Virus record (IMG/VR): IMGVR_UViG_3300009709_000001
Location: 96,001-160,000 of that record
Strand: one strand, 5' to 3'
Source of the DNA: a virus
Lineage: Duplodnaviria; Heunggongvirae; Uroviricota; Caudoviricetes
Length of the DNA: 64,000 bases
The notes beneath the pieces are model-generated. The model was not told the DNA's origin. It made no database searches and saw only the letters and a list, made by a program, of their open reading frames with translations. Within the stretch, counting starts at the first letter, position 1; each line of letters starts with the position of its first letter. The position numbers were made by a program, and so were the translations under genes. This document shows, in pieces, positions 1 through 64,000 of the stretch.

Positions 1-243
1 GGTCTTAACCAATGGCATAACCTGTGTCCAATTCGGATTGTTAAAATACTGCGCGATGTAGTCTTTTGCGGTGCCTACATTATTCAGGTTGATATTGATA
101 TAGTACTCGAACGGGAATCTTGGTTGATTCCTGTAGAGTGCCTGCGAATCTTGATTGAAGTTATAGGTGGCATGGCGTGGGTTCTTTTCATAAAAGAACC
201 CGGCGCCTGTCAGTGACGTGAATAAGCTTGAGAATGATGGCAT
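1..243 (-). CDS. tail tube-like / baseplate tube protein, N-terminal part (runs off window)
   Basis: ATG at 243, open to the window edge (MPSFSSLFTSLTGAGFFYEKNPRHA...QPRFPFEYYININLN...MPLVKT); the PRFxFxY..LVK pattern recalls gp19-family paralogues; lies downstream of the tube gene. Confidence 0.5.
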   Translation of the reverse strand, partial: MPSFSSLFTSLTGAGFFYEKNPRHATYNFNQDSQALYRNQPRFPFEYYININLNNVGTAKDYIAQYFNNPNWTQVMPLVKT

Positions 244-248
244 ACCCT

Positions 249-1163
249 TTATTTATCATCGAGAGTGTTTAACAGATTTCCATCTTTGTCAAATATCATA
301 AATTTGAAATTATATCCGGCGTCTAGACAGGCTTGACGTTTTTCAAAATGCCTTTTCTGTTCATTAGAAAATGTCCATTTGGATTTAACTTCGATAATTA
401 GATTCTCTTTAGGAATGTAAATATCCGGGAAATAATAATGTTGCTCACCGATTTCATCAAAATATTTTATCCTCGGCTTATCTTGTGTATCAATACTAAT
501 TTCAGATTCATTATACTTCTCTAAAAGATATGTAATGGCAAATGGTTCATAGCCCTGGACCTTCGAAATTTTCCCACTCGGCAAGGTATAGTCTTTAGTT
601 CGATATAATCGTTTTACTATTTTATCATATATTTCTGCATTTTGTGAAACATTTGTAACACCATATTTTTCAATATTGGTCTTAACTTTCTTATCCTGAG
701 TTTCCTGTAACTTAGAATGATGTTCGACGCCATATTTTTCTAAATTCGTATCTCGTGTTTTATTCTTCAATAATTTCAATTGTTGTGGTTTTTCCACACC
801 ATATTTTTCTAAATTACTTTGTCTGGTCTTAATCTGAAATTCTTCAAGCATTTGAGGTTTTTCAGTACCATATCTTTCGATATTTGTATCTTTTATTTTT
901 TGTTTGAATACATCTAAATCCATTGCATTAGTAATTCCCTCACCATATTTTTCAGTAAACGAATCTTTAATTTTTTGCTTAATTTCTTTTGATTTAGATG
1001 GATTGGTTACACCATATTTTTCTAATGATGTTTGTTTTGATTTTATTGCATTGCCAATGTGACGGCAGGAAGAAGAACAATATTTCTTATATTGTCCGTT
1101 CTTCCTGTGTTCTAAAACCAGAGTTTTACAATCCGGATTATTGCATTTTTGACCATTTTCCAT
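249..1163 (-). CDS. putative homing endonuclease: Cys-rich N-terminus, (T/S)N(L/I)EKYG repeats, C-terminal PD-(D/E)XK domain
   Basis: six E(K/R)YG repeats; YFPDIYIPKENLIIEVKS nuclease motif; inserted between tail genes; paralogue at 31388-32212. Confidence 0.75.
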   Translation of the reverse strand: MENGQKCNNPDCKTLVLEHRKNGQYKKYCSSSCRHIGNAIKSKQTSLEKYGVTNPSKSKEIKQKIKDSFTEKYGEGITNAMDLDVFKQKIKDTNIERYGTEKPQMLEEFQIKTRQSNLEKYGVEKPQQLKLLKNKTRDTNLEKYGVEHHSKLQETQDKKVKTNIEKYGVTNVSQNAEIYDKIVKRLYRTKDYTLPSGKISKVQGYEPFAITYLLEKYNESEISIDTQDKPRIKYFDEIGEQHYYFPDIYIPKENLIIEVKSKWTFSNEQKRHFEKRQACLDAGYNFKFMIFDKDGNLLNTLDDK

Positions 1164-1211
1164 AAAATACCTCTATAAATTTGTTTATAAAAGTATTTAT
1201 CAAAATACCCG

Positions 1212-1826
1212 TCACCCGAATGTAGTACCACCAGTTGGGCTGGCGATATCTGGATATGGATTTCCGCCGACTGTTGTACCATCGTTGGTATTTGGACCTG
1301 CGACTTGTGTTGCATTGTCGAAACGAACTGTCAATGTGATGATGTTAGGATCACCACTTGCATAGTCGCCGTCGCCATACGCCACAGCTTGCAACCAGCA
1401 TCCGTCTAAGACCCATGATTCGAGTTGATCGTTATCAGTACCATCAAGAGAATGAATTTCCATAGAGAACTTGTAGTTAATACCGGCTACGGCACTAGTC
1501 TGTTCGAAGTGGTTCATCTGTTTCTGGACCTGTGCACCAACTGCGGACACAACAGAGTTAATCAAGTCATCACGCAAGGTGATTTCAATAGGATCGAAGG
1601 TATGCTTACCAAAGATCCAAGCAACCGAGTTGTACGAGTCTAGCTGAACTTCGTTGTAAGTAATCTTAGGACGAGTAACGGTGACAACGTTAGCAGTCAT
1701 CTCACGGAGACCATTGTTTTCACCGAAGTTTTGCCAGATAACTCTAAAACGATATTTCTGCTTTGGATGCAAAATGCCAAGCTTATTTCCATCAAGTGGA
1801 ATACCGAATTTTGCTAAATTTGCCAT
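1212..1826 (-). CDS. tail tube protein (T4 gp19-like)
   Basis: PKQKYRFRV, GKHTFDPIEITLRDD, WVLDGCWLQAVAYGDGDY motifs; directly downstream of the sheath gene; late promoter upstream. Confidence 0.9.
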   Translation of the reverse strand: MANLAKFGIPLDGNKLGILHPKQKYRFRVIWQNFGENNGLREMTANVVTVTRPKITYNEVQLDSYNSVAWIFGKHTFDPIEITLRDDLINSVVSAVGAQVQKQMNHFEQTSAVAGINYKFSMEIHSLDGTDNDQLESWVLDGCWLQAVAYGDGDYASGDPNIITLTVRFDNATQVAGPNTNDGTTVGGNPYPDIASPTGGTTFG

Positions 1827-1854
1827 CTTTTTCTCCTGCTTAGAAAGCTACAAC

Positions 1855-1862
1855 TATTTATC
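1855..1862 (-). promoter_or_regulatory. late promoter motif GATAAATA (tail tube)
   Basis: variant of the T4 late -10 box TATAAATA, about 30 nt upstream of the ATG; the motif recurs before many late-type genes. Confidence 0.7.
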
Positions 1863-1954
1863 AAATAACCGAAATTATTTTTCAGTGGCCTTCGCATCGA
1901 GTATTTATCCAAAAAGAAACCGCCTCAGGGGCGGTTCCTTGATATACCTAATAA

Positions 1955-4519
1955 TTAGGTTAGGCTTGAACCAGTATTCTTGATACGGATTGGGATATAA
2001 ATGTATTCGATTGCCTTAACTGGCTGAATAGCAATATCAATCCACAATTCGTTTCTATCGATACGAGCTGGTGTGTTGTTGCTCAAATCGCAAACAACGA
2101 TAAAGTCATACAATGCACGGAGTGTGATAAGTTCCGAAAGGAATCTATCAAACGCATCCTTGACTGCCTTACGAGTTGTGGAATCGTTTGGCTCGAACAA
2201 GAATGGTTGTGCAAGGTTGTTCAATTGATAACGAAGATAGTTTTCTAGACGAACAACGTTAATACGATCGGTTGCACTTGCGTATGGTTGACGTGTCTTC
2301 TGACCGAACACAACAATACCACCTGTTGGCATTACGCGGATTGGGTTAATACCGTTAATGTAAAGAATGTCACGCTGACCTTCATTCAATTTAACTGGAA
2401 TGTATTGACCTTCATCGTTAACATAACCAACCGAAGCAGCGTTGTTGACAATACCGCGTTGCAAACCTGCCGGTGCGAACCATGGGTAAGCAACCTGGTC
2501 GTTGTAAGCAATGGTGCGAAGTGCCATGTGCGATGGTGGAACAACTACGTCTGTACCGTCGAGGTTAGTCGACAAGCCACTTGGATACCATGCAGCGAAA
2601 TACTTGCTTGCAGAAACCAAACCATCTGCACCGTTACCGAATGCATTGCTGTGGTTAGTAGCCCAATTCTGAAGAGCTGTGCCAGTTGCATTCAATGTGA
2701 ATGGCGTATCACCGACAACAAATGCAGTCTCCTTACGGTCTTCGTTGAGTGCCAACATTTCATCAATTGCTTCAACATAGCCCGGAGCAGCAATCAAGTT
2801 ATAGAACAAGTCTTCTGCACGGATGTCTTCGTTCGAAACGATAGCAGATTGGATGCCCTTAACGATAACAATGTTCTGTGCGGCTGCACCCATGTATGGA
2901 ACACCACCTGGATTGTTACCAGAAGTGGTAACCCAACGGCCTAGGGAGCCATTGTTGGTGTCATCAGGTTGAGCTGGAACGCTGTCAAAGACATACGGAT
3001 TCTGCCATTCCTTGACATTATTTGTCGAGTAACGAGTATTCCACAACAGGAATCCCTTTGGATACAAGTCTGCATCTGGTGCATCTGGGTCCAAGTCTGG
3101 ATTCGAACCGCCACCGTTGTTTTCACCGGAATAAGAACCGTCGTGATACATTGGATTTGGACGTGCATCAGTAAAGATGATACCATTTGGAGTTGTCTGA
3201 TCGGAATTGTTTACCAAGACCCATGCAGTACCGCTCCAACGATAGATAACCGGATATGGAGCTACATCAGTGTCAACCCAAATGTCACCTTGGCTCAATA
3301 TCGGTGCAGGGACGTTGTCACGTGGATCTGCCGATTGTGTATACAAGGTTGGCTGTCCTGGAAGAACAGTCATTGTAAAACCTTCTAGGTTGATGTTCTG
3401 CCAGCTACCAGCACCGTCAGCAATAAGAATATCGACTGTTGATTGGCCGTTGCCGTCAACACCAACTTCTGCATTGAACCAGAGCTGACCATTTGCAGGA
3501 CCCTGTGTTGGAACACTTTCGCTACCAACGATAACTGCTAGAGGAGCCCAAGGACCGGTTGTACCAGTTGCCTTACGGAATTGGAACGAGTTAACTGTAA
3601 TAGCACCGATACCAGTAATTACTGGTTCGATGTAGACTTGACCGTTAGAGCCTGCCGGATTGGTGCTGTAATAGGTATTAGCAGCAGTGTCATCCGTTAG
3701 AATTGGAGCCTCAACTTGCAAGAATTGCGATAGTGTAGCATCCATTCTACGCAAAACTAGATTTGCACCTTGTGCTGCAGACGAAGTCTTAATCCAGTAT
3801 TGCTGAGTGGTAAGGATACTTGTCAAATCTGGCCATACAGATTGAACAACAACCGAAGTACCGCCAATAGTTCCAAGCTGGACCCACGAACCGCCAGTCT
3901 TTGTCCAATAAGAAACGTTACCGGATGCAGTTTGGAAGACAATTGCATAGTCTCCGTTAACACCATCACCAGCGACTGGTGTGTTTGTTGTGCCGGTTGC
4001 AAAGTTGTAGATGAAACTAATCGGTACAGATACCCAAATTTCATTAGGGAATGTTCCGGAACGTGTAAACAAGCCATATGCGGAACCATTTGGCAATGCC
4101 GATTCATCAAACCAGTAAGTTCCAACAGCAGCTGGGCTAGTTGGCTGGATCGAGGATGGCTGTAATTGCAAGGTGTTTACATCTGCACGAACAACTCTAA
4201 CTAGGTTAGAAATGCCGAGATACGAATAAGCTGCGAGCAAACCATATTCATTTAATGGATAGCCATTAAGTGGTGTTCCGCTGATTTCGTAGAAGATTGG
4301 GTCGCCGAAAGTCTGGACTAGGTCACGCTGGGAAGTAATGGAATATACCTTACCAGCATTCGCCTTTGTTGTACCAGGTGCAATAGACGCACCGTCAGGA
4401 GTCGATTTATTCTCCTGAGTTGCGATGAAGATAAGAGGTACGGTTCCTGGACCAGCACCTACATTGATACTTTCATCAATGACGGAAATACTTACGCCAG
4501 GTGATACTAATGTAGCCAT
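1955..4519 (-). CDS. contractile tail sheath protein (T4 gp18-like)
   Basis: MATLVSPGVSISVIDES start; PWFAPAG..RG, INPI, GQKT, DRINVVRL, FLFEPND, NNTPARIDRNE, IYIPIRI C-terminal sheath motifs. Confidence 0.96.
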   Translation of the reverse strand: MATLVSPGVSISVIDESINVGAGPGTVPLIFIATQENKSTPDGASIAPGTTKANAGKVYSITSQRDLVQTFGDPIFYEISGTPLNGYPLNEYGLLAAYSYLGISNLVRVVRADVNTLQLQPSSIQPTSPAAVGTYWFDESALPNGSAYGLFTRSGTFPNEIWVSVPISFIYNFATGTTNTPVAGDGVNGDYAIVFQTASGNVSYWTKTGGSWVQLGTIGGTSVVVQSVWPDLTSILTTQQYWIKTSSAAQGANLVLRRMDATLSQFLQVEAPILTDDTAANTYYSTNPAGSNGQVYIEPVITGIGAITVNSFQFRKATGTTGPWAPLAVIVGSESVPTQGPANGQLWFNAEVGVDGNGQSTVDILIADGAGSWQNINLEGFTMTVLPGQPTLYTQSADPRDNVPAPILSQGDIWVDTDVAPYPVIYRWSGTAWVLVNNSDQTTPNGIIFTDARPNPMYHDGSYSGENNGGGSNPDLDPDAPDADLYPKGFLLWNTRYSTNNVKEWQNPYVFDSVPAQPDDTNNGSLGRWVTTSGNNPGGVPYMGAAAQNIVIVKGIQSAIVSNEDIRAEDLFYNLIAAPGYVEAIDEMLALNEDRKETAFVVGDTPFTLNATGTALQNWATNHSNAFGNGADGLVSASKYFAAWYPSGLSTNLDGTDVVVPPSHMALRTIAYNDQVAYPWFAPAGLQRGIVNNAASVGYVNDEGQYIPVKLNEGQRDILYINGINPIRVMPTGGIVVFGQKTRQPYASATDRINVVRLENYLRYQLNNLAQPFLFEPNDSTTRKAVKDAFDRFLSELITLRALYDFIVVCDLSNNTPARIDRNELWIDIAIQPVKAIEYIYIPIRIKNTGSSLT

Positions 4520-4560
4520 TGTGATTTAACTCCTTTGAAGAATTATGCTTCTGTTATGAG

Positions 4561-4568
4561 TATTTATC
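4561..4568 (-). promoter_or_regulatory. late promoter motif GATAAATA (tail sheath)
   Basis: about 40 nt upstream of the sheath ATG, which has an AGGAG SD. Confidence 0.7.
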
Positions 4569-4605
4569 TTGGAGGATGTTAAATACCAGGCAAATGAAGC
4601 GATGA

Positions 4606-5244
4606 TCACATAAGCTTAGTCATCATTTGTCGAATTTGAACATGGAGATCTTCCAATGTTCCATCATTACTTATCTCTAAATCGGGAATAACTCCGGCTG
4701 TTGCCCATTCACTAAAGTGAACATTTGGGTAATTTTTCTGCATGATGTCCTTAGCAAGCGAACTTCCGTTGTTTGCCTGAACAGCAATTTCCACCCAAAC
4801 CGGAGCCGGACCACGATTCACCTTAACAAGTGTGCCACCGTTTTCGCGAATGAATTTCACTTCGTTAGGAAATCGTACATCACTAATGACTACATTTTGA
4901 GAAGGATCCTTTCTAATCTTGTTTAGGACAGTCAAGAACCACATATCTTCATCGAAATTATTTCTGATAACATCGGTGCCCATGAGTTGCAATGCCATTC
5001 TTGGGCTAAATCCTGGACGACCGAGTTTTTCTTCCCACCATGGATCAACCTGTTCACGCCATTCTCTAGATTTCTTGGTATCACCTTCTAGCATTTGCCT
5101 TGGCCAATCGAATAATGCGGCACAGGCATCCTTTAGACTTCCCGCAAAACTATCTTGCCTAAATCCATATTCATTCGCCAATTGCGAGGCAACAGTGCCT
5201 TTGCCGCTACCAATATACCCGAGTAATCCAATTATTTTCGCCAA
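4606..5244 (-). CDS. deoxynucleoside monophosphate kinase (T4 gp1-like)
   Basis: IIGLLGYIGSGKGT P-loop, SFAGSLKD, PRMALQLMGTD, ISDVRFPNE; likely TTG start at 5244. Confidence 0.92.
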   Translation of the reverse strand: MAKIIGLLGYIGSGKGTVASQLANEYGFRQDSFAGSLKDACAALFDWPRQMLEGDTKKSREWREQVDPWWEEKLGRPGFSPRMALQLMGTDVIRNNFDEDMWFLTVLNKIRKDPSQNVVISDVRFPNEVKFIRENGGTLVKVNRGPAPVWVEIAVQANNGSSLAKDIMQKNYPNVHFSEWATAGVIPDLEISNDGTLEDLHVQIRQMMTKLM

Positions 5245-5960
5245 TTTAATCTTCCTTTTACCCAATTATCGGAGTCTGGTGGAACTACCGACATTATTGA
5301 ATTTATTCCATTGTTCCACCAGACCCGACCTTTTGTTACTCTTCCTTCTGTCCATCCTGGACCCGGGCATGCATCAGACTTTATATCTTCAATACCATTG
5401 TTCCACCAAGGCTTCTTTGCACTCTTTTTTTGTTTTTCTCTTGATTCTACAGAATGAAACCCAATACCCTGCTCTTTACATCTTAACCCGTTTTCAATTC
5501 TCTTTTCTAAGGAAATTCCGCAAACACCAGTTTTATTTCTTTTATTGGTTTCGCCGGCCTTCTTTGAATTTTCTTTACGGTCGGCTAATGTCAATTTATG
5601 AAATCCAATCTTAAGATCGCGACACTTGATGCCTGCACGAATAGAGATTTCTCTTTTCTCCTCGCCGGTAATTAGCCAATTTCCATTGGAATGCTTATTC
5701 AAGTAGTTTGGCCATCTCATTGTCCACCGATTAACTCTCATTTCCCAATTTATTGCAGATTCTCGATTATCGAATACTCTCCGTATTTCTATTTCAAAAT
5801 CTTCTTTTCCATGGAGTTCGATAATTTGTTTCACACTCTTTGAGGATGTAAAGTAGGTAGAAAATAAATCCGACGGGCAACAACCACTTGCATACCTAAC
5901 TCCATAATAATATTTGTTTTCAGATCGGGAATAGATTCGATATGTATAAGGTGTTGTCAT
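5232..5960 (-). CDS. GIY-YIG-related (Seg-like) homing endonuclease
   Basis: PYTYRI..YYYGVR..YFTSS N-terminus; two WWNNG repeats typical of homing endonuclease DNA-binding tails. Confidence 0.75.
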   Translation of the reverse strand: MTTPYTYRIYSRSENKYYYGVRYASGCCPSDLFSTYFTSSKSVKQIIELHGKEDFEIEIRRVFDNRESAINWEMRVNRWTMRWPNYLNKHSNGNWLITGEEKREISIRAGIKCRDLKIGFHKLTLADRKENSKKAGETNKRNKTGVCGISLEKRIENGLRCKEQGIGFHSVESREKQKKSAKKPWWNNGIEDIKSDACPGPGWTEGRVTKGRVWWNNGINSIMSVVPPDSDNWVKGRLNWRK

Positions 5961-6079
5961 ACGACTATTTACCACAGTCGCCCTAACAATCCAATAATCA
6001 CGAATCACCCATAAGAAAACCCCTAAATGTTTATTCTGTAGTTATACAGATTCATTTAGGGGTTCGCAATTTTTTTCGT

Positions 6080-6832
6080 TTAGCCAATTATGAAACCGTA
6101 ACCATCTCCAGATACTACCATATTCATTAATTGCTCTTCAAGTTTGTCCATTTCGGCTTGAGCTTCTTGTTTAATGGTAGCACCATTAAACATGACATTT
6201 CCATTCGGTCCAGGGAATCCGGATGGAAACTTATCTCTTGCCTCACCAAGTGTGTACTTCGCATAAGCAGTCGAATACTGTCTTAACCAAGGACCGACAT
6301 AAGGATCATTGATCATATCATCTTCGGACTTTCTTGCATAAACTCTAACCGCAACTTCTTCATCGGCTGTTGGACGACGAATAATGGTTAGAAGCTTGTT
6401 GTTCACATCCCAGGTGAAGTTATACTGGCTGGCAAAAACACGTTCGGTAGTTTCAAGAAACTGATTATAGAAATCCCAAGTAGCTAAACCACCTGATCTG
6501 TTAGGTTGTAACAGATAGATGTTATAAAATGCAGCATCAACCGGGTCAAAATTGATACCACCATTGGTATATGCACCGACACCACGGCGGTAAAGACGTC
6601 TCACCTCTTGCACCTCATCTGGAAGTGTATACTCTGTAATGTTCCGCGTAATGTGTAGAAAAATATCCTTCTCTAACAATGCTCCATCAGATCTTTGGCG
6701 GACCTTTTGAAGAGCAACCGTAATCGCAAGTTCTAGGTGTTGTACGTCAAGTTCAATATCAACCATTTGCGCACCGAGGGCTAGCTCGATTTGCTTCATT
6801 AACAAAACTCTAGGTGTTATCTGTGCGGACAT
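6080..6832 (-). CDS. neck protein (T4 gp13-like)
   Basis: LGAQMVDIELD, EYTLPDEV..VRR, WLRQY..A.AK..LGEAR.KF, GP.G...NG motifs; late promoter at 6856-6863. Confidence 0.88.
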   Translation of the reverse strand: MSAQITPRVLLMKQIELALGAQMVDIELDVQHLELAITVALQKVRQRSDGALLEKDIFLHITRNITEYTLPDEVQEVRRLYRRGVGAYTNGGINFDPVDAAFYNIYLLQPNRSGGLATWDFYNQFLETTERVFASQYNFTWDVNNKLLTIIRRPTADEEVAVRVYARKSEDDMINDPYVGPWLRQYSTAYAKYTLGEARDKFPSGFPGPNGNVMFNGATIKQEAQAEMDKLEEQLMNMVVSGDGYGFIIG

Positions 6833-6861
6833 CGTGTATCACTCCAATGATACACTATTTA

Positions 6862-7344
6862 TCAAACCTCCCAGCACTTTCCTTGTCGGTAAGCGATGGC
6901 CATCGCTTTTGCATCATCGAGAGCATTGTGGATATCGAAATTATTGTCCATGACGATTTGCTCTGCATCGTCATTCATTACCACAAATTTGTAGTAATCG
7001 GTTTTTGCTAAGTTTGCTGGCCACAATGAAGTCATCTGAATCAAACGCTTCAAATGTGGAAAGTCCCAAGACACATTATCGAGTCCAAGGATACACGGTT
7101 CCCCGAGATCTTCAATCCATTGTGCAATTTTCAAAGCACAAGCATACTCGGACATCTTATAGGGATCACCTTTGAGAATTGGCAAGACAAATTGCTTCAC
7201 AAACTCGGAGCAATCTTCCAATTCGTAGGTATCTGTCAACTCTGCATAAAACTCACGGCCATCCTCAGTGACCAGCGCAATGCTGATCAATTTGTTTTCC
7301 GGAATTAAATCCGTAAATTCCGTATCTAAAAATAGTTTAATCAT
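6862..7344 (-). CDS. 3'-5' exoribonuclease (DEDDh, Rv2179c-like)
   Basis: LFLDTEFT..LISIALV..FYAE and HNALDDA motifs. Confidence 0.85.
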   Translation of the reverse strand: MIKLFLDTEFTDLIPENKLISIALVTEDGREFYAELTDTYELEDCSEFVKQFVLPILKGDPYKMSEYACALKIAQWIEDLGEPCILGLDNVSWDFPHLKRLIQMTSLWPANLAKTDYYKFVVMNDDAEQIVMDNNFDIHNALDDAKAMAIAYRQGKCWEV

Positions 7345-7588
7345 CGAGTATCTGCCCATTGAATTTTAATTGAAATGCAGTTGCGTCTTCGTGGTTCGGA
7401 AATGCGAATACATATTTGTATCCGGAACTATATGAACACATCTCCCCCTTCTGATAAGAATCAAGATTCCATAGATAGGCAGAGCTAACAAAAATTCGAG
7501 TTTCTTTCCTTAATGGTTCAATCCACTCGATTTGTTCTTTGTTTTCATTAGTACCAGGATATGGACGAGCAATATTAATTCTGATCAT
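7337..7588 (-). CDS. small hypothetical protein (F..E.DA..F.L(K/R)(F/W)G family)
   Basis: C-terminal FPNHEDATAFQLKFNG; overlapping-gene arrangement. Confidence 0.65.
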   Translation of the reverse strand: MIRINIARPYPGTNENKEQIEWIEPLRKETRIFVSSAYLWNLDSYQKGEMCSYSSGYKYVFAFPNHEDATAFQLKFNGQILDD

Positions 7589-7785
7589 ACACCGAACCTC
7601 AATTTATAGGCTACTGCATCTTCTGTTCTGAAAATATCCAGGTCGTTATTTTTACTTGTCAGATGTGAATTGGCTTCGGATTTATTGTAATAAATTACCC
7701 AATCCTTGCCATAACTACCGACATTGCTCTCAATCCAACGCAGTAAAGTCGATGTTTGAACATCGGTAGGAATTTTAACTATCAT
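7585..7785 (-). CDS. small hypothetical protein (same C-terminal family)
   Basis: C-terminal FRTEDAVAYKLRFGV. Confidence 0.65.
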   Translation of the reverse strand: MIVKIPTDVQTSTLLRWIESNVGSYGKDWVIYYNKSEANSHLTSKNNDLDIFRTEDAVAYKLRFGV

Positions 7786-8146
7786 TTTTGAAATAGGTTA
7801 CTGGATTTCCGGCAACAGCCAGAGCAAGAAATGTTGTAAATTGATCCCATTCCGGATTTATTGTCGGTAACCTATCGTCAGCTATAATGATGCTAGGAGT
7901 GATTCCTTTACAACCAAATTCCGAATGAACAAACATAATGGTCATATAATTATCGAAAGAGACTCTATGCCGAAAATTTTCTCTTCTAGATGGCATTAAC
8001 CAACTCGGTACTTCACTAAACTTATCGAGCATAGCTTGTTTGAAGACTTTTATATCTTCAACCGAATTAAGTGCAACAAGGATAGTCTGTCCTCTTTTAT
8101 ACAAGACCAACATTGCCAAAAAGTTCAATACCTCATCTTTGTTCAT
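7775..8146 (-). CDS. hypothetical protein resembling a fragment of the large-terminase ATPase domain
   Basis: EVPSWLMP....RVSFDN....GCKGITPSIIIADD parallels gp17-type LP.(W/F)L.PG...N...I.FDNGS.....RG....hhhhDE. Confidence 0.5.
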   Translation of the reverse strand: MNKDEVLNFLAMLVLYKRGQTILVALNSVEDIKVFKQAMLDKFSEVPSWLMPSRRENFRHRVSFDNYMTIMFVHSEFGCKGITPSIIIADDRLPTINPEWDQFTTFLALAVAGNPVTYFKNDS

Positions 8147-9312
8147 TTGTCAATTCTCAAGATTACATGATGCTCATTAATCTTGCCACCGCACGGAATA
8201 TCTACCGTGGAGAGTTCCTTTAAAAATGTGCGAAGCTTAACTTTTGTTGCCTTTTTAAACTCTGCGAGACTCTCTGCGGGCTTCCTGAGCGTTTTTTCCG
8301 CGGAATCAGCAGAAAAATTCACTAAACTCGCCCCCTTTACACTGAGTCCGTCTGCGTCAAGCGCCTTATATTGTGCAAGCTTCCTGGTTTTGGTGTTATA
8401 AACCCAAACCTCTTTGGAACCAATAATCTGAACTGGGTTCAAACTAACAATACCTAAGGAACTATCATCCTTCTTGTACTTCAGCTTCGCAATCAATTTA
8501 TCGTGGGAAACTGGTTTCTTCTTACGTGGTGCACGAACAACCTTAGCCACTTCTTGGAACATATCGCATGCGCCGAGAATATTCTTGTAAAGCTGACTGA
8601 ACTTCTTCAGTTCTGGTTTTGTAAAGTTGGAATATGCTTCGACAAGGTCTTTGTCCTTGCCTTCTAGAACTTCTTCAATTTCCGCAGATCTAGATTCGAA
8701 GATTGCAAACAGATGACGAGCGTGCGGTCCCTTCAGATCGTTTGCTTTGAAGAGGGAAACAAAATCTTCGACGCTTTTAGGTGTGGATTTAGGGTCCATG
8801 ACAAAATCGTCTAACCACCCCTCCACTTCCCCTGCGACTTCCCTTGCCTTCTCCCTGATCCGGTCCTGGATTGAGATAACCACTTTAGGTACTGCTTCAA
8901 CATTTGTATCAGCGTCATCTTTCTTCTTGAGACGGGCAGTCTCCTGACGTAACGCGTCTTCCTTCGCCTCTTCCTCATCCAGTATCTTCTCAAGTGCTGG
9001 CATAAGCTTCGGGAATACTTCTTCCGGAATATCACTGCCATGGTTTAAAATATACATATATTTACCGACCGTGACAAACCTATTCTCGTCCTTATCCTTA
9101 ATGCGATCAAGGAACGGATGCTTTGCATCGATACTCTTTAGATATTTGATGACTTCTTTCTTTAGGTCAATCGCACTCATCTCATAATGAGCGTAGAGCA
9201 TCGCGCCTTGAAAGTTTGATTTGAAGTTTTTATGTGTTTTGACCGTCTGTGCGAAGTTGGGCTTAGGCCACGACACGTGAACGCCAGATGATACTTGTCT
9301 CTTTCCTGCCAT
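8143..9312 (-). CDS. conserved T4-like phage hypothetical protein
   Basis: SIQDRIRE, LKYKK....SLNPVQIIGSKEVWVYNTKTRKL, KTLRKP motifs recalled from T4-like phage proteins. Confidence 0.7.
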   Translation of the reverse strand: MAGKRQVSSGVHVSWPKPNFAQTVKTHKNFKSNFQGAMLYAHYEMSAIDLKKEVIKYLKSIDAKHPFLDRIKDKDENRFVTVGKYMYILNHGSDIPEEVFPKLMPALEKILDEEEAKEDALRQETARLKKKDDADTNVEAVPKVVISIQDRIREKAREVAGEVEGWLDDFVMDPKSTPKSVEDFVSLFKANDLKGPHARHLFAIFESRSAEIEEVLEGKDKDLVEAYSNFTKPELKKFSQLYKNILGACDMFQEVAKVVRAPRKKKPVSHDKLIAKLKYKKDDSSLGIVSLNPVQIIGSKEVWVYNTKTRKLAQYKALDADGLSVKGASLVNFSADSAEKTLRKPAESLAEFKKATKVKLRTFLKELSTVDIPCGGKINEHHVILRIDK

Positions 9313-9417
9313 TTTCAATTTCCCTTGAAACATTTGCTATTTTAGCTTGAACTAAAATAGGAACGCAATTTTCTTGGTTCTTTGCGTTTTCAGGGTTTAT
9401 TTAGCAGACGAGGATTT

Positions 9418-9579
9418 TTAATCGGTTTCTTTGTTCTTATGCTTCTCTTTGCGGGTGAACTTTTTTGGTTCATGAGAGCCGGAACCGGAAGTTTTGGCAT
9501 GCTTCGCAACGAAGTTACGCGGCTTTGGTGCCTCGGTTTTCTTCTTTGGCTTACTTTCGAATAATTCAAGCAGTGTCAT
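9418..9579 (-). CDS. small basic hypothetical protein
   Basis: MTLLELFES..PRNFVAKHAKTSGSGSH..RKEKHK; GAGG SD upstream. Confidence 0.6.
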   Translation of the reverse strand: MTLLELFESKPKKKTEAPKPRNFVAKHAKTSGSGSHEPKKFTRKEKHKNKETD

Positions 9580-9597
9580 ATCAACCTCAAATAGAAA

Positions 9598-9672
9598 ATC
9601 AGGGATCACGGTAGCGAATCGTGATCCCCGACGACTCCTTCCGGAGTAACCCTAATGGTCCTAAGGGTGTCA
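9598..9672 (-). ncRNA. candidate small structured RNA
   Basis: follows late motif 9677-9684; stems ACCCT/AGGGT, ACTCC/GGAGT and GGGATCACG/CGTGATCCC with loop ATTCGCTAC. Confidence 0.45.
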
Positions 9673-9696
9673 GAAGTATTTATCTATTCTGACCTT

Positions 9697-10134
9697 TTAC
9701 AGAGGATCTCCTGGCCACCAACGGATCGCTACAATCATGTCGGCACCCTTTGAACGGATGTAATTATCCATTAAGCTACGAATATTATTCGCACCTACAG
9801 GATTCATACTATGAACATAGAATCTGAACTCGGGTTGCATGCCTGCTTCCGGAAGTCCTTCTAAATCCATATCTAATTCAGTCAACCATTTTGCAAAATC
9901 GTAACCACTCGGGGCAGGTGTTGCATCAGTAACAACAATCAACCCAGATTCGTCTGTATCGAATGCCTCATAGCCCAGATCGTGATCAAAACTGACCACA
10001 TCGGGAAACCCATTGCGCTCAACCCACTCGCATGCCTCTTTGTAGGAACGAACAACATGCCACGGTCCACTCTCAAGTGCAACCCAAGTGACATCACCAG
10101 GATTGCGTTCATCATCGAGAAATAATTTTTTCAT
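9697..10134 (-). CDS. cyclic-phosphate-processing receiver-domain protein
   Basis: LFLDDERNP, SFDHDLG, SGYDFAKW, HSMNPVG motifs. Confidence 0.8.
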   Translation of the reverse strand: MKKLFLDDERNPGDVTWVALESGPWHVVRSYKEACEWVERNGFPDVVSFDHDLGYEAFDTDESGLIVVTDATPAPSGYDFAKWLTELDMDLEGLPEAGMQPEFRFYVHSMNPVGANNIRSLMDNYIRSKGADMIVAIRWWPGDPL

Positions 10135-10574
10135 CTGTTAACCACTAGGTTAAATCGAAGATTGGTTCGTTCTTCGGGTTGCAATAATCGATCTTCCTGC
10201 AGATTCCAAAACCCTATTTTGGAATCATCAAAATACTTTCCACCGAATGCTAGTTGGTGTTGATCGCTATTTCCACAACCACCTTCAATATTTAACACTC
10301 GGCAAAGTTTCCAGACTGCAGGCCAACCATTGTAATCTCTTTTTTCGCAGCCGGACAATTCATTATTGTTGACATACAGATATCGAATTTTAAGTTGAGA
10401 TGCAGTCTTCTTCAGGGTGTCCCACATCTTATCCTGAACTTGTCTGTATTCATCAAGTTCCATCAACAAACAGGCTCTTACCAGCGGGCAAGATTCTCTC
10501 GAAATCTGTTGCTCTTTTTTGAGAAGTTCGCGCAACTTAACAATGTCATCATCAGTCATTGACTTAGTATACAT
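10131..10574 (-). CDS. hypothetical protein
   Basis: 147-aa ORF overlapping both neighbours in a minus-strand run. Confidence 0.7.
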   Translation of the reverse strand: MYTKSMTDDDIVKLRELLKKEQQISRESCPLVRACLLMELDEYRQVQDKMWDTLKKTASQLKIRYLYVNNNELSGCEKRDYNGWPAVWKLCRVLNIEGGCGNSDQHQLAFGGKYFDDSKIGFWNLQEDRLLQPEERTNLRFNLVVNR

Positions 10575-11437
10575 TATTTTTCGTTCCTTTGCAAATTTCC
10601 AGTAAGCCTAATTTTCGTGTTTGCTTGTTCCACTTCCTTCAAGATCGACAATCTCTCATTCTTATCTTCGCCAAGTATTGCCTTGACATCTTTCGGTAAG
10701 CAGCTACCACCATAACCATATTGCCCATCGTGCCCCGGAACTTGGAAATGGCTATCACCAAGTCTACCATCATTGGCAAGCAATGTGATAAATTCTGACC
10801 AATCCGAATCTGAACAACTACCATAGACATCGATATAAAGTTGCTGCATCTGATTAAGGAATGCAACCTTCATCGCTAAGAATGAGTTGATTGCATACTT
10901 GACCATCGAAGCTGCCCTAAAATCGACATAACTAAAGTTGATATTCATCCTAATCTGTGAATGGTTTGTATATATGGTTCTCAACTCATTACAATCGTGC
11001 CAATTTCCGGCCATAATTATTGAACTCGGATTCAGAACATCAAATTCCCAATTCGATTCCCTTAGAAATTCCGGAGAGTAAATAAATCGCAATGGCCCTT
11101 CTTTCCTTAGGATCTTATCCGATGCGAATTCCTCACACAAATCGTTGATTGCTGCAGGAGGAACTGTGCTCTTAAGCACGACTAAGCCCGCATAAGTTTG
11201 GTCCACTAAAACCTGCAAAACATTGCGGATTATGCTTATGTCCACAGACCCATCCGCTAGTGTGGGCGCAGGGACAGACACAAAAATTACACGCGGATTA
11301 AATTCCCAAACCATATTATAGATGGAGTGATGTGGATGAGTTTTTGGATCAACCACATAGGACACCGAATTATGTTCGAAAACATATTCCTGCGCACGAC
11401 CTACAAAACCGTAACCAATAAATCCTAGTTTTAGCAT
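10574..11437 (-). CDS. UDP-glucose/GDP-mannose dehydrogenase family protein (lacking C-terminal domain)
   Basis: GYGFVG Rossmann motif, VPAP, LKSTVPP, PEFLRE, KYAINSFLAMKV, GYGGSCLPKD. Confidence 0.9.
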   Translation of the reverse strand: MLKLGFIGYGFVGRAQEYVFEHNSVSYVVDPKTHPHHSIYNMVWEFNPRVIFVSVPAPTLADGSVDISIIRNVLQVLVDQTYAGLVVLKSTVPPAAINDLCEEFASDKILRKEGPLRFIYSPEFLRESNWEFDVLNPSSIIMAGNWHDCNELRTIYTNHSQIRMNINFSYVDFRAASMVKYAINSFLAMKVAFLNQMQQLYIDVYGSCSDSDWSEFITLLANDGRLGDSHFQVPGHDGQYGYGGSCLPKDVKAILGEDKNERLSILKEVEQANTKIRLTGNLQRNEK

Positions 11438-11452
11438 CTTACCTCCTAAAAA

Positions 11453-11482
11453 AAATGGTAGTGAGTTTCCCCACTACCATTT
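11453..11482 (-). terminator. intrinsic terminator
   Basis: AAATGGTAGTGGG-GAAA-CTCACTACCATTT running into a T tract. Confidence 0.7.
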
Positions 11483-11485
11483 CCC

Positions 11486-11673
11486 TGTATGTACCTAGGC
11501 ACCCCACCTAAGTTCCCCGTCCTGCATTTCGGATCCTCCGTGGTTACATTCCAATTGTAGTCGGAAGTGCCACTCCGCCCTTAATAGAAGCATGTATACC
11601 GGTACCGGCATTTGTCACATAGGCCCTACGTATCGACTGCAGGTTCTCGACCGGCCCTACAAGGCCACATACA
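11486..11673 (-). ncRNA. candidate structured ncRNA (~190 nt)
   Basis: GC-rich intergenic block closed by TGTATGT/ACATACA, with internal CCTGCA/TGCAGG and CTTAGGT/GCCTAGG stems; terminator follows. Confidence 0.5.
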
Positions 11674-11679
11674 AAAACC

Positions 11680-12063
11680 TTACTTTAAAGCTCCAATTGC
11701 ATTATACGTTTCGCATTGTATCTTTGCAAGAGCTTCAATCTTTTCATCATATGGTATATCATCCTTTTCAGGCTTCTTACCATATACTCTTTTAGTTATC
11801 TTCTCAAAATTGCGCATCAAATCATACAGATTATGTTGCACGATCTTCGAGTACGATTTCGATTGCTTTGCGACATAACTATCGACGCAGGCTGCAATCT
11901 TATTCTCCCTTTCTACCAAGTCTGGTAGATCTTTTAGCTCAAATACGAACTGGTCGGCGAATATCTGGTGCACCTGCAATATCGGTGATATTTCAACAGG
12001 TGTCTCAGGTTTAGCAAATGCACTCGAAGATAAAGCTATCAGAAGAGAAAGTAATACTCTCAT
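11680..12063 (-). CDS. hypothetical secreted protein
   Basis: signal peptide MRVLLSLLIALSSSAFA; two Cys. Confidence 0.7.
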   Translation of the reverse strand: MRVLLSLLIALSSSAFAKPETPVEISPILQVHQIFADQFVFELKDLPDLVERENKIAACVDSYVAKQSKSYSKIVQHNLYDLMRNFEKITKRVYGKKPEKDDIPYDEKIEALAKIQCETYNAIGALK

Positions 12064-12091
12064 TTTCTAAAGAAGGGGCGAACCCCTTCTT

Positions 12092-13081
12092 TTAGACTTC
12101 AGTGCCGTCCTGGCGAACGATCTTCAGCTTAGCCTTCTTGCCGTCGATGTTACGCTGCACTTGCTCGATTGCGTCGAGATAAGTCATGTTGGTGTATTCA
12201 ACTGCACCACCGTTCACACGAACCAGGTTGTACAACTCATCGGCCGGATCATCTTCTGGCTGAGTTGGCTTCACGCCAGTCGGGAAAGGCCATGCAGCAA
12301 GAGCAGCATCCTTCTTAGCAGGCTTCTTGCTGAAGTCGCCATTGATTACCTTGCTGAATGCTTCTGCAGGGTTGCCGTTCACTTGACCAACCACTTCGTA
12401 CTTGCAGCAACGACCCTTCGCACCATTATAGTCCTTAGGAACGCTAACCACATCAGCAGGGTTGATCTTCAGGATCATGACTGGATCACCACCAGAACCG
12501 AAATGCTGCAGATAGCTTTCGCTGCAGAAGTGCAAACCGCTGGAGCAATAGGAATCAGGATTGTCGTCAACCGAGTTACGATCCATTTCAACAACTTCAC
12601 CGATACCATTGAAAATAGTGTTCGAGTGAAGGTCGTTGTAGTTGTCCTTACGCACCTTCTTGAATGCAAGGAAGTGGCCGTCTTCAGTAATCGGCAGGCT
12701 GTTGCGCTCAAGGAAGTCATACATCTGATTGACAGAACGCATGGATGGGTTCAGCATCAAATTTTCCATGAAACGAATCATCGGATCGATCGGGAAACCG
12801 TCCTGATACATTTGAATCATTCGCTTTGCCAAGCTATTATGGAAAGGTTGGCCCTTCCAGAAAATTTCGTCGCCTTCGATACTCACATGACCAGCACCAA
12901 AGTTAACGATAGCCTTTTTCGGTTCGATCAGGTCGCGCAGGGCGTCCCAATCCTTTTCCTTCAGTGCATCGATAATTTTCGTGTACGAGATGTGTGTACT
13001 TTGGCTGACAGTGTGGCTTTTTCCATCAACCACGAGGATGATGTTTTTGCCTTGCAGCAGATAAGGAATTGCCTTAGTCAT
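12092..13081 (-). CDS. rIIB: rIIB protein
   Basis: FMENLM.NPS, ITEDGHFLAFKKV, CSSGLHFCS, INPADVVSVP.DY...KGRCCKYEV; follows rIIA. Confidence 0.93.
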   Translation of the reverse strand: MTKAIPYLLQGKNIILVVDGKSHTVSQSTHISYTKIIDALKEKDWDALRDLIEPKKAIVNFGAGHVSIEGDEIFWKGQPFHNSLAKRMIQMYQDGFPIDPMIRFMENLMLNPSMRSVNQMYDFLERNSLPITEDGHFLAFKKVRKDNYNDLHSNTIFNGIGEVVEMDRNSVDDNPDSYCSSGLHFCSESYLQHFGSGGDPVMILKINPADVVSVPKDYNGAKGRCCKYEVVGQVNGNPAEAFSKVINGDFSKKPAKKDAALAAWPFPTGVKPTQPEDDPADELYNLVRVNGGAVEYTNMTYLDAIEQVQRNIDGKKAKLKIVRQDGTEV

Positions 13082-15215
13082 TTGTGTTCTCCGTTTTATC
13101 AATCAATTTAATGTAATCAGCTACCAATTTATCAGGAGCATATTTCAAATGCTCAAGCAGAGGATATCTTGCCTTTAGGGCATCCTTTTCCTTCTGCACT
13201 TTCTTCTGGATATCGGCAACCTTTACAGTTTTACCGTACTTGGCACTCAACGATACCAATCCAGCGAGATCATTTTGCGCATGGTAATAGCCAGTCGGCG
13301 TTACCTTGCTTGTTTTCGGGTTTGTATGCATCGCAACAAACTCCGAATACTTGGAGTCTTTGCCCACAAGCTTCGCAATGTCCTTGTTAGTATAGCATGT
13401 TTCGCCGTATCCGTCAAACATATTGAGTGCAATGGCCGACTCAATATCTGCATCAGATACCTTCATAACTTCTTCTTTAACTTTCTCTTCGACCCAGACC
13501 CAGTTCGTCAGAGGTTTGATATCTTTCAAGACACTCTTACGCACACCGTAAATCGGAAGTCTATCTAAAGTCTTGATGCCCGAATTCTGAAGCTGAGATA
13601 CTAGTTCGAATAGAGCAAAATGATCTCCCTCAAGTGTTTGAGGAGAGTAGTTGCTCAAGGCCACATAGTTATATGTGACAGTATCGTCGTTCTCAAAACC
13701 GTCGCCCACAGGAACCCAGGTGTAATCACTTCTACCGGACCTGTATTCAAGTTGCATGATGCCTTGCTTAGTTTCGGCCTTAATGCGTTCTTTCTTCTGA
13801 AGTGTGCTTGCCTTGACCACGGTGTGTGGTGAATGAAGTTCCTTCAAGAACTTGTCGTACGCCTCTTGACGCACAGCCATATCCGGGCTCGAATGCGACA
13901 CGCAATAGATATTAACATGAGAACCATGATGATTCACATAGTGATATCGAGCACGAGTAGCACAACCAGTTTTTAGGTCATTCAACACAATAATCGTGTC
14001 GTCTGACACAGGAATGTTCATGCTATAAACGTAATTACCGTTTACATACTTCGATCTGTGGTTGATCTTAGAACTACCTGTACCATGGCAGGATGCTGCT
14101 ACGATTTCGAGATCCTTTTGCTTGAGTTCATCGAGCGTAAAGCTGAATTCAAAATGACCGTAATAGTTATTCGGATCGAAAAGCTTGAACTTGGTATCTG
14201 CAACATATTTCTTGACTGCTGCACCATACAAACGAGACCTGGATTCAGCTCCAAGATATACAGAACGCTTCCATTCACAAGTGATTGCGTCGGCTTTAGC
14301 CTTCAAATGGCTAACCAAGTTGTTGTTAACTTCGGTCAGTTTTTCCTTGATGCTACGAAGCGTCAATGGAACATAGCTGAGCTCTTCACGAGAAGCTGCA
14401 AAGTCCAACTTACCGATATCAAATTCGATAATTAGACCACATTCGAGCAGGTCTGCCAAATCACCAAAATGCTTTCTTGCCTCTGGGATCTTGTTGAGCG
14501 GATAGGCAATGTTACCCATCACCGCCATACAACCATGACTGCCCCAGGTATGTACACCGGGAACAATGTCCTTTTCAGTGTAACGAACTGGTTCAAGTGT
14601 TACCTTAGCACCTGTAATCGTAGGCAAAACCTTAAACCACTTAAATACTTCCACTGCTTCGTGTCGGAAGCTATCGTAATCGTATTTGTCAGTGACGCTG
14701 AACTTAACTTCAACGCCGTTGCTTTCAGATGACTCTTCTGCAGACATGGCAGTAACGCAAGGAACACCTTGGTCGTTAATATAAGCGCTATAGATGCGCT
14801 TCATGCCGTCTTTGACTGCCGTTACCGTAAAATTCTCGGTATAGCTGAAGGGTGACTTAGAGCCAAGGCCAAGTGCACCAATGAAATCATTCGAGTTGGT
14901 CTTTGTAGATTCGAAATAGGTGGTGTAAATATTCATCACCTGTGAATCGTCAAGGCCAGTACCGAAGTCGCGAACTGCAAACCATGGTTCGAGCATAGTA
15001 GGTAGGTGAACTTCAAAGGGAACATCTGCCTTACCTGCGGCTACATGGCTATCAACCGCATTGCAAGAAAGTTCGCGGATGATTGCTCTCTTTTTGTTCG
15101 AATACAAACCGTCCGAAAGAATCTTGAATGCTTTTGCCGAGTTGCGAATTTTAAATTCGCCCGACGCACCTACGTTCGATAATGTAACCTCATTAACTGC
15201 TACGTCAAGTTTCAT
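13074..15215 (-). CDS. rIIA: rIIA protein
   Basis: GHKL ATPase N-terminus: KAFKILSDGLYSNK..AIIRELSCNAVDSH, VRDFGTGL, STK, GALGLGSKSPFSY; SREELSY. Confidence 0.93.
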   Translation of the reverse strand: MKLDVAVNEVTLSNVGASGEFKIRNSAKAFKILSDGLYSNKKRAIIRELSCNAVDSHVAAGKADVPFEVHLPTMLEPWFAVRDFGTGLDDSQVMNIYTTYFESTKTNSNDFIGALGLGSKSPFSYTENFTVTAVKDGMKRIYSAYINDQGVPCVTAMSAEESSESNGVEVKFSVTDKYDYDSFRHEAVEVFKWFKVLPTITGAKVTLEPVRYTEKDIVPGVHTWGSHGCMAVMGNIAYPLNKIPEARKHFGDLADLLECGLIIEFDIGKLDFAASREELSYVPLTLRSIKEKLTEVNNNLVSHLKAKADAITCEWKRSVYLGAESRSRLYGAAVKKYVADTKFKLFDPNNYYGHFEFSFTLDELKQKDLEIVAASCHGTGSSKINHRSKYVNGNYVYSMNIPVSDDTIIVLNDLKTGCATRARYHYVNHHGSHVNIYCVSHSSPDMAVRQEAYDKFLKELHSPHTVVKASTLQKKERIKAETKQGIMQLEYRSGRSDYTWVPVGDGFENDDTVTYNYVALSNYSPQTLEGDHFALFELVSQLQNSGIKTLDRLPIYGVRKSVLKDIKPLTNWVWVEEKVKEEVMKVSDADIESAIALNMFDGYGETCYTNKDIAKLVGKDSKYSEFVAMHTNPKTSKVTPTGYYHAQNDLAGLVSLSAKYGKTVKVADIQKKVQKEKDALKARYPLLEHLKYAPDKLVADYIKLIDKTENTND

Positions 15216-15383
15216 TGTTGTTATTTTCCTGTGTGTGGATCAAAGTTAGATTTTGCAAATTTGTCAACTGGTTTGTCAATTTTGACTATTGCTTTTTGAT
15301 AATGTAGTTATCAAACCGACTTGTTTATGATAAATACAATATCGAAAATGGTTTCGATACTAAAGAGTAAAGGAGAGGCCCAA

Positions 15384-15809
15384 ATGGGAAGACCTATTCA
15401 AAAGAAATGGTTCGGGTTAGCATCGCTATCTGGCAACCAAATCGTTGTCAATGGCGTTAAGTTCGCCGATGGTACAACTGCATCGAATGCTTACATCGTT
15501 AAGCAAACCGGTTCTGCAGCTTATGTTGTTCAAGATACCGCGAAGACTCACGCACCAGAAATCGTATTCATGGTTAACGCAAATGCATTGTCGGCATTGT
15601 TGCCAGGTCAGTGTTTCATTACTGCAACACCGTTCGGTGGCTCTGCACTTCCATGCGCGAAGATTGCACAGTTCCGTGTCGATCTTTACACAACACCTAA
15701 CAGTGTTCCACGTGAAGTTGGTGATCCAGCAGTTCAGGCACAGGCAAGCTACACATGGTCGACACAACCAGCTGTCGCTCCAGGTCAAGCTAATCTTAAC
15801 CTAGCTTAA
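15384..15809 (+). CDS. probable virion protein (MGRP.KK.FG family)
   Basis: late motif GATAAATA 15329-15336, AGGAG SD, MGRPIQKKWFG start, YIVKQTGS. Confidence 0.6.
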   Translation: MGRPIQKKWFGLASLSGNQIVVNGVKFADGTTASNAYIVKQTGSAAYVVQDTAKTHAPEIVFMVNANALSALLPGQCFITATPFGGSALPCAKIAQFRVDLYTTPNSVPREVGDPAVQAQASYTWSTQPAVAPGQANLNLA

Positions 15810-15845
15810 AGAATTTTGTTTCTTATTAGGGGACTTTCGGGTCCC

Positions 15846-16028
15846 TTATTTTTTGGCCGCATATTGCAGAATGACGTATCCAATCCAACTTAAACCAAGC
15901 ACAACCAGAAAAGCATAGAACTTTGCCCATCCGGTATAGAAATCGGATCTTAAAATCGCAATTATTGGATAAATGAGAAATGCGAACAGTACAAATAGTA
16001 CCATTGCAAGATAGAGAAGAAATTCCAT
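15846..16028 (-). CDS. small two-TM membrane protein
   Basis: two hydrophobic segments in 60 aa. Confidence 0.55.
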   Translation of the reverse strand: MEFLLYLAMVLFVLFAFLIYPIIAILRSDFYTGWAKFYAFLVVLGLSWIGYVILQYAAKK

Positions 16029-16057
16029 GAATCAAACCTGTGTCTATAAATATCACT

Positions 16058-16561
16058 ATGAAATGCTTACATTGCGACAAACCGTTACTCGGTCAATATC
16101 AAAAGAAATTCTGCAACAGATCTTGTTCCGCTTCGTTTAATAACGCATTCAAAATTAAGAATGGAAAATACTTATCGAAACAATGTTCTATTTGTAGTGA
16201 AGGTACTAATAACCCGAAATACTGCTCCCTTATCTGCAGAAACAAAAATCTTGCTAAACCAAGAAAATATAAAACGCAGGAAGAAAGGGATTGTGCTCGA
16301 AAACTTCTGCAAAGAGAAGCATACGCAAGGTATGCTGCTAAGAAGAGAAATCAAACACCAATCGATGCCGATTTAAAAGCTATTAAGGAATTTTATTTAG
16401 GTTGCCCCAATGGGCATGAAGTCGATCATATTATACCAATTTCGAAAGGTGGTTTGCACACCTTATCAAATCTCCAATATCTAACTATTTCGGAGAATAG
16501 AAAGAAATCAAATAAAATTTTGGTACCCCCGCCCAGAATCGAACTGGGACCTTCCCTTTAG
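16058..16561 (+). CDS. HNH endonuclease
   Basis: Cys-rich repeats (KFCNRSC, KYCSLIC); HEVDHIIPISKGGLH...NLQYL...EN..K; 3' end runs antisense into tRNA-Arg. Confidence 0.88.
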   Translation: MKCLHCDKPLLGQYQKKFCNRSCSASFNNAFKIKNGKYLSKQCSICSEGTNNPKYCSLICRNKNLAKPRKYKTQEERDCARKLLQREAYARYAAKKRNQTPIDADLKAIKEFYLGCPNGHEVDHIIPISKGGLHTLSNLQYLTISENRKKSNKILVPPPRIELGPSL

Positions 16562-16595
16562 GAGAGGACTATTCTGTCCATTGAACTACGGGGAT
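16521..16595 (-). tRNA. tRNA-Arg(CCT)
   Basis: cloverleaf, loop CT-CCT-AA, TTCGATT T-loop, encoded CCA. Confidence 0.9.
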
Positions 16596-16596
16596 T

Positions 16597-17121
16597 TTAA
16601 ACTCTTTTACCTGCTATTAATGCGGCTGCCTTATTCGCCTGGTCGGCGCGGCATTTAGATAATTTGGCAGAGGCGGATGCTAATTTGCTCCGGATTCCCT
16701 GACCTTCGGCAATTGGCAGAGAAACATGATCTAAACACCACTTAGATTTTCGTTTCAATTCAGCAAACTGGTCTTCAAATTCTGATAGATTATCAAAATT
16801 AAGATCCGACAATAAATTATCGAAATTGATAACTTCGAACCTAAAATCGCGAGCTGCTGTTTCAATTGGTATTTCTTTTCCCGCGGATGCATTTTGCAAA
16901 GACACAATCTGCTCCGTCAGAGAAGAAATCTGCAATCTTAGCTCGGTAACAGAATTTTCTGTCTGTATTAATCGGTTTCTTGACACTGGCAAAATCCTGT
17001 CAAGAACCCATTTAACCCAAGGCCTGTCCTTAAACATCCAGGTAAGTACAGCCGGGATAAAACCAATAAGGAATAAGCTTAATGCGCTCAATCCTGCATA
17101 CCAGCCGATACTGCGGCCCAA
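16597..17121 (-). CDS. hypothetical membrane-anchored coiled-coil protein
   Basis: N-terminal TM segment followed by a heptad region. Confidence 0.55.
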   Translation of the reverse strand: MGRSIGWYAGLSALSLFLIGFIPAVLTWMFKDRPWVKWVLDRILPVSRNRLIQTENSVTELRLQISSLTEQIVSLQNASAGKEIPIETAARDFRFEVINFDNLLSDLNFDNLSEFEDQFAELKRKSKWCLDHVSLPIAEGQGIRSKLASASAKLSKCRADQANKAAALIAGKRV

Positions 17122-17151
17122 ATTATCGAAAATTCAAACATATTTATATGG

Positions 17152-17240
17152 TGGCGGATAGCTGAGGTCTCGATCCCCATACAGTTTCCCATACAGCCTG
17201 TTTTCGAGGCAGGTCTAGCGCCCTGGCTAGTTAACTATCC
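17152..17240 (-). tRNA. tRNA-Ser(CGA), atypical fold
   Basis: loop CT-CGA-AA, long V-arm, 5-bp D-stem CTAGC/GCTAG, T-loop ATCGAGA, G73-CCA. Confidence 0.8.
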
Positions 17241-17431
17241 GAATTTTTATTTATCTGTCGTCGAGATAATCGCTTTCACGCCTGTAATAATCTTCTTTAT
17301 CCCTAACCTTCTTGTGTCGGGATTCATCTGCAGGCGGCTTGAACTTTTTATTCTTAATCTGATGAAATTCAAATTCATCAGGTTCATCTTCATCCATATG
17401 TTCGATATCGCGATATCTGCGTGACATGATT

Positions 17432-17665
17432 TTAATTGATCTTAGAAACTTCCAATAGAAGACCGGTTAAACTTCCAACGTGCTTATCGTCAAGGAAGAT
17501 TTGCGGTACTGCACGGATTTTTGCACCAACACGTTCTTCGAGGCTTCGAAGATTTACAGTGTCATCGATGTCAATGTAGTCGTAATCGATTGATTTGTTT
17601 TTGCAGAATGCAACCGCATCCTTACAAGTGGTGCACCAACTAGCGCCATAAATCTCAACTTTCAT
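17432..17665 (-). CDS. glutaredoxin
   Basis: WCTTC CxxC motif, VPQIF; sigma70 promoter upstream. Confidence 0.9.
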   Translation of the reverse strand: MKVEIYGASWCTTCKDAVAFCKNKSIDYDYIDIDDTVNLRSLEERVGAKIRAVPQIFLDDKHVGSLTGLLLEVSKIN

Positions 17666-17713
17666 ATTTTTCTCCATTTGATAACTACTTATCAAGTTTG
17701 CAGCGCTCGTATA

Positions 17714-17742
17714 ACTATACAGAAATACCAGTAAATTGTCAA
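17714..17742 (-). promoter_or_regulatory. sigma70-type promoter
   Basis: TTGACA-17 nt-TATAGT. Confidence 0.75.
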
Positions 17743-17955
17743 CTACTCAATAATTGTCATGAATTCCAGGGTCCCATCTGGGTATTCGAAGATACCAATT
17801 GATTCAATTTTACGATTGGCCCACTTGCGATCTCGGGGAATTTCCGAAACTTTTAATACCAGTACGTTTTTTCTATAGGTTTCTGTTATTTTTACGATGG
17901 TTCCTCTGAACCCTTGGAAGCTGAGTTTGCTCCCTTCACTGAAGAATGATGCCAT
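17743..17955 (-). CDS. hypothetical protein
   Basis: 70-aa ORF in the minus-strand run; ends in TAG. Confidence 0.65.
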   Translation of the reverse strand: MASFFSEGSKLSFQGFRGTIVKITETYRKNVLVLKVSEIPRDRKWANRKIESIGIFEYPDGTLEFMTIIE

Positions 17956-17958
17956 ATT

Positions 17959-18498
17959 TTAACCAGTTAATGTACTCAGGTCTTCCATGACCAAATGAAT
18001 ACGTCGTTTTCTACTACCATTAAGGAATGTATGACTTCGAAGCGTATTCAAAAGATATAGATTACCATCTGCTGGTATGTGTATCATCTTCTCTTCATCA
18101 GGAAACAGAAATAAACATTTCGGGTTTGTTTCAATAACGTAGTGATATCTCTTCGATAAGTCCTTGTGTATTGTGTAGGCGCACGGGCCTTGCATCACCA
18201 TGATACGAAATCTACCAATAGACGGAATTGTCTGGTACATTTCATACAGTGATGTATCCCTGAATTCAGAATTGAATTCAGTAAAATCAGTTTCCTGAAA
18301 CTTATATGTTCCGGTATGTACATCGTACATGGAACCCCAGCCTTCTGTCAACTTTTCGAGTTGAGTCATCTCTTTACTCGAATGTGTCAGATTGATCTGT
18401 AATATAGGTGGATACTGATCCACAATTTTCATAACATCCTGCTTAACCCGTTCGAAATCGAAATTATATTGAGTTAACTTGGTTATGAAATCTGTCAT
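17959..18498 (-). CDS. Asp/Asn beta-hydroxylase-like 2OG-Fe(II) oxygenase
   Basis: GRFRIM....AYTIHKD...RYH...HT.LNGS...RIHLV (HxD...H triad plus Arg). Confidence 0.75.
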   Translation of the reverse strand: MTDFITKLTQYNFDFERVKQDVMKIVDQYPPILQINLTHSSKEMTQLEKLTEGWGSMYDVHTGTYKFQETDFTEFNSEFRDTSLYEMYQTIPSIGRFRIMVMQGPCAYTIHKDLSKRYHYVIETNPKCLFLFPDEEKMIHIPADGNLYLLNTLRSHTFLNGSRKRRIHLVMEDLSTLTG

Positions 18499-18499
18499 T

Positions 18500-18574
18500 T
18501 GGTGCGTCTATCAGGAATCGAACCTGAAACTAATACTTCGGAAATATTTATGATGTCCTTTTCACCATAGACGC
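18500..18574 (-). tRNA. tRNA-Arg(CCG)
   Basis: AATAT-TT-CCG-AA-GTATT; T-loop; CCA. Confidence 0.9.
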
Positions 18575-18579
18575 AATTT

Positions 18580-18654
18580 TGGTGCCGATTGTGAGAATCG
18601 AACTCACGTTACCACGTTACGAGGGTGGTGTCAATGCCACTATACTAAATCGGC
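18580..18654 (-). tRNA. tRNA-Thr(CGT)
   Basis: loop CT-CGT-AA; GCCGATT/AATCGGC acceptor; CCA. Confidence 0.88.
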
Positions 18655-18986
18655 TATTCTTTATCTAGGTCTTTTGAGATTTCACCAAAATCTTCTTGAT
18701 CGATTTTGGCAATCTCGTCTTCGTCGAGGTCGTCGTTATCGTTCCTCGGTGCAAATACAAAGGTATCGAGGTCGATGACTTCCTTGTTGTAGGCAAGGTT
18801 CATACGTTCGATGCACTTCTGTGTTTCTTCTACGGATGCACCATAGACTCCTACTACAGTATCGGTGATGGCCCAGATGCTCCCATCCTCGTTGTAATAG
18901 GCTTCACGAATTTCATAAGAAACTTCTTCCCACTCCGTCCCGGGCTGGTAAGTGATCTTACAAAGTCTATAATTCCAACCAGTCAT
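18654..18986 (-). CDS. hypothetical protein
   Basis: WNYRL..YEIREAYYNEDG; acidic tail. Confidence 0.7.
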   Translation of the reverse strand: MTGWNYRLCKITYQPGTEWEEVSYEIREAYYNEDGSIWAITDTVVGVYGASVEETQKCIERMNLAYNKEVIDLDTFVFAPRNDNDDLDEDEIAKIDQEDFGEISKDLDKE

Positions 18987-19183
18987 TTTTGTGCCATCCA
19001 ATTTCTAAGATGTTCTCGTTGTAGTTCTCTTGCGTTGTGAAGCTTGATCAATTGGTCGAGTGGCATTTCACCGATCTTATTCTGTTCGTACATATATTCC
19101 TTATATGCTCTCACCTTTTCGGGATCATTCGCATCTTTGGAACTGAAGTACCTAACTTTTGATGTCCAATCATCGTCACTCAT
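18983..19183 (-). CDS. hypothetical protein
   Basis: overlapping-gene run. Confidence 0.6.
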   Translation of the reverse strand: MSDDDWTSKVRYFSSKDANDPEKVRAYKEYMYEQNKIGEMPLDQLIKLHNARELQREHLRNWMAQK

Positions 19184-19425
19184 TTCTTCACCTGACTTGC
19201 TGCAATCATCTTGGCAGCAATTTCTTGTGCTACATCCTCGGCTGTCTTACCACCACGCTTTCTACGTTGCTTGAGTTGATCTTTAATCCATTGTGGAAAA
19301 TGAGGTCCACTTAAATTATCAATATCCTCGTCTGAGTAGTTATCAATATTATCGAGAACAGCCTGCAATGCAGGCTTCTTCTTCATCTTAGAAAAGAATT
19401 TATCAGGATTTAGGTAACTTCTCAT
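19180..19425 (-). CDS. hypothetical protein
   Basis: overlapping-gene run. Confidence 0.6.
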   Translation of the reverse strand: MRSYLNPDKFFSKMKKKPALQAVLDNIDNYSDEDIDNLSGPHFPQWIKDQLKQRRKRGGKTAEDVAQEIAAKMIAASQVKK

Positions 19426-19891
19426 TCATCAAATCGCGAACTTCCATCAGCACATGGCCGAGTAGGTTCTGTCCTTCCCACTGTGTAGGATCGGTTGCAC
19501 GAGGATCATCTGCTGTCATTCCGATACCCCAAACCTTGTCATACGGACTTGCTTCGACGACGGCAGTTTTACCTGTTGCCAGAAGTTGAGCACCGAGTGC
19601 AGGGTTCTGTTCAAATTTCGACAAACAACCATCAACCATGATGCTGATGCAATTTTCCGACCATACTTTCGGATCGAAGTTGCGAACTTCACGACCAAGC
19701 ATCTTCTGTGCTCGTGGGCTATCTGTTTCCATAATCAGTTGGGCAACTTCGGTATCACCGAACAGCAATGCCTTCTGATGCATCATGTATTGTTCCGAGC
19801 AGTTATACTGCACACCATCGTGCGTGAAGGGGCTCGGATGCCAGTTAGAGAACGGGCTCTCGGATTGCCAGAAGAAAGTGAATCCGCTCAT
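19403..19891 (-). CDS. NADAR family protein (YbiA-like)
   Basis: FSNWH, SEQYMMHQKALLFGD, K.LGR.V, KFEQN, EASPYD.VWGIG, G.NLLG..LM.VR. Confidence 0.93.
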   Translation of the reverse strand: MSGFTFFWQSESPFSNWHPSPFTHDGVQYNCSEQYMMHQKALLFGDTEVAQLIMETDSPRAQKMLGREVRNFDPKVWSENCISIMVDGCLSKFEQNPALGAQLLATGKTAVVEASPYDKVWGIGMTADDPRATDPTQWEGQNLLGHVLMEVRDLMNEKLPKS

Positions 19892-20061
19892 GTCGGCTTC
19901 TCCTCAGAGGTGAAGGCCATTGCCTGCATGTATACTCCGTTGGCAACTACCACACCACCAGTGAGCACCCAGCCACTGTTCAGTAAAAAGTTGACACGTG
20001 ATTCGAGTTCGTCAGGATCTGCGCCCCTAACCACTTTGTAAACATGATATACACCGCTCAT
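19888..20061 (-). CDS. small DUF1737-like protein
   Basis: read by hand (below the ORF-track cutoff): YKVVRGADPDELESRVNFLLNSGWVLTGG.....YMQAM. Confidence 0.6.
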   Translation of the reverse strand: MSGVYHVYKVVRGADPDELESRVNFLLNSGWVLTGGVVVANGVYMQAMAFTSEEKPT

Positions 20062-20071
20062 TTTCTTCCTT

Positions 20072-20608
20072 TCAGTGAACTAGACCAAGCAATTCTTCGC
20101 CCAGCTTGTGATTGCCTTCGGTCGCTGCCATAGCTTCCGGGGTACTCAAATTAGCAAAGGCCTTTTCGTGCCACACTTCATCCTTGAGGATCTTTGTAAA
20201 TGCTTCACGAATATCTGCTGGAGCATCTTCATCGGCAACAATTGCACGAATTCTTTCAAGACGCATACCTTCGGCATGTGCAGCAACGGCAGCACCAGTT
20301 TCAAGGCTGTCAATATCCGGAAGTGTCTTTGTCCAATATCTCTTTTCGGCATTATCAACTGCGTTGCCGATATCTAGTTTAATGCCTCTTGCCAACAGGA
20401 TGTCACCAATCCAGCCGGCATGTGTCATTTCTTGATCGGCAATAGTTTGAAGAATCTTCTTTGTCTTCTCATCGGTAGCATATTTTGCTGCAAAATCTTC
20501 GATACGATTTACCGCAGTAACTTCACCGCGCCATTGCTTCACGAGCCAATCTTCCATTTTTGCCGAATCGGCCTTAACTTCATTCCACCATTGTACGGAT
20601 GTTTTCAT
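20072..20608 (-). CDS. ferritin-like diiron protein
   Basis: E...QEMTH and E...DEVWH paired ExxH motifs. Confidence 0.8.
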   Translation of the reverse strand: MKTSVQWWNEVKADSAKMEDWLVKQWRGEVTAVNRIEDFAAKYATDEKTKKILQTIADQEMTHAGWIGDILLARGIKLDIGNAVDNAEKRYWTKTLPDIDSLETGAAVAAHAEGMRLERIRAIVADEDAPADIREAFTKILKDEVWHEKAFANLSTPEAMAATEGNHKLGEELLGLVH

Positions 20609-20763
20609 TATCCATTCCTCGCTTTTGGCACTGTCACTATTTTATAGGTGTTTCCTTCGAATGTAAACTGAGTGCCCTGTCTTAATTTCAGAGAAAGATC
20701 CCGATCGTAGAATGCTTGATTCAAAATTCTACGAACGAGATCTGATTTTAATGCTTTCATGTT

Positions 20764-20838
20764 TGGTCCGGCGTAAAGGAATCGAACCCTTGTTCACTCT
20801 TTAGAAGAGAGTTGTATTTTCCACTATACGAACGCCAG
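20764..20838 (-). tRNA. tRNA-Arg(TCT)
   Basis: ACTCT-CT-TCT-AA-AGAGT; CCA. Confidence 0.9.
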
Positions 20839-21034
20839 TTATATTATTCTTTATCCTTGCCCTGGTAGTGGACCATGGCTTGTGCTGGATACCCGGTTGA
20901 GATAACAAAAGCAATTCCGCCCTGTAAATGCTAGCCATCCTGTAAATTCTTATTTACTTTTTCTTTAAGATCGTCAAAATCAACTCCGACAACAACAGTG
21001 TAAAGTGTGGGTGTAATCATAATTTTAATGTATT

Positions 21035-21109
21035 TGGTAGGGGATGCCGGGTTCGAACCGACGACCTTCACAATGTCAATGTGATATTCTACCGCTGAAA
21101 TAATCCCCT
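21035..21109 (-). tRNA. tRNA-Val(GAC)
   Basis: TCACA-TT-GAC-AT-TGTGA; CCA. Confidence 0.92.
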
Positions 21110-21482
21110 AAATTCTTTTCTTGTTTCCCCAAGTCGGTGTCATTCTGTGGCAATTAGGACATAACAATCGTAAATTACTCGGTAAGTTATTCTTATTATT
21201 TCCGTCAATGTGGTCAATATCTAAAATAATGGGTTTATCAAACCATTTATCAATTCCACAGCATAGACATTTATAACCGTCTCGCTCAGATAGATACCGG
21301 ACTACAGCAGTTTTCGATGTATTCTGTCCAGATTCGATTTTTGGTTTGTTTATATGTTCCCATTGATAATCTTGGAAACACAACCCATTGCAAAATTTAT
21401 TCTTAGTCGTATATTTACATTCGACTTCGTTATTGCAATTTAAGCATCGAAATTTTGACTTGCCTTTATAACCACTCGGCAT
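21108..21482 (-). CDS. HNH endonuclease
   Basis: LDIDHIDGNNKNN...NLRLLCPNCH; stop codon overlaps the tRNA-Val 5' end. Confidence 0.9.
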   Translation of the reverse strand: MPSGYKGKSKFRCLNCNNEVECKYTTKNKFCNGLCFQDYQWEHINKPKIESGQNTSKTAVVRYLSERDGYKCLCCGIDKWFDKPIILDIDHIDGNNKNNLPSNLRLLCPNCHRMTPTWGNKKRI

Positions 21483-21712
21483 TAATTTATTCTTGTAACC
21501 TGGTGTCTGCCTTTGATACGATTATGAAAATATCTGCCCTTTGACGGGGCACGAGTCCATTGCTCGAAAGTAGTTCTGGTAATACCGGGAATCAAATACT
21601 TCCTACCATTATTTAATGTCATGGTAAGTTCTTTGTTCGGCCGATTATGCCTTAAATCGACAATCCATGTCGATTGAACTTTCTTTTCTATCAAAAACTC
21701 GCTGAGTCTCAT
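21482..21712 (-). CDS. KTSC-domain protein
   Basis: VQSTWI...L.....NG..Y...G......W..APSKGRYFH..IKG. Confidence 0.8.
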   Translation of the reverse strand: MRLSEFLIEKKVQSTWIVDLRHNRPNKELTMTLNNGRKYLIPGITRTTFEQWTRAPSKGRYFHNRIKGRHQVTRIN

Positions 21713-21762
21713 AACATACCCTTAGTATATTATTTATCTCAGAAAATGTCAAACTACCAAGC

Positions 21763-22227
21763 TTAGGATAATGTGCGTCGTATCCAACCCGGAAGAAGTG
21801 TCGGTCCTTTAACTTCGGCGGGTTTAACTTCAACAGGTTTAATCTCTTCAACGGGCTTAATCTCTTCAGGAATTGATTCTTTAACTTCTTCCTGTTCGAT
21901 AGGTATCTCGTTGGCTGCCGGTTCTTCCGTTCGTGGAAAAACATAATCGCCCTCACTGAACGATTTTAGCGACTCTTCCTTATTTGCTGTTTCATTGTAT
22001 ATAAATTCGTACAAATTTCGGGCTGCCTTAACAATTTCCTCATCTGTCGGATATGGAACAAATTCCGGATACGGCGCCTGACGGCGATGTTTTCTCCACA
22101 TCTCGTCATTTTCTGTAACCCATTTATTATGTGCCATAGCACGCTTGTTGATATAATCTTCGTTGAGCAATTCCCTTGATATTTTCAGCAACTCGAAACG
22201 TTGCTTAATCTTATCAATATCCTCCAT
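21763..22227 (-). CDS. hypothetical protein
   Basis: RFELLK..RELL, YPTDEEIV.AA..LY.F; (E)EIKP(V) repeats. Confidence 0.7.
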   Translation of the reverse strand: MEDIDKIKQRFELLKISRELLNEDYINKRAMAHNKWVTENDEMWRKHRRQAPYPEFVPYPTDEEIVKAARNLYEFIYNETANKEESLKSFSEGDYVFPRTEEPAANEIPIEQEEVKESIPEEIKPVEEIKPVEVKPAEVKGPTLLPGWIRRTLS

Positions 22228-22369
22228 ACATTACCTGTGGATAAAAATAGGGATACATCATTGGATAGATAATGTATTGAGTAGAACGACGAGCTAACAT
22301 TTGGTAGAGGAAAAAGTCACTACTTCTATTGCACCCACAATAGTCTCGATGATATCTATATTCGTACAT
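22214..22369 (-). CDS. small Tyr-rich peptide
   Basis: AGGAG SD; MYEYRYHRDYCGCNRSSDFFLYQMLARRSTQYIIYPMMYPYFYPQVMYGGY. Confidence 0.55.
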   Translation of the reverse strand: MYEYRYHRDYCGCNRSSDFFLYQMLARRSTQYIIYPMMYPYFYPQVMYGGY

Positions 22370-22418
22370 ATAATCTCCTAGGAAGAGGGTACTCCTCATG
22401 AGAGTACCCAATCCATAA

Positions 22419-23117
22419 TCAAACTACGTTATTTGTCGATGTGTTTCTTCCAGCATTTCCGGTCATAGTTCCGAAATTTACGGTGCCCTGAGTTGCTTGT
22501 TGAAATTGGCTGTGCAATGCATTGATCTGCGATGATAGCGATTCCGATTGTGAATTGCTATACTTGCCATGCCAATAACGTGAGTCACCACGATTCTCAA
22601 CAATTTCGGCATTACGCTCGATAAGAGCACGGTTGAGTTCATCCATTTTGAGACTGTTGATAAGTGCTCTTGTTGCATTTCCGTCGGAAACAATTTGCTG
22701 TCCAAGAAGGGCTTGCGCAAGTGCGGTTGCAGCGGCTTGTTTTTCACCTGCAAGGGCTACGGCGGCGGCTGTTTTTGCACCCTCCAATCCTGTTGCGGCT
22801 TGGCCTAATGCGCCTTGTGTATTGATAGAATTCAATACACTCGCAAATTGCATGTCGGTACTTGCCTTTAGAGCTGCGACTGCGGTTGCATTTTGAAACG
22901 AGTATTGTTGACCAGCAATGAAATATGCGGTGTCTTGAGCTACAACACGGTCGGCTTCGGTACCTGTACGATCCGAATTTGCCCATCCCGATGTCTTGAC
23001 TGCGTCAATAACATCTTTAGATTCGACCACATTTTCACGACGAATGTCCGATTGACCTTCGATGATAGATGTGACGTCGAGTTGGCCCGTTACGGTGCCT
23101 GTTACGATATCTGCCAT
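22419..23117 (-). CDS. Ala/Gln-rich coiled-coil protein
   Basis: AAGGA SD; DGNATRALINSLKMDELNR helix; flanked by hairpins. Confidence 0.75.
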   Translation of the reverse strand: MADIVTGTVTGQLDVTSIIEGQSDIRRENVVESKDVIDAVKTSGWANSDRTGTEADRVVAQDTAYFIAGQQYSFQNATAVAALKASTDMQFASVLNSINTQGALGQAATGLEGAKTAAAVALAGEKQAAATALAQALLGQQIVSDGNATRALINSLKMDELNRALIERNAEIVENRGDSRYWHGKYSNSQSESLSSQINALHSQFQQATQGTVNFGTMTGNAGRNTSTNNVV

Positions 23118-23142
23118 GATTTTAATTCCTTAAGTAATTTTC

Positions 23143-23176
23143 TAGCTGTAACTGAAATCATTTTCAGTTACAGCTA
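23143..23176. promoter_or_regulatory. perfect 15-bp inverted repeat between the LuxR-family gene and the next gene
   Basis: TAGCTGTAACTGAAA-TCAT-TTTCAGTTACAGCTA; no T-tract on the minus strand. Confidence 0.55.
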
Positions 23177-23183
23177 TTATTAC

Positions 23184-23924
23184 TTACAAGGTTGGCGGCG
23201 AATTAAACTTCAACAATTTCACTGGACATACGTCAGTACTAGTTATGATTTTTGGTTTTGAAAAAAGTACGAGTTGAGTTCGTGTTCTCACTCCATACTG
23301 TTTTAGGATTGCACTAACATGAGATTTGACAGTGCTTTCCGAAATCTTCATTAATAGCGCAATTTTCTTATTTGATAATCCACGATCACAAATAAAATTG
23401 AAGACTTCAGTTTGACGACCAGTTAACTGAATACCCAGTTGAACTGGAAGAGTCGAATTTTTAAACCGTTGCAATACATCGGCCGGCCAATGAGTTTGAT
23501 GATTAAGTATTTCTCTAATCGACAATAAAGTACAATCGGGTCCGAAACCTTTAGGAGTCGGAATAATTCCCATGATATCATTTTCATTGCGAATATCTTT
23601 GATAAACGATAAGTCGCACGTTCCATTTAATACAACGCCAATACATAACGGTGCATTTACTGAAAATCGATACAATGTTGAAATCATACCGACAGCCTCA
23701 GTTATGGTAAATTTCTGAGATTTTAAAGAATTGGAATCAATGATAATTGATGTCGGTAGATTTGATAATGACGAAAGGACACTTAACCGGGTCATTAAAC
23801 CTTGCCAGGAATCACAATTATCAATCGAACACGAAGTTTCTCGCTGAATGCGTTCAATAAAGTCATCTGAAATATTATCTTTCTCCATTCTGAGATAGAT
23901 AATGGATCTTGGTGTTTGGGACAT
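23184..23924 (-). CDS. LuxR/NarL-family transcriptional regulator with a degenerate receiver-like N-domain
   Basis: LTGRQTEVF....GLSNKKIA..M.ISESTVKSHVSAILK..GVRTRTQL HTH. Confidence 0.88.
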   Translation of the reverse strand: MSQTPRSIIYLRMEKDNISDDFIERIQRETSCSIDNCDSWQGLMTRLSVLSSLSNLPTSIIIDSNSLKSQKFTITEAVGMISTLYRFSVNAPLCIGVVLNGTCDLSFIKDIRNENDIMGIIPTPKGFGPDCTLLSIREILNHQTHWPADVLQRFKNSTLPVQLGIQLTGRQTEVFNFICDRGLSNKKIALLMKISESTVKSHVSAILKQYGVRTRTQLVLFSKPKIITSTDVCPVKLLKFNSPPTL

Positions 23925-24056
23925 ATGCCTCCCTGAAGTAATTCCATTATTTTACACGGTATAAAATACTTAGTCTGTGCGCTGCCGTACATAGCCAAAC
24001 AAAAGTTTATTAATACTTCAGTAGGCCATTAGAAAGCCGCCTCATGGGCGGCTTTA

Positions 24057-24491
24057 TTATTGCTTTCTGGTCCAGATATACTTCTTCTGCGACCCATCTA
24101 CATTCGGTGAACCATATACCCACCCAGGTCCAAGAAGAGAATTCATCTTTGGAACCATCCTGTTATACAATTTCATCCTAGAAGGTTCAGCTTTTTCGGC
24201 ACCGAAGGCAATAGTTCGATCCGATGACTGAATATAACCCTTTAGGTATTTCTGAAGAATTGCTTCGACAGTTGAGAATATCTGAAAAGCATTTCCTGTA
24301 CCGGTTTTCTGATATGCACCATGAACGGTAAATTCGATAATTACCTCATTCATTTTGGTGCCAGTACGAACAAGATAGACACTCAGGCCGATGCTCGGGG
24401 ACAGTATCTCCCAAACTTCGTTATTGCCGTCGACTAAGTCAAATGGAGCAACGTTATTGCCCGTCTCCATCAGGAATTCTTGTAGTTTCAT
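24057..24491 (-). CDS. hypothetical protein
   Basis: TGTGNAFQIFSTV, F.A....SR.KLY.RM motifs; hairpin terminator downstream (24033-24054). Confidence 0.65.
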   Translation of the reverse strand: MKLQEFLMETGNNVAPFDLVDGNNEVWEILSPSIGLSVYLVRTGTKMNEVIIEFTVHGAYQKTGTGNAFQIFSTVEAILQKYLKGYIQSSDRTIAFGAEKAEPSRMKLYNRMVPKMNSLLGPGWVYGSPNVDGSQKKYIWTRKQ

Positions 24492-24954
24492 GCCTTACAT
24501 ACTCGACGAACCTAAATTTGTAGTTTTCGTCTTCTCCTTCAATGACACTATTTATCTTCCAATGTGTCATATCAATGACAGGAAAATGAGTGTCGGCTTC
24601 AAAGTCTGCATCGACATGAGTAATTACAAGCTTGTCGGCACGATTAATTGTTTGGCGATATAGCAATTCGCCACCAATTACAACTAACTCGGGATAACAA
24701 TACTCAATCGACAGTGCAGAATCCACATCTTTTGCGTGAACTGCCACACCGCCGATATCCCCGGTGCTAACAATGACATTCTTTCTTCCCGGCAATGTTC
24801 TACCGATACTCTGGAATGTCTTCCTTCCCATAATAACAACCTTCCCGGTTGTATATTCCTTGAAGTGCTTCATGTCCGCCGGAATGTTCCAGAGGAGCTT
24901 GTTTTTCAGTCCTAACTCATTGTTACGACCGATTGCTGCAATCAGTGTGATCAC
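24454..24954 (-). CDS. folA: dihydrofolate reductase
   Basis: LIAAIG.N..LG....LLW..PADM.HFK..T, IMGRKTF.SIG..LPGRKN, IGG, ADTHFP. Confidence 0.95.
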   Translation of the reverse strand: MITLIAAIGRNNELGLKNKLLWNIPADMKHFKEYTTGKVVIMGRKTFQSIGRTLPGRKNVIVSTGDIGGVAVHAKDVDSALSIEYCYPELVVIGGELLYRQTINRADKLVITHVDADFEADTHFPVIDMTHWKINSVIEGEDENYKFRFVEYVRHETTRIPDGDGQ

Positions 24955-25250
24955 TCTAATTTTTCAACCTGGCCCTTCAATTCCTTGACTTGTGATCCAA
25001 GATTGTCCCAGGCGTCCTTTAGATCGCCTACTTTTTGCTGCATCATCACAGAAATTGCAACCGTGGCAGCGAGCGGCGTTTTACCCTCACGGACTGCATC
25101 GACTTCCATTTGCAGGAGACGGAGCTTATTTCTTTGATCAACGGGAGCCTTGAGAATTTCAGCGTTGATCAAATCTCTACGCTTACGTTCGAAGTCCTCG
25201 GGGCTTGTTTTTGCAAGCTTTGCCCAATCGTCAAAAGAAAAATCGCTCAT
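24951..25250 (-). CDS. DUF3135-like protein
   Basis: SFDDWAKLA...PE.FE..R..LI...I..AP......LR.LQ..VD..R. Confidence 0.7.
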   Translation of the reverse strand: MSDFSFDDWAKLAKTSPEDFERKRRDLINAEILKAPVDQRNKLRLLQMEVDAVREGKTPLAATVAISVMMQQKVGDLKDAWDNLGSQVKELKGQVEKLE

Positions 25251-25297
25251 GATTGCTCCTTAGTTGCAATCATTATAAGCGATTTCATGTGGTTTGT

Positions 25298-25657
25298 CTA
25301 TTGGTTAATGCCACGAAGTTTCTTTATTATTTCCGCAGCATCGATTTCTTCGGAAACACCCTTTTTTCTACCATCTATGATAATCTTCATACACTGAGAT
25401 ATAGTCTCGATGTCATAATCATCAAATTCTAATTCATTTTTATCGATAAGTTCATCAATCTCTTTATCGGTAAAACCATCGTCTTCAAGCATAGCACGAA
25501 GTTCTACATTCGAATCTTCGTGCTGTTCCTCAAAGAATGTAGTTATCAAGTCTATCAGACTGTCTCGGCATCCGCATGCAACATCGTGTTCACAGCGGAA
25601 TCCCTTAGATGCCTCTCTTACTTGTGGATGATAATAAATGTCATCTAATCTATACAT
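25298..25657 (-). CDS. acidic hypothetical protein
   Basis: 119-aa ORF directly after tRNA-Ser; ends in TAG. Confidence 0.6.
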   Translation of the reverse strand: MYRLDDIYYHPQVREASKGFRCEHDVACGCRDSLIDLITTFFEEQHEDSNVELRAMLEDDGFTDKEIDELIDKNELEFDDYDIETISQCMKIIIDGRKKGVSEEIDAAEIIKKLRGINQ

Positions 25658-25661
25658 AATC

Positions 25662-25748
25662 TGGAGGAAGATAACAGAATCGAACTGTCACCGCGTTAGC
25701 AATGGGACGGTTTTCAAGACCGTGTCCCCACCATGGAGCCTATCTTCC
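25662..25748 (-). tRNA. tRNA-Ser(TGA), 8/4-fold compatible
   Basis: ACGGT-CT-TGA-AA-ACCGT; GGAAGATA/TATCTTCC 8 bp; ACAG/CTGT T-stem; long V-arm; U73-CCA. Confidence 0.85.
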
Positions 25749-26386
25749 GAGTATAATTTGATATAATCCTTGCCATATTTATCAATGACATATCTGATTA
25801 TATCTTTTAAATCACTTTCATATAAAACTCGAACATCCGGATTAGCATTGAGTTTAGCCATCCATTGATCGGTTTTATATCCTTTAATTTCTGTTACCTG
25901 GCCGTCGACAATAAAATCCGGAATGTAAGTTCTAATCTTGCCATTGAATTCATACTTCCTTTTTTCAATATTACGGACAATATTCTTACCGTGCTCTAAA
26001 CAATAGATCAAATATGCGAGTTCCCAACTGCTATCGCAGAAGAATCCCTTATACCAACCTTTTTTGCCCCTTCCAGAGCCCTGCCGTAGACCACCGTTAT
26101 TTAGACGAGCTTTTTCGGTTATCTTTCTTTTACGCTCTAATTCGGCTTCGGGTGTTGAAGCAGTCCCGGTTGCAATAACTCGCAACTTCTCTTTTGTTTC
26201 ATCAGATCTTTTACACCTAATATCACCTTTTAATCCCTTATTCCACGGAGGAATACCCTTCTGGCGATGGGCATATGGTGATTTATCTCGTTGTATTCTT
26301 TCTGGATTATCTTTACAGTAAGGCTGATGACAAGCTAATGCACCCGGATTACCGAAAGTTCGTGGACAGTGTTTGCATGGTAACAT
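25688..26386 (-). CDS. putative homing endonuclease (C2H2-like finger, NUMOD-like linker, PD-(D/E)XK domain)
   Basis: CKHC..H...C; PWNKGL; CDSSWELAY, YIPDF, EIKGY; 3' end overlaps tRNA-Ser. Confidence 0.78.
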   Translation of the reverse strand: MLPCKHCPRTFGNPGALACHQPYCKDNPERIQRDKSPYAHRQKGIPPWNKGLKGDIRCKRSDETKEKLRVIATGTASTPEAELERKRKITEKARLNNGGLRQGSGRGKKGWYKGFFCDSSWELAYLIYCLEHGKNIVRNIEKRKYEFNGKIRTYIPDFIVDGQVTEIKGYKTDQWMAKLNANPDVRVLYESDLKDIIRYVIDKYGKDYIKLYSEDRLHGGDTVLKTVPLLTR

Positions 26387-26602
26387 GCAATATTTACCAC
26401 AATCAAGACTGGTGCGTTTACCGTCTTGATTACAGCATCATCATGCAAATGCATACCAATGCTGAAATTTTCATTATTACTATTCCCACAATTATATCTT
26501 CGGTTGGAAACATGCGTGGGTTATTCCAATCGTGTACTGTACCGAGATAAGTCAGGTACATTCCGTACAAAAACGACACGAAGAAGACAATCATGATAAT
26601 GA

Positions 26603-26706
26603 TGGTAGGAGGGGTGGGAATCGAACCCACGTTACTACAGCCTTATCTAGACTGTGCTCTACGAGTTTATAAGGCTCGCCCTACGGCCAACATTAGCAAC
26701 CCTTCC
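26603..26706 (-). tRNA. tRNA-Ile(TAT) with a ~31-nt extra arm
   Basis: loop CT-TAT-AA; extra arm ACAGTC-TAGATAA-GGCTGT; GTGGG-TTCGATT-CCCAC; A73-CCA. Confidence 0.75.
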
Positions 26707-26896
26707 AAAATTTAGGAAGGTATTCGTATGTTACGAATTGTTGCCTTTTGTTGTGACATAGTCTTTATTTATCTTCTGGTTTCTTGAACGCAGCTACAGC
26801 CTTATCCCATAGCATTAACCAAAATTTCGAAAATGCTGCACCGATTGCGATGCCGAGTAATAGATCAAACATAATAACCTCCTTAGATGGTTATTA

Positions 26897-27172
26897 TTAT
26901 TTACCTTTGGCAGCAGTCTTCGCAGCGGTGATTTCTGATTTAAAAGTTTCTCGATCTCGATTGAGCAAGGTAATCAATTGTTCACTATTCAAAAGAGTGA
27001 ATCTTTCTTCAGTGAATTCTTCAAGTGGTCTTGCCCAAGTATGTTCTTCAAATGGATAGACATGATCATAAATGACAAGTCTTTCCTTTGTTGAGGTATG
27101 TGTTGCAACACCGGTTACGAAGTAAACTCCGCCATAGCGATGTTGGTAATGCTGATCAATTATTGGTTTCAT
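26897..27172 (-). CDS. DUF1653-like protein
   Basis: YQHRYGGVY.V.GVATHT.T.E.LVIY......WARP..EF. Confidence 0.8.
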   Translation of the reverse strand: MKPIIDQHYQHRYGGVYFVTGVATHTSTKERLVIYDHVYPFEEHTWARPLEEFTEERFTLLNSEQLITLLNRDRETFKSEITAAKTAAKGK

Positions 27173-27283
27173 CTTTTACCTAAGTATCGATGAATTCTCA
27201 TGATACTTGCATAGGCTGTTCTACGGCGACGATTTTTTGATGTCGGTTTGTAAACTCGCCAAAATTTGAAGGTCTTCATTATG

Positions 27284-27357
27284 TGGAGCGGGTATCCGGA
27301 CTCGAACCGGATTCACTAGCTTGGAAGGCTAGAGCACAACCTATATACCATACCCGC
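27284..27357 (-). tRNA. tRNA-Gly(TCC)
   Basis: CTAGC-CT-TCC-AA-GCTAG; U73-CCA. Confidence 0.93.
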
Positions 27358-27759
27358 TCAAATTGTTATTTCGTATTCAGAAAAATATCTACTATTGACA
27401 TTACCTGTTGAATTATTCATTCGCAATGTAAATGTTCCGATATTTGTTGTAATTAATTCGTTAATATCGATTAATGCAAGACGTTTACTTGTTTCTTCAA
27501 AAACTGCAAAACAATCGATTGATCCATCTGTATAATCAGCATGATTATTCTTGTTATATTTGGACGGATTTAACTTAATCTCAACAATATCATTTACCGC
27601 TGTTCGATATTTTACTTGAACTCTGAGAACACGATTATCCTTTTCAAGAAAGAAATCATAAGGTGCTCTTTCGGGTGTTTTTGCACAAATCCATCCCTTT
27701 ACAGAACAGACGTATGCAAAATACGATTCACCGATGTCACCCTTGTTTTTCGTGTTCAT
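27358..27759 (-). CDS. PD-(D/E)XK endonuclease, I-Ssp6803I-like
   Basis: TKNKGDIGE, PYDF, RVQVK, Y....ID.FAV; stop codon abuts tRNA-Gly. Confidence 0.85.
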   Translation of the reverse strand: MNTKNKGDIGESYFAYVCSVKGWICAKTPERAPYDFFLEKDNRVLRVQVKYRTAVNDIVEIKLNPSKYNKNNHADYTDGSIDCFAVFEETSKRLALIDINELITTNIGTFTLRMNNSTGNVNSRYFSEYEITI

Positions 27760-27873
27760 TTATAAGATGTGATCCATGCCTGGATTCCAAGATCCCATAT
27801 CATGGAAGGCAGAGGGATTATCACACATTCTGTGGTGGGAACTTTCAGGTTGTTTTCCACCAAAGAGCAAACT

Positions 27874-28131
27874 TTATCGTGTCGACTCTACGTCGGCTCC
27901 TCGCAAATATGCGGCCTGGGCTTGTTCGGTGCCAATTTCTTCACCTTGGGTATGAAGGAACTCACCGAGTCGAGATACCTGGTCTGCAGACAAGAACAAA
28001 TCACTAATGTGGTCTTTGTCTGTGCCCGAGATGCGACTCATACGCACCATAACTTGTTCGGTATGCGGGTCACTTTCACGGACCTCAAATTCCAAATCAA
28101 AAGTACCTTGTCGCAGAACGAGTTTTGCCAT
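27874..28131 (-). CDS. hypothetical protein
   Basis: 85-aa ORF on the coding strand. Confidence 0.6.
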   Translation of the reverse strand: MAKLVLRQGTFDLEFEVRESDPHTEQVMVRMSRISGTDKDHISDLFLSADQVSRLGEFLHTQGEEIGTEQAQAAYLRGADVESTR

Positions 28132-28134
28132 ATA

Positions 28135-28533
28135 TCATTTCTTTCTATGTTTTCTTCCATTACCTTTGTTCTTTGCCTTGTAAGTCGGAGTTTGACTATG
28201 GCAATTTGGACATAGACAACAGAGGTTATCTTCTTTATCATTGGAACTATTACCATCAATATGTTCTAGTTCCAAAACAATTGGCTCATTCTGCCAACTG
28301 TCAATATTACATTTTAAACATTTTCCACCTTGTTTGTCAAGAATATATTTCTTAATCCAAGGTGCTGTGCCAGATGATGTACTTCTTCCGGTAATTCCCG
28401 TTCTTTTCCATTCAAGAATTCTCTGCTCATTCGCAAATGCCTGCTGGCATTTAGTCGAACAATATTTATTCTTCTTTCTATTATCAGATTCGCATTCGAC
28501 CTGACAATGTAAACAATGGTAAAATCCGGGCAT
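28135..28533 (-). CDS. HNH endonuclease
   Basis: LELEHIDGNSSN....NL..LCPNCHSQTPT; ATG 3 nt after the tRNA-Thr CCA. Confidence 0.9.
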   Translation of the reverse strand: MPGFYHCLHCQVECESDNRKKNKYCSTKCQQAFANEQRILEWKRTGITGRSTSSGTAPWIKKYILDKQGGKCLKCNIDSWQNEPIVLELEHIDGNSSNDKEDNLCCLCPNCHSQTPTYKAKNKGNGRKHRKK

Positions 28534-28536
28534 ATT

Positions 28537-28610
28537 TGGTGCCCCATGACGGAATCGAACCGCCAACTAATCATTACAAGTGACTTGTTATGCCGTTTAA
28601 CTAATGGGGC
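28537..28610 (-). tRNA. tRNA-Thr(TGT)
   Basis: AGTCA-CT-TGT-AA-TGATT; CCA; TTGACC-17-TACAAT upstream. Confidence 0.92.
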
Positions 28611-28668
28611 TTTTCTTAACTGTTTATTTATGCCACAATTGTAGCAATATTCCAAAAATTGGTCAATA

Positions 28669-29469
28669 TTACCAGCTGCAAGAATTGCGTTTTTGTTGAA
28701 CTACACTTCTTGTTTTTGATGGCCAAGTTTTGTCCGAATATCTAGCATTCGGTGGCATCGGGAATTGAATCTGGGTATGTTGTTGAACTTGACCTAATTC
28801 AACAATAAATTGATCAAGGCTTCCCTTAGCTGGTCGATGTTTAAATTCATACACCAAAACATCTCTTGTAATCACATCAATCAAAATCTTATAGAAACCC
28901 GATGGAATAATTACTCGATTTGGGCCAATTGTCGGATCATCATATCTGTAAATCAGACCTGCATAAACAAGGATAGGATGATTTCTGGCATTAGCTAATG
29001 CTCTGGTCTGATCTTCAAGTCTCTTCCAAATTCCACGATTAAAACCGGGAAGCTGTGGAGTCATGTTGCTCAGGATGAAGCTTTCAGTCTCAATAACTGT
29101 ATCCCAGGACATATCAGCATTATTGGCAATATGGCCAGTATCGTACCCCGAATCGTTATAGTCCCGAAGTGTTGATCTTGCATCGGGGCGCAAGCTCAAA
29201 TCAGGTGAAAAAGCGTTGGATCGTTTGACGCAGCCCGTAGTGTGCTCAGGCGTCAACATATAAGAGACCCAGACGGGAATTTTAGCTTTATTGTCGTATT
29301 CCAGTGCATAAGCCTTGCGGCAAATCTGCACGCTGTCATCTTTGCGCACTTGCGGAATACCATAAGGCATCTGCTGTTCACATTGCTGTATCGGCATTGG
29401 TGGATCCTGCGGTACAGCAAAGGCCGATATCGTTGTTACTAAGGCAAGAAGTGCGAAGATCTTTTTCAT
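28669..29469 (-). CDS. secreted DNA/RNA non-specific endonuclease (NucA/EndoG family)
   Basis: signal peptide; YDTGH catalytic motif, ESFILSNMTPQ...FNRGIW..LE. Confidence 0.92.
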   Translation of the reverse strand: MKKIFALLALVTTISAFAVPQDPPMPIQQCEQQMPYGIPQVRKDDSVQICRKAYALEYDNKAKIPVWVSYMLTPEHTTGCVKRSNAFSPDLSLRPDARSTLRDYNDSGYDTGHIANNADMSWDTVIETESFILSNMTPQLPGFNRGIWKRLEDQTRALANARNHPILVYAGLIYRYDDPTIGPNRVIIPSGFYKILIDVITRDVLVYEFKHRPAKGSLDQFIVELGQVQQHTQIQFPMPPNARYSDKTWPSKTRSVVQQKRNSCSW

Positions 29470-29517
29470 GTGGTCCTTAATGAAAAAGCCCCAATGATAA
29501 TATCACCGGGGCAAAAC

Positions 29518-29591
29518 TGGAGCGGGTAACGAGAATCGAACTCGTGCATAAACTTTGGCAAAGTTTTAGGCTACCATTACATCATACCCGC
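29518..29591 (-). tRNA. tRNA-Gly(GCC)
   Basis: AAACT-TT-GCC-AA-AGTTT; U73-CCA. Confidence 0.92.
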
Positions 29592-29601
29592 ATACATCTA
29601 T

Positions 29602-29862
29602 TTATCTTCTAACTAAAAAATTCCGAAAGTGTGTTTTCACACCAAAGCTTCTAGGACATGGGCTTGCATTGGCATGTCAAGTATACGATTTCTCTTCATG
29701 ACTTGGTTCGGGCTTTCAAAGCCAAAACAAACAATTACCCATTCAATCCGCAAGAATTTACCGTTCAGATCGTAGCATCCTGGACTTATCTCGCTTCGCA
29801 CTCTTTAAATAATGGCTACTTCTAGGCCTACATCCTTACAGAGTTTTTTAGTTAGAAGATAA
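29602..29862 (-). ncRNA. ncRNA mimicking the 23S rRNA L11-binding domain (H43/H44)
   Basis: GGATGTAGGCCTAGAAGTAGCCATTATTTAAAGAGTGCG (29835-29797) matches the conserved 23S H43 segment; enclosed by a ~22-bp terminal helix. Confidence 0.7.
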
Positions 29863-29884
29863 GGGGACTCCGGTCCCCTTATCT
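29857..29884 (-). terminator. hairpin after the DUF2828 gene
   Basis: AGATAAGGGGAC-loop-GTCCCCTTATCT; weak T-tract, so may be a processing stem rather than a terminator. Confidence 0.5.
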
Positions 29885-29896
29885 ATACACGACCTC

Positions 29897-31306
29897 TTAG
29901 AAGTCGTACTTCTCGACCATTACAGTCTTCAGCATAATGCTGATCGGTGTCATTTCTTCACCACCAAGAACCGACTTAACGATGCTTGGGCTGAATCCAG
30001 ACACAAGTGCTGCACCGACCTTGTTATAGGTCACCGGGCTGTTACCAGAACGGCCAGTAATGTTCCAGAACACGATCTGTGGCATCTTGTAGCCTGCGGC
30101 TGCATATTCTGCCTCGATCATTTCCATCGCACTAACCGACACACCTGCACCATAACCACGGCCGGAACCAGCGGTTACGCAAGTGTCGAATTCCATGTCC
30201 GACAAGATCATGATCTTTGTCGGCATTTCCTTCTGTGCAACCTTACCCTTCACTGCCGCACCCAAGATCAACTTGAATACAGCCTGGATGTCAGTATTCA
30301 TGCTCCAGCTCGAACGAGACATAGTATCGAAACGCTGCTTCAAAGTACCAGTTACCTTCAACAGTTCTGGCGCACCAGAGAATGTCACGAACTGATCCTT
30401 GAACACACCACCCATGCGTTCTGCGGTGTATAGACCTAGCGAAATCGCCACGTCCATTGCAGTTACCGATCCAGACACCGGAGTATCCATAGAACCGGAA
30501 ACGTCAACAACCGCAAGGATGTTTTCATCCGAACCTTCCAAGTAGTTAGGCAATGCCTTCCACTGTTCGTTCGACACAGTAACGTCACCGTTACGTAGAG
30601 AACGGATCACATCGTATGGGTACGCCACCGATGCGTTGATCTTTGCTTCGCCAGAAACCAGCTTAGCCTTATAGGTAGCATAACCCGATGGGTCGTGCTT
30701 ACCGAAAGCCTTCTGATAACGACCAGCAGCAACCGAAGGAACGTGCTGGTAGTTGATGTCATCCCATTCCTGGGCACACATCTTCTGTTCAACAGTGTTA
30801 GACAAGCTAACAACGAGTTGACGATACTGCTTAGGTGTCAACTTCAAGTAAGAACGAATCTTACCGGCTTCTGCACCCTGACGAGGCATCCACTTAGCGC
30901 ACAGACCGTCCTTGGCATTCAAAGCAGTCGCAATCATGCGCAATGCTTCGCGTTCCAATGGAGTACCGAATGCAACGAATACGTCGTCCCAACGACCAAG
31001 TGTCGGCACCTTCGCCAATACCTTCGAAGCGTTAACCGCGTCGGTACGGATCAAGTAACCAAACAGGTCACGGAAAGTCTTACGTTCGCCGGAACCACCA
31101 CGGGCGTCACGAGTCCATTGAAGGATACGGATCGCCACTTCAGAATCTTCTGCCAAAGCACCAGCAAAGACATTCTTGATGTCCTTACCGCGGCTTGCGC
31201 CAGCTAGGAAGAAGAGGTCCACGTTCTTATTCAACGAGGACACGTTGGTAACCGCGCCATTAGCGGTTGTTGCGGAGGCGTTTATAGCGGTGAAAAGGTC
31301 TGTCAT
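29897..31306 (-). CDS. DUF2828-family TROVE-like + vWA protein (Ro60-related)
   Basis: T.NG.....S....VDLFF, RD.RGG.GER..F, GRWDD, AKW.PR, E..MC...W..I.Y..VPS.A, MIDAS DVSGSM, FS..P, TD.Q.VF..IL, SDMEFD, P.IVFWN, VSGFS. Confidence 0.85.
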   Translation of the reverse strand: MTDLFTAINASATTANGAVTNVSSLNKNVDLFFLAGASRGKDIKNVFAGALAEDSEVAIRILQWTRDARGGSGERKTFRDLFGYLIRTDAVNASKVLAKVPTLGRWDDVFVAFGTPLEREALRMIATALNAKDGLCAKWMPRQGAEAGKIRSYLKLTPKQYRQLVVSLSNTVEQKMCAQEWDDINYQHVPSVAAGRYQKAFGKHDPSGYATYKAKLVSGEAKINASVAYPYDVIRSLRNGDVTVSNEQWKALPNYLEGSDENILAVVDVSGSMDTPVSGSVTAMDVAISLGLYTAERMGGVFKDQFVTFSGAPELLKVTGTLKQRFDTMSRSSWSMNTDIQAVFKLILGAAVKGKVAQKEMPTKIMILSDMEFDTCVTAGSGRGYGAGVSVSAMEMIEAEYAAAGYKMPQIVFWNITGRSGNSPVTYNKVGAALVSGFSPSIVKSVLGGEEMTPISIMLKTVMVEKYDF

Positions 31307-31319
31307 ATTGTATTCTCCT

Positions 31320-31355
31320 CAGAATTATGCTTATGTTAAATGCTGTTTTAACTCT
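31320..31355 (-). promoter_or_regulatory. handle element A (minimal), abutting the SD of the DUF2828 gene
   Basis: AGAGTTA-AAA-CAGCA...TAATTCT-G followed directly by AGGAG and ATG. Confidence 0.65.
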
Positions 31356-31387
31356 TTAAAATTTAATTTTACATAAATAGTTTTACT

Positions 31388-32212
31388 ATGTCAACCAACT
31401 TAACACAGAAACCACCTAAATGTAAGAATCCCGAGTGCCAAAATGAAACATATTGGCGTAAAGGGTCCAAATCAATGCAATGGTCTACTTATTGCATGAA
31501 ATCATGCTATCATTCTCATAAGAGCACTCTTATGTCTAAACCACCAAGGTTAAATGGTCCAAAATGTAAATTACCTTCTTGTGAAAATCTTGTAAATTGG
31601 TCAAGAAGTAAAGGGGTCGGGTGGAAAAGCTATTGCTCCGGTAATTGCTCATCAAAATACAAATCGGCTATTCTACTAGATGAAAAATTATCTCTTCCTA
31701 TAAAAATATGTAATAATCCATACTGTAATAATATCGTTTCGATAAGAAACAAATATTCACATGTATGGCTAGATCAATGCTCTCTTGAATGTAAAAGAAT
31801 AGTCGATCAAATTAAAATCAAATCTACAAACATACAGAGGTATGGCGTAGAAAATGTTATGCAATGCGATTCTATATTTGCAAGTAATATCAAAAGCAAT
31901 AAACGATTCAAAGATTATATTTTACCATCTGGTAAAATAGTTCGCATACAGGGAAATGAAAACCTTGCATTGGACCAACTTCTTCAGACTTATCAAGAAG
32001 CAGAAATCATTTGCGATAGATCTCTTGTTCCGAAATTTTGGTACGGTAAAAAGAAATATTATCCAGATATCTATATACCGAAAGATAATCTTATTATCGA
32101 GGTCAAATCTAAATGGACTTATAATGGTAAACCGGAATGGTTAGAATCAAACCTTCTTAAACAGCAGGCATGTTTAGATGCCGGATATAACTTTAAATTT
32201 ATGATTTACTGA
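31388..32212 (+). CDS. putative homing endonuclease (paralogue of 249-1163)
   Basis: three Cys-rich repeats; KDYILPSGK, YYPDIYIPKDNLIIEVKSKWT, ACLDAGYNFKFMI shared with 249-1163. Confidence 0.78.
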   Translation: MSTNLTQKPPKCKNPECQNETYWRKGSKSMQWSTYCMKSCYHSHKSTLMSKPPRLNGPKCKLPSCENLVNWSRSKGVGWKSYCSGNCSSKYKSAILLDEKLSLPIKICNNPYCNNIVSIRNKYSHVWLDQCSLECKRIVDQIKIKSTNIQRYGVENVMQCDSIFASNIKSNKRFKDYILPSGKIVRIQGNENLALDQLLQTYQEAEIICDRSLVPKFWYGKKKYYPDIYIPKDNLIIEVKSKWTYNGKPEWLESNLLKQQACLDAGYNFKFMIY

Positions 32213-32415
32213 ATATAATCTATATTTTTTGTAGATAATCGAGTAACATCCCCACCGTCTGGTTTTGCAGAATAGATCGATTTTCCAGATTTTCTTTCCT
32301 GAATTATCCAATAAAGAATAGTAAGTGCTTCTGCATTCACTGCTACTGCATTTACACCAAGGGCCGATGTCATCTCGCAGATTTTGGTATCATCGATTTC
32401 TATACGAAGTTCCAT
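32206..32415 (-). CDS. small hypothetical protein (possible ribbon-helix-helix)
   Basis: MELRIEIDD strand followed by two helices; AAGGA SD. Confidence 0.5.
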   Translation of the reverse strand: MELRIEIDDTKICEMTSALGVNAVAVNAEALTILYWIIQERKSGKSIYSAKPDGGDVTRLSTKNIDYIQ

Positions 32416-32428
32416 ATATTTTCCTTAT

Positions 32429-32544
32429 CAGAATCATTTTTTATTGCCGGTTGCTCTGCCAACTGAGCTACGTCACCGAAGCGACGGCAGGACTCGAACC
32501 TGCGACCCACTGGTTGTTTCAATTTTTATTGCGGAACTGATTCT
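32429..32544 (-). ncRNA. handle element B: YrlA-type Y-like RNA with a permuted tRNA domain
   Basis: handle AGAATCA/TGATTCT; T-arm GCAGG-TTCGAGT-CCTGC, then an acceptor-like stem capped by TTCG, then D-arm GCTC-AGTTGGCA-GAGC. Confidence 0.85.
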
Positions 32545-32608
32545 TTACACATTAGTCGGCCAGCCGCTCGTTAACGGGTCTAGTTATCGGCATAATGCGA
32601 AAATCAAT

Positions 32609-32712
32609 CAGATTAGGTTTTGGCGAGTTTTTGCTTTCCCCACCAGAAAGGTTCTTTGTTGGCCCGAAGGCTTTCCAAGTTGCATAATTTTAAGGTATGC
32701 TGAACCTAATCT
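32609..32712 (-). ncRNA. handle element C
   Basis: AGATTAG-GTT-CAGCA...CTAATCT-G; internal TTCG hairpin. Confidence 0.7.
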
Positions 32713-32743
32713 TTACAATCGTTCTATTTTACGTGTTTTCCAA

Positions 32744-33106
32744 TTAAATGTCAATGGACTCAACAGTGTGATTATACGTGTCAGCTCCAACAGCTGGATC
32801 TACTAAGATGTCGCAATCGATATTCATCGACACAGCATCAAAATCCTGGATATTCAGTGTTACCGTATATCCACCAGTGGAATAACATGCAAATCTCTCT
32901 AGAATCTGTCTACCAAGACGGATATCCCGAATTGCATCCTTTGCCATTTCCTCGGCATGACGCATCATGAATTGCTTAATATGAATTCTAACTTCTTCTG
33001 AATCGCTAACAGTCGGAATCCAACGAGGAACCCATTTGTTTTCTTTCCATATAAAATCGGCAGCGGTGTCGAGTTGGAAACCGCTGTAATTCACATTAAT
33101 TTTCAT
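32744..33106 (-). CDS. hypothetical protein
   Basis: likely start MKINVN; YSTGGYTV and ILVDPAVG motifs. Confidence 0.6.
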   Translation of the reverse strand: MKINVNYSGFQLDTAADFIWKENKWVPRWIPTVSDSEEVRIHIKQFMMRHAEEMAKDAIRDIRLGRQILERFACYSTGGYTVTLNIQDFDAVSMNIDCDILVDPAVGADTYNHTVESIDI

Positions 33107-33121
33107 TATGGTCGGTAAGAA

Positions 33122-33334
33122 CAGAGTGATGCAAGGGACACATCGGAATCTAGTTCCTCTGCGCAATAGAGCCTTGCCTCCAGTTCGAACTTTTTACATC
33201 GTCCTAAGATGTTTGGTTGTCTGCATATTGCCGCCCTTTCGGATTTTTATGGCAATAGCTACCCTATCCGAAGATAGGTCTTTATCCAACCTGCTCATTA
33301 CCTTTCGGTATAAGTTGTTTGCTGAACTCACTCT
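33122..33334 (-). ncRNA. handle element D
   Basis: AGAGTGA-GTT-CAGCA...TCACTCT-G; GAAA and TTCG tetraloop hairpins; TTGACG-18-TATAAT at 33354-33383 just upstream. Confidence 0.72.
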
Positions 33335-33417
33335 TTTGTAAATTTGTACACCAATTATAGTGTATGTTTAGTTATGCCGTCAAGTAAAAACCACATGGTT
33401 AATGGTTCAAAAAGACG

Positions 33418-34149
33418 TCATTTTCTTTGACTAGCCTTGTAGGCAAGCTCTTTGTCAATAAAATCCACCGCACGACTCATCAAGCGTTTATAATCCTTGG
33501 ATTTTTCCTTTTCGGGGAACAAGGACGAAACTTTCTTAGCTTTCATGAATCTATCCAAATCTGCATAGGCTTGCTTCTTGATCTGGTTAGGATCAGATAT
33601 TTCCTTTACAAGCTTTTGAATGGACAAAACCATTAGGCTCATTACTTCGGCAAATCTTGCATTAATTTCTGCAGGGCTCGCCAAGTATCGCTGATGACTG
33701 TCAGCATTGCGATATTCCTTATTTTTCGGCGTATCGTAGCGCTTACTCTTACCTGCACGGAAGTTTGACTTGATGTCATCTAATGCGTGCCTAAATTCGT
33801 GGGTCAGAATTCTAAGTAAGGATTGATCAGCCTTTTTCAAGACGCGATCGCTTACATGGACAGTTGTCGTGGATGGATCCCATACTCCATCAACTACAGT
33901 ACCGGTTTGGTTCTTAGTTGCGGGGTCGTCTAGAAGCTCGTCTTGAGGATTGATGACAATGCTAATGTCGCCGAGTGCTTCAAGCGGAGTATTCAGATAA
34001 TCCGAAACCTTTCCTAGGTCAACAGATTCATCTGGTGCAGTACCCGGTGGATATTTCTGCCTAATCATTTTACTGACGGCGCCGGCCAATGAAACAATGG
34101 CCCTATCCTCATTCGCAGTTTCTGACAAAAATATCTCTCTTAAAAACAT
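33418..34149 (-). CDS. zincin-like (HExxH) protein
   Basis: LTHEFRHALD plus Y..SP.EINAR; late motif at 34169-34176. Confidence 0.65.
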   Translation of the reverse strand: MFLREIFLSETANEDRAIVSLAGAVSKMIRQKYPPGTAPDESVDLGKVSDYLNTPLEALGDISIVINPQDELLDDPATKNQTGTVVDGVWDPSTTTVHVSDRVLKKADQSLLRILTHEFRHALDDIKSNFRAGKSKRYDTPKNKEYRNADSHQRYLASPAEINARFAEVMSLMVLSIQKLVKEISDPNQIKKQAYADLDRFMKAKKVSSLFPEKEKSKDYKRLMSRAVDFIDKELAYKASQRK

Positions 34150-34182
34150 CGTGCATCCTTAGATGCACTATTTATCAAGAAA

Positions 34183-35262
34183 TCAATCCTCTTGCTTCAG
34201 AAGAAATTTATTACTGATAACCTTGAAGCTGAAATCACCATCCATTCTCTTCCAAACTTCGCCTTCGCGAATAGGATGAATAATAGATGGGCCATCGGCG
34301 TGGGCCAATAGCGAATTGATATTGGTAATACCCAATTCCTCAAGTGTTGCATTCATGTGCAGAACCGGTACATGCTGTACCATATCTCTGTCCAGGCCAC
34401 GCGCATACATTTCTTCAAGAATAGCATGACGTTCTGTCGGAGGAAGATATTTGCCGGTAACGATATTAAAAATATCGAACACAAAGAGCTTAACCTTCTT
34501 TAGCTGTTCACGGTTTTGTGGGAAGCCCGGCCCCATAATTTCACCCTGAACTGCGAAGTTGCGATCGAAGCTCAGCATTACATCCTTCAGCTTGCTATCC
34601 ACGAATAGACGAACAAGCTTATTATCAATGTTAACTGGATCATCGATATCAAAGTCCCAGTTTCTTCCGCAAACACTTGCGATACTGTCCTTGGTATAAC
34701 CAGTAAAGGATGCGCCATCCATTTTCATGCTGACTTCATAACGAGCATCGGCATTATCAGTAAAGATCTTTCGAACAATGTTCTGACAACGCTGCTGGTA
34801 AGTCTTCGGAATGTCGCCTGGGAAATTACCACGAACTTGTCCAGCCATTTCGTCCGGAATAGGCAGTTCGTATTTGATCACACCGAGCATATCGGTCACA
34901 TCCATGCCATCCTGTGGCGGCATGTAATCATTCGGACCAGTGCAGTTACCGATTGTATCACGGAGACTCTGCATTATAGGCAAGGCAAGGCCTTGGCTTA
35001 ACTGACCACGAAGCTTAATGGTCTTGATGCGAATACCTTCTTTGTCACCAAGGCGCTTAAAGGCACGGGCACGCAGATGCTCAACTTCGGGCATCATTGG
35101 AATCAGACTATCGATTTCAAAGTAGACGCATTGATCGCCTTCCTTGAATTCGCTCTTCAAGACAACGCATTGCCAGCCGTCAATAATGGCCAGCATAATA
35201 GAATCGGCTCCCTCAATAGGAAGCAATTTATCAATTCTACGGATGGTTGCTAGTTGTCTCAT
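34183..35262 (-). CDS. RNA ligase, DRB0094/Rnl2 family with N-terminal OB domain
   Basis: MRQLATI..I....PIEGAD.I, YFEIDS, LRGQLSQGL, motif I KMDG, QGEIMG, FVFDI, REG.V.K, SFKVISNKFL. Confidence 0.92.
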   Translation of the reverse strand: MRQLATIRRIDKLLPIEGADSIMLAIIDGWQCVVLKSEFKEGDQCVYFEIDSLIPMMPEVEHLRARAFKRLGDKEGIRIKTIKLRGQLSQGLALPIMQSLRDTIGNCTGPNDYMPPQDGMDVTDMLGVIKYELPIPDEMAGQVRGNFPGDIPKTYQQRCQNIVRKIFTDNADARYEVSMKMDGASFTGYTKDSIASVCGRNWDFDIDDPVNIDNKLVRLFVDSKLKDVMLSFDRNFAVQGEIMGPGFPQNREQLKKVKLFVFDIFNIVTGKYLPPTERHAILEEMYARGLDRDMVQHVPVLHMNATLEELGITNINSLLAHADGPSIIHPIREGEVWKRMDGDFSFKVISNKFLLKQED

Positions 35263-35277
35263 GATATGAAATTAAAA

Positions 35278-35469
35278 CAGGATAGTTGGTAGCGCGGTTT
35301 TTTTATTTTCTGGTGGGTTACATGAAACTACCTACCACCCTATTACAGTATTCTTCTGTAAACTATCTGCTGGGTTCTTCGCAGAGCATATCTAGTTCTC
35401 TAGAATATCTATTCCGTGGAGCAAGCTCGTCAATAGAATTTGGCTGGTTTTTGATGCAGTATCTATCCT
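35278..35469 (-). ncRNA. handle element E (between tRNA-Leu and the RNA ligase gene)
   Basis: AGGATAG-ATA-CTGCA...CTATCCT-G. Confidence 0.65.
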
Positions 35470-35476
35470 AAAACCT

Positions 35477-35560
35477 TGGTACCCCAGACCGGACTCGAAC
35501 CGGTACGCCTCTCAGCGGCGGATTTTGAGTCCGCTTTGTCTACCATTCCAACACCAGGGC
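35477..35560 (-). tRNA. tRNA-Leu(CAA)
   Basis: GCGGA-CT-CAA-AA-TCCGC; long V-arm; CCA. Confidence 0.93.
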
Positions 35561-35566
35561 AAATTC

Positions 35567-35800
35567 TTATTTATTCTGGGTGTATTCCTCGTACCATTTT
35601 TTCCATACTGCTTCGGCGTGGAAATAACCTATCACTAACCATGCAAATACAACCAGTGCATAGATCGGTAGTAAATATGGCCATGTAACCGCAGTCAAAA
35701 AGGCACCCATAAGCATCGTCATGAAGAAAGTCACAAAGAATTGATCGGGCTTCATAAGCTCGTGCATCTTCTCTAGAATAATCCATCTCAGAAAATTCAT
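35567..35800 (-). CDS. small membrane protein
   Basis: two TM segments. Confidence 0.6.
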   Translation of the reverse strand: MNFLRWIILEKMHELMKPDQFFVTFFMTMLMGAFLTAVTWPYLLPIYALVVFAWLVIGYFHAEAVWKKWYEEYTQNK

Positions 35801-35810
35801 GATGTGTCTT

Positions 35811-36209
35811 TCAAAAAAGCGGCAAATGACCGGTAATTTCGTTTATCTTTGCTTCGTCGTTAGGACCAACCCCAACTGCCGTAAGTGTAGCAACTCCTCC
35901 AAACTCTGTCAAGCCTGCATCTTTGATTAATGAAGCAGGCAATCCAGCAGCGAGGGCTTTCTTATAAATGTCCACTAATTCTTCGTCAGTGGTAACATAA
36001 ACGGCTACCTTCTTGAAATTCCCAACTACCCATTGCTTAATGAAAGGATCAGTTAAGGGAATCTCAAATTTTGTTTCGTCGGCATTCATACTGCCAATAC
36101 CTAGCAACGCACCGGTTGCTGCATGTGCGCCTTGCGCCACATATTTCCCGGTACGCATGTTGCGATCCTTCGGGAATTTCTTCATCACTAAAACTTGCTT
36201 CGAACCCAT
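35811..36209 (-). CDS. pth2: peptidyl-tRNA hydrolase, Pth2 family
   Basis: KQVLV, M..GKY.AQ.AHA, KKVAV, I.DAGLTEF, T.T.VGVGP, ITGHL.L. Confidence 0.92.
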   Translation of the reverse strand: MGSKQVLVMKKFPKDRNMRTGKYVAQGAHAATGALLGIGSMNADETKFEIPLTDPFIKQWVVGNFKKVAVYVTTDEELVDIYKKALAAGLPASLIKDAGLTEFGGVATLTAVGVGPNDEAKINEITGHLPLF

Positions 36210-36433
36210 TATCCCATCCATTTTAGTTTGAACACCATTAAATCTTCTTCTGTATCAAACCATACACCCGAAGAATCACTGGCAAAGGTGCCGTTGTATT
36301 CCTTCATAACTCTTTCGAGATGAACCCAACCATATATTCCTTCAGGTGCTTCTCTCATTGTTTGCCGTGCGAAAGACCGCCACCATTGGGGGCAGTCTTC
36401 CATTTCTTCAGGTAATGGGAGTTTTACTCCCAC
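36209..36433 (-). CDS. small hypothetical protein (F..E.D..F.LKW family)
   Basis: C-terminal FDTEEDLMVFKLKWMG. Confidence 0.65.
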   Translation of the reverse strand: MGVKLPLPEEMEDCPQWWRSFARQTMREAPEGIYGWVHLERVMKEYNGTFASDSSGVWFDTEEDLMVFKLKWMG

Positions 36434-36438
36434 TCCTA

Positions 36439-37047
36439 TTACGCCTTGTCTTCGGCTGGCGTCAGAGCCTCAACAGCCGAGCTGTAGATCTTGTGGTAGA
36501 TGCCACGGAAGACCTTCGTCACCAGGGACTGGATCATGTTGATGAGGTCACCTGCAATGTTTTCAATCATCGAGAAGGGCCAAATCAGGATCCATGCAGT
36601 GATGATCGAGAGCATAGCCTTCGGATGAAGGTCGCGAATGACACGACGACGCTGCATTTCATCGGCTTCGCGGTTCTCGACGACAGTCTTGTCAACGTGT
36701 CGCTTGTAACGCCACCAGCTCCAAACGAGGCCGACTGCGACGTAGATCGAAGCACCAACCAAAATCGTCATCAGCGGGACGGCGAAGAAGAAGTACGACG
36801 TTGCTGCCAGGCCGAGCATCATCGTGACTGCCCAACCGCGTGCGCCATTGTGTTCGAACAAGATACCCAACAGGGCCAAGCCGATCAATGCGGGCCAGGT
36901 CATTGCAAGACCGGCGAAGAAGCCGAGTGTTGCAACAATCAGGCCCGGGGAGGCCGAAGCTGCTGCGGCCGAAGCTGCTGCGGTGGGTGCGCTTGCGGCG
37001 CTTGCTGCTGATGCGGCAACTGCTGCCGCGACAATGGTACCAGCCAT
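36439..37047 (-). CDS. multi-TM membrane protein with Ala-rich N-terminus
   Basis: about four TM segments; Y...G..WS.WRY and I.AWI..WPFS; TTGACA-17-TAAACT promoter at 37096-37124. Confidence 0.75.
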   Translation of the reverse strand: MAGTIVAAAVAASAASAASAPTAAASAAAASASPGLIVATLGFFAGLAMTWPALIGLALLGILFEHNGARGWAVTMMLGLAATSYFFFAVPLMTILVGASIYVAVGLVWSWWRYKRHVDKTVVENREADEMQRRRVIRDLHPKAMLSIITAWILIWPFSMIENIAGDLINMIQSLVTKVFRGIYHKIYSSAVEALTPAEDKA

Positions 37048-37128
37048 GTTTACCTTTCTGTGTGCGCTTCTTGCGCGTTAAGTAACTGAGCCTGTAGTTT
37101 ACCTGAGACAGTAATTTATGTCAACTGG

Positions 37129-37494
37129 TTAAAACGTGCCACTTTTGTAAATGGCATTCGACATCGACCACTGACGCTTCCACGACCATTCGTCAAGAAC
37201 GAGTTGATTGAAAACGTCTTCTTCAACTTCAATCACATCGTCAACCGAAAGTTCAAGCATGCGAACTGCTTTCTTGTATTCAGCTTCATAAGTGACAGGA
37301 GGAGCGGGAAGAGTCTTGACCTTAGCAAGTTCGCTAAGATCACCAGTCTTTGCCAACTTGAGGTTGGCCTGCACGATTTGCAGCGCGAGCTTTTTATAGT
37401 CCTCGACGGATTCTAAATAGTCGGCAATGTGCTTTGCGAGATTTTCACGAACGACTTGAAGCAACTGTTCGCGCTTCATGTTGATTGAATTCAT
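37129..37494 (-). CDS. conserved hypothetical phage protein
   Basis: N..KH...Y.E....Y, P..Y...Y..A.RMLE.SVD......F.QLV.DEW.WK. Confidence 0.75.
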   Translation of the reverse strand: MNSINMKREQLLQVVRENLAKHIADYLESVEDYKKLALQIVQANLKLAKTGDLSELAKVKTLPAPPVTYEAEYKKAVRMLELSVDDVIEVEEDVFNQLVLDEWSWKRQWSMSNAIYKSGTF

Positions 37495-37529
37495 AACATT
37501 CCTTCTGGGGTTTCTCATTATTATTCCTA

Positions 37530-37620
37530 TGGAGGATGAGTGCGGGATCGAACCGCAACCAGTTCATCACTGATCGACTACCTTTCCAGGGTAGCTCAGG
37601 CCCAGCCTGAATACTCATCC
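37530..37620 (-). tRNA. tRNA-Ser(GGA), 8/4-fold compatible
   Basis: CTACC-CT-GGA-AA-GGTAG; GGATGAGT/ACTCATCC; 5-6-bp D-stem; long V-arm; U73-CCA. Confidence 0.85.
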
Positions 37621-37654
37621 AATTAGCAATTATAATGTAATGCTATGCTTGTCG

Positions 37655-37903
37655 TCAACCTATCAAAGCAGCAACAAGAAGAAATTCCTCTACTGTTTGA
37701 ATGTCGTTGTTTATCTTTTCCAATAATTCTTCAGCTTTGAGTTTCTTACCACGGCGTGCTTCAACTTCGGCACGTGAAAGTAATTTAACTTCTTCTTGAA
37801 TGTTTCGAATCATCTTCCTTACTTCAAGTCCGTGAGCAAGCCCCACGGTTTTACGCATAAGAGAAACTTCAACATTGGCCCATTCAAGGCTGGTTTTAAT
37901 CAT
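37655..37903 (-). CDS. hypothetical protein
   Basis: helical 82-aa ORF; LS..EV.ARR motif. Confidence 0.65.
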   Translation of the reverse strand: MIKTSLEWANVEVSLMRKTVGLAHGLEVRKMIRNIQEEVKLLSRAEVEARRGKKLKAEELLEKINNDIQTVEEFLLVAALIG

Positions 37904-38559
37904 CGGAAATCTTTTTCGTAGATGCTTGTAGACAAAGTTTTAGCTAAATTACGAATTTGGTCAACGTCTTCAGCTGTTGGTTGTCTATTAACATAGATAA
38001 TCACTGAACCTGTAAATCTGCCATAATATGGCGGAATTCCCACGGCACAAGCGGTGTGTATATATTTACCGGCCTCAGGGGCATACTTGGACACAAGTGA
38101 TTCTGAAAACGGATAGCAGATAAATTCACCATTAATCAAATCAACAATATGCCTGTTGTTCACCACATCTGTAGTGAATAACGGTGCATCAGAAATAGAA
38201 GTCTTCACATACTGTTCGTATATGGATGCCAGCACCGGATCCGGTGTTGTTGTATAAATTGGTGTTCTTGTGTTTTTCTGAAAATCGACTACTACAACTT
38301 GAATACCTATAATGATGCTAGATTTCTTAGCAGCATTATCGACATTCTCAATCGATTTCTTAGAAAGTTTCTCAACAGGCGGGCCAACACGACTTAATCG
38401 TGTCTGATTTGCGTAGTTGTAGATAGACTCTCGAAGTTCATATGTAACCAATGCTAATGAAATTACGAACAGAAAGAGTCCGAGCTGGAGGATTTTCTTC
38501 CAGGTAAGAATATTCAGGAACTTCTGAATATTTGTCAAATTGTCGTTTAGTCCAGCCAT
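37900..38559 (-). CDS. putative T-type holin (one TM plus GAF-like periplasmic domain), copy 1
   Basis: single TM near the N-terminus; LINGEFIC, C.V.IPP.YG.F.G; late motif 38601-38608. Confidence 0.5.
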   Translation of the reverse strand: MAGLNDNLTNIQKFLNILTWKKILQLGLFLFVISLALVTYELRESIYNYANQTRLSRVGPPVEKLSKKSIENVDNAAKKSSIIIGIQVVVVDFQKNTRTPIYTTTPDPVLASIYEQYVKTSISDAPLFTTDVVNNRHIVDLINGEFICYPFSESLVSKYAPEAGKYIHTACAVGIPPYYGRFTGSVIIYVNRQPTAEDVDQIRNLAKTLSTSIYEKDFR

Positions 38560-38642
38560 ACTGTCCCTAATAAAATACCTTGCACCTGTTTAGTGCAAAA
38601 TATTTATCGGGTACTACTGGAAAAGGACTCTTGGGTTTTATC

Positions 38643-39362
38643 TCACCGAAAATCTTCGCGTCTTAATGCACGAGTAACCGGCTTCTCATTACCTGACTTT
38701 TCATGTAATATATCATTGATATATATTTGATTGGACAGTTCTGTCGCCAATTGCCTCAGCATCTCAATCTCAATTCCATCTGGTTTATGCTTGATATAGA
38801 TATTCAAATATCCACTAAACTTACCATAATGCGGTGGAATGCTAACTGAACAAATGTGTGTTACGACCGAAGATGCTTTTGCATAGGTTTTTACAGCAAC
38901 CGTATCACTATACGGTGTACAAATAAATTTACCATTGATTAAGGATACTACGCGTCGATTATTTGTTTGGTTATCATTAAAGATAGGTGTATCAGCAATT
39001 GAAGAATTTTGAAAATCATCAATTGCCTGTTTCAACAATGGTTCGGAAATAAATGAATATGATGCTGTCCGAGTATTCTTCTTGAAGTTTATATTCACTA
39101 CCTGAATACCGGCAATCATAGTCGGAAATTTACTAACAGTCTCGGTAATCTTTATCTTCGTTTCGGAAGTTAATTCAATTACAATGACATAATCAGTTTC
39201 TGTCAAGGCGCCCATCTTGATGCTTGCATAGGCACTTTCTCGAAATTGATATCCTATATAGAAAACGAATAACATGAAAAGTAGTACGGCGATCTGGGCC
39301 AATTTTTCCCAAGTCAATGCTTTTAGAAAGCTTGCAGCTACTTTGAAATCTACACCCATCAT
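38643..39362 (-). CDS. putative T-type holin, copy 2
   Basis: paralogue of 37900-38559 (LTW.K, LING.FIC, IPP.YG.FSG); late motif 39389-39396. Confidence 0.5.
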   Translation of the reverse strand: MMGVDFKVAASFLKALTWEKLAQIAVLLFMLFVFYIGYQFRESAYASIKMGALTETDYVIVIELTSETKIKITETVSKFPTMIAGIQVVNINFKKNTRTASYSFISEPLLKQAIDDFQNSSIADTPIFNDNQTNNRRVVSLINGKFICTPYSDTVAVKTYAKASSVVTHICSVSIPPHYGKFSGYLNIYIKHKPDGIEIEMLRQLATELSNQIYINDILHEKSGNEKPVTRALRREDFR

Positions 39363-39399
39363 ACTACCTTCTATACTCGACTAAAGTATATTTATCAGA

Positions 39400-39433
39400 A
39401 GAATAGGCGTAGTATTTCTACTACGCCTATTCT
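39400..39433 (-). terminator. hairpin after tRNA-Leu
   Basis: AGAATAGGCGTAGTA / TACTACGCCTATTCT. Confidence 0.6.
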
Positions 39434-39438
39434 AGGTA

Positions 39439-39523
39439 TGGTGCGACCGACTGGACTCGAACCAGCACAGATTTCTCCACAAGCACCTCAAGCTTGCGCG
39501 GCTACCAATTACGCCACGGTCGC
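39439..39523 (-). tRNA. tRNA-Leu(GAG)
   Basis: CAAGC-TT-GAG-GT-GCTTG; V-arm; CCA. Confidence 0.93.
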
Positions 39524-39531
39524 ATTATCTA

Positions 39532-39762
39532 TTAACTCATATCTTCGAGTGTGGTTTCACGAAGGTGGTTCATCTTCATCCAACCGTCGATGTCGAATCC
39601 TTCCGGAAAGACAAGTTTGCGAACTTGCAAACCATCACCGCTTGCATAAGTCTCGTCGCCGTCATCGGCACGTTCTTGCATCTTTTCAAGAACAGCTTCG
39701 TCACGAACCCAACGAATGCTATTGCTACCATCACCGGAATTTGTAATAACGAATTTAATCAT
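39532..39762 (-). CDS. hypothetical protein
   Basis: GDGS.SI.W and YASGDG motifs. Confidence 0.65.
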   Translation of the reverse strand: MIKFVITNSGDGSNSIRWVRDEAVLEKMQERADDGDETYASGDGLQVRKLVFPEGFDIDGWMKMNHLRETTLEDMS

Positions 39763-39778
39763 ATCTCTGTGTATTGAA

Positions 39779-39887
39779 TTAGTCGGAACTGCCCATTAGC
39801 GGAGGGTCCCGCGATCACCGGAGTACAGTCTCCGTAAACGGTTAAGTTCCCAAGTAGGAGTTCTGTACCCTCGCCTATTACGACTAA
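39779..39887 (-). ncRNA. candidate pseudoknotted ncRNA
   Basis: TTAGTCG/CGACTAA ends; GAGGGT/ACCCTC; GTACAG/CTGTAC; GGAACT/AGTTCC. Confidence 0.45.
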
Positions 39888-39905
39888 GGACTCCCACAAT
39901 GAAAA

Positions 39906-39983
39906 TGGTTGCGAACGATTGGATTTGAACCAATGACCTCTGGGTTATGAGCCCAGCGCGCTACCGGGCTGCGCCACGCCGCG
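39906..39983 (-). tRNA. initiator tRNA-fMet(CAT)
   Basis: C1:A72 mismatch; GGG/CCC in the anticodon stem; CT-CAT-AA; one extra nt in the acceptor 3' strand. Confidence 0.88.
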
Positions 39984-40167
39984 TCTGAAAATGTCCGGTT
40001 TATTTCCATGCACAACAAACCGGGAGTCATGCATAGAGTACGCTCACTATCGTACCAGGCGCCGATCCCTTAGGAAGTGTGTGACACACCGAATAATGTT
40101 ATCATTCGGACGGCATATAAGTGGTAGATCGTATACCAACGGGCGATTGCGCCATCATAAAATAATC

Positions 40168-40253
40168 TGGTTGCGGAGGGTGGAATCGAACCACCGGGGA
40201 CAATGTCTTTGGGTTATGAGCCCAACGCGCTACCGACTACGCTCTACCCCGCC
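40168..40253 (-). tRNA. second initiator-type tRNA-Met(CAT), atypical
   Basis: G1:A72 mismatch; GGG/CCC; 4-nt acceptor-D linker; 13-nt variable region. Confidence 0.75.
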
Positions 40254-40462
40254 AGTATTCTTGCACTGAGAACTCGAATAAGAGCTGATGTAATTTCACA
40301 TTCAACTATTGTACCAATCCTCAAATTTTCAAACTCTAAATCTGGTGTATGTGGAAACAGATGATAAACGTTACCGTTCTCAACTTTCACATATGCTGTT
40401 CGATAAGGTATAGAAATGTCTACAACCTTACCTTCTATAAAATACGGAATCTCACCAGGCAT
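40244..40462 (-). CDS. small OB-fold-like protein
   Basis: EGKV.......AYV..ENG..YH........F..L.IG..V; stop codon inside tRNA-Met. Confidence 0.55.
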   Translation of the reverse strand: MPGEIPYFIEGKVVDISIPYRTAYVKVENGNVYHLFPHTPDLEFENLRIGTIVECEITSALIRVLSARILAG

Positions 40463-40481
40463 TCCATATTTATCGATTTCG

Positions 40482-40555
40482 TGGTGCTCCCAACAGGAAT
40501 CGAACCTGTGACCCTATCGTACCAAGATAAGATTTTACCACTAGACTATAGGAGC
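40482..40555 (-). tRNA. tRNA-Thr(GGT)
   Basis: TTATC-TT-GGT-AC-GATAG; CCA. Confidence 0.9.
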
Positions 40556-40734
40556 AATCGGATAAGCTATATATCATTCTCTGCATAATATACGCATGGT
40601 TACGGTAGCATCAAACGACATTCCGTAACATATCCTTTAAAGAACAAATTGGTGAAGCGCAGTAATCAAAAATTATAAGTATTTGAAGTGATCCGACTAT
40701 TACGGGTCGAATATACTGCTAACTTTACCGTGCC

Positions 40735-40947
40735 TTAGACCGAGCTGTCGTTGTCGGTATTCGATACAGACTTGGACTTATGGTCTTTGGACTTCAAAGC
40801 AGCTCGGCGGGCTGCTTCGTCATGAAGTTGTGCCTGAATTAGCATATCCTTCATATGAGCTCTGTCTTCTTTAGAACCCTTCATCAGGGCGAGAATACCC
40901 TTCGATGATTTCTTCATTCTAAAGTTTTTATCCGGAATCATTCTCAT
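40735..40947 (-). CDS. hypothetical protein
   Basis: basic 70-aa ORF abutting the upstream gene. Confidence 0.6.
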   Translation of the reverse strand: MRMIPDKNFRMKKSSKGILALMKGSKEDRAHMKDMLIQAQLHDEAARRAALKSKDHKSKSVSNTDNDSSV

Positions 40948-41310
40948 TTATCTATTATCCTGCTGCGGCTTTGGTTTCGGAATCGCATTTATTTTTGTTC
41001 TGACTGAAACCAATTGTTCGTTAAGGGTTCTAGCTTTTTTCTCACTGTCCCCTTGGCGTTTATTTAAGTCTATAATAGCACGTTGCATCTCGTTAAGTCT
41101 ACCTGATACGTCATTGGGTGCAGATTCTATTTTTCTAATTTTCGGAACGGCTAAAACAACAGAAATAACCGAAGTAGATAAATCCCAGATTACATCTTTA
41201 ACTTCGTAGTATTCATCCTCAAGTTGTACGGTATCACCTTTTCTCGGAATAAACTGAGTATCCCCTTTGAAAATTTGTTCTTCGTATTCGTTGATGTATG
41301 ATACTAACAT
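40948..41310 (-). CDS. hypothetical protein
   Basis: IPRKGD.V...V..V.W domain plus coiled coil. Confidence 0.65.
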   Translation of the reverse strand: MLVSYINEYEEQIFKGDTQFIPRKGDTVQLEDEYYEVKDVIWDLSTSVISVVLAVPKIRKIESAPNDVSGRLNEMQRAIIDLNKRQGDSEKKARTLNEQLVSVRTKINAIPKPKPQQDNR

Positions 41311-41322
41311 TCTTTCTTATTT

Positions 41323-41398
41323 TGGCTCCGGAGGTAGGGATCGAACCTACGACACGCGGATTAACAGTCCGCTGCAACTACCTCTGTGCTACTCCGGA
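41323..41398 (-). tRNA. tRNA-Asn(GTT)
   Basis: GCGGA-CT-GTT-AA-TCCGC; G73-CCA. Confidence 0.93.
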
Positions 41399-41407
41399 AT
41401 AGTTGTA

Positions 41408-41483
41408 TGGTGGAGGTGACAGGACTCGAACCCGCTACCTACTGAATGCAAATCAGTCGCTCTCCCTGGTGAGCTACACCCCC
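41408..41483 (-). tRNA. tRNA-Ala(TGC)
   Basis: G3:U70; ACTGA-TT-TGC-AT-TCAGT; CCA. Confidence 0.93.
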
Positions 41484-41502
41484 ATGAAACTTTATTTATC
41501 TC

Positions 41503-41898
41503 TCAATATGAATCAAGAAGACTTTTCTTTCTTTGTTCTTCTGCAACTCGAGCCTTTTCTTCGGCGGCAGCCCGAGCACTTTCCTTATCGTTCTTTTCTT
41601 TAATTTTCTGGCAAACCAGAACCTCAAAATCTTCCTGCCATTTACCAGTATGCAACCAACCATAAGTTTCGGTCCAGCCTGGTTGACCACCAGTTATTCC
41701 ATAGATCTGAACTGCTTTACTAAGTTCCGGTGCCTGTGTGACATGCAAGTCTCCAGGTCGAATCGAAGCTACAGTATGATCTGCAGGCAATAACCAAATT
41801 TCGAAAGTACGACCACGGGCATGACTGCCAGAACGAATCCAAAATCTTCCGTATTGTCCTGTTTCGAACAATTCAGCGTAACCTCTTGCACCCTGCAT
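41503..41898 (-). CDS. hypothetical protein
   Basis: HARG.TF and YG...GQPGWTE.YGW motifs. Confidence 0.7.
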   Translation of the reverse strand: MQGARGYAELFETGQYGRFWIRSGSHARGRTFEIWLLPADHTVASIRPGDLHVTQAPELSKAVQIYGITGGQPGWTETYGWLHTGKWQEDFEVLVCQKIKEKNDKESARAAAEEKARVAEEQRKKSLLDSY

Positions 41899-42167
41899 AA
41901 TCGACTTTCTTGAATTAGTGCTATGTTGGTAAGACGGTTTTATAGGACCCAACCAAACCATAACTGATCATGACTCCTGTTATGGGCATACCGATCAAAC
42001 TGCGTTCACAAAGCGATGAACGTCGAATTCTTCACGTAATTCGAATAAGAACCCCTAGGGGAACACAACGTGGTTTGCCTAGAAACCATAACCAGACATC
42101 GTGCCGGATGTCAACGGATAGGGGTGTCTGTTAAGACCAACCATCCCCGAGTTCTTTAATCACGACC

Positions 42168-42427
42168 CTAGCGACCGCGATGATGTCCATGTGGAACTCC
42201 GTGAGTTCTGTAGGCCAGCCACATGGCATGTAACGCACTTCGTGACGAGGACCGTAGAAGAAATAGAGATTTGCTCTCGAATCCCAGTAATAATCTCTTT
42301 CGTATTGCGGATAGGCAACTACCTCGACCGCAACTTCGGGACGAACTCTGTATTCGCCACGCACCGGTGCAACAACACATCCGGCTAACAACATTGCTGC
42401 ACCGAGTGCAGTTAGAATTGCTTTCAT
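42168..42427 (-). pseudogene. lipoprotein, apparently frameshifted near its C-terminus
   Basis: AGGAG SD; lipobox LAGC; a natural-looking end YRTHGVPHGHHRGR* lies in another frame after RYMPCGW. Confidence 0.5.
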
Positions 42428-42443
42428 ATCAATTCTCCTAAAA

Positions 42444-42520
42444 TGGTCGGAGTACAAGGATTCGAACCTTGGACCTCTTGCTCCCAAAGCAAGCGCACTA
42501 CCAGGCTGTGCTACACTCCG
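42444..42520 (-). tRNA. tRNA-Pro(TGG)
   Basis: CTTGC-TT-TGG-GA-GCAAG; CCA. Confidence 0.93.
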
Positions 42521-42828
42521 ATATTCATATAGTGTAGAAGTTTGGTTAGATTCTTATAATTTTCTAAACCACCTACTACGGTATTACATCTATTACACAA
42601 TATTCCTCGAACTTTTCCGGTAGAATGATCGTGATCGATAAATCCACCTTTATGTCCGACAAACATTTCTATTTCATTTTCGCACAGGCAGCATTTCTTA
42701 TCTTGACTTTCGTACAACCTTATTTGGTCATTTCTAGTCAATCCATACCTGTGCTTGCCGTCTTTGCAAACTCTGCAAGCATAACCCGGTAAGTTATGTT
42801 CCTCTCCACAATACTTGCATGCCTTCAT
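42511..42828 (-). CDS. endonuclease VII-family protein
   Basis: RYGLT, Q...C.LC, IDHDH.TGKVRGILC..CN...G; stop codon inside tRNA-Pro. Confidence 0.88.
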   Translation of the reverse strand: MKACKYCGEEHNLPGYACRVCKDGKHRYGLTRNDQIRLYESQDKKCCLCENEIEMFVGHKGGFIDHDHSTGKVRGILCNRCNTVVGGLENYKNLTKLLHYMNIGV

Positions 42829-42871
42829 GCAAGTATTTATGAATTAGCGCTTGATCACAGCGCTTTTTCAT

Positions 42872-43111
42872 TTAACGCTTCATGAATTGGAGGCCGGTGT
42901 AAACCAAGCATCCAACAGTGACTAGCGACCACAGAGCCGCAGCCGAAATACCGGTGACAAAAGCCACACCAGTTACAAACAACCATGCAACCAAGAAAAA
43001 GATCACGAAGGATGCAATAGTCCCGATAATTTCACCGGTCTCGGTACCTTGCGTGCCAGTCAGATTGGTAATCTGATTTGCCAGCTTGTTAATCCATGTC
43101 ATCAACATCAT
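42872..43111 (-). CDS. small membrane protein
   Basis: two TM segments; GGAG SD. Confidence 0.6.
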   Translation of the reverse strand: MMLMTWINKLANQITNLTGTQGTETGEIIGTIASFVIFFLVAWLFVTGVAFVTGISAAALWSLVTVGCLVYTGLQFMKR

Positions 43112-43625
43112 CTTCTCCAAAAAATTAGTGCTTCGCGGTATACCTAATCCAATTGATACTTTTGCTAACGCTTCAGCTCGCGGTTTAGAACATTGCAGAA
43201 GTCGCGGAAGAACCCAACTTCCACCCTTGCATGACGGCCAGGTGATAATTTAACGTGTCTACCCCAGAATAACTCCATGATTCTGGCATTATCGAACGAC
43301 GTTTTCCCTTCAAAATGAAGTGGCACATAATGGCTTTACAGGCTACCAGCGGACTCTTGTAACGACGTATTCCGCAGTTTCCGTGAATTCGTGTTTCATC
43401 TCTTAGCATCCGATTCTAGAGATTAACGCTTCAACTCGCGAAACAGTTTCAAGTCATGTCCAGGACATTTATCTCTCAGGCAATTACCCCACCAAATTCA
43501 GTAAGCAGCATTGGTCGCTCTGCCTAAAATTTTACATCGTTTGGGCGAAGATGCGAATATGGACTGGCTCAAGGTTTATACTCCTTGGTCGTTATCCGCG
43601 CCATCTAAGGCACGCGCCATTGATT

Positions 43626-43701
43626 TGGTGAGTCCTACCGGTCTCGAACCGATGACATTCTGCGTGTAAGGCAGATGCTCTACCAACTGAGCTAAAGACC
43701 C
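43626..43701 (-). tRNA. tRNA-Val(TAC)
   Basis: TCTGC-CT-TAC-AC-GCAGA; CCA. Confidence 0.93.
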
Positions 43702-43806
43702 GAATTCTTATAAAATATCCATGTTTCCCTAATATCAAACCACTGAGCATAAACCGATTGTCTTAATCGCCATCCGGCAATTTTCAATATAAGCTTATCT
43801 TCAGGT

Positions 43807-43871
43807 GTCGGAAGGTATCACACAAATTGAACTATGGCGATCATCTTCGTATCTGTGTGATACCTTCCGAC
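43807..43871. repeat. 18-bp perfect inverted repeat with a 29-nt loop
   Basis: GTCGGAAGGTATCACACA ... TGTGTGATACCTTCCGAC. Confidence 0.8.
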
Positions 43872-43895
43872 CAATAACGGCAGCTCAATCATTGC

Positions 43896-44168
43896 TTAAC
43901 TGTTGTCTATTTTGCCTTTTAATACTGCGATTGTCAATACTTCCGGGTCTATCTTTCCTTTAATTAGTCTGACTGATGTAACCAATTCAGTCATTTCATC
44001 AAGTTCCCATTCGCATCCAGCCCATTCAAAGGTGGATGAAAAGTATTCACAAAATCCAGTCGACCTGCCCCATTTAACCTGACCATTGTCAATAGCTGTT
44101 TTCAACGTATAAAGATACGCTTTTGGAAAATTGCAATCGACATGATCTAAATTATCTGGCCAAGCCAT
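43896..44168 (-). CDS. hypothetical protein
   Basis: 90-aa ORF; sigma70-type promoter at 44339-44367 upstream. Confidence 0.6.
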   Translation of the reverse strand: MAWPDNLDHVDCNFPKAYLYTLKTAIDNGQVKWGRSTGFCEYFSSTFEWAGCEWELDEMTELVTSVRLIKGKIDPEVLTIAVLKGKIDNS

Positions 44169-44363
44169 AAAATACCTTTTTGCTACGAATGTCGAGACTC
44201 CCAGGCCGTGTATTCCCCTCGAGTGGGTTAAAGGACTTGCACCTAGACCGATATACGAATTTCGTAGTGACCATTGCTCCTGCCGAGTAGCTTGCCGACA
44301 TTACATCTGCAAACATCGTAGCAAAAAAGCACTTCATAATTGTATGACATTTTTAACGGTTTG

Positions 44364-44849
44364 TCAAAACCCTTCTGCATTGCAAAATTCAATAACTTCC
44401 TCGATAGGAACCTGTCCAAAAAAGGACATGGTAAAAATAATCCTATCAGTTTCGAGATTGAGTACAGAATGGAATTTCTTCACATTCAGTAATGTCATTT
44501 CATTTGGGCGGTATACCAATTCCTCAATATTGCACATCGCACTTAAGGATGTTGCCTCTGTGAAAATAGTATGAGATTTGTATGTCCCCAAAGACATATT
44601 CAAGGCACAAGCTCTTTGAGCATCTTGGTGCCAATGGTAAAACGTATTTGCCCGTTGCCGAACAAGAAAAGGATCTACCGAAAACTTTTCCTTCAATCTT
44701 TTCAACACGGGATCTGTATCGAGCATCTCAAGTGGAATACTCGATAAATCAGCATCTTTCCGTATCGACCAGACTAAATCATTCCTTCTGGAATATTCAG
44801 TAAGTTCATCAGTAATTACCGACTTAGTCGGCAATGTATAGAACAACAT
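44364..44849 (-). CDS. 2OG-Fe(II)/cupin-like oxygenase
   Basis: YHWHQD..R.CALN, LLNV..FHSV.N....R. Confidence 0.65.
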   Translation of the reverse strand: MLFYTLPTKSVITDELTEYSRRNDLVWSIRKDADLSSIPLEMLDTDPVLKRLKEKFSVDPFLVRQRANTFYHWHQDAQRACALNMSLGTYKSHTIFTEATSLSAMCNIEELVYRPNEMTLLNVKKFHSVLNLETDRIIFTMSFFGQVPIEEVIEFCNAEGF

Positions 44850-45241
44850 TTGAATAACTATTCCGCTTTATCACCAAATCGACAGTACCATAGGACGCAG
44901 TTTTAAAGAATTAGTGATGTACGCACAATTCCAACCTACGGCATAGGGGCCAATTATTCCCCCAATCCACATGCCAGCTTTACGCACAGAAAACCAGCAA
45001 ACACATGGGCATCCATACACTCCTGACCTCGGTCGACAACCGATATAGGTTAGGGACAAAAATGCACAGATGGTCTTGGTATCGGACGGGCCGTACCGGT
45101 TACTCAAAAACTTAGAGGCTGCAACAATACCGCGGCTTTAACATACCTACTTTCGTACAACCGTCTATACGCGAATTCGCATAAACAGCAGGTCTACCAG
45201 TCCAGGCGACAAATGTCGCGCGTTGCTTTTCTGCATAACCT

Positions 45242-45326
45242 TGGTGCGGGTAAAGGGACTCGAACCCCCACGCCTTGCGGCGCCAGAACCTAAATCTGGT
45301 GCGTCTACCAATTTCGCCACACCCGC
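45242..45326 (-). tRNA. tRNA-Leu(TAG)
   Basis: CCAGA-TT-TAG-GT-TCTGG; V-arm; CCA. Confidence 0.94.
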
Positions 45327-45369
45327 ATAACTCAACTAATTATTGCAAATCTACAAGAAAAATGCAAGT

Positions 45370-46764
45370 TTACCTTAGTTGATAAGAAACATACTTATCA
45401 ACAAAAGCCTTAGTTCTCACTTTCATTGAATCCCAATCGTGTTCGTCACGTCTGAGTTTCATAATATCTTCAAATGAATCACCAAGTGCAGTCATTTCTG
45501 TAAGCAACCATCCAGCAGGACGACTTCTACCCATTGCAACTTGATTGAGATCTTTTGCGAAAATTGATGCTTCGTATGCATTCCATTTATCATTATACCA
45601 CATAAAGGTATTCTGTGGATCTGGAAATGTATATCCGTATTCTTCGCAATTTACCTCAAATTCACTTTTCCAAACTTTGTCAGGTATCCTATTTATGCTT
45701 AGTCCGAAATAACCCCAGGCATACATATCGTTATCGACACACCATTTTTCAGTGTCAAGGATATCTTCTCTTGATTCGCCAGGCAGGCCGATAATCAACG
45801 ACATATACCAGTTAATTTCATCTCCCCAGAAATCTTTCAGATAAAGGAGATAATCTTTAGCATACTTTCCATTCCAACCCTTACCTACGGCGCGACTTGC
45901 ATCCTCATGAAAACTTTCAATTCCAAAGTGTGCAGATCGCATTCCACTATCTTTCAAGCGTTGTGCCATTTCAGGATTGGTACCGATAAGATCCAATCTA
46001 TTATAACCGATCCACTGCAACCTGAATGGCAATGATTGCGCAATATCGGCAATCATATCAACCTTTTCCATGCTTTCGTTTACGGTATCATCCTGGAAAT
46101 AGTATTTTGTGGTTCCCCACTTTTCGTAATTCCGTAGCATCTCTTCTTTAATAAGATGCGGAGCACGCATATAGGTGCCGGGTTTCTTTCCGATCAATGG
46201 ATAACTACAGAATTTACACTTGAATTTACAACCACGAGTTAGCTCAATTGTGAGTGGTTCTGTGGATTGTATAAAATCATCATCGTGCCTAGAATGTTCT
46301 AAACAGGTAATATCGAACAGTGTTCTTCTTACCAATTTACTACTATTCTGATCCATCCATTGTAGAATTGCATCTTCTGCAAATCCATGGAATTTTACCC
46401 AATGAAATTTGTATGGTTCTCGATAGGATTTTGATCCACCAAGTATCCAAAAGACATCGTGTTTCGATTCTAATTTTTCACGTGCATCAATTACCCATTG
46501 TGGTTCCAGGAAACCTGTGAGTAATTTATCGTGCTTGAAATACAGGTCCCAAAAAGTCGAACTTACTCCAATTGCTAGAGTATCGGCGCCTATGTGCTTT
46601 TCGGTAATTGCAACTAATTCATCTGTCGACATGATGTGACAGAAATCAATTACCTTTACCGTGTATCCGTGCTGTCTAAGCCAAGATGCAATCTGAGTTG
46701 CACCACCTGTTCTTACAGGGGCGTATTCGACTGCAACATTTGACCAGAGTATTAAATTTGCCAT
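45370..46764 (-). CDS. B12-binding-type radical SAM protein
   Basis: ELTRGCKFKCKFC CxxxCxxC; DDT.N; FGIES; IIGLPGE; N-terminal G...IA..LR..GY.V.VID...GVS domain. Confidence 0.9.
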   Translation of the reverse strand: MANLILWSNVAVEYAPVRTGGATQIASWLRQHGYTVKVIDFCHIMSTDELVAITEKHIGADTLAIGVSSTFWDLYFKHDKLLTGFLEPQWVIDAREKLESKHDVFWILGGSKSYREPYKFHWVKFHGFAEDAILQWMDQNSSKLVRRTLFDITCLEHSRHDDDFIQSTEPLTIELTRGCKFKCKFCSYPLIGKKPGTYMRAPHLIKEEMLRNYEKWGTTKYYFQDDTVNESMEKVDMIADIAQSLPFRLQWIGYNRLDLIGTNPEMAQRLKDSGMRSAHFGIESFHEDASRAVGKGWNGKYAKDYLLYLKDFWGDEINWYMSLIIGLPGESREDILDTEKWCVDNDMYAWGYFGLSINRIPDKVWKSEFEVNCEEYGYTFPDPQNTFMWYNDKWNAYEASIFAKDLNQVAMGRSRPAGWLLTEMTALGDSFEDIMKLRRDEHDWDSMKVRTKAFVDKYVSYQLR

Positions 46765-46784
46765 GCCAATATTTATTGGTGGCG

Positions 46785-47177
46785 TTATCTCTTTAGGATT
46801 TTGTTAGGTTTTGACTGTTTCCGTGCATAACGAACAGTCATCCAAGTTCCACTACGAACAATCTCTTTATCCTGCTTAGGAGTTGCGATAAGATAATCTG
46901 TTTGATTTACGATGTTCTTATCTCTTGGTGTATAAGCCATCAACTCACGCATGATGTTGCCAGTGCGAAACGCACGCTGCTTATCACTCAATGGCGGGTG
47001 TACCACAATAATTGTATCCGGGCAAAGAGCACGAACAATATCGTGTGCTTCAGCATCTGCACCAACACAATCACCGTGATGAAATTCTACTGGATTGAGT
47101 CTCATAATTTCAAGGGCAAAAGCCTCTTTCTGTTGCGCACTCATTCCTTCTCTTGTTCCTGTAAATCCTACTTTCAT
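46785..47177 (-). CDS. SLOG-superfamily protein
   Basis: GFTGTR, HGDCVGAD, R...IV...D.LIA, SGTW.T.RYA. Confidence 0.8.
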   Translation of the reverse strand: MKVGFTGTREGMSAQQKEAFALEIMRLNPVEFHHGDCVGADAEAHDIVRALCPDTIIVVHPPLSDKQRAFRTGNIMRELMAYTPRDKNIVNQTDYLIATPKQDKEIVRSGTWMTVRYARKQSKPNKILKR

Positions 47178-47446
47178 CCAAACCTCAACCTGAAGGCTAC
47201 AGCATCGGCTTCATTCTTGAATGCATGAGCAATCTTGAATTGTGCAAAACGACCAATTTCGGGTCCACTGTAGACAACTTCTTTGCCAATAACCACATGA
47301 CGTTCGCTATACGGATGAAGCCATTCACCAACTTCTGGCGAAAATGCTTCCCGAGTATAACGATAAACAATAAAAGGATATAGAGCTTTGACAGCTTCTA
47401 TATCCTCATGATATTTAGCAGTGGTTAATCGCTCAATATTCATCAC
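47174..47446 (-). CDS. small hypothetical protein (F..E.DA..F.LRFG family)
   Basis: C-terminal FKNEADAVAFRLRFG. Confidence 0.65.
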   Translation of the reverse strand: MMNIERLTTAKYHEDIEAVKALYPFIVYRYTREAFSPEVGEWLHPYSERHVVIGKEVVYSGPEIGRFAQFKIAHAFKNEADAVAFRLRFG

Positions 47447-47886
47447 ACAAGATCTTTGAGTTCAAGATACATTGCATGATACTTTTCGAGACGTGTAATA
47501 TCCTTCGGCGTAATACCCTTGAGGCGACGAATGTCGCTGTTATGGCGCAGGTCGGCAAGCTTAACACGAATTGCATCCGGATTTGCCTTGATGCGTGCCA
47601 GGTATTCTTCGTTGGTTTCACCGGGCACTTTTGTCATAGCACGAATGCCAGCAATGATACGCTCTGTAAACCCCATTTCACGCAGGCGAGCGTAGGTGAC
47701 AGTCTTACGATCTTCGACCAGATCATGCCCGAGTGCAATACATTGAAGTTCTTCATCTTCAGACTTCAGATAATGCATCACCTTCAGGCAATGGAGAATA
47801 TAGGGCACGCCCTGCTTATCGTAAATGCCATCAAACTCGGTCGTAGCAAGAACGAGCATTTTATTGAGTTGTTCGCCGGGCTTCAT
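47443..47886 (-). CDS. HD-domain hydrolase, SpoT/Mesh1-like ((p)ppGpp hydrolase family)
   Basis: DK.G.PYILH...V, ALGHDLVED, VKLADLRHN.D. Confidence 0.85.
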   Translation of the reverse strand: MKPGEQLNKMLVLATTEFDGIYDKQGVPYILHCLKVMHYLKSEDEELQCIALGHDLVEDRKTVTYARLREMGFTERIIAGIRAMTKVPGETNEEYLARIKANPDAIRVKLADLRHNSDIRRLKGITPKDITRLEKYHAMYLELKDLV

Positions 47887-47896
47887 ACTCTTCTCC

Positions 47897-48175
47897 TTAG
47901 GTAAACGATTCGCCCCATTGGAGCACAAACATTGTCGCATCACTTTCACATCGGAAAAAGATCTCCGCAAAATAGAAAGACTCGATCTGTTTGAATTTGC
48001 ACCCCGACTTAAAATGTTCAGAAAGCCAGGCCTTGATTTCATCTAAACGTTCTGGTTTGTTTACCAATGTAAACTTAATTTCAAACGGCGATTTCACCGA
48101 CGACTGATTCAGCGTGGTGATCCAATATTTGTCTGTCGACGGCTCAATGGGTTCAACTGGGTTCGAAAAGCTCAT
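47897..48175 (-). CDS. small hypothetical protein (same C-terminal family)
   Basis: C-terminal FRCESDATMFVLQWGE. Confidence 0.65.
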   Translation of the reverse strand: MSFSNPVEPIEPSTDKYWITTLNQSSVKSPFEIKFTLVNKPERLDEIKAWLSEHFKSGCKFKQIESFYFAEIFFRCESDATMFVLQWGESFT

Positions 48176-48192
48176 AAGATCTCTTGTAAGAA

Positions 48193-48305
48193 TTGTGATC
48201 CCGGATCCGCCCCGGGTCTTCCAGCTTCTAGCCCACTTTACGAGCAGACTAATGAGATATCCTTTTAAAGGATAGTAGGTATGCTTCTAAGTACACTAAT
48301 CACAA
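48193..48305 (-). ncRNA. degenerate tRNA-like element without CCA
   Basis: TTGTGAT/ATCACAA closing stem; TATCC-TTTAAAA-GGATA anticodon-like arm; CCCGG-GCGGAT-CCGGG in the T-arm position. Confidence 0.45.
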
Positions 48306-48386
48306 ATTTTGTATACCGCTAACGGAATTGAACCGAAAAGTTGAATATGCCATAGCAGTGATTTCACCCTCCAGGACGGTATTATT

Positions 48387-48463
48387 TGGTGCGCCTTGTG
48401 GGATTCGAACCCACGGTCACGGATTTAGAGTCCGCTGCTTTAGGCCGGCTAAGCTAAAAGCGC
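48387..48463 (-). tRNA. amber suppressor tRNA (anticodon CTA)
   Basis: GCGGA-CT-CTA-AA-TCCGT; intact cloverleaf; 4-nt V-loop; A73-CCA. Confidence 0.9.
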
Positions 48464-48476
48464 ATGTCTTAAGCAC

Positions 48477-48505
48477 ATTTTATTAGAATGTGCTAGATCT
48501 GTCAA
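48477..48505 (-). promoter_or_regulatory. sigma70-type promoter for the suppressor tRNA
   Basis: TTGACA-17 nt-TAAAAT, 13 nt upstream of the tRNA. Confidence 0.75.
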
Positions 48506-48511
48506 CTGAGT

Positions 48512-48820
48512 TTAGAACCTGAATAATTTCCATTTACGGAAAAAATTACGAGATTCCAAATCCGAGATCGGCTGAGTACAGATTGCGCTGTAACCCATTC
48601 CGTTATCGGGTTCATAAAACATATAGAACTCGATACCTTTTCCATCAAGCTTCATAGCGATATCTTCCAGATCCTCTTGGTCTCTGGCCGATAGCAAGAT
48701 GAGTGATGAAATCTCTCGATCAGTTGTTCGTTTTCCGGCTTCGTGACATGCATGTCCAATCTGAACAATTTTCTGTTCAGGGGAAATGTCTTCACGAATA
48801 AAGGTATAGATGTAACTCAT
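48512..48820 (-). CDS. Pth2-fold protein (second, PTRHD1-like)
   Basis: Y.FIR.D....Q..VQ.GHA..E, L.LL......L, F.EPD...G.SA..T.P. Confidence 0.75.
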   Translation of the reverse strand: MSYIYTFIREDISPEQKIVQIGHACHEAGKRTTDREISSLILLSARDQEDLEDIAMKLDGKGIEFYMFYEPDNGMGYSAICTQPISDLESRNFFRKWKLFRF

Positions 48821-49170
48821 TCGATTTTCATCCTCGAAATTTCGGTGGCTAGATTTTGAAGCAAGACTTTGTCCTCCTCATCCAACCAAGAATAAACTTC
48901 CGAGTATTTGGCAAGTCGTAACGAGGTCATCAAGCATCCGTAAGGTTCTGCACCATTGGATAACTTAACCTGATTGGTTATTGGTTTAAACGACTTGAGA
49001 AGTCGATGAATTGCACCCTCTTTACCATAACCTTGCGTTATGGCAGTTCTCAACGTATCCACATCGGGAGTCTTGAGAAGTGCTCGGTAGACGCAAAGCG
49101 CGGCTACATCTTTAGGGGTGATTTTATGTGCGGCAGCGAGTGCCTTCCATTGTTGGCGAATATCTTTCAT
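48817..49170 (-). CDS. hypothetical protein, translationally coupled to the Pth2-fold gene
   Basis: F.PITN..KL.NG..PY motif; ATGA overlap with the next gene. Confidence 0.7.
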   Translation of the reverse strand: MKDIRQQWKALAAAHKITPKDVAALCVYRALLKTPDVDTLRTAITQGYGKEGAIHRLLKSFKPITNQVKLSNGAEPYGCLMTSLRLAKYSEVYSWLDEEDKVLLQNLATEISRMKIE

Positions 49171-49174
49171 TTGT

Positions 49175-49275
49175 TTCTTCCTATAAAAATTAAGTGGTTT
49201 ATTTCGGGGTGTTTAACAGTGAAATAAACATTTAGGAAGAATTAAAGTAAACCTACATCATAGTAGTTTCTCCGT
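49175..49275 (-). promoter_or_regulatory. Met-Met-amber leader minigene with anti-SD hairpin
   Basis: GGAG-N8-ATG ATG TAG GTT TAC TTT AAT TCT TCC TAA; TTCTTCCTA (49241-49233) complements TAGGAAGAA (49183-49175). Confidence 0.65.
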
Positions 49276-49292
49276 AGTTGAACAGTTATTTA

Positions 49293-49613
49293 TTATTCGT
49301 CGTTGCGAAGAAGGATATTTTCCCATTTTTGGGACTTGAGTTCGAGCTGAGTTTTAAGCAACTCGAAAACTTCTTCTTCGGTTTTATCTGCGTGAACACG
49401 CCGAAGTACATCGATTGCAGTAATGATCACATCTGCAACTTCACCCTCAACAGGTTCTTTCAATTCCTTGTGCGGAAGAAGGCCTTCGTGTTTGTTGACT
49501 GCTTCAGCCAATTCGCCACATTCTTCCGTAAGCTTGATCATCCTGTTTGCAAGAGGCCAGCGGTGACGCGTGCTTTGATTAAGGATAATACCGATTAGTT
49601 TTTTAAGTTTCAT
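49293..49613 (-). CDS. mazG: MazG-like nucleotide pyrophosphohydrolase
   Basis: KLTEECGELAEA...EGEVADVII. Confidence 0.85.
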   Translation of the reverse strand: MKLKKLIGIILNQSTRHRWPLANRMIKLTEECGELAEAVNKHEGLLPHKELKEPVEGEVADVIITAIDVLRRVHADKTEEEVFELLKTQLELKSQKWENILLRNDE

Positions 49614-49701
49614 ATTCTATAAAGTTTGGTAGATCCGCCCGTTTCAAAGACGGGAATGCTCATACACCATGGATCGATATATCTTGTATATCGATATACC
49701 A

Positions 49702-49795
49702 AATCTGTGTTTATGAATTTAGGTAGTCCTACTTTCAGCGCGTCCGCCTAGTCGTGTGCCGCACACTGTTATACCTAAATTCATAAACACAGATT
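49702..49795. repeat. 24-bp perfect inverted repeat enclosing a 46-nt GC-rich loop
   Basis: AATCTGTGTTTATGAATTTAGGTA ... TACCTAAATTCATAAACACAGATT. Confidence 0.8.
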
Positions 49796-49796
49796 A

Positions 49797-49888
49797 GAGC
49801 ACAAGGGGGAATCGAACCCATTCTTGCGAACACCAGTTTCTTAAGCACTGGGCCGGCGGCCATACCGGTTCCTTTTATACGTGTTTAT
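49797..49888 (-). ncRNA. tRNA-like element (TAA loop, 3-bp T-stem, no CCA)
   Basis: CCGG/CCGG D-like stem; CCAGT-GCTTAAGAA-ACTGG; TTC-GCAA-GAA; GGG-TTCGATT-CCC. Confidence 0.55.
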
Positions 49889-49895
49889 GGAAAAA

Positions 49896-50015
49896 AGTTA
49901 GTTAAGAAAAGATAGTTGGACTCGAACCAACAACCCGATAAATCGTCCCTGTTCATTCAAGAACTCAGGCCGTCATCCCGCCTCTTTCCAATTGGGCTAC
50001 ACCTATTAACTAACT
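49896..50015 (-). ncRNA. tRNA-like element with D- and T-arms, expanded middle, no CCA
   Basis: AGTTAGTTAA/TTAACTAACT closing stem; TAGCCCAATTGGAAAGAGGC D-arm; GTTGG-TTCGAGT-CCAAC. Confidence 0.6.
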
Positions 50016-50028
50016 CTCAACAATTGCA

Positions 50029-50604
50029 TTATAGCAACTCTAATAACTTTTTGCAATATGAGTTTTGTGACATCTTCTCAATAAATTGATGACCATACGG
50101 CGAGGAATCAGCAGCAAAGAATAATGTTAGTGAACCGACTAGAATAACTATCGACCATCTAAGGAATTTTAGAAGTCTTATCATTCCGTGGAAAATTCCA
50201 GAGAACAGCTTTCTAATTAATTTCCAGAGATCCTTGTCTCCAAATTCTTCCACTTGCTCTTCAATGGTTTTCTTTGGTTTCAGGGACTCTCTATATCGAA
50301 TTAACTCCTTGACAAATTTCCAACCAGCATCAGTGAGTGTTAGAGTCGGAATATTGTAAATCTGATTACCGACTCCGTTACTGATTGTAGATCCCGAACC
50401 AAAAATATTAATTCGTTCAATTTTAAAATCAATTAATAACTTCGAATCATAGGATGCTTTTTGCAAAATAGAATAATACATTGCAATCTTCCCAATAAAT
50501 CTCTGATATTCGATTTCACTATCGACTGAACATGCTAACTGAATAATGCCGCCATTATTGTAAATGTCGATAATCACATCTTGAATATCCACTCGATAAT
50601 ACAT
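50029..50604 (-). CDS. hypothetical membrane protein
   Basis: LTDAG wing-like motif; C-terminal TM segment. Confidence 0.6.
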   Translation of the reverse strand: MYYRVDIQDVIIDIYNNGGIIQLACSVDSEIEYQRFIGKIAMYYSILQKASYDSKLLIDFKIERINIFGSGSTISNGVGNQIYNIPTLTLTDAGWKFVKELIRYRESLKPKKTIEEQVEEFGDKDLWKLIRKLFSGIFHGMIRLLKFLRWSIVILVGSLTLFFAADSSPYGHQFIEKMSQNSYCKKLLELL

Positions 50605-50673
50605 TTTGTGATTTTAAAGAAGATAGAAAATTATCATCAAAGTTCATGATTGCCCTGTTGGTAAATAAAAATT

Positions 50674-51198
50674 ATGAATTATGCCAAACATTATAGTATC
50701 TTGATTGAAAGAGCAAGAACTCGTGATCTCGAAAGCCATCACATAATTCCACGTTGCATGGGTGGCAGCAATGACTTATCCAATTTGGTAGAACTTACAC
50801 CCGAAGAACATTATGTTGCTCATCAATTATTATCTAGAATGTATCCAGAAAATTTATCATTGTTGCATGCCGCATTTATGATGGCCTCAACAAGAAAGGG
50901 TAATAAGATTTATGGTTGGCTCAGAAAAAGATTTGTGAAAGAAAAAAGTAAATCAATGATGGGTAATAAAAATGGTGTCAATAGTCCCGGAAATACCGGC
51001 ATGAAACATTCCACCGAAACTAGGCAAAAAATTGCTAATGCTAATATCGGTAAAAAACACACCGAAGAAACAAAGAAACTCTTATCAGAAAAGAAAAAGG
51101 GCATCCCGAAAATTAAATCCGAATGCCCCCATTGCAATCGCCTGTTTAGCCCCACCAATATGGCAAGGTATCACGGCGATAAATGTAAATCAAAGTAA
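50674..51198 (+). CDS. HNH homing endonuclease with NUMOD3 repeats
   Basis: ESHHIIPRCMGGSN...NLV.LT.EEH..AH.LL; KHSTETRQKI and KHTEETKKLLS. Confidence 0.9.
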   Translation: MNYAKHYSILIERARTRDLESHHIIPRCMGGSNDLSNLVELTPEEHYVAHQLLSRMYPENLSLLHAAFMMASTRKGNKIYGWLRKRFVKEKSKSMMGNKNGVNSPGNTGMKHSTETRQKIANANIGKKHTEETKKLLSEKKKGIPKIKSECPHCNRLFSPTNMARYHGDKCKSK

Positions 51199-52047
51199 TT
51201 CAAGCGCTGTTCCGCAATCTGAACAGTATTTGGCTGTAGCCTTGTTCATGTGACCACAAGTTTCGCATTTCTGCTTCGCTTTAACAGTTACCGGAGCAAC
51301 AACTTGCACTTCACCGGATACGCCAGAAAGGCGAAGAACAATTACATGCGATTGTGCTTCCGGCTTAAAGCCATAAACAGGTGTGAATTTCTGGTCAACC
51401 TTGGATCCTGGTACAGTAATACCGACATCATTTACGGGTGCCGATTGTGCAACTGCTGCACCTTCCGATGCAACATGACTTGTGTAGTCTGCGGCAATAC
51501 CTGCATTCGCTGTTGATGCAGTAATTCCCTTCGATGCACTCTTAGTTACACGGGCAGAACCGGTGCTATACGAAGCATCCAATGATCCGGTGACACTACC
51601 GAGCCATCCGTCTGATCCCATCCTTCTGCTATACGGATAAGATCTGTCCCACCAAATATCACGGTGATAAGTTGTGGTGTAAACTGGAGCTTCTTCTTCG
51701 AACGTAAATTCAACACGGACAACACCGTCATCTACCTTAATGCCGCGTGGACCATCTTCAATCGCAGCAGTACGTTCGATAAATTTAAAGGCATTACCTT
51801 CATTCATGTTACCATTTCGAATGAAGCGCTTCATTTCAACTTCGGAATTTGCATCGACGATAATATCTGTACCGTCTAATACGTTGGTGCCATCAATGTG
51901 CAGACTGAATTTTGCTCGTCTGCTATTGAGGTTTTTGACTAGAACACTAAATTCAGAACCGAACGGTAGCTGAACAATGTCTTTTGTTTCTCTGAGGACC
52001 TTGCCGTTTGCCTTGATCGCGACGACAAATTTGTTTTGATACATCAT
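51190..52047 (-). CDS. conserved hypothetical protein with C-terminal zinc ribbon
   Basis: LPFGSE.S...KNLN..RA....IDG, FKFIERT, GITVPGS, CETCG......YCSDCG; late motif 52121-52128. Confidence 0.75.
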   Translation of the reverse strand: MMYQNKFVVAIKANGKVLRETKDIVQLPFGSEFSVLVKNLNSRRAKFSLHIDGTNVLDGTDIIVDANSEVEMKRFIRNGNMNEGNAFKFIERTAAIEDGPRGIKVDDGVVRVEFTFEEEAPVYTTTYHRDIWWDRSYPYSRRMGSDGWLGSVTGSLDASYSTGSARVTKSASKGITASTANAGIAADYTSHVASEGAAVAQSAPVNDVGITVPGSKVDQKFTPVYGFKPEAQSHVIVLRLSGVSGEVQVVAPVTVKAKQKCETCGHMNKATAKYCSDCGTALELL

Positions 52048-52188
52048 ATTTCCTTCCTTATACCGGCTACCAGTAGGCCGTAAATTTAAAACTGGTTGGC
52101 GTCCACCCGTTGGACTAAAGTATTTATCTCATCCCGAGATCGTACTCAGCAGAAAAGGGCCCGGAGGCCCAATTCAAGTTGCGTTTGA

Positions 52189-52635
52189 TTAGAACGCAAC
52201 TTTTACGCCAGCCGAAACGGTATTGCCGTTATAAGCATTGACACGTGCCTGACCCTTCTGGTAAGCATAGTCACCAACAAGGGCAACATTCTTGGCGAGT
52301 GGGTACGAAACACCAACACCAAACAAACCAGCATAGCCGTCTGCACCCTTCGAAGGATCGATGTAAGCACCGCCGACTTTAACCGCTACGGTTGCACCAG
52401 CAACCTTGGCCACGTCATAAGAACCGACGAGGCTATAACGATTAGTATTCAGCTTGCCATCTGTGGAACGATCGAATGCAGCTTCTGCACCAAGGGCACC
52501 AAACTTTTCACCGACGGTAACGCCAGCGCTGTTCTTGTTGGTTCCGCCATTGTAGCCAACGCGGGCACCAAAGTCAGCAGCGGAGGCCATGCCAGCGGCA
52601 AGAGCCAGGGTTGCGATTAGAGCAATTTTCTTCAT
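52189..52635 (-). CDS. outer-membrane beta-barrel protein (8-strand OmpA/OmpX-like)
   Basis: signal peptide ending ASA; alternating beta strands; C-terminal GVKVAF. Confidence 0.85.
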   Translation of the reverse strand: MKKIALIATLALAAGMASAADFGARVGYNGGTNKNSAGVTVGEKFGALGAEAAFDRSTDGKLNTNRYSLVGSYDVAKVAGATVAVKVGGAYIDPSKGADGYAGLFGVGVSYPLAKNVALVGDYAYQKGQARVNAYNGNTVSAGVKVAF

Positions 52636-52675
52636 TTATTTTCCTTTTTAATTTGCCTTTCTGAGGCAGCTTACG

Positions 52676-52704
52676 ATTATATGCAAAACTTAAACAATTG
52701 TCAA
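52676..52704 (-). promoter_or_regulatory. perfect sigma70 consensus promoter for the OMP gene
   Basis: TTGACA-17 nt-TATAAT. Confidence 0.85.
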
Positions 52705-52722
52705 GTTTGGCAGTATTCAAAA

Positions 52723-53067
52723 TTAAATATCGAATTTTCTACCTTTTGCCAAATTTTCTTTTGAAGGCAAATATTGCAAATTTTCTATGACATGAAGACC
52801 ACTTACAAATTCGCCATTTAGTGGAATAATGTGATCGACATGATATCCGATTGGGCAAGATAGATAAAATCTCTCAATTGTATCTAAATCTGACCATGGC
52901 GGTATTCTTTTTAACTTCGCTGCTCGTTCCTTTGCTGACTTGAGTTTAACCTTTTCAGGATATTTCTCTCGCCATTTTCTGTGGCGATCTTTATTTATCT
53001 TCAGATCATTTAATCGTTTTGCAACGATAGCTTCTTCGGGAGTGTGATACTTTCTTGGTCTCGGCAT
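52723..53067 (-). CDS. HNH endonuclease
   Basis: RAAKL.R.PPW, YHVDHIIPL.G..VSGLHV..NLQ.L...EN..K. Confidence 0.88.
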   Translation of the reverse strand: MPRPRKYHTPEEAIVAKRLNDLKINKDRHRKWREKYPEKVKLKSAKERAAKLKRIPPWSDLDTIERFYLSCPIGYHVDHIIPLNGEFVSGLHVIENLQYLPSKENLAKGRKFDI

Positions 53068-53075
53068 AGGTAAAA

Positions 53076-53387
53076 GAATGGGAGCCGAAACTCCCATTGC
53101 TATTTTGGGTAACAAGGCATAACTGCCCCGGAGTGCTGTTAGGCGAATGCGACTTCGGCGTCTGCGAAAGCAGAGAGGTCGAAAGAAGCAAACTCGGTAG
53201 AAACGTTATTTGCGTTTACTTGGTTTGACGATTAACGATCGTTATTCGTGTTGTCTGCCTTGATACTTGCTACACTGTCGATTTCCGGAGGTCCCCCATC
53301 AAAAACACACAGAATGCGCTTTTGGTGGAGGACAGGGGATTCGAACCCCTTTCCAGCCCAGTTTTCTCTAAGCTTCATACAACAATA
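53076..53387 (-). ncRNA. ssrA: two-piece (circularly permuted) tmRNA
   Basis: acceptor piece with T-arm AGGGG-TTCGAAT-CCCCT ending GTCCTCC-A-CCA (53323) precedes the piece starting GGGGGAC (53297); G3:U70; tag ORF 53213-53139 ANNVSTEFASFDLSAFADAEVAFA*; terminator hairpin. Confidence 0.9.
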
Positions 53388-53425
53388 AAATTCAGGCGTT
53401 TGCCTTAGTCCCTATTATGCACTAC

Positions 53426-54094
53426 TTACCACATGATGTCAAAATTCCCACGCATAACCTGCTTAACACTGCCGGATTTGCCTGTAATGTGGTCTTTTAC
53501 AACATCATCTTGGAAACGATAGGTGCGAATTTTATCGCCCCTCATTCCCGAACCAACTTGCGATTTCCTCTCAACAGCGAGGCTAGCTTTCTTGTCTAAA
53601 TAATTTCCTTTTGTTAACTGTTCGATTAACGCCGCTTTAGCCTCTTCTAAACTGTTAACTCTAGACCTATGTTGAGCTGTGGCAATCTGTCCGGTTGGTA
53701 TATAAGTTATTCTACAAGAATTCTGATGCTTATTGCGATGTTGACCACCTGCACCAGTTCCGCTATACCATTCAATCTTAAAATCTTCATCCCTAAGCGT
53801 TAGTGTCGGAATTTCTGGATCGATAATTGCAACGGTTACGGTACTTGTATGAACTCTACCTTTTCTTTCTGTCGGTGGAATTCGTTGTATACGATGCCCA
53901 CCTGCTTCATTTTCAAGCATAGACAAATCATCGCCGATAACTTCTACAAAAACTTCACCGGCTACAGATTTAACTATGCGATTGATTCAGCCTACTCGAT
54001 CGCAATGCTTTTGATATGCAATTGCAAGATCAGATGCAAACAACTTGCTATCTTCTCCGCCTTCGGCTCCACGAATTTCAATTACTCTTTTCAT
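53426..54094 (-). CDS. RF1-like peptide chain release factor lacking domain 1, with in-frame TGA at codon 36
   Basis: IEIRGAEGG.DS.LFA.DL...Y upstream in the same frame as E.GGHR.QRIPPTE..GRVHTST, GAGGQH.NK and KIRTY; TGA at 53989-53987. Confidence 0.85.
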
Positions 54095-54677
54095 GATTTT
54101 TCCTTTCTTCAACTAGCCATGGTGCGAGTTTATCTAAACACGCATTCCACGATGGCATACTACCTTTCTCAAATCGTACTGTCAGGGCCCACCTGTCAGT
54201 ATCAGACAAATTTATCGAATGATGAAATACAGTACCGATATTAACTAATATCGGCCCTTTATCCTTTGTTTCATCAATAACGATAGCATCATCTTTCTCC
54301 AATTTAAGAAATGGGGTACTTTTTAGTTCACCATGAACGTGTGCGTCTTTCGGTGTAGTAGGAAATTCTATGCCATCGCGTGGTTTATACCAACGCATGA
54401 CATAATCATCACAAAAAATCCAGTTAATCGCTGCTCGAAATTCACCTACAGCACCATCTGTATGGATAGGCTGCACATCGACATAAGGAGCATGATGGAA
54501 AATCGAAGCACGAACTGGATTTAAATTTATGCTTCGAAAAAAATTTATTAGGGACGGATTTAAAATCTCGTCGGCACTATATTGAAATATTGACTGCTGA
54601 CAATCGCCACGAGGCATTACAAAATCATCTCGAAGCGGTGAAACAGGAATATCTAACAGTGCGTAGTGATCGGACAT
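54078..54677 (-). CDS. 2OG-Fe(II)/cupin-like oxygenase
   Basis: PIHTDG....AAINW, LVNIG..HH..N....RW.LT.RF. Confidence 0.65.
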   Translation of the reverse strand: MSDHYALLDIPVSPLRDDFVMPRGDCQQSIFQYSADEILNPSLINFFRSINLNPVRASIFHHAPYVDVQPIHTDGAVGEFRAAINWIFCDDYVMRWYKPRDGIEFPTTPKDAHVHGELKSTPFLKLEKDDAIVIDETKDKGPILVNIGTVFHHSINLSDTDRWALTVRFEKGSMPSWNACLDKLAPWLVEERKNHEKSN

Positions 54678-54829
54678 TGTCCTATTTATGCCATTAAAGA
54701 TGGCATTGCCGGAAGATGACAAATCTTCCTACACGTATTCGAATTTGCGATGCAGCGCAAACCCATGGAAGTGCTAATAACCCCTATCTGTAGTCTGCAA
54801 TGCCAGTTACAGTGTAACAGGTTGCATTT

Positions 54830-55099
54830 TTACTTGCAAGAGAGCAATGCTGCCAAAAGTTCTCGTTCGTAACCGTCTCTTAATTGTGAATCTGCTACAT
54901 AGGCCTTTGCCTTGTCGTAGACTGTATCAGTTGTTTTCAAATTAGGTACATTAAGTGCAGGACGAGATGGAACTTCGGTTTTGCATGCAACTGGGACCGG
55001 TATTTTGACTTCGCGTGTCTCGACACGAATTAATGGTTCTGTGGTTCCACAAGCAGTAAGAAGAAATGTTAGACCAATGATTAGAATATTACGGAGCAT
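54830..55099 (-). CDS. o-spanin (Rz1-like lipoprotein)
   Basis: lipobox LTAC; V.IPVPV.C; overlaps the i-spanin gene. Confidence 0.8.
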   Translation of the reverse strand: MLRNILIIGLTFLLTACGTTEPLIRVETREVKIPVPVACKTEVPSRPALNVPNLKTTDTVYDKAKAYVADSQLRDGYERELLAALLSCK

Positions 55100-55496
55100 C
55101 TTTCTTTATCGCCTCATCAAACAATTGGTTAGTTGCAATACAGATAGGAACGCCGTCTGGAGCTTTCTTATTCATGACGTCTTCCGCCTTCTTTTTATAG
55201 GAGACTGCATCCTGTTTTGCTTTAGTCAGTAGTTGTTGATTTTTTGCCAGACGCAAATCGGCATCTTGCTTAAAGGCATCGATTGCTAAATTCTGATGAA
55301 GTATGTCCTCGGACAATTTCTTTACATTTGCCTGGGACGATTGTAGCTGAAAGGTCAGCCCCTTATTTTCTGTTGTTAGTTCAGATTTTTGAAGCTTGAG
55401 AACTTCGGTATGGGCAACTAGTCCAGCCAAGGCCAGCACTAAAAGACCGATTGCGACAGTCCTCCAATTAGCTATCAAAGTCGCGATGATACCCAT
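55089..55496 (-). CDS. i-spanin (Rz-like)
   Basis: N-terminal TM, long coiled coil, C-terminal Cys; late motif 55521-55528. Confidence 0.78.
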   Translation of the reverse strand: MGIIATLIANWRTVAIGLLVLALAGLVAHTEVLKLQKSELTTENKGLTFQLQSSQANVKKLSEDILHQNLAIDAFKQDADLRLAKNQQLLTKAKQDAVSYKKKAEDVMNKKAPDGVPICIATNQLFDEAIKKDAP

Positions 55497-55526
55497 AATC
55501 TACTCCTCTGTGTCGTCCATTATTTA

Positions 55527-56099
55527 TCATAAGATGGCGGTAAATAGATGCTGTTCACAGAAGTTTACCGTATGTACACCACAATATTCAAATTTCGACA
55601 TATTCTCTAGAGCAATAGCCTTGATACTATTCGGTGCATGATTATATTTTAGGTATCTTTTCTTGACAAGTTCGGCTAAGCCGTCGCGTGCTTCCACATT
55701 CATGGTAAACGAACATTCTTTGTATCCCATTTTCCTAGCCAATTCCATCTGTAATCGAAGTATATAGGCAGTATGAATTGGTTTCTTCACTTTTTCGATC
55801 TTCGAAAATAGTCTAACCAGTACAAGAAACATACCTGTGTCTTCGGCTACCCTTGTTGATAGGAAAAACTGAAATTCATTATCTAAATATCCAAAATAGA
55901 TCGAAGTTAAACGATTGTTACGCAGAAGATATCCTAGACTTGCAGGATTATCATCCATTGCATAGTTTTCTTTATAGGTTTCTCTTGCATTCTGTTCGAC
56001 ATATTTTCCAACACGGTCGATAACTTCAGCACTATAGGGTGGAAAGTGTTCCTCCACCCTAACAACACCATATTCTGTATCGTAGATATATTCAATCAT
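55527..56099 (-). CDS. hypothetical protein, possibly GNAT-fold
   Basis: LQMELARKMGYK.C.FT.N resembles GNAT motif B. Confidence 0.45.
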   Translation of the reverse strand: MIEYIYDTEYGVVRVEEHFPPYSAEVIDRVGKYVEQNARETYKENYAMDDNPASLGYLLRNNRLTSIYFGYLDNEFQFFLSTRVAEDTGMFLVLVRLFSKIEKVKKPIHTAYILRLQMELARKMGYKECSFTMNVEARDGLAELVKKRYLKYNHAPNSIKAIALENMSKFEYCGVHTVNFCEQHLFTAIL

Positions 56100-56595
56100 G
56101 CCAAAAATTGATTAATCGAGCAGCAATATCCTTCACTTCGTATGAATGAATCACTTTGCTCGGATAAAGAGTATATTTGTCAATAACTTCCGGTAGTTCA
56201 AATATGATATTTCCAGCAGAATCATGCAATCGAAGTATACTTCCACAACCGGTAAGATTTACAATGGTAGTCTTCTGACTACGCTTAGGTGAATTATCTG
56301 TATGTGGGTGTATCATTGAGTTAGGTGCAATATAGAATGCATTTGCATTATCGAACTCAAAGTCAACACATTCTCTAATCTGTGTTAATTCCGATTCAGT
56401 GAAATCAAAGATACAACCAACGTAGTGTTCTTCATCGTAATAATTCTGATACGAAGTTATGTCACTTGCATTAACTCGAAATCTGTAATGCAATTGGTTT
56501 GGTACTTTTTCGAGCCATCCATGCACAGGAACACCATTCAATTGTGTTCTTTCCATTGCTTCGTCGAAGATTTTAAGCAATGCCGAGATGTTCAT
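56092..56595 (-). CDS. 2OG-Fe(II)-like oxygenase
   Basis: PNSMIHPHTD...R, IHS......R. Confidence 0.6.
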   Translation of the reverse strand: MNISALLKIFDEAMERTQLNGVPVHGWLEKVPNQLHYRFRVNASDITSYQNYYDEEHYVGCIFDFTESELTQIRECVDFEFDNANAFYIAPNSMIHPHTDNSPKRSQKTTIVNLTGCGSILRLHDSAGNIIFELPEVIDKYTLYPSKVIHSYEVKDIAARLINFWHD

Positions 56596-57133
56596 AAACT
56601 ATTTTCTTCCATTCGTCCTGTAAATCCGAGCAAGTTAATACAATCCTCGGGGAATTATTGGACATATTCATTACTGTGTGCCATTGTTCGACATTATAGT
56701 AGACTGGTGAATCATCAATGACTGTATGTCTATCCAATTCTACACAATTATCATCATAGAACCCAACATAGGATAACTTCGGCAGATACTTGATTGGAAA
56801 ATTAAGTGCAATCGCTCGTGACTCCCTATGGATATAAACTCGGGTCAGTGGATTTGTCTTAAATAACCATGCCGACTCGGATTTAATTCCAGCAAGTTCC
56901 ATTTCTGCAGGATTTAACCGATATGCATACACAACCTTCGCAAGATATTCTCTAACTCGTGTCGGGTCAGTATCCTCGGCAGCATCTATTGCGTTGAATT
57001 CGAAGCCAAACTTATCTCTTTTCTTTAGTACTCGAATACTTTCCCACAATCTCTCTTTAATGACATAATCAGCCAAGCCGTTAACATAATCCTTGTTAAT
57101 AGATATTTCGGGAAACTCTTTATAAAACATCAC
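56573..57133 (-). CDS. 2OG-Fe(II)-like oxygenase
   Basis: IHRE.R.IALNFPI, YNV..WHTV.N....PRI. Confidence 0.6.
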   Translation of the reverse strand: MMFYKEFPEISINKDYVNGLADYVIKERLWESIRVLKKRDKFGFEFNAIDAAEDTDPTRVREYLAKVVYAYRLNPAEMELAGIKSESAWLFKTNPLTRVYIHRESRAIALNFPIKYLPKLSYVGFYDDNCVELDRHTVIDDSPVYYNVEQWHTVMNMSNNSPRIVLTCSDLQDEWKKIVYEHLGIA

Positions 57134-57897
57134 AACTCCTCGAATTCTGAATCAAAGCTTTCATAGAGCTTATCTAACTTAATCTTACCGTCAATATAAA
57201 TCACGCCACGTAAGAATCCAGTCTCTAATACTCCGTGTCGCATATCAATTTCATTGATACAGAACATCTTGTTACCGGCACCGTACTTCACAATCTCATT
57301 ATTGTCAAATTTGAAATACGAGTTACCGTTATTCATATCGATTGTTGTAATCGGAATCTTACAGGCATAGTATTCCTGTGCCTTATGCATATTCACATCA
57401 ATCGATTCTTCAAACGGACCCAGCTCAAGTGGCTTGCGCTGGAAATAATGCCCTGGTACGATTACTTTGTTGTAGGTATTACCATACATCCATTCCCTAT
57501 GAAAAGGAACAATGGAACCTACATTAGTGACCAATACAGTTACTCGGGTAATATACTCGTAAATGTCCGAAAGCTTCTCTACTTCTGGTCTAACTAAGGC
57601 GGCTAATGGATTATCAATCCAATACCAATTTAGATTCGGGTTAGCACGGTTGATATAGATAAAATCATCGTAGTCATGTTCATCAAACCCATTCTTAACT
57701 GGTGCATCTTTCTGGTATGCATTAGGATCATTCATATCAAACGTCCTTAAATGAAGTAGCTTCATACATGCAGGCTGATCGGGGCCATGTATCAATGGGT
57801 GATCTTCACCCTCATACCGCATACCATCGATAATCGCACATTGCGTTTCGAAGCTTATGGTCTGCTTCAATTTAAATCCGTATTTTCTATCAATCAT
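57130..57897 (-). CDS. Asp-hydroxylase-like 2OG-Fe(II) oxygenase
   Basis: RVTVL....G..VPFHRE, F.INE....HGV......R..IYIDG. Confidence 0.6.
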   Translation of the reverse strand: MIDRKYGFKLKQTISFETQCAIIDGMRYEGEDHPLIHGPDQPACMKLLHLRTFDMNDPNAYQKDAPVKNGFDEHDYDDFIYINRANPNLNWYWIDNPLAALVRPEVEKLSDIYEYITRVTVLVTNVGSIVPFHREWMYGNTYNKVIVPGHYFQRKPLELGPFEESIDVNMHKAQEYYACKIPITTIDMNNGNSYFKFDNNEIVKYGAGNKMFCINEIDMRHGVLETGFLRGVIYIDGKIKLDKLYESFDSEFEEL

Positions 57898-58672
57898 TTT
57901 TCTTTAAGACCAGGTAATAGTAAGGTGCAAAGTCAAAATTGACCATACACATTACCGAATTTGCATATCCATCGGAAATAAATCGAAGTTTACCATGTAT
58001 TTCCTTTTCTACTGTAGATAATGCATCGTAGTTAGGTTTTCCGAACCCAAGCCATCCGAATTTACGCACAATGGTAAAGCCATGTTGTGACAATTTCTCT
58101 GTAATCTCCGAAATGGTGTATTCGTGATCGTGATAATCTTCTAAAATCTTACCAGTTGTAGGATTCGGGGCCGAAACAATCAACATTCCATTATCCTTCA
58201 ACACTTCGTGAGTATAATCTAAAAGATAATCGAGTGCAGACTCGTCGATATGTTCAATAAACTGTTGCATAAGGACAACGTCAGGATCACAGGGTAAATC
58301 CAGCATACGAACGTCGTGGTTATTTGCGTCAAAATGGCGGATTTTGTGCCCTTTGCGTGAGCCAGCGTCTACGTAGGCGTCTGTAATTTCCAGACCCGTG
58401 TAATCTAGTGTTTTTTTGCCTGGGAGATAATAATTGGTATCCCAGGCTGCTTTAAAAGATGCACAACCACAACCAAAATCTAGAACTACCGGCTCAGTAG
58501 CGGGGCAATGAAACTGAATTAGATTACAGGTAAGCATATAACGCATAATCGATGCATTAACAAACCCGCTATTGGCAGTCAACATCGATTGTTCTAGTCT
58601 TTCAAACACTTCTTTCGATCCATCGATCTGATAAGAAGGGTTAGAAGTACCTGTTGGTGTGAATTTATCCAT
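57890..58672 (-). CDS. class I SAM-dependent methyltransferase
   Basis: VLDFGCG, YTGLE, IEHI, LK..G.L..S.PN, H.HEY. Confidence 0.88.
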   Translation of the reverse strand: MDKFTPTGTSNPSYQIDGSKEVFERLEQSMLTANSGFVNASIMRYMLTCNLIQFHCPATEPVVLDFGCGCASFKAAWDTNYYLPGKKTLDYTGLEITDAYVDAGSRKGHKIRHFDANNHDVRMLDLPCDPDVVLMQQFIEHIDESALDYLLDYTHEVLKDNGMLIVSAPNPTTGKILEDYHDHEYTISEITEKLSQHGFTIVRKFGWLGFGKPNYDALSTVEKEIHGKLRFISDGYANSVMCMVNFDFAPYYYLVLKKND

Positions 58673-59240
58673 AATAATCGTAGATTACCTTACAACCATA
58701 GAAGTCCCTGACTTCTTCTAAACTAACATCGTTGCAATGTTCCAAGACAATGAAAAGCCATATACTCTGATCAGTATCTGGAACAATGATCTCGTGTGGA
58801 AGGGTGCAAGAATCGAAACGCAACACAAAGTCTTCAGATAAGCTAATGTTCGGCGGTGCGGTACGACGATAAAAATTGAAGGTTACATCATCTTTGCCCA
58901 AAAATACCTTCTTACCGATTGTAATTGTAGGTAAAGCCGTCTTTGGTAGATGGATATGCTTCCGTAAACCATATGTCTTGCTATTCTCCGAGAAGATACA
59001 AGTACCGATCTTATACTCAAGTCCGGGCATCACCGGAATACTATAGGTTGAAAGATCCTTTGTGGTCGATCGAATAGAGAATTTCTCTATTACAGAATGA
59101 ATTGCTTCGGTAGTAATGAAATCGTCGGTCTTAAAATGAGATAGAAATACATCTTCCCTAGGAATATAAGTTTGCAGTGTATCTATATCAGCAAATGCTT
59201 CGGCTTTTGTGTCATAGGTAGGTATTTCTAATCTTTTCAT
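58665..59240 (-). CDS. cupin-like protein
   Basis: KHIH.P ... FDS..LPH. Confidence 0.45.
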   Translation of the reverse strand: MKRLEIPTYDTKAEAFADIDTLQTYIPREDVFLSHFKTDDFITTEAIHSVIEKFSIRSTTKDLSTYSIPVMPGLEYKIGTCIFSENSKTYGLRKHIHLPKTALPTITIGKKVFLGKDDVTFNFYRRTAPPNISLSEDFVLRFDSCTLPHEIIVPDTDQSIWLFIVLEHCNDVSLEEVRDFYGCKVIYDYYG

Positions 59241-59970
59241 ATATAAGGTCTTTCAAAATTGCGTGTCCATCTTCGAGGATGTGTCCAGTCTTGCCTTTTT
59301 TCAGGTGTGACATGCTATCCACGGCATTGAACTCGTCAAACACAATCCATTTACTGGTATCTATCTCGCTTAGCCTGTTTAGATATTTAGTGAAGTGCTT
59401 GATCGTGTTTTCTTTATCAGTATATCCCGTCTCATCTATAAGATTAGGGATTAAAGGAGCCATTTGTACGAAGATATACTTAGCATTCTTCGATTTTAGG
59501 AAGTCCTGTAGTTCAATTACCTCTTCCTGGAAGTCATTGAGTGCTCGTTCCATAGTTAAACCATCTCTGTAGTCAAGATATGCCCATCTCTGAAACTCAG
59601 TATCGTAAATCGTTGGTACTCCGTCTTCCTTTAATTGTAAAACCGACTTAGGAAAATAGAATTCCTTCTGCATTAGGTTAATAAACCTCTTCTTTGTCGG
59701 GTCCCACACCTCTCTCAGGGTTGCTTGAGGTATTCCTACCACAACTAAGTCAGGTTGTATCTCGTCATACTCTAATTTGATGCGCCTGATCATAGTTTGA
59801 AGTGAGCTCATTGGATAAGAACTGTTTACAACCTCTAGACCTAATGCTTTTCCGAGCAACCCTGCGAAATTATACGTCTCACGGTGCTCTCTCATGCTCA
59901 GACCGGACCCATTAGGAACCAAATCCATACCATAGCAGGTAGATTGGCCGATAACATACAGGGTTTTCAT
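59212..59970 (-). CDS. SGNH/GDSL hydrolase-like protein
   Basis: VIGQSTCYG block I; N.S....S; PDLVVVG; GH....GH terminal motif. Confidence 0.65.
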   Translation of the reverse strand: MKTLYVIGQSTCYGMDLVPNGSGLSMREHRETYNFAGLLGKALGLEVVNSSYPMSSLQTMIRRIKLEYDEIQPDLVVVGIPQATLREVWDPTKKRFINLMQKEFYFPKSVLQLKEDGVPTIYDTEFQRWAYLDYRDGLTMERALNDFQEEVIELQDFLKSKNAKYIFVQMAPLIPNLIDETGYTDKENTIKHFTKYLNRLSEIDTSKWIVFDEFNAVDSMSHLKKGKTGHILEDGHAILKDLIYEKIRNTYL

Positions 59971-60716
59971 CTATTTGCCATCCTTCTTAGGGTAGGTGGA
60001 CCGATCATCTTACCATCTATGCTGGAAACACCATTAAAGGTAGTAACATCGACAGGGGCAACTGTATAAATCTCATTGATCGTATCCAAATGTGTCGGAT
60101 GAATGCAGAATGCCGCCTTAAACCCCAGTGACTTGGAGCGCAGGCAGTTCTTTCGTAGCCCCTCAATGGACAAATCTGTAAAGTCACTGGCGTATCCAAT
60201 ACAATAGGTCTTTAACATGGCACAACCAAGCACTGCCTGTGATGCATACGCCAACATCGCCTCCTCGGTGGGCATAATTCCGAGCTCTGCACTTAGATCT
60301 TCAGCTCCGAAGATGATTCCACAGATGTTTTTAATCTTCGAGAATGCTTCGTGCATGTAGTATAGACCGGAAGGTGTCTCAACAATCGGAATAATGTTCA
60401 TCTCTTCGAGTTGACCCGGTGATAACTTATGATCATTATCAAATTTTGGATACATAATGTTCTTGATCCCGAGTTCAAGGATGACTGCCATGTCATCATA
60501 GTATCCAGAATCGGAATTGATACGAACAAAGACATGCGGATGGTCTTTATAAATCTCAATCGCGGCTGCAAGATTTGCTCTTGCTTCGGGCTTGAGTACA
60601 TCCGGGACTGCATCTTCCAGGTCGAGGACTAGGGCATCCGCCTTGTGCATAACCTTCTTGTAGACGGGACGGTCATACTTGTTCATTGGAATGAATAAAA
60701 CTGATCTGAATCTCAT
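59967..60716 (-). CDS. HpcH/HpaI aldolase / citrate lyase beta family protein
   Basis: RSVLFIP, AD..VLDLEDAV...K..AR, VRIN, ETP.G, FGAEDL, IHP, DGKMI. Confidence 0.9.
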   Translation of the reverse strand: MRFRSVLFIPMNKYDRPVYKKVMHKADALVLDLEDAVPDVLKPEARANLAAAIEIYKDHPHVFVRINSDSGYYDDMAVILELGIKNIMYPKFDNDHKLSPGQLEEMNIIPIVETPSGLYYMHEAFSKIKNICGIIFGAEDLSAELGIMPTEEAMLAYASQAVLGCAMLKTYCIGYASDFTDLSIEGLRKNCLRSKSLGFKAAFCIHPTHLDTINEIYTVAPVDVTTFNGVSSIDGKMIGPPTLRRMANR

Positions 60717-60723
60717 AATCTTC

Positions 60724-62010
60724 TTAAATGTAAGTGTCGAATACTAAATGATATCTATCCTCTGGTGACGAATTGACTGCTGTATGAAGATCAGTTGTCT
60801 TAACTCGATACAGTGCTCCTAGGTCAGTCAGTGTAAACAATTTGCCACCAACGATGAAAAAACTTCCTTCCTTGGCATGCAACGGGATATGAAAACGATA
60901 CTTATCGGGATCTCGATGGTAAGTGTAGCAAGATCTGACAGGCATTCTAAGAACTCGAACCCGTCCCATCTTCATTTTGTTCACTTCAATAATCCTTTTG
61001 ACTTCGTTGACCACTTCCTCTATGTAAGTTCCTTTGAACTGTTCATGAATCTCGTTCGATGGTTCTATGGTTTGCATCATCTGGCGCTGAGAATCTTTAC
61101 TGCCGACATAAGTCGACTTGTAATGAGAGGAATCTGTCGGTGCAACAGTCACAAAGAGTTGGTTACTCTCTAATAAATCGGAGTCGTCGACAGTTGCAAT
61201 GACACTCAGGATTCGATTATTATCAAATCGATTACCAAGTTGTACCACACCCGGTTCATCATCTTCAAATATTCTTATCTTTGAGTTAACATACTCCTCG
61301 AGTTGAAGGATATGATTCCTTGTTTCGTCGTCCAATGCCTCAAAAGCTGATTCCTTGTTCTGCAATTTTGGCATGTCGTCGCTAACATATTGGTCGAAGT
61401 TGATCGAGTCGTAGTCGATAATTTCTCCCTTGCTCTTATCGAGAGTATGCCAAACTAAAATTCGATAAGCAATGTTATCAAGAACTCGCTTATCGACATT
61501 TATATTCTTAATCGGAACATAATCTTCTGTGAAACTGATAAACTGTTTGGTTGCAAACGAGATACCGTAACTTGAGAGTTGGTCCTTGATACTCTTACGG
61601 TGTAGATAAATATTCCTATCGGCTAGTTTGCAAAGTTCTTTGTAGATATCTTCATTAATGGGCGAGACATGATTCGATAATATCATAACATGACCTTTGT
61701 TAACCTTTCGGACTAGACTGATACGATGCATCTCTTCGTCAATTGGAGAGCGTGTCCTCTCTTCGTAGACTCTTGTCTCGATTAATCCATCATTCGTATC
61801 TAGACTGTATTCATTATAGAAACAACCAGGACCGTAATCTTTCAGGAAATAAATCTTGCCACCTTCATCCTTGTAGTAGTAGGTGTAGATATTTTTATTG
61901 AACAACTCACTGATGGAGTATGCTCGTGTGATGTTTTCGTGATCCTTGACAAGTTTTCTTGCATACCAGTTGCTACCTGTTCTAGGAGTGCTCCAAAGAT
62001 TTATCAACAT
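60724..62010 (-). CDS. fusion: sulfotransferase-like P-loop domain plus Asp-hydroxylase-like 2OG-Fe(II) domain
   Basis: STPRTGS..., ELFN, L.R....Q..S..I; then GRVR.L.M....CY.YHRD...RFHIP, HTAVN....RYHLV. Confidence 0.75.
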   Translation of the reverse strand: MLINLWSTPRTGSNWYARKLVKDHENITRAYSISELFNKNIYTYYYKDEGGKIYFLKDYGPGCFYNEYSLDTNDGLIETRVYEERTRSPIDEEMHRISLVRKVNKGHVMILSNHVSPINEDIYKELCKLADRNIYLHRKSIKDQLSSYGISFATKQFISFTEDYVPIKNINVDKRVLDNIAYRILVWHTLDKSKGEIIDYDSINFDQYVSDDMPKLQNKESAFEALDDETRNHILQLEEYVNSKIRIFEDDEPGVVQLGNRFDNNRILSVIATVDDSDLLESNQLFVTVAPTDSSHYKSTYVGSKDSQRQMMQTIEPSNEIHEQFKGTYIEEVVNEVKRIIEVNKMKMGRVRVLRMPVRSCYTYHRDPDKYRFHIPLHAKEGSFFIVGGKLFTLTDLGALYRVKTTDLHTAVNSSPEDRYHLVFDTYI

Positions 62011-62035
62011 GCTTCATCCCATACGTCTGTCGCAA

Positions 62036-62043
62036 TATTTATA
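62036..62043 (-). promoter_or_regulatory. T4-consensus late promoter TATAAATA heading the modification cluster
   Basis: exact TATAAATA 25 nt upstream of the ATG at 62010. Confidence 0.7.
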
Positions 62044-62085
62044 TCACCCAAAGGTGGTAAATAGTAAAACACCGAAAGAGATTCT

Positions 62086-62370
62086 ATGCAAGTCAAATAC
62101 ACTATCGTCAGACCAAACACAATTATCCCGTTCACTGACCCAACGCTTCCTGGTTTTGAGGATTATCTTGAAGCTATTGCCACTGCTGGGTTCGAACATC
62201 ACGAAACTATGACAATGGATAGTCTAACACTTGTCTCTGTCTATACCTTGTCACCAGACGAGTTCGTGGCCTATAACGAGTTACTTGAACAATTCAAGGA
62301 TGTCCGTGCTGCCGATCGTAAACGAAGAGAAAGCCTTGGCATCACTGCTGTCAAAGAAATTATCGAATAA
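62086..62370 (+). CDS. small hypothetical protein divergent from the cluster
   Basis: GTAAATA upstream; RPNT..PF motif; bidirectional terminator downstream. Confidence 0.7.
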   Translation: MQVKYTIVRPNTIIPFTDPTLPGFEDYLEAIATAGFEHHETMTMDSLTLVSVYTLSPDEFVAYNELLEQFKDVRAADRKRRESLGITAVKEIIE

Positions 62371-62382
62371 ATTTCCGGCCAT

Positions 62383-62418
62383 AAAAAAAGCTCCTAGCCA
62401 TTGAGACTAGGAGCTTTT
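62383..62418. terminator. bidirectional intrinsic terminator
   Basis: A7-GCTCCTAG-loop-CTAGGAGC-T4. Confidence 0.8.
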
Positions 62419-62431
62419 CCTTTTATTAAAT

Positions 62432-62520
62432 CAGAATTCTTGTATCAGCGTCGCAGCCGAAGCCTAACACCGACAGGGATCGAACCTGCTATATCCAAAG
62501 GATGTTGCTGGAAGAATTCT
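62432..62520 (-). ncRNA. handle element F (T-arm plus TTCG-capped stem)
   Basis: AGAATTC-TTC-CAGCA...GAATTCT-G; GCAGG-TTCGATC-CCTGT. Confidence 0.72.
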
Positions 62521-62532
62521 TTAGAAAATAAA

Positions 62533-62864
62533 TTAACTGTCCTGTAAGCGGAGTTCTGTGCCCTTGCGGGTGACAATCATTCATCTACAGTTACCTGTCC
62601 TCCCCGGCTTCGCTTCCGGATCATAGGTGCCACAACCCGTTCCCTCGGCGAGCAGCGTCAGCGAGAACTGTTTGTGTTGCTGCGGAGTCGTTGTGGTGCG
62701 AACGTGGTATGAACGTATAGTCTAGGGTGACACGCACCTGGGACCATTATATCCTTTTTCTTAAGGCGCTCTATAGCGTATACCACTCCCACAGAGCGAC
62801 AAGCCCTGCTCTGTGCAGCCCCGACTTTCCTCTAGCTTGCGCCAGCGATTGTCCGGACAATTAA
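62533..62864 (-). ncRNA. rnpB: RNase P RNA
   Basis: P1 TTAATTGTCC/GGACAGTTAA; P2 GACAATC/GATTGTC; CR-I GAGGAAAGTC; CR-V ACAGAACTCCGCTTA with compensatory P4 pairing. Confidence 0.9.
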
Positions 62865-62867
62865 ACC

Positions 62868-62944
62868 TGGTACCCCGAGTCGGATTCGAACCGACAACCA
62901 ACGGATTTTAAATCCATCCGCACTACCGATTAGCGTATAGGGGC
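62868..62944 (-). tRNA. tRNA-Leu(TAA) with short variable loop
   Basis: ATGGA-TT-TAA-AA-TCCGT; 5-nt V-loop; A73-CCA. Confidence 0.85.
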
Positions 62945-63091
62945 TTCGTCTTTGTTATCGTCTTCCCTCATATCAGGATGAGTCGGCTCGTCTTTCTTCT
63001 TACCGAAAATCTTTTCCCAACCTTCTCGGTACTTATCATTATTGGATTTCGATTTTAATTCGTCACCCGTTACATCATTTCTGCTTGTCAT
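62930..63091 (-). CDS. small hypothetical protein
   Basis: read by hand: MTSRNDVTGDELKSK..NDKYREGWEKIFGKK; stop codon inside tRNA-Leu. Confidence 0.6.
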   Translation of the reverse strand: MTSRNDVTGDELKSKSNNDKYREGWEKIFGKKKDEPTHPDMREDDNKDEAPIR

Positions 63092-63303
63092 AGTTCTAAA
63101 TTAGATCGATATGCTATCAACTTAACCCCTCTAATAAGTGCCCTAGGATAGTTGGCGTGGGACGAGAAGAGAGTCAATATGTCGAGTGACTCTATACATT
63201 TCCTGTTGATACACGGTTTCGTTTGACGGCGACTACTAAAACTTCGTCTCGAACATATCGAATGTCAAATTTCAATACCATCATCTAAGATGATACAGAA
63301 TAG

Positions 63304-63395
63304 TGGAGGCCAGGGATGGATTCGAACCACCGATGAATACTAAGTAGATAATTGCTTTGCAGGCAAGTGCCTTCGACCGCTTGGACTACCTGGCC
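63304..63395 (-). tRNA. tRNA-Cys(GCA) with long variable region
   Basis: loop CT-GCA-AA; U73-CCA; 19-nt V region. Confidence 0.85.
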
Positions 63396-63457
63396 AATGT
63401 TAAAACGGCGTAGCAATCAACCGCGTCAGGAGCTACGATATACGCCATATATTAAAT

Positions 63458-63525
63458 CAGAATGCGTTTCTTTATGGTCAAATTGGAAGTTTGATTTTCT
63501 TGATTATTTTTGCTGAATACATTCT
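63458..63525 (-). ncRNA. handle element G (anticodon-stem-loop payload)
   Basis: AGAATGT-ATT-CAGCA...GCATTCT-G; TCAAA-CT-TCC-AA-TTTGA. Confidence 0.7.
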
Positions 63526-63535
63526 TTAGAAACTC

Positions 63536-63621
63536 TGGTGGGCATGGAAGGATTCGAACCTACTCACCCCGAGGGAACGGATTTACAGTCCGCCGCCGTT
63601 CACCGACTCGACAGCATGCCC
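63536..63621 (-). tRNA. tRNA-Tyr(GTA)
   Basis: GCGGA-CT-GTA-AA-TCCGT; V-arm; CCA. Confidence 0.92.
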
Positions 63622-63942
63622 AGTGTTCAATATTTATAGACTTTTGCTTTCACCCCTGCGAGCTTTGCGACAGTGGCTGCTTCCTTGCATTTCTTGGCCT
63701 TGCAGTAATATTCGTACTTGTCAAGATCAAGGACAGAAAAAAGATATGTTCTGCAGTTACGGCAATGGATATCAACTGTTCTACTAGTCATCGTTTTCTT
63801 CTAGTTGTTCTAACTTTTCTGCAGCCCACTTGGCACCTGCCACAAAAATACTTTTCAATGTCTCATAATCGACATCATATACTTCCATGGAAACGTATAA
63901 GGCTGCTGCGGTGTCTAACTCTTCTTCGTCCATGATGTCTCC

Positions 63943-64000
63943 TGGTAGGAGCACGGGGAATCGAACCCTCGACCATCTGGGTAAAAGCCAGAGACGCTAC
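63943..64000 (-). tRNA. tRNA-Lys(TTT), 5' end outside window
   Basis: TCTGG-CT-TTT-AC-CCAGA; T-arm; CCA. Confidence 0.85.

What the first reader, a model, noticed from the sequence alone, without database searches (positions are those of the whole stretch)
49170..49275. Met-Met-amber leader with anti-SD hairpin: candidate UAG read-through switch for a Pth2-like operon
Seen: GGAG SD, then ATG ATG TAG (49261-49253), then six in-frame codons to TAA (49234-49232). The last codons carry TTCTTCCTA, a perfect complement of TAGGAAGAA, the SD region of the gene starting at 49170. An inner 9-bp stem GTTTATTTC/GAAATAAAC (49229-49221 with 49205-49197) completes the hairpin. Downstream are a hypothetical gene, a Pth2-fold gene and the amber suppressor tRNA. 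Known: leader-peptide translational attenuation exists, and very short minigenes cause peptidyl-tRNA drop-off that needs Pth. Inference: a ribosome terminating at UAG leaves the hairpin shut, while read-through (suppressor tRNA or RF1 shortage) or prolonged stalling opens it and switches on the hydrolase. With the UGA-split RF gene this gives paired sensors for RF1 and RF2 function.
Basis: partly seen in the sequence, partly recalled or inferred. Interest (0 to 1): 0.85.

Follow-up and report, generated by a model that had tools for sequence, protein, structure and literature searches.

The report
Amber read-through switch gating phage operon
A 385-kb phage puts a ten-codon leader containing a UAG stop in front of two small genes, so they are probably translated only when the phage's own UAG-reading tRNA overrides that stop; dozens of related phages keep the design, which gives such puzzling tRNAs a target, but no experiment has tested it.

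Summary

The leader is SD, ATG ATG TAG, six codons, then TAA. Its last codons pair with the ribosome-binding site of the next gene. It occurs once in this standard-code genome.

The same design precedes homologues of the two downstream genes in 32 distinct TAG-type leaders from metagenomic phages. These include versions with unrelated sequence, different codon counts and a co-varying anti-SD.

The internal stop matches the phage's suppressor tRNA:
- TAG leaders sit beside tRNA(CUA).
- Two TGA leaders lie in phage records that carry tRNA(UCA) and no tRNA(CUA).

The second gene has a Pth2 fold. It carries in-ORF TAGs in six relatives, and in three distant clades it starts ATG-NNN-TAG.

Constrained folding predicts that a ribosome at UAG leaves the site masked (0.01 unpaired), while one at TAA frees it (0.75).

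Best reading: a nonsense-suppression-dependent translational switch. It is a new variant of leader-peptide attenuation, and I found no published description.

This scan has already noted the same system on at least seven other genomes. The side claims about stalling at UAG, minigene drop-off and a paired RF sensor are not supported or were not tested. No experiment exists.

The parts
49287..49293 (-). ATAAATA, a late-type (-10-like) promoter motif 14 nt upstream of SD1
   Evidence: Found 37 times in the window against 17.9 expected, 32 of them on the coding strand, many just upstream of tRNA genes. Kept 15-25 nt upstream of SD1 in most relatives. Promoter function is inferred.
49270..49273 (-). 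SD1 (GGAG) of the leader ORF, 8 nt before the first ATG
   Evidence: GGAG/GGAA is kept in all leaders.
49232..49261 (-). Leader ORF ATG ATG TAG GTT TAC TTT AAT TCT TCC TAA (Met-Met-amber-Val-Tyr-Phe-Asn-Ser-Ser-stop)
   Evidence: The in-frame TAG is kept in 32 distinct leaders. After the TAG, variability by codon position is 3.3/1.7/5.0 bits.
49253..49255 (-). Sensor stop codon UAG (third codon of the leader)
   Evidence: Invariant in TAG-type leaders. Replaced by TGA in L045 and L047, whose phage records carry tRNA(UCA).
49233..49241 (-). Anti-SD strand TTCTTCCTA (last two sense codons plus part of the TAA)
49197..49229 (-). Inner hairpin (9-bp stem, 15-nt loop) nested inside the masking helix
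   Evidence: A hairpin is present at this place in all relatives, with unrelated sequences.
49175..49183 (-). SD2 region TAGGAAGAA of geneA, paired with the anti-SD
   Evidence: Unpaired probability is 0.01 free, 0.01 with a ribosome at UAG and 0.75 with a ribosome at UAA.
48817..49170 (-). geneA, 117 aa, helical, no known family
48512..48820 (-). geneB, 102 aa, Pth2-fold protein; its start overlaps the geneA stop (ATGA)
48477..48505 (-). TTGACA-17-TAAAAT sigma-70-type promoter of the suppressor tRNA
   Evidence: 11 of 12 matches. Conserved in 13 relatives.
48387..48463 (-). Amber suppressor tRNA (anticodon CUA), the only stop-reading tRNA among the 54 in the genome

Best explanation
The leader is a nonsense-suppression sensor that works by translational attenuation. 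Ribosomes start at the leader's own SD and AUG. Without suppression they meet UAG at codon 3 and are released. Their leading edge stops short of the helix that begins 13-14 nt after the UAG, so the ribosome-binding site of geneA stays base-paired with the last leader codons and geneA and the coupled Pth2-like geneB are not translated. When the phage's tRNA(CUA) decodes the UAG, the ribosome runs six more codons to the UAA and sits on the anti-SD strand. This also melts the base of the inner hairpin and frees SD2 for a second ribosome. Output therefore follows the read-through frequency at UAG, which is set by suppressor tRNA activity competing with RF1. Shown here: the anatomy, its conservation, the co-variations and the Pth2 fold. 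Inferred: that the leader is translated, that read-through occurs, and that it switches the genes on. Why the Pth2-like protein must be tied to suppression is unknown. My preferred guess is that it handles peptidyl-tRNA or stalled-ribosome by-products of read-through, or feeds back on the suppressor.
For: 1. Anatomy and chance: (see the observation check).
2. Conservation: every homologous locus with enough 5' sequence has SD, ATG, 1-5 sense codons, an in-frame TAG, 6-8 codons and a stop inside the SD2-masking helix. There are 32 distinct TAG-type leaders, with geneB identity down to about 37%. The intervening hairpin and flanks are unrelated in sequence.
3. Frame: leaders of different length (MM*, MQ*, MES*, MKPFA*, MTEQ*, MHTQM*; 6, 7 or 8 codons after the stop) all keep ATG, TAG and the final stop in one frame. 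Variability after the TAG is highest at codon position 3 (3.3/1.7/5.0 bits).
4. The anti-SD co-varies with SD2: UCUUCC with GGAAGA, CCUCC with GGAGG, GUCC with GGAC, CCUUAAU with AUUAAGG. In a swap test the cognate pairs are best for the divergent leaders: L019 -11.4 against -6.1, L027 -8.2 against -4.1, L021 -9.6 against -6.3 kcal/mol.
5. Stop and anticodon match: a tRNA(CUA) lies within 2.5 kb in more than 30 loci. The two TGA leaders, L047 and L045, lie in records whose only stop-reading tRNAs have anticodon UCA.
6. Independent amber gating of geneB: in-ORF TAGs at four positions in L008/L010, L019, L033, L040 and L052, with an intact conserved ORF beyond them. In L050, L055-L060 and L057 geneB itself starts ATG-NNN-TAG with no other start codon.
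7. Geometry: the helix starts 10-20 nt after the sensor stop in all leaders. Mean unpaired probability of SD2 in 20 leaders is 0.17 free, 0.17 with a ribosome at stop 1 and 0.67 with a ribosome at stop 2.
8. The genome uses the standard code and TAG is its rarest stop, so the tRNA is not explained by recoding.
Against: - There is no experimental or expression evidence.
- The masking helix is short and AU-rich (-11.9 kcal/mol). The whole-leader z-score is only -2.4 here and -1.45 in L001.
- In some relatives SD2 is predicted 35-55% open even without a ribosome (L019, L021, L022, L026, L027), so those switches would be leaky.
- Most P2 arms are conserved rather than co-varying. Co-variation rests on a handful of divergent classes.
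- The amino-acid identity and charging of the tRNA are unknown.
- Residues after the amber (V/I-Y-F/L-N-S-S) are more conserved than simple ribosome transit requires, so something is still unexplained.
- The phage also encodes an RF1-type factor, which may be the variable actually sensed.
- One relative (L044) has TAA as the internal stop and TAG as the final one, and its tRNA region is off the contig.
Confidence: 0.8

Rival explanations
1. The switch senses release-factor-1 activity rather than the suppressor tRNA. Read-through at UAG would rise when host RF1 is depleted or inhibited, or fall when the phage's own RF1-type factor accumulates, and the operon would respond to that.
For: Read-through frequency is by nature a competition between RF1 and the tRNA. 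The phage encodes an RF1-type (PxT motif, GGQ) factor 4 kb upstream, itself interrupted by an in-frame TGA, and a split RF gene recurs in relative L022.
Against: The linkage is to the suppressor tRNA gene, not to the RF gene, in more than 30 loci. The TGA leaders go with tRNA(UCA). Without a suppressor tRNA, near-cognate read-through of UAG is normally too rare to drive a gene. The in-ORF and N-terminal ambers in geneB need real decoding of UAG.
Confidence: 0.1
2. The inner hairpin plus the following U-run is a weak intrinsic terminator. On this view the read-through ribosome acts as an anti-terminator, so control is transcriptional rather than (or as well as) translational.
For: In the window and most relatives the inner hairpin is followed within 5-8 nt by TTTTT. 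Synthetic UAG-containing leader peptides have been used to control transcription (PMC6412442).
Against: No terminator-like site was found by the scan. The stems are AU-rich and the U-run is separated from the stem. The U-run itself pairs within the extended masking helix. The conserved, co-varying feature is the pairing with SD2.
Confidence: 0.05
3. The Met-Met-UAG unit is just a two-codon minigene or start-stop uORF, and the hairpin is a constitutive damper or RNA-stability element. On this view the amber codon and the downstream frame have no sensing role.
For: Two-codon minigenes with strong SDs exist (lambda bar; own knowledge). Most leaders have exactly two sense codons before the stop. 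A purine after TAG is not distinctive, because 63% of TAG stops in this genome are followed by one.
Against: The frame from TAG to the final stop is kept through indels and shows third-position variability. The internal stop is never TAA in 34 leaders except one, and it switches to TGA exactly where the phage has tRNA(UCA). GeneB is amber-gated by other routes in other clades.
Confidence: 0.04

Closest known systems
Leader-peptide translational attenuation of ermC, ermB, cat and cmlA (own knowledge)
   Same: A short translated leader with its own SD. An RNA helix masks the SD of the regulated gene. The position of the ribosome in the leader decides whether the helix is open.
   Different: Here the input is not drug-induced stalling. 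It is whether an in-frame stop codon is decoded by a suppressor tRNA. The masking strand is made of the leader's own last codons and its stop.
RAPP/RGPP-type arrest peptides (ApdA, ApdP, SecM; PMC10951233)
   Same: Many relatives have leaders ending xPP-stop (NNGPP, NNSPP, NIRPP, LQRPP, KDPP). There a ribosome would probably linger on the masking strand and unmask a downstream start.
   Different: The window's leader ends Asn-Ser-Ser-stop with no Pro-Pro. In the relatives the Pro codons (CCU CC) are also simply the anti-SD. No arrest was tested.
prfB (RF2) autoregulation by an in-frame UGA and +1 frameshift (own knowledge)
   Same: An early in-frame stop codon serves as a gauge of how efficiently that stop is read.
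   Different: There is no frameshift site. The regulated genes are not release factors. The competitor is a suppressor tRNA. The output goes through SD unmasking of a separate gene.
Translational coupling by unmasking in RNA phage MS2 (coat translation opens the replicase start; own knowledge)
   Same: Translation of an upstream frame melts a long-range helix that hides a downstream start.
   Different: Here the coupling is made conditional on read-through of a stop codon.
Stop-codon-recoded phages with suppressor tRNAs (TAG read as Gln, 'code 15'; PMC9523058 and PMC10879173 listed)
   Same: A phage-encoded tRNA(CUA) decodes in-frame TAG in phage genes.
   Different: This genome is not recoded. 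Code-11 ORFs cover 86% of it, and making TAG a sense codon gains nothing special. The only TAG targets found are this small module.
Synthetic UAG-containing leader-peptide switches (reviewed in PMC6412442, section 6)
   Same: A UAG in a leader peptide makes downstream expression depend on amber suppression.
   Different: Those are engineered and act on transcription (the tna/trp leaders). This one is natural and acts on an SD.
Lambda bar minigenes (AUG AUA stop; own knowledge)
   Same: A two-codon ORF behind a strong SD in a phage, with a functional link to peptidyl-tRNA hydrolase.
   Different: The frame beyond the stop is conserved and ends in the masking helix, and the first ORF length varies (2-5 codons). 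No toxicity or drop-off was tested.

Membership tests
Leader-peptide translational attenuator (erm/cat type) | Short leader ORF with its own SD just upstream of the regulated gene | tested here: met
   GGAG, 8 nt, then ATG; a 10-codon frame including stops, 61 nt before geneA. Conserved in 32 distinct relatives.
Leader-peptide translational attenuator (erm/cat type) | RNA helix that sequesters the SD or start of the regulated gene | tested here: met
   A 9-bp perfect anti-SD/SD2 helix; MFE and duplex statistics; same architecture in all relatives.
Leader-peptide translational attenuator (erm/cat type) | Ribosome position in the leader controls opening of the helix | tested here: inconclusive
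   Tested in silico only. SD2 unpaired probability is 0.01 with a ribosome at UAG and 0.75 at UAA. Toeprinting or reporters are needed.
Leader-peptide translational attenuator (erm/cat type) | Induction by drug- or ligand-dependent ribosome stalling | tested here: not met
   No stalling motif in the window's leader. The variable element is a stop codon matched to a suppressor tRNA.
RAPP/RGPP arrest peptides | Arg-Ala/Gly-Pro-Pro (or a close variant) at the arrest point | tested here: not met
   The window's leader ends VYFNSS. Relatives of another class end GPP, SPP, RPP or DPP.
Pth2 peptidyl-tRNA hydrolase (PF01981), for geneB | Sequence match above Pfam's gathering score | tested here: not met
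   14.6 bits against a cut-off of 23 (E 0.04). Relatives score 15.4 and 19.8 bits. A profile against PDB sequences gave E 0.098 to a peptidyl-tRNA hydrolase.
Pth2 peptidyl-tRNA hydrolase (PF01981), for geneB | Pth2 fold | tested here: met
   Model pLDDT 93. Foldseek gives TM 0.77-0.81, probability 1.00, to archaeal Pth2 and human Bit1 (2zv3, 1rlk, 3erj, 1q7s, 1xty).
Pth2 peptidyl-tRNA hydrolase (PF01981), for geneB | Conserved catalytic residues and hydrolase activity | tested here: inconclusive
   R9, D11, Q16, Q20, H23, E27, E70, D72 and T82 are invariant. The Lys that aligns with the Pth2 GK motif is K in 27, R in 5 and Q in 4 of 36 sequences. Activity cannot be tested here.
Stop-codon-recoded phage (TAG as a sense codon) | Many phage genes carry in-frame TAG, and ORF coverage is rescued by reading TAG as sense | tested here: not met
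   Code-11 ORFs of 100 aa or more cover 86% of the genome. The gain with TAG as sense is no larger than with TGA or TAA as sense. TAG is a normal but rare stop.
prfB-type release-factor autoregulation | In-frame stop plus a frameshift site inside the release-factor gene itself | tested here: not met
   The regulated genes are geneA and a Pth2-fold gene. The frame continues in zero frame to a TAA, with no slippery or SD-stimulated shift site.
Lambda bar-type minigene | Two-codon ORF with a strong SD whose expression sequesters tRNA through peptidyl-tRNA drop-off | not testable with these tools
   Met-Met-stop behind GGAG is present. However, relatives have 2-5 codons, and the frame beyond the stop is conserved.

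The most novel reading that the evidence does not exclude
The module is a homeostat for a deliberate, partial change of the genetic code. The Pth2-like protein, with or without geneA, would act on the suppressor tRNA or on its by-products. Because its own synthesis needs read-through, the phage would hold UAG (or UGA) read-through at a set level in the infected cell. That would be the nonsense-suppressor counterpart of RF2 autoregulation, and it would explain why standard-code phages carry 'orphan' suppressor tRNAs together with tmRNA, SmpB and release-factor genes.
Probability: 0.2. Interest if true: 0.9.

Novelty: new variant of a known kind. Interest (0 to 1): 0.8.

Why it matters
- Suppressor tRNAs in phages that use the standard code have had no known targets. 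The XacN1 authors read through all amber stops in silico and found none (PMC5852040), and the same is stated for siphophage Summit (PMC9022506). This module supplies a conserved target.
- It would be a natural gene switch whose input is the decoding of a stop codon by a specific tRNA. That principle has so far been used only in engineered systems (PMC6412442).
- It ties a diverged Pth2-fold protein to nonsense suppression. It also suggests that large phages monitor, and perhaps tune, how far they have altered termination in the host.
- The 100-nt element is small and portable, so it could serve as a ready-made reporter of suppression.
- Gene callers currently miss it or mis-annotate across it, as in the NCBI record behind L022.

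Tried and rejected
- DNA similarity to 50,697 phage records: only the tRNA matched. tblastn with geneA against the same records found nothing.
- Repeated promoter or repeat element: rejected. The core is unique in the window and the genome, and no second leader of this design exists in the genome.
- Known RNA family: none at the leader at E <= 1.
- Genome-wide TAG recoding: rejected.
- Intrinsic terminator: none found.
- 5' hairpin P1 (CUAC / UAUGAU loop / GUAG, pairing the amber codon with a CUA upstream of the AUG): present in most Met-Met leaders. It is replaced by other weak pairings in L008, L010 and L015 and is absent in L012 and L026. Its role is left open.
- Purine after the TAG as a suppression-context signal: all leader and in-ORF TAGs are followed by G or A, but so are 63% of ordinary TAG stops here. 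This is not used as evidence.
- GeneA function: no Pfam or PHROG family. Foldseek against PDB gave nothing at E <= 0.5. VIA-align wide gave a best Z of 5.5, which is in the noise range for helical models. The ESM Atlas gave no usable hit.
- GeneA-geneB complex prediction: no verdict, score 0.00. This counts neither for nor against binding.
- tRNA identity: the closest tRNAs in the genome are only 69% identical (Met, Lys, Leu), so no assignment was made.
- L003 from the first viral scan is a 33-residue partial match and was excluded. L016 is cut off at its 5' end and L061 is a partial geneB match, so neither was scored.
- L044 has TAA as the internal stop and TAG as the final stop. Its tRNA region lies off the contig, so it neither supports nor contradicts the stop/anticodon rule.

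Full report
**What is in the window.** All elements are on the minus strand.
- The MazG-like gene 49613-49293 ends in TAA TAA.
- An ATAAATA motif follows at 49293-49287.
- Then come GGAG (49273-49270), eight bases, and ATG ATG TAG (49261-49253).
- Six in-frame codons follow (GTT TAC TTT AAT TCT TCC), then TAA (49234-49232).
- TTCTTCCTA (49241-49233) is the exact complement of TAGGAAGAA (49183-49175), the Shine-Dalgarno region of the 117-aa gene that starts at 49170.
- Nested inside is a perfect 9-bp hairpin (49229-49221 with 49205-49197).

RNAfold returns exactly this structure at -19.5 kcal/mol (z = -2.4). The anti-SD/SD2 duplex alone is -11.9 kcal/mol, against -4.5 +/- 1.8 for shuffled arms.

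**The surroundings.**
- GeneA (49170-48817) overlaps geneB (48820-48512) by ATGA.
- A TTGACA-17-TAAAAT promoter follows (48505-48477), then tRNA(CUA) at 48463-48387.
- The window belongs to a complete 385-kb phage record with terminal repeats.
- That genome has 54 tRNA genes, and only this one reads a stop codon.
- The genome uses the standard code. Stop-to-stop ORFs of 100 aa or more cover 86% of it. Treating TAG as a sense codon gains no more than treating TGA or TAA that way. TAG is the rarest stop.
- The ATAAATA motif is twice as frequent as expected, and 32 of its 37 copies lie on the coding strand, many just before tRNA genes. It is probably this phage's late-type -10 element, so the leader transcript would start a few bases before SD1. 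This is inference.

**The proteins.**
- GeneB scores below threshold against Pfam PTH2 (E 0.04; relatives 0.022 and 0.001).
- Its AlphaFold model is confident (pLDDT 93) and matches archaeal Pth2 and human Bit1 at TM 0.77-0.81. 'Pth2-fold' is therefore confirmed.
- Nine polar residues are invariant in 36 homologues. The Lys aligned with the Pth2 GK motif is not invariant, so hydrolase activity is unproven.
- GeneA folds as a helical protein with no convincing structural or sequence relative.

**Is the leader conserved?** The 21-nt core is unique in the genome, so it is not a repeated promoter. Three searches brought in about 50 loci:
- geneA against viral and metagenome contigs;
- look-ups of geneA and geneB homologues;
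- a viral scan with a geneB profile.

Every locus with enough upstream sequence carries the same design: an SD, an ATG, one to five sense codons, an in-frame TAG, six to eight more codons, and a stop that lies inside a helix masking the next gene's SD. I count 32 distinct TAG-type leaders.

The Met-Met class to which the window belongs (MM*VYFNSS and variants) keeps the leader nearly invariant, while the proteins are only 48-70% identical and the inner hairpin has unrelated sequence. Other classes have unrelated leaders, such as MQ*VLNNGPP, MKPFA*VRNNSPP, MHT*IPNIRPP, ML*MPNKDPP and MES*IYFDTS.

**Evidence that both halves of the leader are read.**
- Leaders of different length keep ATG, TAG and the final stop in one frame.
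- In 17 Met-Met-class leaders (the second codon is CAG or TTG in two of them) the six codons after TAG vary most at position 3 and least at position 2 (5.0, 3.3 and 1.7 bits).
- The anti-SD changes together with SD2: UCUUCC/GGAAGA, CCUCC/GGAGG, GUCC/GGAC, CCUUAAU/AUUAAGG.
- In an all-against-all swap the divergent leaders pair best with their own SD2.

**Link to the suppressor tRNA.**
- A tRNA(CUA) lies within 2.5 kb in more than 30 loci, usually directly after geneB.
- Two leaders carry TGA instead of TAG: L047 (MKKQKLYEL-TGA-VIEPP-TAA) and L045 (ML-TGA-VYLQRPP-TAA).
- L047 sits directly after a tRNA with anticodon UCA. The records holding L045 and L047 contain UCA tRNAs and no CUA tRNA among those I could read.
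- This is a natural swap of codon and anticodon.

**GeneB is also amber-gated by other routes.**
- It has in-ORF TAGs at four different variable positions in L008/L010, L019, L033, L040 and L052, with an intact conserved frame beyond them.
- In three distant clades (L050; L055-L060; L057) its only possible start is ATG-NNN-TAG fused to the gene.

**Geometry.** The masking helix begins 10-20 nt after the first base of the sensor stop in all leaders, and 13-14 nt in the window. That is just beyond the reach of a ribosome holding the stop in its A site. I forced a 27-nt ribosome footprint to be unpaired and computed SD2 accessibility:

| State | Window | Mean of 20 leaders |
|---|---|---|
| Free RNA | 0.01 | 0.17 |
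| Ribosome at UAG | 0.01 | 0.17 |
| Ribosome at UAA | 0.75 | 0.67 |

This fits 'closed unless read through'.

**Interpretation.** The best-supported reading is a translational attenuator whose input is nonsense suppression by the phage's own tRNA. GeneA and the Pth2-like geneB are made in proportion to read-through at UAG.
- The tRNA has its own sigma-70-type promoter, conserved in 13 relatives, whereas the operon sits behind a late-type motif. The tRNA is thus probably made independently, and the operon then tests whether it works.
- Why the Pth2-like protein is tied to suppression is not shown.
- The phage also carries tmRNA (53415-53048) and an RF1-type factor with an in-frame TGA. Relatives keep tmRNA a few kb upstream.
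- A role in clearing by-products of read-through, or in feedback on the suppressor, is therefore plausible but inferred.

**Rivals.** I considered three: an RF1 sensor, a transcription attenuator, and a meaningless minigene plus hairpin. All three are less well supported.

**Comparison with known systems.**
- Mechanistically this is leader-peptide attenuation (erm/cat type), or translational coupling by unmasking (MS2), with a new input.
- The xPP-stop leaders of relatives resemble RAPP/RGPP arrest peptides (PMC10951233). The window's leader has no such motif.
- It is not prfB-type frameshifting and not genome recoding.
- Engineered UAG-containing leader peptides exist (PMC6412442).
- Full-text searches found no natural example and no paper linking Pth2, phages and suppressor tRNAs. 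That library is incomplete.
- The XacN1 paper states that no targets of its CUA tRNAs could be found.

**Earlier notes of this scan.** The notes show that the same system has been reported from at least seven other genomes, with similar verdicts. I reached my conclusions before reading them and took from them only the arrest-peptide lead.

**Verdict.** It is a new variant of a known kind of switch, of high interest, and experimentally untested.

Noticed in passing
window 48470-48505 (minus strand); same place in L008-L011, L016, L018, L022, L024, L026, L027, L029, L031: The suppressor tRNA's TTGACA-17-TAAAAT promoter has an inverted repeat flanking the -10 hexamer (AGCACAT...ATGTGCT here). The arm sequences differ between relatives, but the repeat is kept. 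That looks like a co-varying hairpin rather than a protein operator.
   Followed up: partly
L007:5170-5246, L026:1782-1861, L027:2865-2939, L036:2859-2933, L052:1413-1488: The tRNAs at the suppressor position have irregular anticodon arms. ARAGORN reads them as Arg(TCT) or as a four-base 'CTAA' anticodon, yet all contain U-CUA-A in the loop (for example a 9-nt loop CACUCUAAA). They may be amber suppressors with expanded loops or mismatched stems.
   Followed up: partly
L002:3747-3818 (= L009:4747-4818): A 72-nt tRNA-like gene with anticodon UUA (ochre) abuts the 3' end of the amber suppressor tRNA.
   Followed up: no
window 53426-54094 (minus strand); L022:454-1122: An RF1-type release factor (PPT tripeptide, GGQ) lacks the N-terminal domain and is interrupted by one in-frame TGA at 53989-53987. 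The RF gene is also called in two pieces in relative L022.
   Followed up: partly
L010, L012-L015, L018, L022, L026, L029 (loop of the inner hairpin); not in the window: Many relatives share a conserved motif GCATTGCAATTTTGT in the loop of the inner hairpin, although the stems differ. The window's loop lacks it.
   Followed up: no
L044:2080-2112: A relative of the MES* leader has the two stops swapped: TAA is internal and TAG is final. Beyond the TAG the frame runs on to a TGA that overlaps the geneA ATG. The tRNA region is off the contig.
   Followed up: partly
window 49253-49273 (minus strand): A small 5' hairpin pairs CUAC, just before the AUG, with GUAG (the last base of the second AUG plus the UAG). 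This leaves the start codon in the loop. It is present in most Met-Met leaders but not in all.
   Followed up: partly
L022:3001-3426: The public annotation calls geneA as 141 aa starting from an ATG inside the leader's SD region, in another frame. It therefore reads across the leader and hides it.
   Followed up: yes
window, 37 sites of ATAAATA (for example 28625-28631, 29599-29605, 35568-35574, 41493-41499, 63631-63637): ATAAATA is enriched two-fold and is almost always on the coding strand, often 8-15 nt before tRNA genes. It is probably the phage's late-type promoter element.
   Followed up: partly
L001:3348-3719; L008 and L016 (364-nt gap between geneA and geneB): Some relatives carry an extra 123-aa gene inserted between geneA and geneB, so the two are not always translationally coupled. 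In L047 and L049 the leader gates geneB directly, with no geneA.
   Followed up: partly

Follow-up and report, generated by a model that had tools for sequence, protein, structure and literature searches.

The release-factor locus

The window analyzed here is the whole stretch of 64,000 nucleotides (positions 96,001 to 160,000 of IMG/VR record IMGVR_UViG_3300009709_000001), which belongs to a phage genome of 385,394 bp with direct terminal repeats. On the minus strand of the window a single frame of 222 codons runs from 54094 to 53426, with one internal stop, a TGA at codon 36. The ATG start codon (54094-54092) is preceded at a distance of 7 nt by a Shine-Dalgarno-like AAAGGA (54101-54106), and the frame ends at a true TAA terminator (53426-53428), the codon found at this place in 76 of the 81 loci compared below. 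The initial annotation had described the listed 166-aa open reading frame as only the distal part of the gene, with translation opening at this ATG behind the AAAGGA and a lone internal stop at 53989-53987, and reading of the frame bore this out. Codons 1-35 (53990-54094, minus strand) specify the N-terminal strand and helix of release-factor (RF) domain 2, including the EIRxAEGGxDS...F stretch, as indicated by homology and an AF2 model. The TGA itself (53987-53989, minus strand; context GGC TGA A) occupies an invariant Trp position in the alignments, and codons 37-222 (53429-53986, minus strand) specify what remains of domain 2/4 together with the GGQ domain 3, as indicated by homology and a structure match. 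Within this distal segment, a PPT tripeptide (codons 73-75, 53870-53878, minus strand) aligns where RF1 has its PxT motif for stop-codon recognition, and the GGQ motif of peptidyl-tRNA hydrolysis is present at codons 116-118 (53741-53749, minus strand). No other gene with an RF domain was found in the 385,394-bp genome. The source DNA contig, at 43x depth, showed no variant at the level of contigs rather than reads. A contig from a moss metatranscriptome spans 53848-53998 with the TGA unchanged, although a contig from an RNA library does not prove transcription and stretches that it leaves uncovered carry no meaning.

A permuted (two-piece) tmRNA gene (53048-53415, minus strand) follows 10 nt downstream of the RF gene; it was called by ARAGORN and matched the Rfam models tmRNA_permuted with 81.5 bits and beta_tmRNA with 77 bits. 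The placement of the RF gene directly upstream of tmRNA, which the initial annotation had pointed out, is thus correct for this genome, but as a general link it may not hold. ARAGORN, which may miss permuted tmRNAs, detected a tmRNA in the 3-kb flanks of just 9 of 79 relatives, and adjacency to tmRNA was rejected as a family trait. The RF gene sits inside a tRNA region, and tRNA genes are also present in the flanks of 55 of the 79 relatives. Upstream, an open reading frame of 214 aa on the minus strand (54078-54722), with no Pfam match, overlaps the start of the RF gene by 17 nt (54078-54094), which suggests translational coupling. Just past the tmRNA, a minus-strand gene (52189-52635) encodes a small protein of the outer-membrane beta-barrel or porin-like kind, which carries a signal peptide and matches Porin_4 with 27.8 bits.

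The predicted read-through product resembles RF1 without domain 1

The product translated across the TGA contains the Pfam domains PCRF (residues 4-88, 1.5e-21) and RF-1 (residues 98-202, 3.5e-18), and shows the RF1 fold of domains 2-4. With the NCBIfam RF1 models (NF001859 / TIGR00019) the match runs unbroken over the TGA, placing residues 4-220 on profile positions 107-333 of 347 with an E-value of 9e-54. The RF1 profile score of 182.8 bits compares with 105 bits for the RF2 model; it lies below the equivalog cutoff of 400, and since the match begins at profile position 107 the N-terminal domain 1 of about 105 aa is not represented. Comparison with solved structures using phmmer aligned residues 2-219 with residues 87-314 of Thermotoga RF1 and placed codon 36 on the Trp of its 'GW' pair, in agreement with the earlier proposal that the TGA stands at a Trp-equivalent position. 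Alignments to structures in the PDB begin at RF1 residues 87-112, indicating that domain 1 is absent, and a Pfam search of the neighboring open reading frames gave no informative matches and no separate domain 1.

The AF2 model of the read-through product, built with 38 homologues, reached a pLDDT of 87.5 and superimposed on ribosome-bound RF1 with a TMq of 0.85 and an rmsd of 2.9 Å. In this model, the residues ahead of the TGA form a strand (2-11) and a helix (14-34) of the decoding domain with pLDDT values of 89-96. The residues Pro-73, Pro-74, and Thr-75, as well as the GGQ, are invariant in the 38 homologues and align to the corresponding RF1 motifs, so the PPT tripeptide and intact GGQ noted from the sequence are both upheld, and the stop-recognition elements (PxT, with the Gln and Thr around it) line up with RF1. 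The initial annotation had also likened the absence of domain 1 to that of rescue-type factors. The absence is supported by profile and structure alignments, whereas the likeness is an architectural analogy only, because the product fails the models of both rescue-type families: the match to the PrfH model TIGR03072 is confined to the GGQ domain and scores 36.7 bits against a cutoff of 166.65, and the ArfB model gives 13.4 bits against a cutoff of 100. The gene is thus predicted to encode a 222-aa class-I release factor of the RF1 type, with PPT and GGQ motifs and lacking domain 1.

Conservation of the TGA and selection on both sides

IMG/VR was scanned with peptide patterns that excluded the TGA site, which yielded 253 relatives, of which the best 80 were taken together with the phage's own copy. 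The TGA is present at the aligned codon in all 81 of these viral loci, as well as in every one of the 73 distinct sequences, which are 61-77% identical, and each of the 81 loci contains exactly one internal stop. An ATG or GTG start codon was found in 74 of the 81, and a GGAG-type Shine-Dalgarno sequence precedes it in the 25 relatives listed. Elsewhere in the same RF genes, Trp is encoded by TGG. Synonymous sites are saturated across the 73 distinct sequences (pS about 0.75), and dN/dS calculated from unsaturated pairs was 0.06 ahead of the TGA (codons 1-35) and 0.12 behind it (codons 37-222). Six bacterial-genome relatives are in frame, with 47-59% identity and GC contents of 43-71%, and all six have the TGA; they come from Thalassospira xianhensis MCCC 1A02616, Jiella sp. 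LLJ827, and Gemmobacter caeni DSM 21823, all three cultured Alphaproteobacteria, and from MAGs of Sphingomonas, Sphingobium, and Pseudobdellovibrionaceae. In a FastTree tree, the family of the window forms one clade with a support of 100 (41 rows at <85% identity), all with an in-frame TGA. No near-identical sequence was found among GenBank phages, and the relatives recovered by tblastn were all below 40% identity.

The alignment of homologous phage genes, proposed earlier as a check on read-through, therefore shows a conserved TGA with purifying selection on both sides. Neither of the two observations named as speaking against read-through was made: TGG stands at this codon in none of the 81 viral loci and in none of the 6 bacterial-genome loci that are in frame, and the segment upstream of the TGA is constrained, with its start codon and Shine-Dalgarno sequence conserved. 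As judged from these alignments, the conservation of the TGA far exceeds chance, because it holds as the lone stop in every locus and every distinct sequence despite saturation of synonymous sites. An apparent excess of synonymous conservation around the TGA was dropped from consideration, as the statistic is confounded by relatedness and shows a second peak in the variable linker. A conserved stop with constraint on either side and no other route by which the two parts could be joined is the pattern expected of programmed read-through, and these genes show it.

Stop-codon usage, structure, and restart at the TGA

The frame of the RF gene is open under code 4, and database proteins of 222-225 aa with W at this position exist, although only from contigs of about 1-6 kb, an origin consistent with gene-calling software having adopted code 4 for short contigs. 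Recoding of TGA, together with selenocysteine insertion, sequencing error, and decay of a pseudogene, was considered as a cause of the internal stop. Open reading frames of at least 100 aa in code 11 cover 86% of the genome, TGA terminates 155 of 400 long open reading frames, and frames extended past a TGA are no longer than those extended past TAA or TAG. The pattern of a TGA-recoded (code 4) phage, in which TGA stands in frame in many genes and does not serve as a terminator, was thus not seen. ARAGORN found 54 tRNAs and one tmRNA in the genome; no tRNA(UCA) is among these 55 tRNA and tmRNA genes, nor was one found when regions of 120-240 kb from five relatives were scanned. We rejected a genome-wide TGA=Trp code since TGA behaves as an ordinary stop, with extensions like those of TAA and TAG, and no tRNA(UCA) accompanies it.

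The region after the UGA has no conserved RNA structure, with 0 consensus pairs in RNAalifold across 33 diverse sequences, and the single-sequence fold has a z-score of -1.4. This argues against a SECIS element, the hairpin that would be expected just after the UGA of a selenoprotein gene, as well as against a structured stimulator, and the residue aligned with the UGA in solved RF1 structures is Trp. The 43x depth of the source without a variant, and the presence of the TGA in all 81 loci under purifying selection, argue against error and decay. Taken together, conservation, stop usage, and missing structure rule out recent mutation, error, recoding, and selenocysteine in practice, and the probability left to any of these causes is negligible.

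On long contigs the same protein clusters hold pieces of 35 aa and 166-172 aa, and over all the gene calls considered the pieces measure 35 aa and 164-186 aa. These calls, and the high conservation of the N-terminal part, would fit a split gene or functional stub, in which the real products are a 35-aa peptide and a C-terminal protein with its own initiation, and the UGA is a true terminator. However, no conserved restart codon was found: the first in-frame ATG, GTG, or TTG lies 4-148 codons past the TGA (median 50), and the first ATG past the TGA is usually beyond the GGQ. The conserved codons 37-57 would be lost from such a protein, the N-terminal strand and helix are integral to the domain as modeled, and sister lineages, described below, use a +1 frameshift to connect these parts. 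We consider a split gene very improbable.

The codon before the TGA is GGN or AGC, and homology continues in frame 0. Across the 73 distinct sequences, the base following the TGA is A in 51, G in 16, C in 6, and T in 0, and according to PMC5289835 a U at the +4 position strengthens termination. The absence of U at +4 supports read-through, as do the homology, the fold, and the Trp alignment, all of which run straight across the stop. A Shine-Dalgarno-like 5-mer that could act as a stimulator was found in 0 of 73 sequences of the window's family. Lacking both this element and a conserved structure, the site may support read-through at basal efficiency only.

Trp tRNA genes of the phage and its relatives

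The phage carries three tRNA-Trp(CCA) genes. One of them, outside the window at 168093-168168 of the phage genome (G000; L088:8093-8168), has a G27.A43 mismatch at the top of the anticodon stem that leaves 4 bp, in contrast to the normal stem of 5 bp in its paralog at L088:8262-8338. A gene with a CCA anticodon at 174004-174092 of the phage genome (L088:14004-14092) encodes a tRNA of 89 nt whose variable arm is long and which contains a C31.A39 mismatch; such a body is unusual for a tRNA-Trp.

These genes raise the possibility of a timer instead of an RF2 sensor, in which the UGA is read efficiently once a read-through-prone phage tRNA-Trp(CCA) has accumulated, so that the factor would appear only after the tRNA genes are expressed. 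The location of the RF gene within a tRNA region is compatible with such a timer, as are the tRNA genes in the flanks of most relatives and the unpaired 27:43 position of one of the three tRNAs. Fakih et al. [quoted passage not shown] Relatives that keep the TGA do not, however, share the unpaired 27:43: the six tRNA-Trp(CCA) genes found in the regions examined from four of them (G001, G002, G004, and G005) all have 5-bp stems, and the fifth (G003) keeps the TGA with no tRNA-Trp in the 120-kb region examined. The 4-bp-stem tRNA-Trp was rejected as a conserved partner of the RF gene since it is found only in this genome, and we regard the timer as unlikely.

Other putative recoding devices in sister lineages

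A second scan of IMG/VR with the family alignment had at least 544 hits and gave about 80 more diverse loci, most of which need a +1 shift at '...RRGL-stop'. These sister lineages of short RF1-type genes have, at the same spot, a prfB-like +1 frameshift cassette consisting of a Shine-Dalgarno-like element, CUU, and then UGA, UAG, or rarely UAA, as in the example CGGAGGGGTCTT TGA G, where a prfB-like Shine-Dalgarno sequence, CUU, and the stop follow each other. Among 148 distinct sequences, a single in-frame TGA is present in 78 and a double one in 7, a +1 shift is needed at TGA in 44, at TAG in 10, and at TAA in 1, an in-frame TAG occurs in 1, and 7 are uninterrupted. The +1 class has CTT at 55 of 55 distinct sites and a Shine-Dalgarno-like 5-mer (GGAGG(GG)) at 33 of them, and within this class TGA and TAG are exchanged repeatedly on the FastTree tree. 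The sole in-frame TAG seen (L211, match from 2001; GGA TAT TAG ATG) stands at the gate position. In the one member of the window's family that has TGG, a relative from a Hahella sp. MAG (L247:2001-2664, 55% identical), the Trp codon is TGG, and TCT CTT TAG C follows five codons later and needs a +1 shift. The putative gate is kept even where its form changes, because in this MAG a CTT-TAG lies five codons beyond the TGG.

Short RF1-type genes were also found in four huge phages of 634-735 kb described by Al-Shayeb et al. (LR745206, LR756502, LR756501, and LR756504; L083-L086). They contain one or two in-frame TGAs at other positions ('SI-W-L' and nearby), whereas the genes next to them read without interruption in code 11; further cases came from IMG/VR relatives of one of the four genes. 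Two other loci (L120 and L121, about 2001-2674) have a short RF gene with two in-frame TGAs in which the frame is also lost near the GGQ region, which could be due to a pseudogene, an assembly error, or further recoding.

The frameshift relatives have the same PPT motif whether their stop is UGA, UAG, or UAA. This would fit a broad specificity, in which the phage factor itself recognizes UGA despite its PPT and the internal UGA is a true autoregulatory site, a close parallel to prfB. The recognition elements nevertheless align with RF1, and the product scores 183 bits with the RF1 model against 105 with that of RF2. Moreover, Ito, Uno and Nakamura are said to have put forward in 2000 a tripeptide rule under which a Pro in first place allows only A as the second base. 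Recognition of UGA by the factor itself is, in our judgment, improbable. Since the factor is predicted from its PPT not to read UGA, the arrangement would not be autoregulation in the prfB sense, and its selective logic is inferred.

Discussion

The reading that we consider probable is that the full-length RF is made only by programmed read-through of the UGA at codon 36, with insertion of Trp, and that its synthesis is tied to weak RF2 termination. The comparative evidence thus supports the proposal of the initial annotation that read-through, at times of low RF2 activity, gives the full-length factor. Ribosomes would start at the ATG at 54094 behind the Shine-Dalgarno sequence, translate 35 conserved codons, and reach UGA-A, where host RF2 would compete with near-cognate Trp-tRNA(CCA). 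Termination would release a 35-aa stub, whereas read-through would place the invariant Trp of RF domain 2 and give a complete, foldable factor. Output would be low and would rise when RF2-dependent termination is slow or Trp-tRNA is abundant. The product is expected to terminate at UAA and UAG in the absence of the domain that interacts with RF3 and L11. By taking UAA, and with it UAG, the phage factor could spare RF2 for UGA, and it may set a balance against the phage's own amber-suppressor tRNA (48387-48463). The idea that RF2 is sensed gains indirect support from the prfB-type CUU-UGA cassette at the same place in sister lineages; the flips between UGA and UAG in the frameshift class are not obviously predicted by a pure 'RF2 sensor'.

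Programmed recoding of a release-factor gene is, to our knowledge, a textbook phenomenon that has been described for RF2 alone. The bacterial RF2 gene prfB is autoregulated by a programmed +1 frameshift at a Shine-Dalgarno-like element followed by CUU UGA C. As in prfB, a premature in-frame UGA lies near the 5' end of the phage RF gene, at codon 36 of 222, and the full-length protein would require failed termination; the sister lineages share even the CUU-stop cassette with its Shine-Dalgarno-like GGAGG(GG). Unlike prfB, the phage gene keeps its frame, with neither CUU nor a Shine-Dalgarno-like stimulator, and the UGA takes the place of a Trp codon where domain 2 begins rather than lying in domain 1. 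The phage gene is also of the RF1 type, so that the UGA is not its own codon under the predicted UAA/UAG specificity. The putative phage device would be the equivalent of the prfB frameshift switch, with read-through in place of the shift and on an RF1-type gene.

Leaky UGA codons are also used by phage Q-beta, in which decoding by tRNA-Trp extends the coat protein to A1. The phage RF gene would resemble this system in that a UGA read at low frequency by near-cognate tRNA-Trp gives a needed longer phage protein. The two differ in that Q-beta makes two functional proteins, the longer one by a C-terminal extension, whereas in the RF gene the stop interrupts a single globular domain after 35 codons, at an obligate Trp, and only the read-through product is expected to fold as an RF. 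PrfH (RFH) is a release factor lacking domain 1 that is paired with RtcB, and we know of no recoding in it. In contrast to PrfH, the phage RF keeps RF1-like decoding motifs, and no RtcB neighbor was seen.

Phage genes for RF1 and RF2 have been reported before (PMC7162821; Borges et al.), with no recoding inside them. In the TGA-recoded 'Jade' phages (Borges et al., bioRxiv 10.1101/2021.08.26.457843), a phage RF1 was suggested to take care of termination during the reading of UGA as Trp. The phage studied here likewise encodes an RF1-type factor; however, the 'Jade' RF1 genes are in standard code within a code-change module with tRNA(UCA) and TrpRS, whereas the present genome is not recoded and lacks tRNA(UCA), and it is the RF gene itself that carries the UGA. 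In a survey of >12,000 genomes, Prince et al. 2025 (PMC12421855) considered programmed frameshifting unlikely for prfA and found that TAG never occurs in the prfB motif, and Burroughs and Aravind 2019 mention neither phages nor frameshifting. In the limited set of literature searched, no description of a UGA-gated or frameshift-gated RF1-type gene, or of recoding in a phage RF1, was found.

A broader reading, to which we give about an even chance, is that short RF1-type factors lacking domain 1 form a widespread class in large phages and some bacterial elements. Such factors would nearly always be gated about 35 codons in by interchangeable devices, namely UGA read-through at a Trp codon or a CUU-UGA or CUU-UAG +1 frameshift, which would sense termination capacity and switch on a phage-owned, RF3-independent terminator during infection. 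If this is true, programmed recoding would extend to RF1-type genes, against the current view that confines it to prfB. Databases misrepresent such genes, since callers split or truncate them or use code 4 on short contigs. The site described here would be a naturally occurring UGA read-through site of minimal sequence, lacking both structure and a Shine-Dalgarno element. The conserved UGA gate and the CUU-UGA and CUU-UAG gates at the same site would represent three solutions to one regulatory problem, implying strong selection that ties the dose of the phage terminator to the state of host termination, and they may give a role to some of the translation toolkit carried by huge phages.
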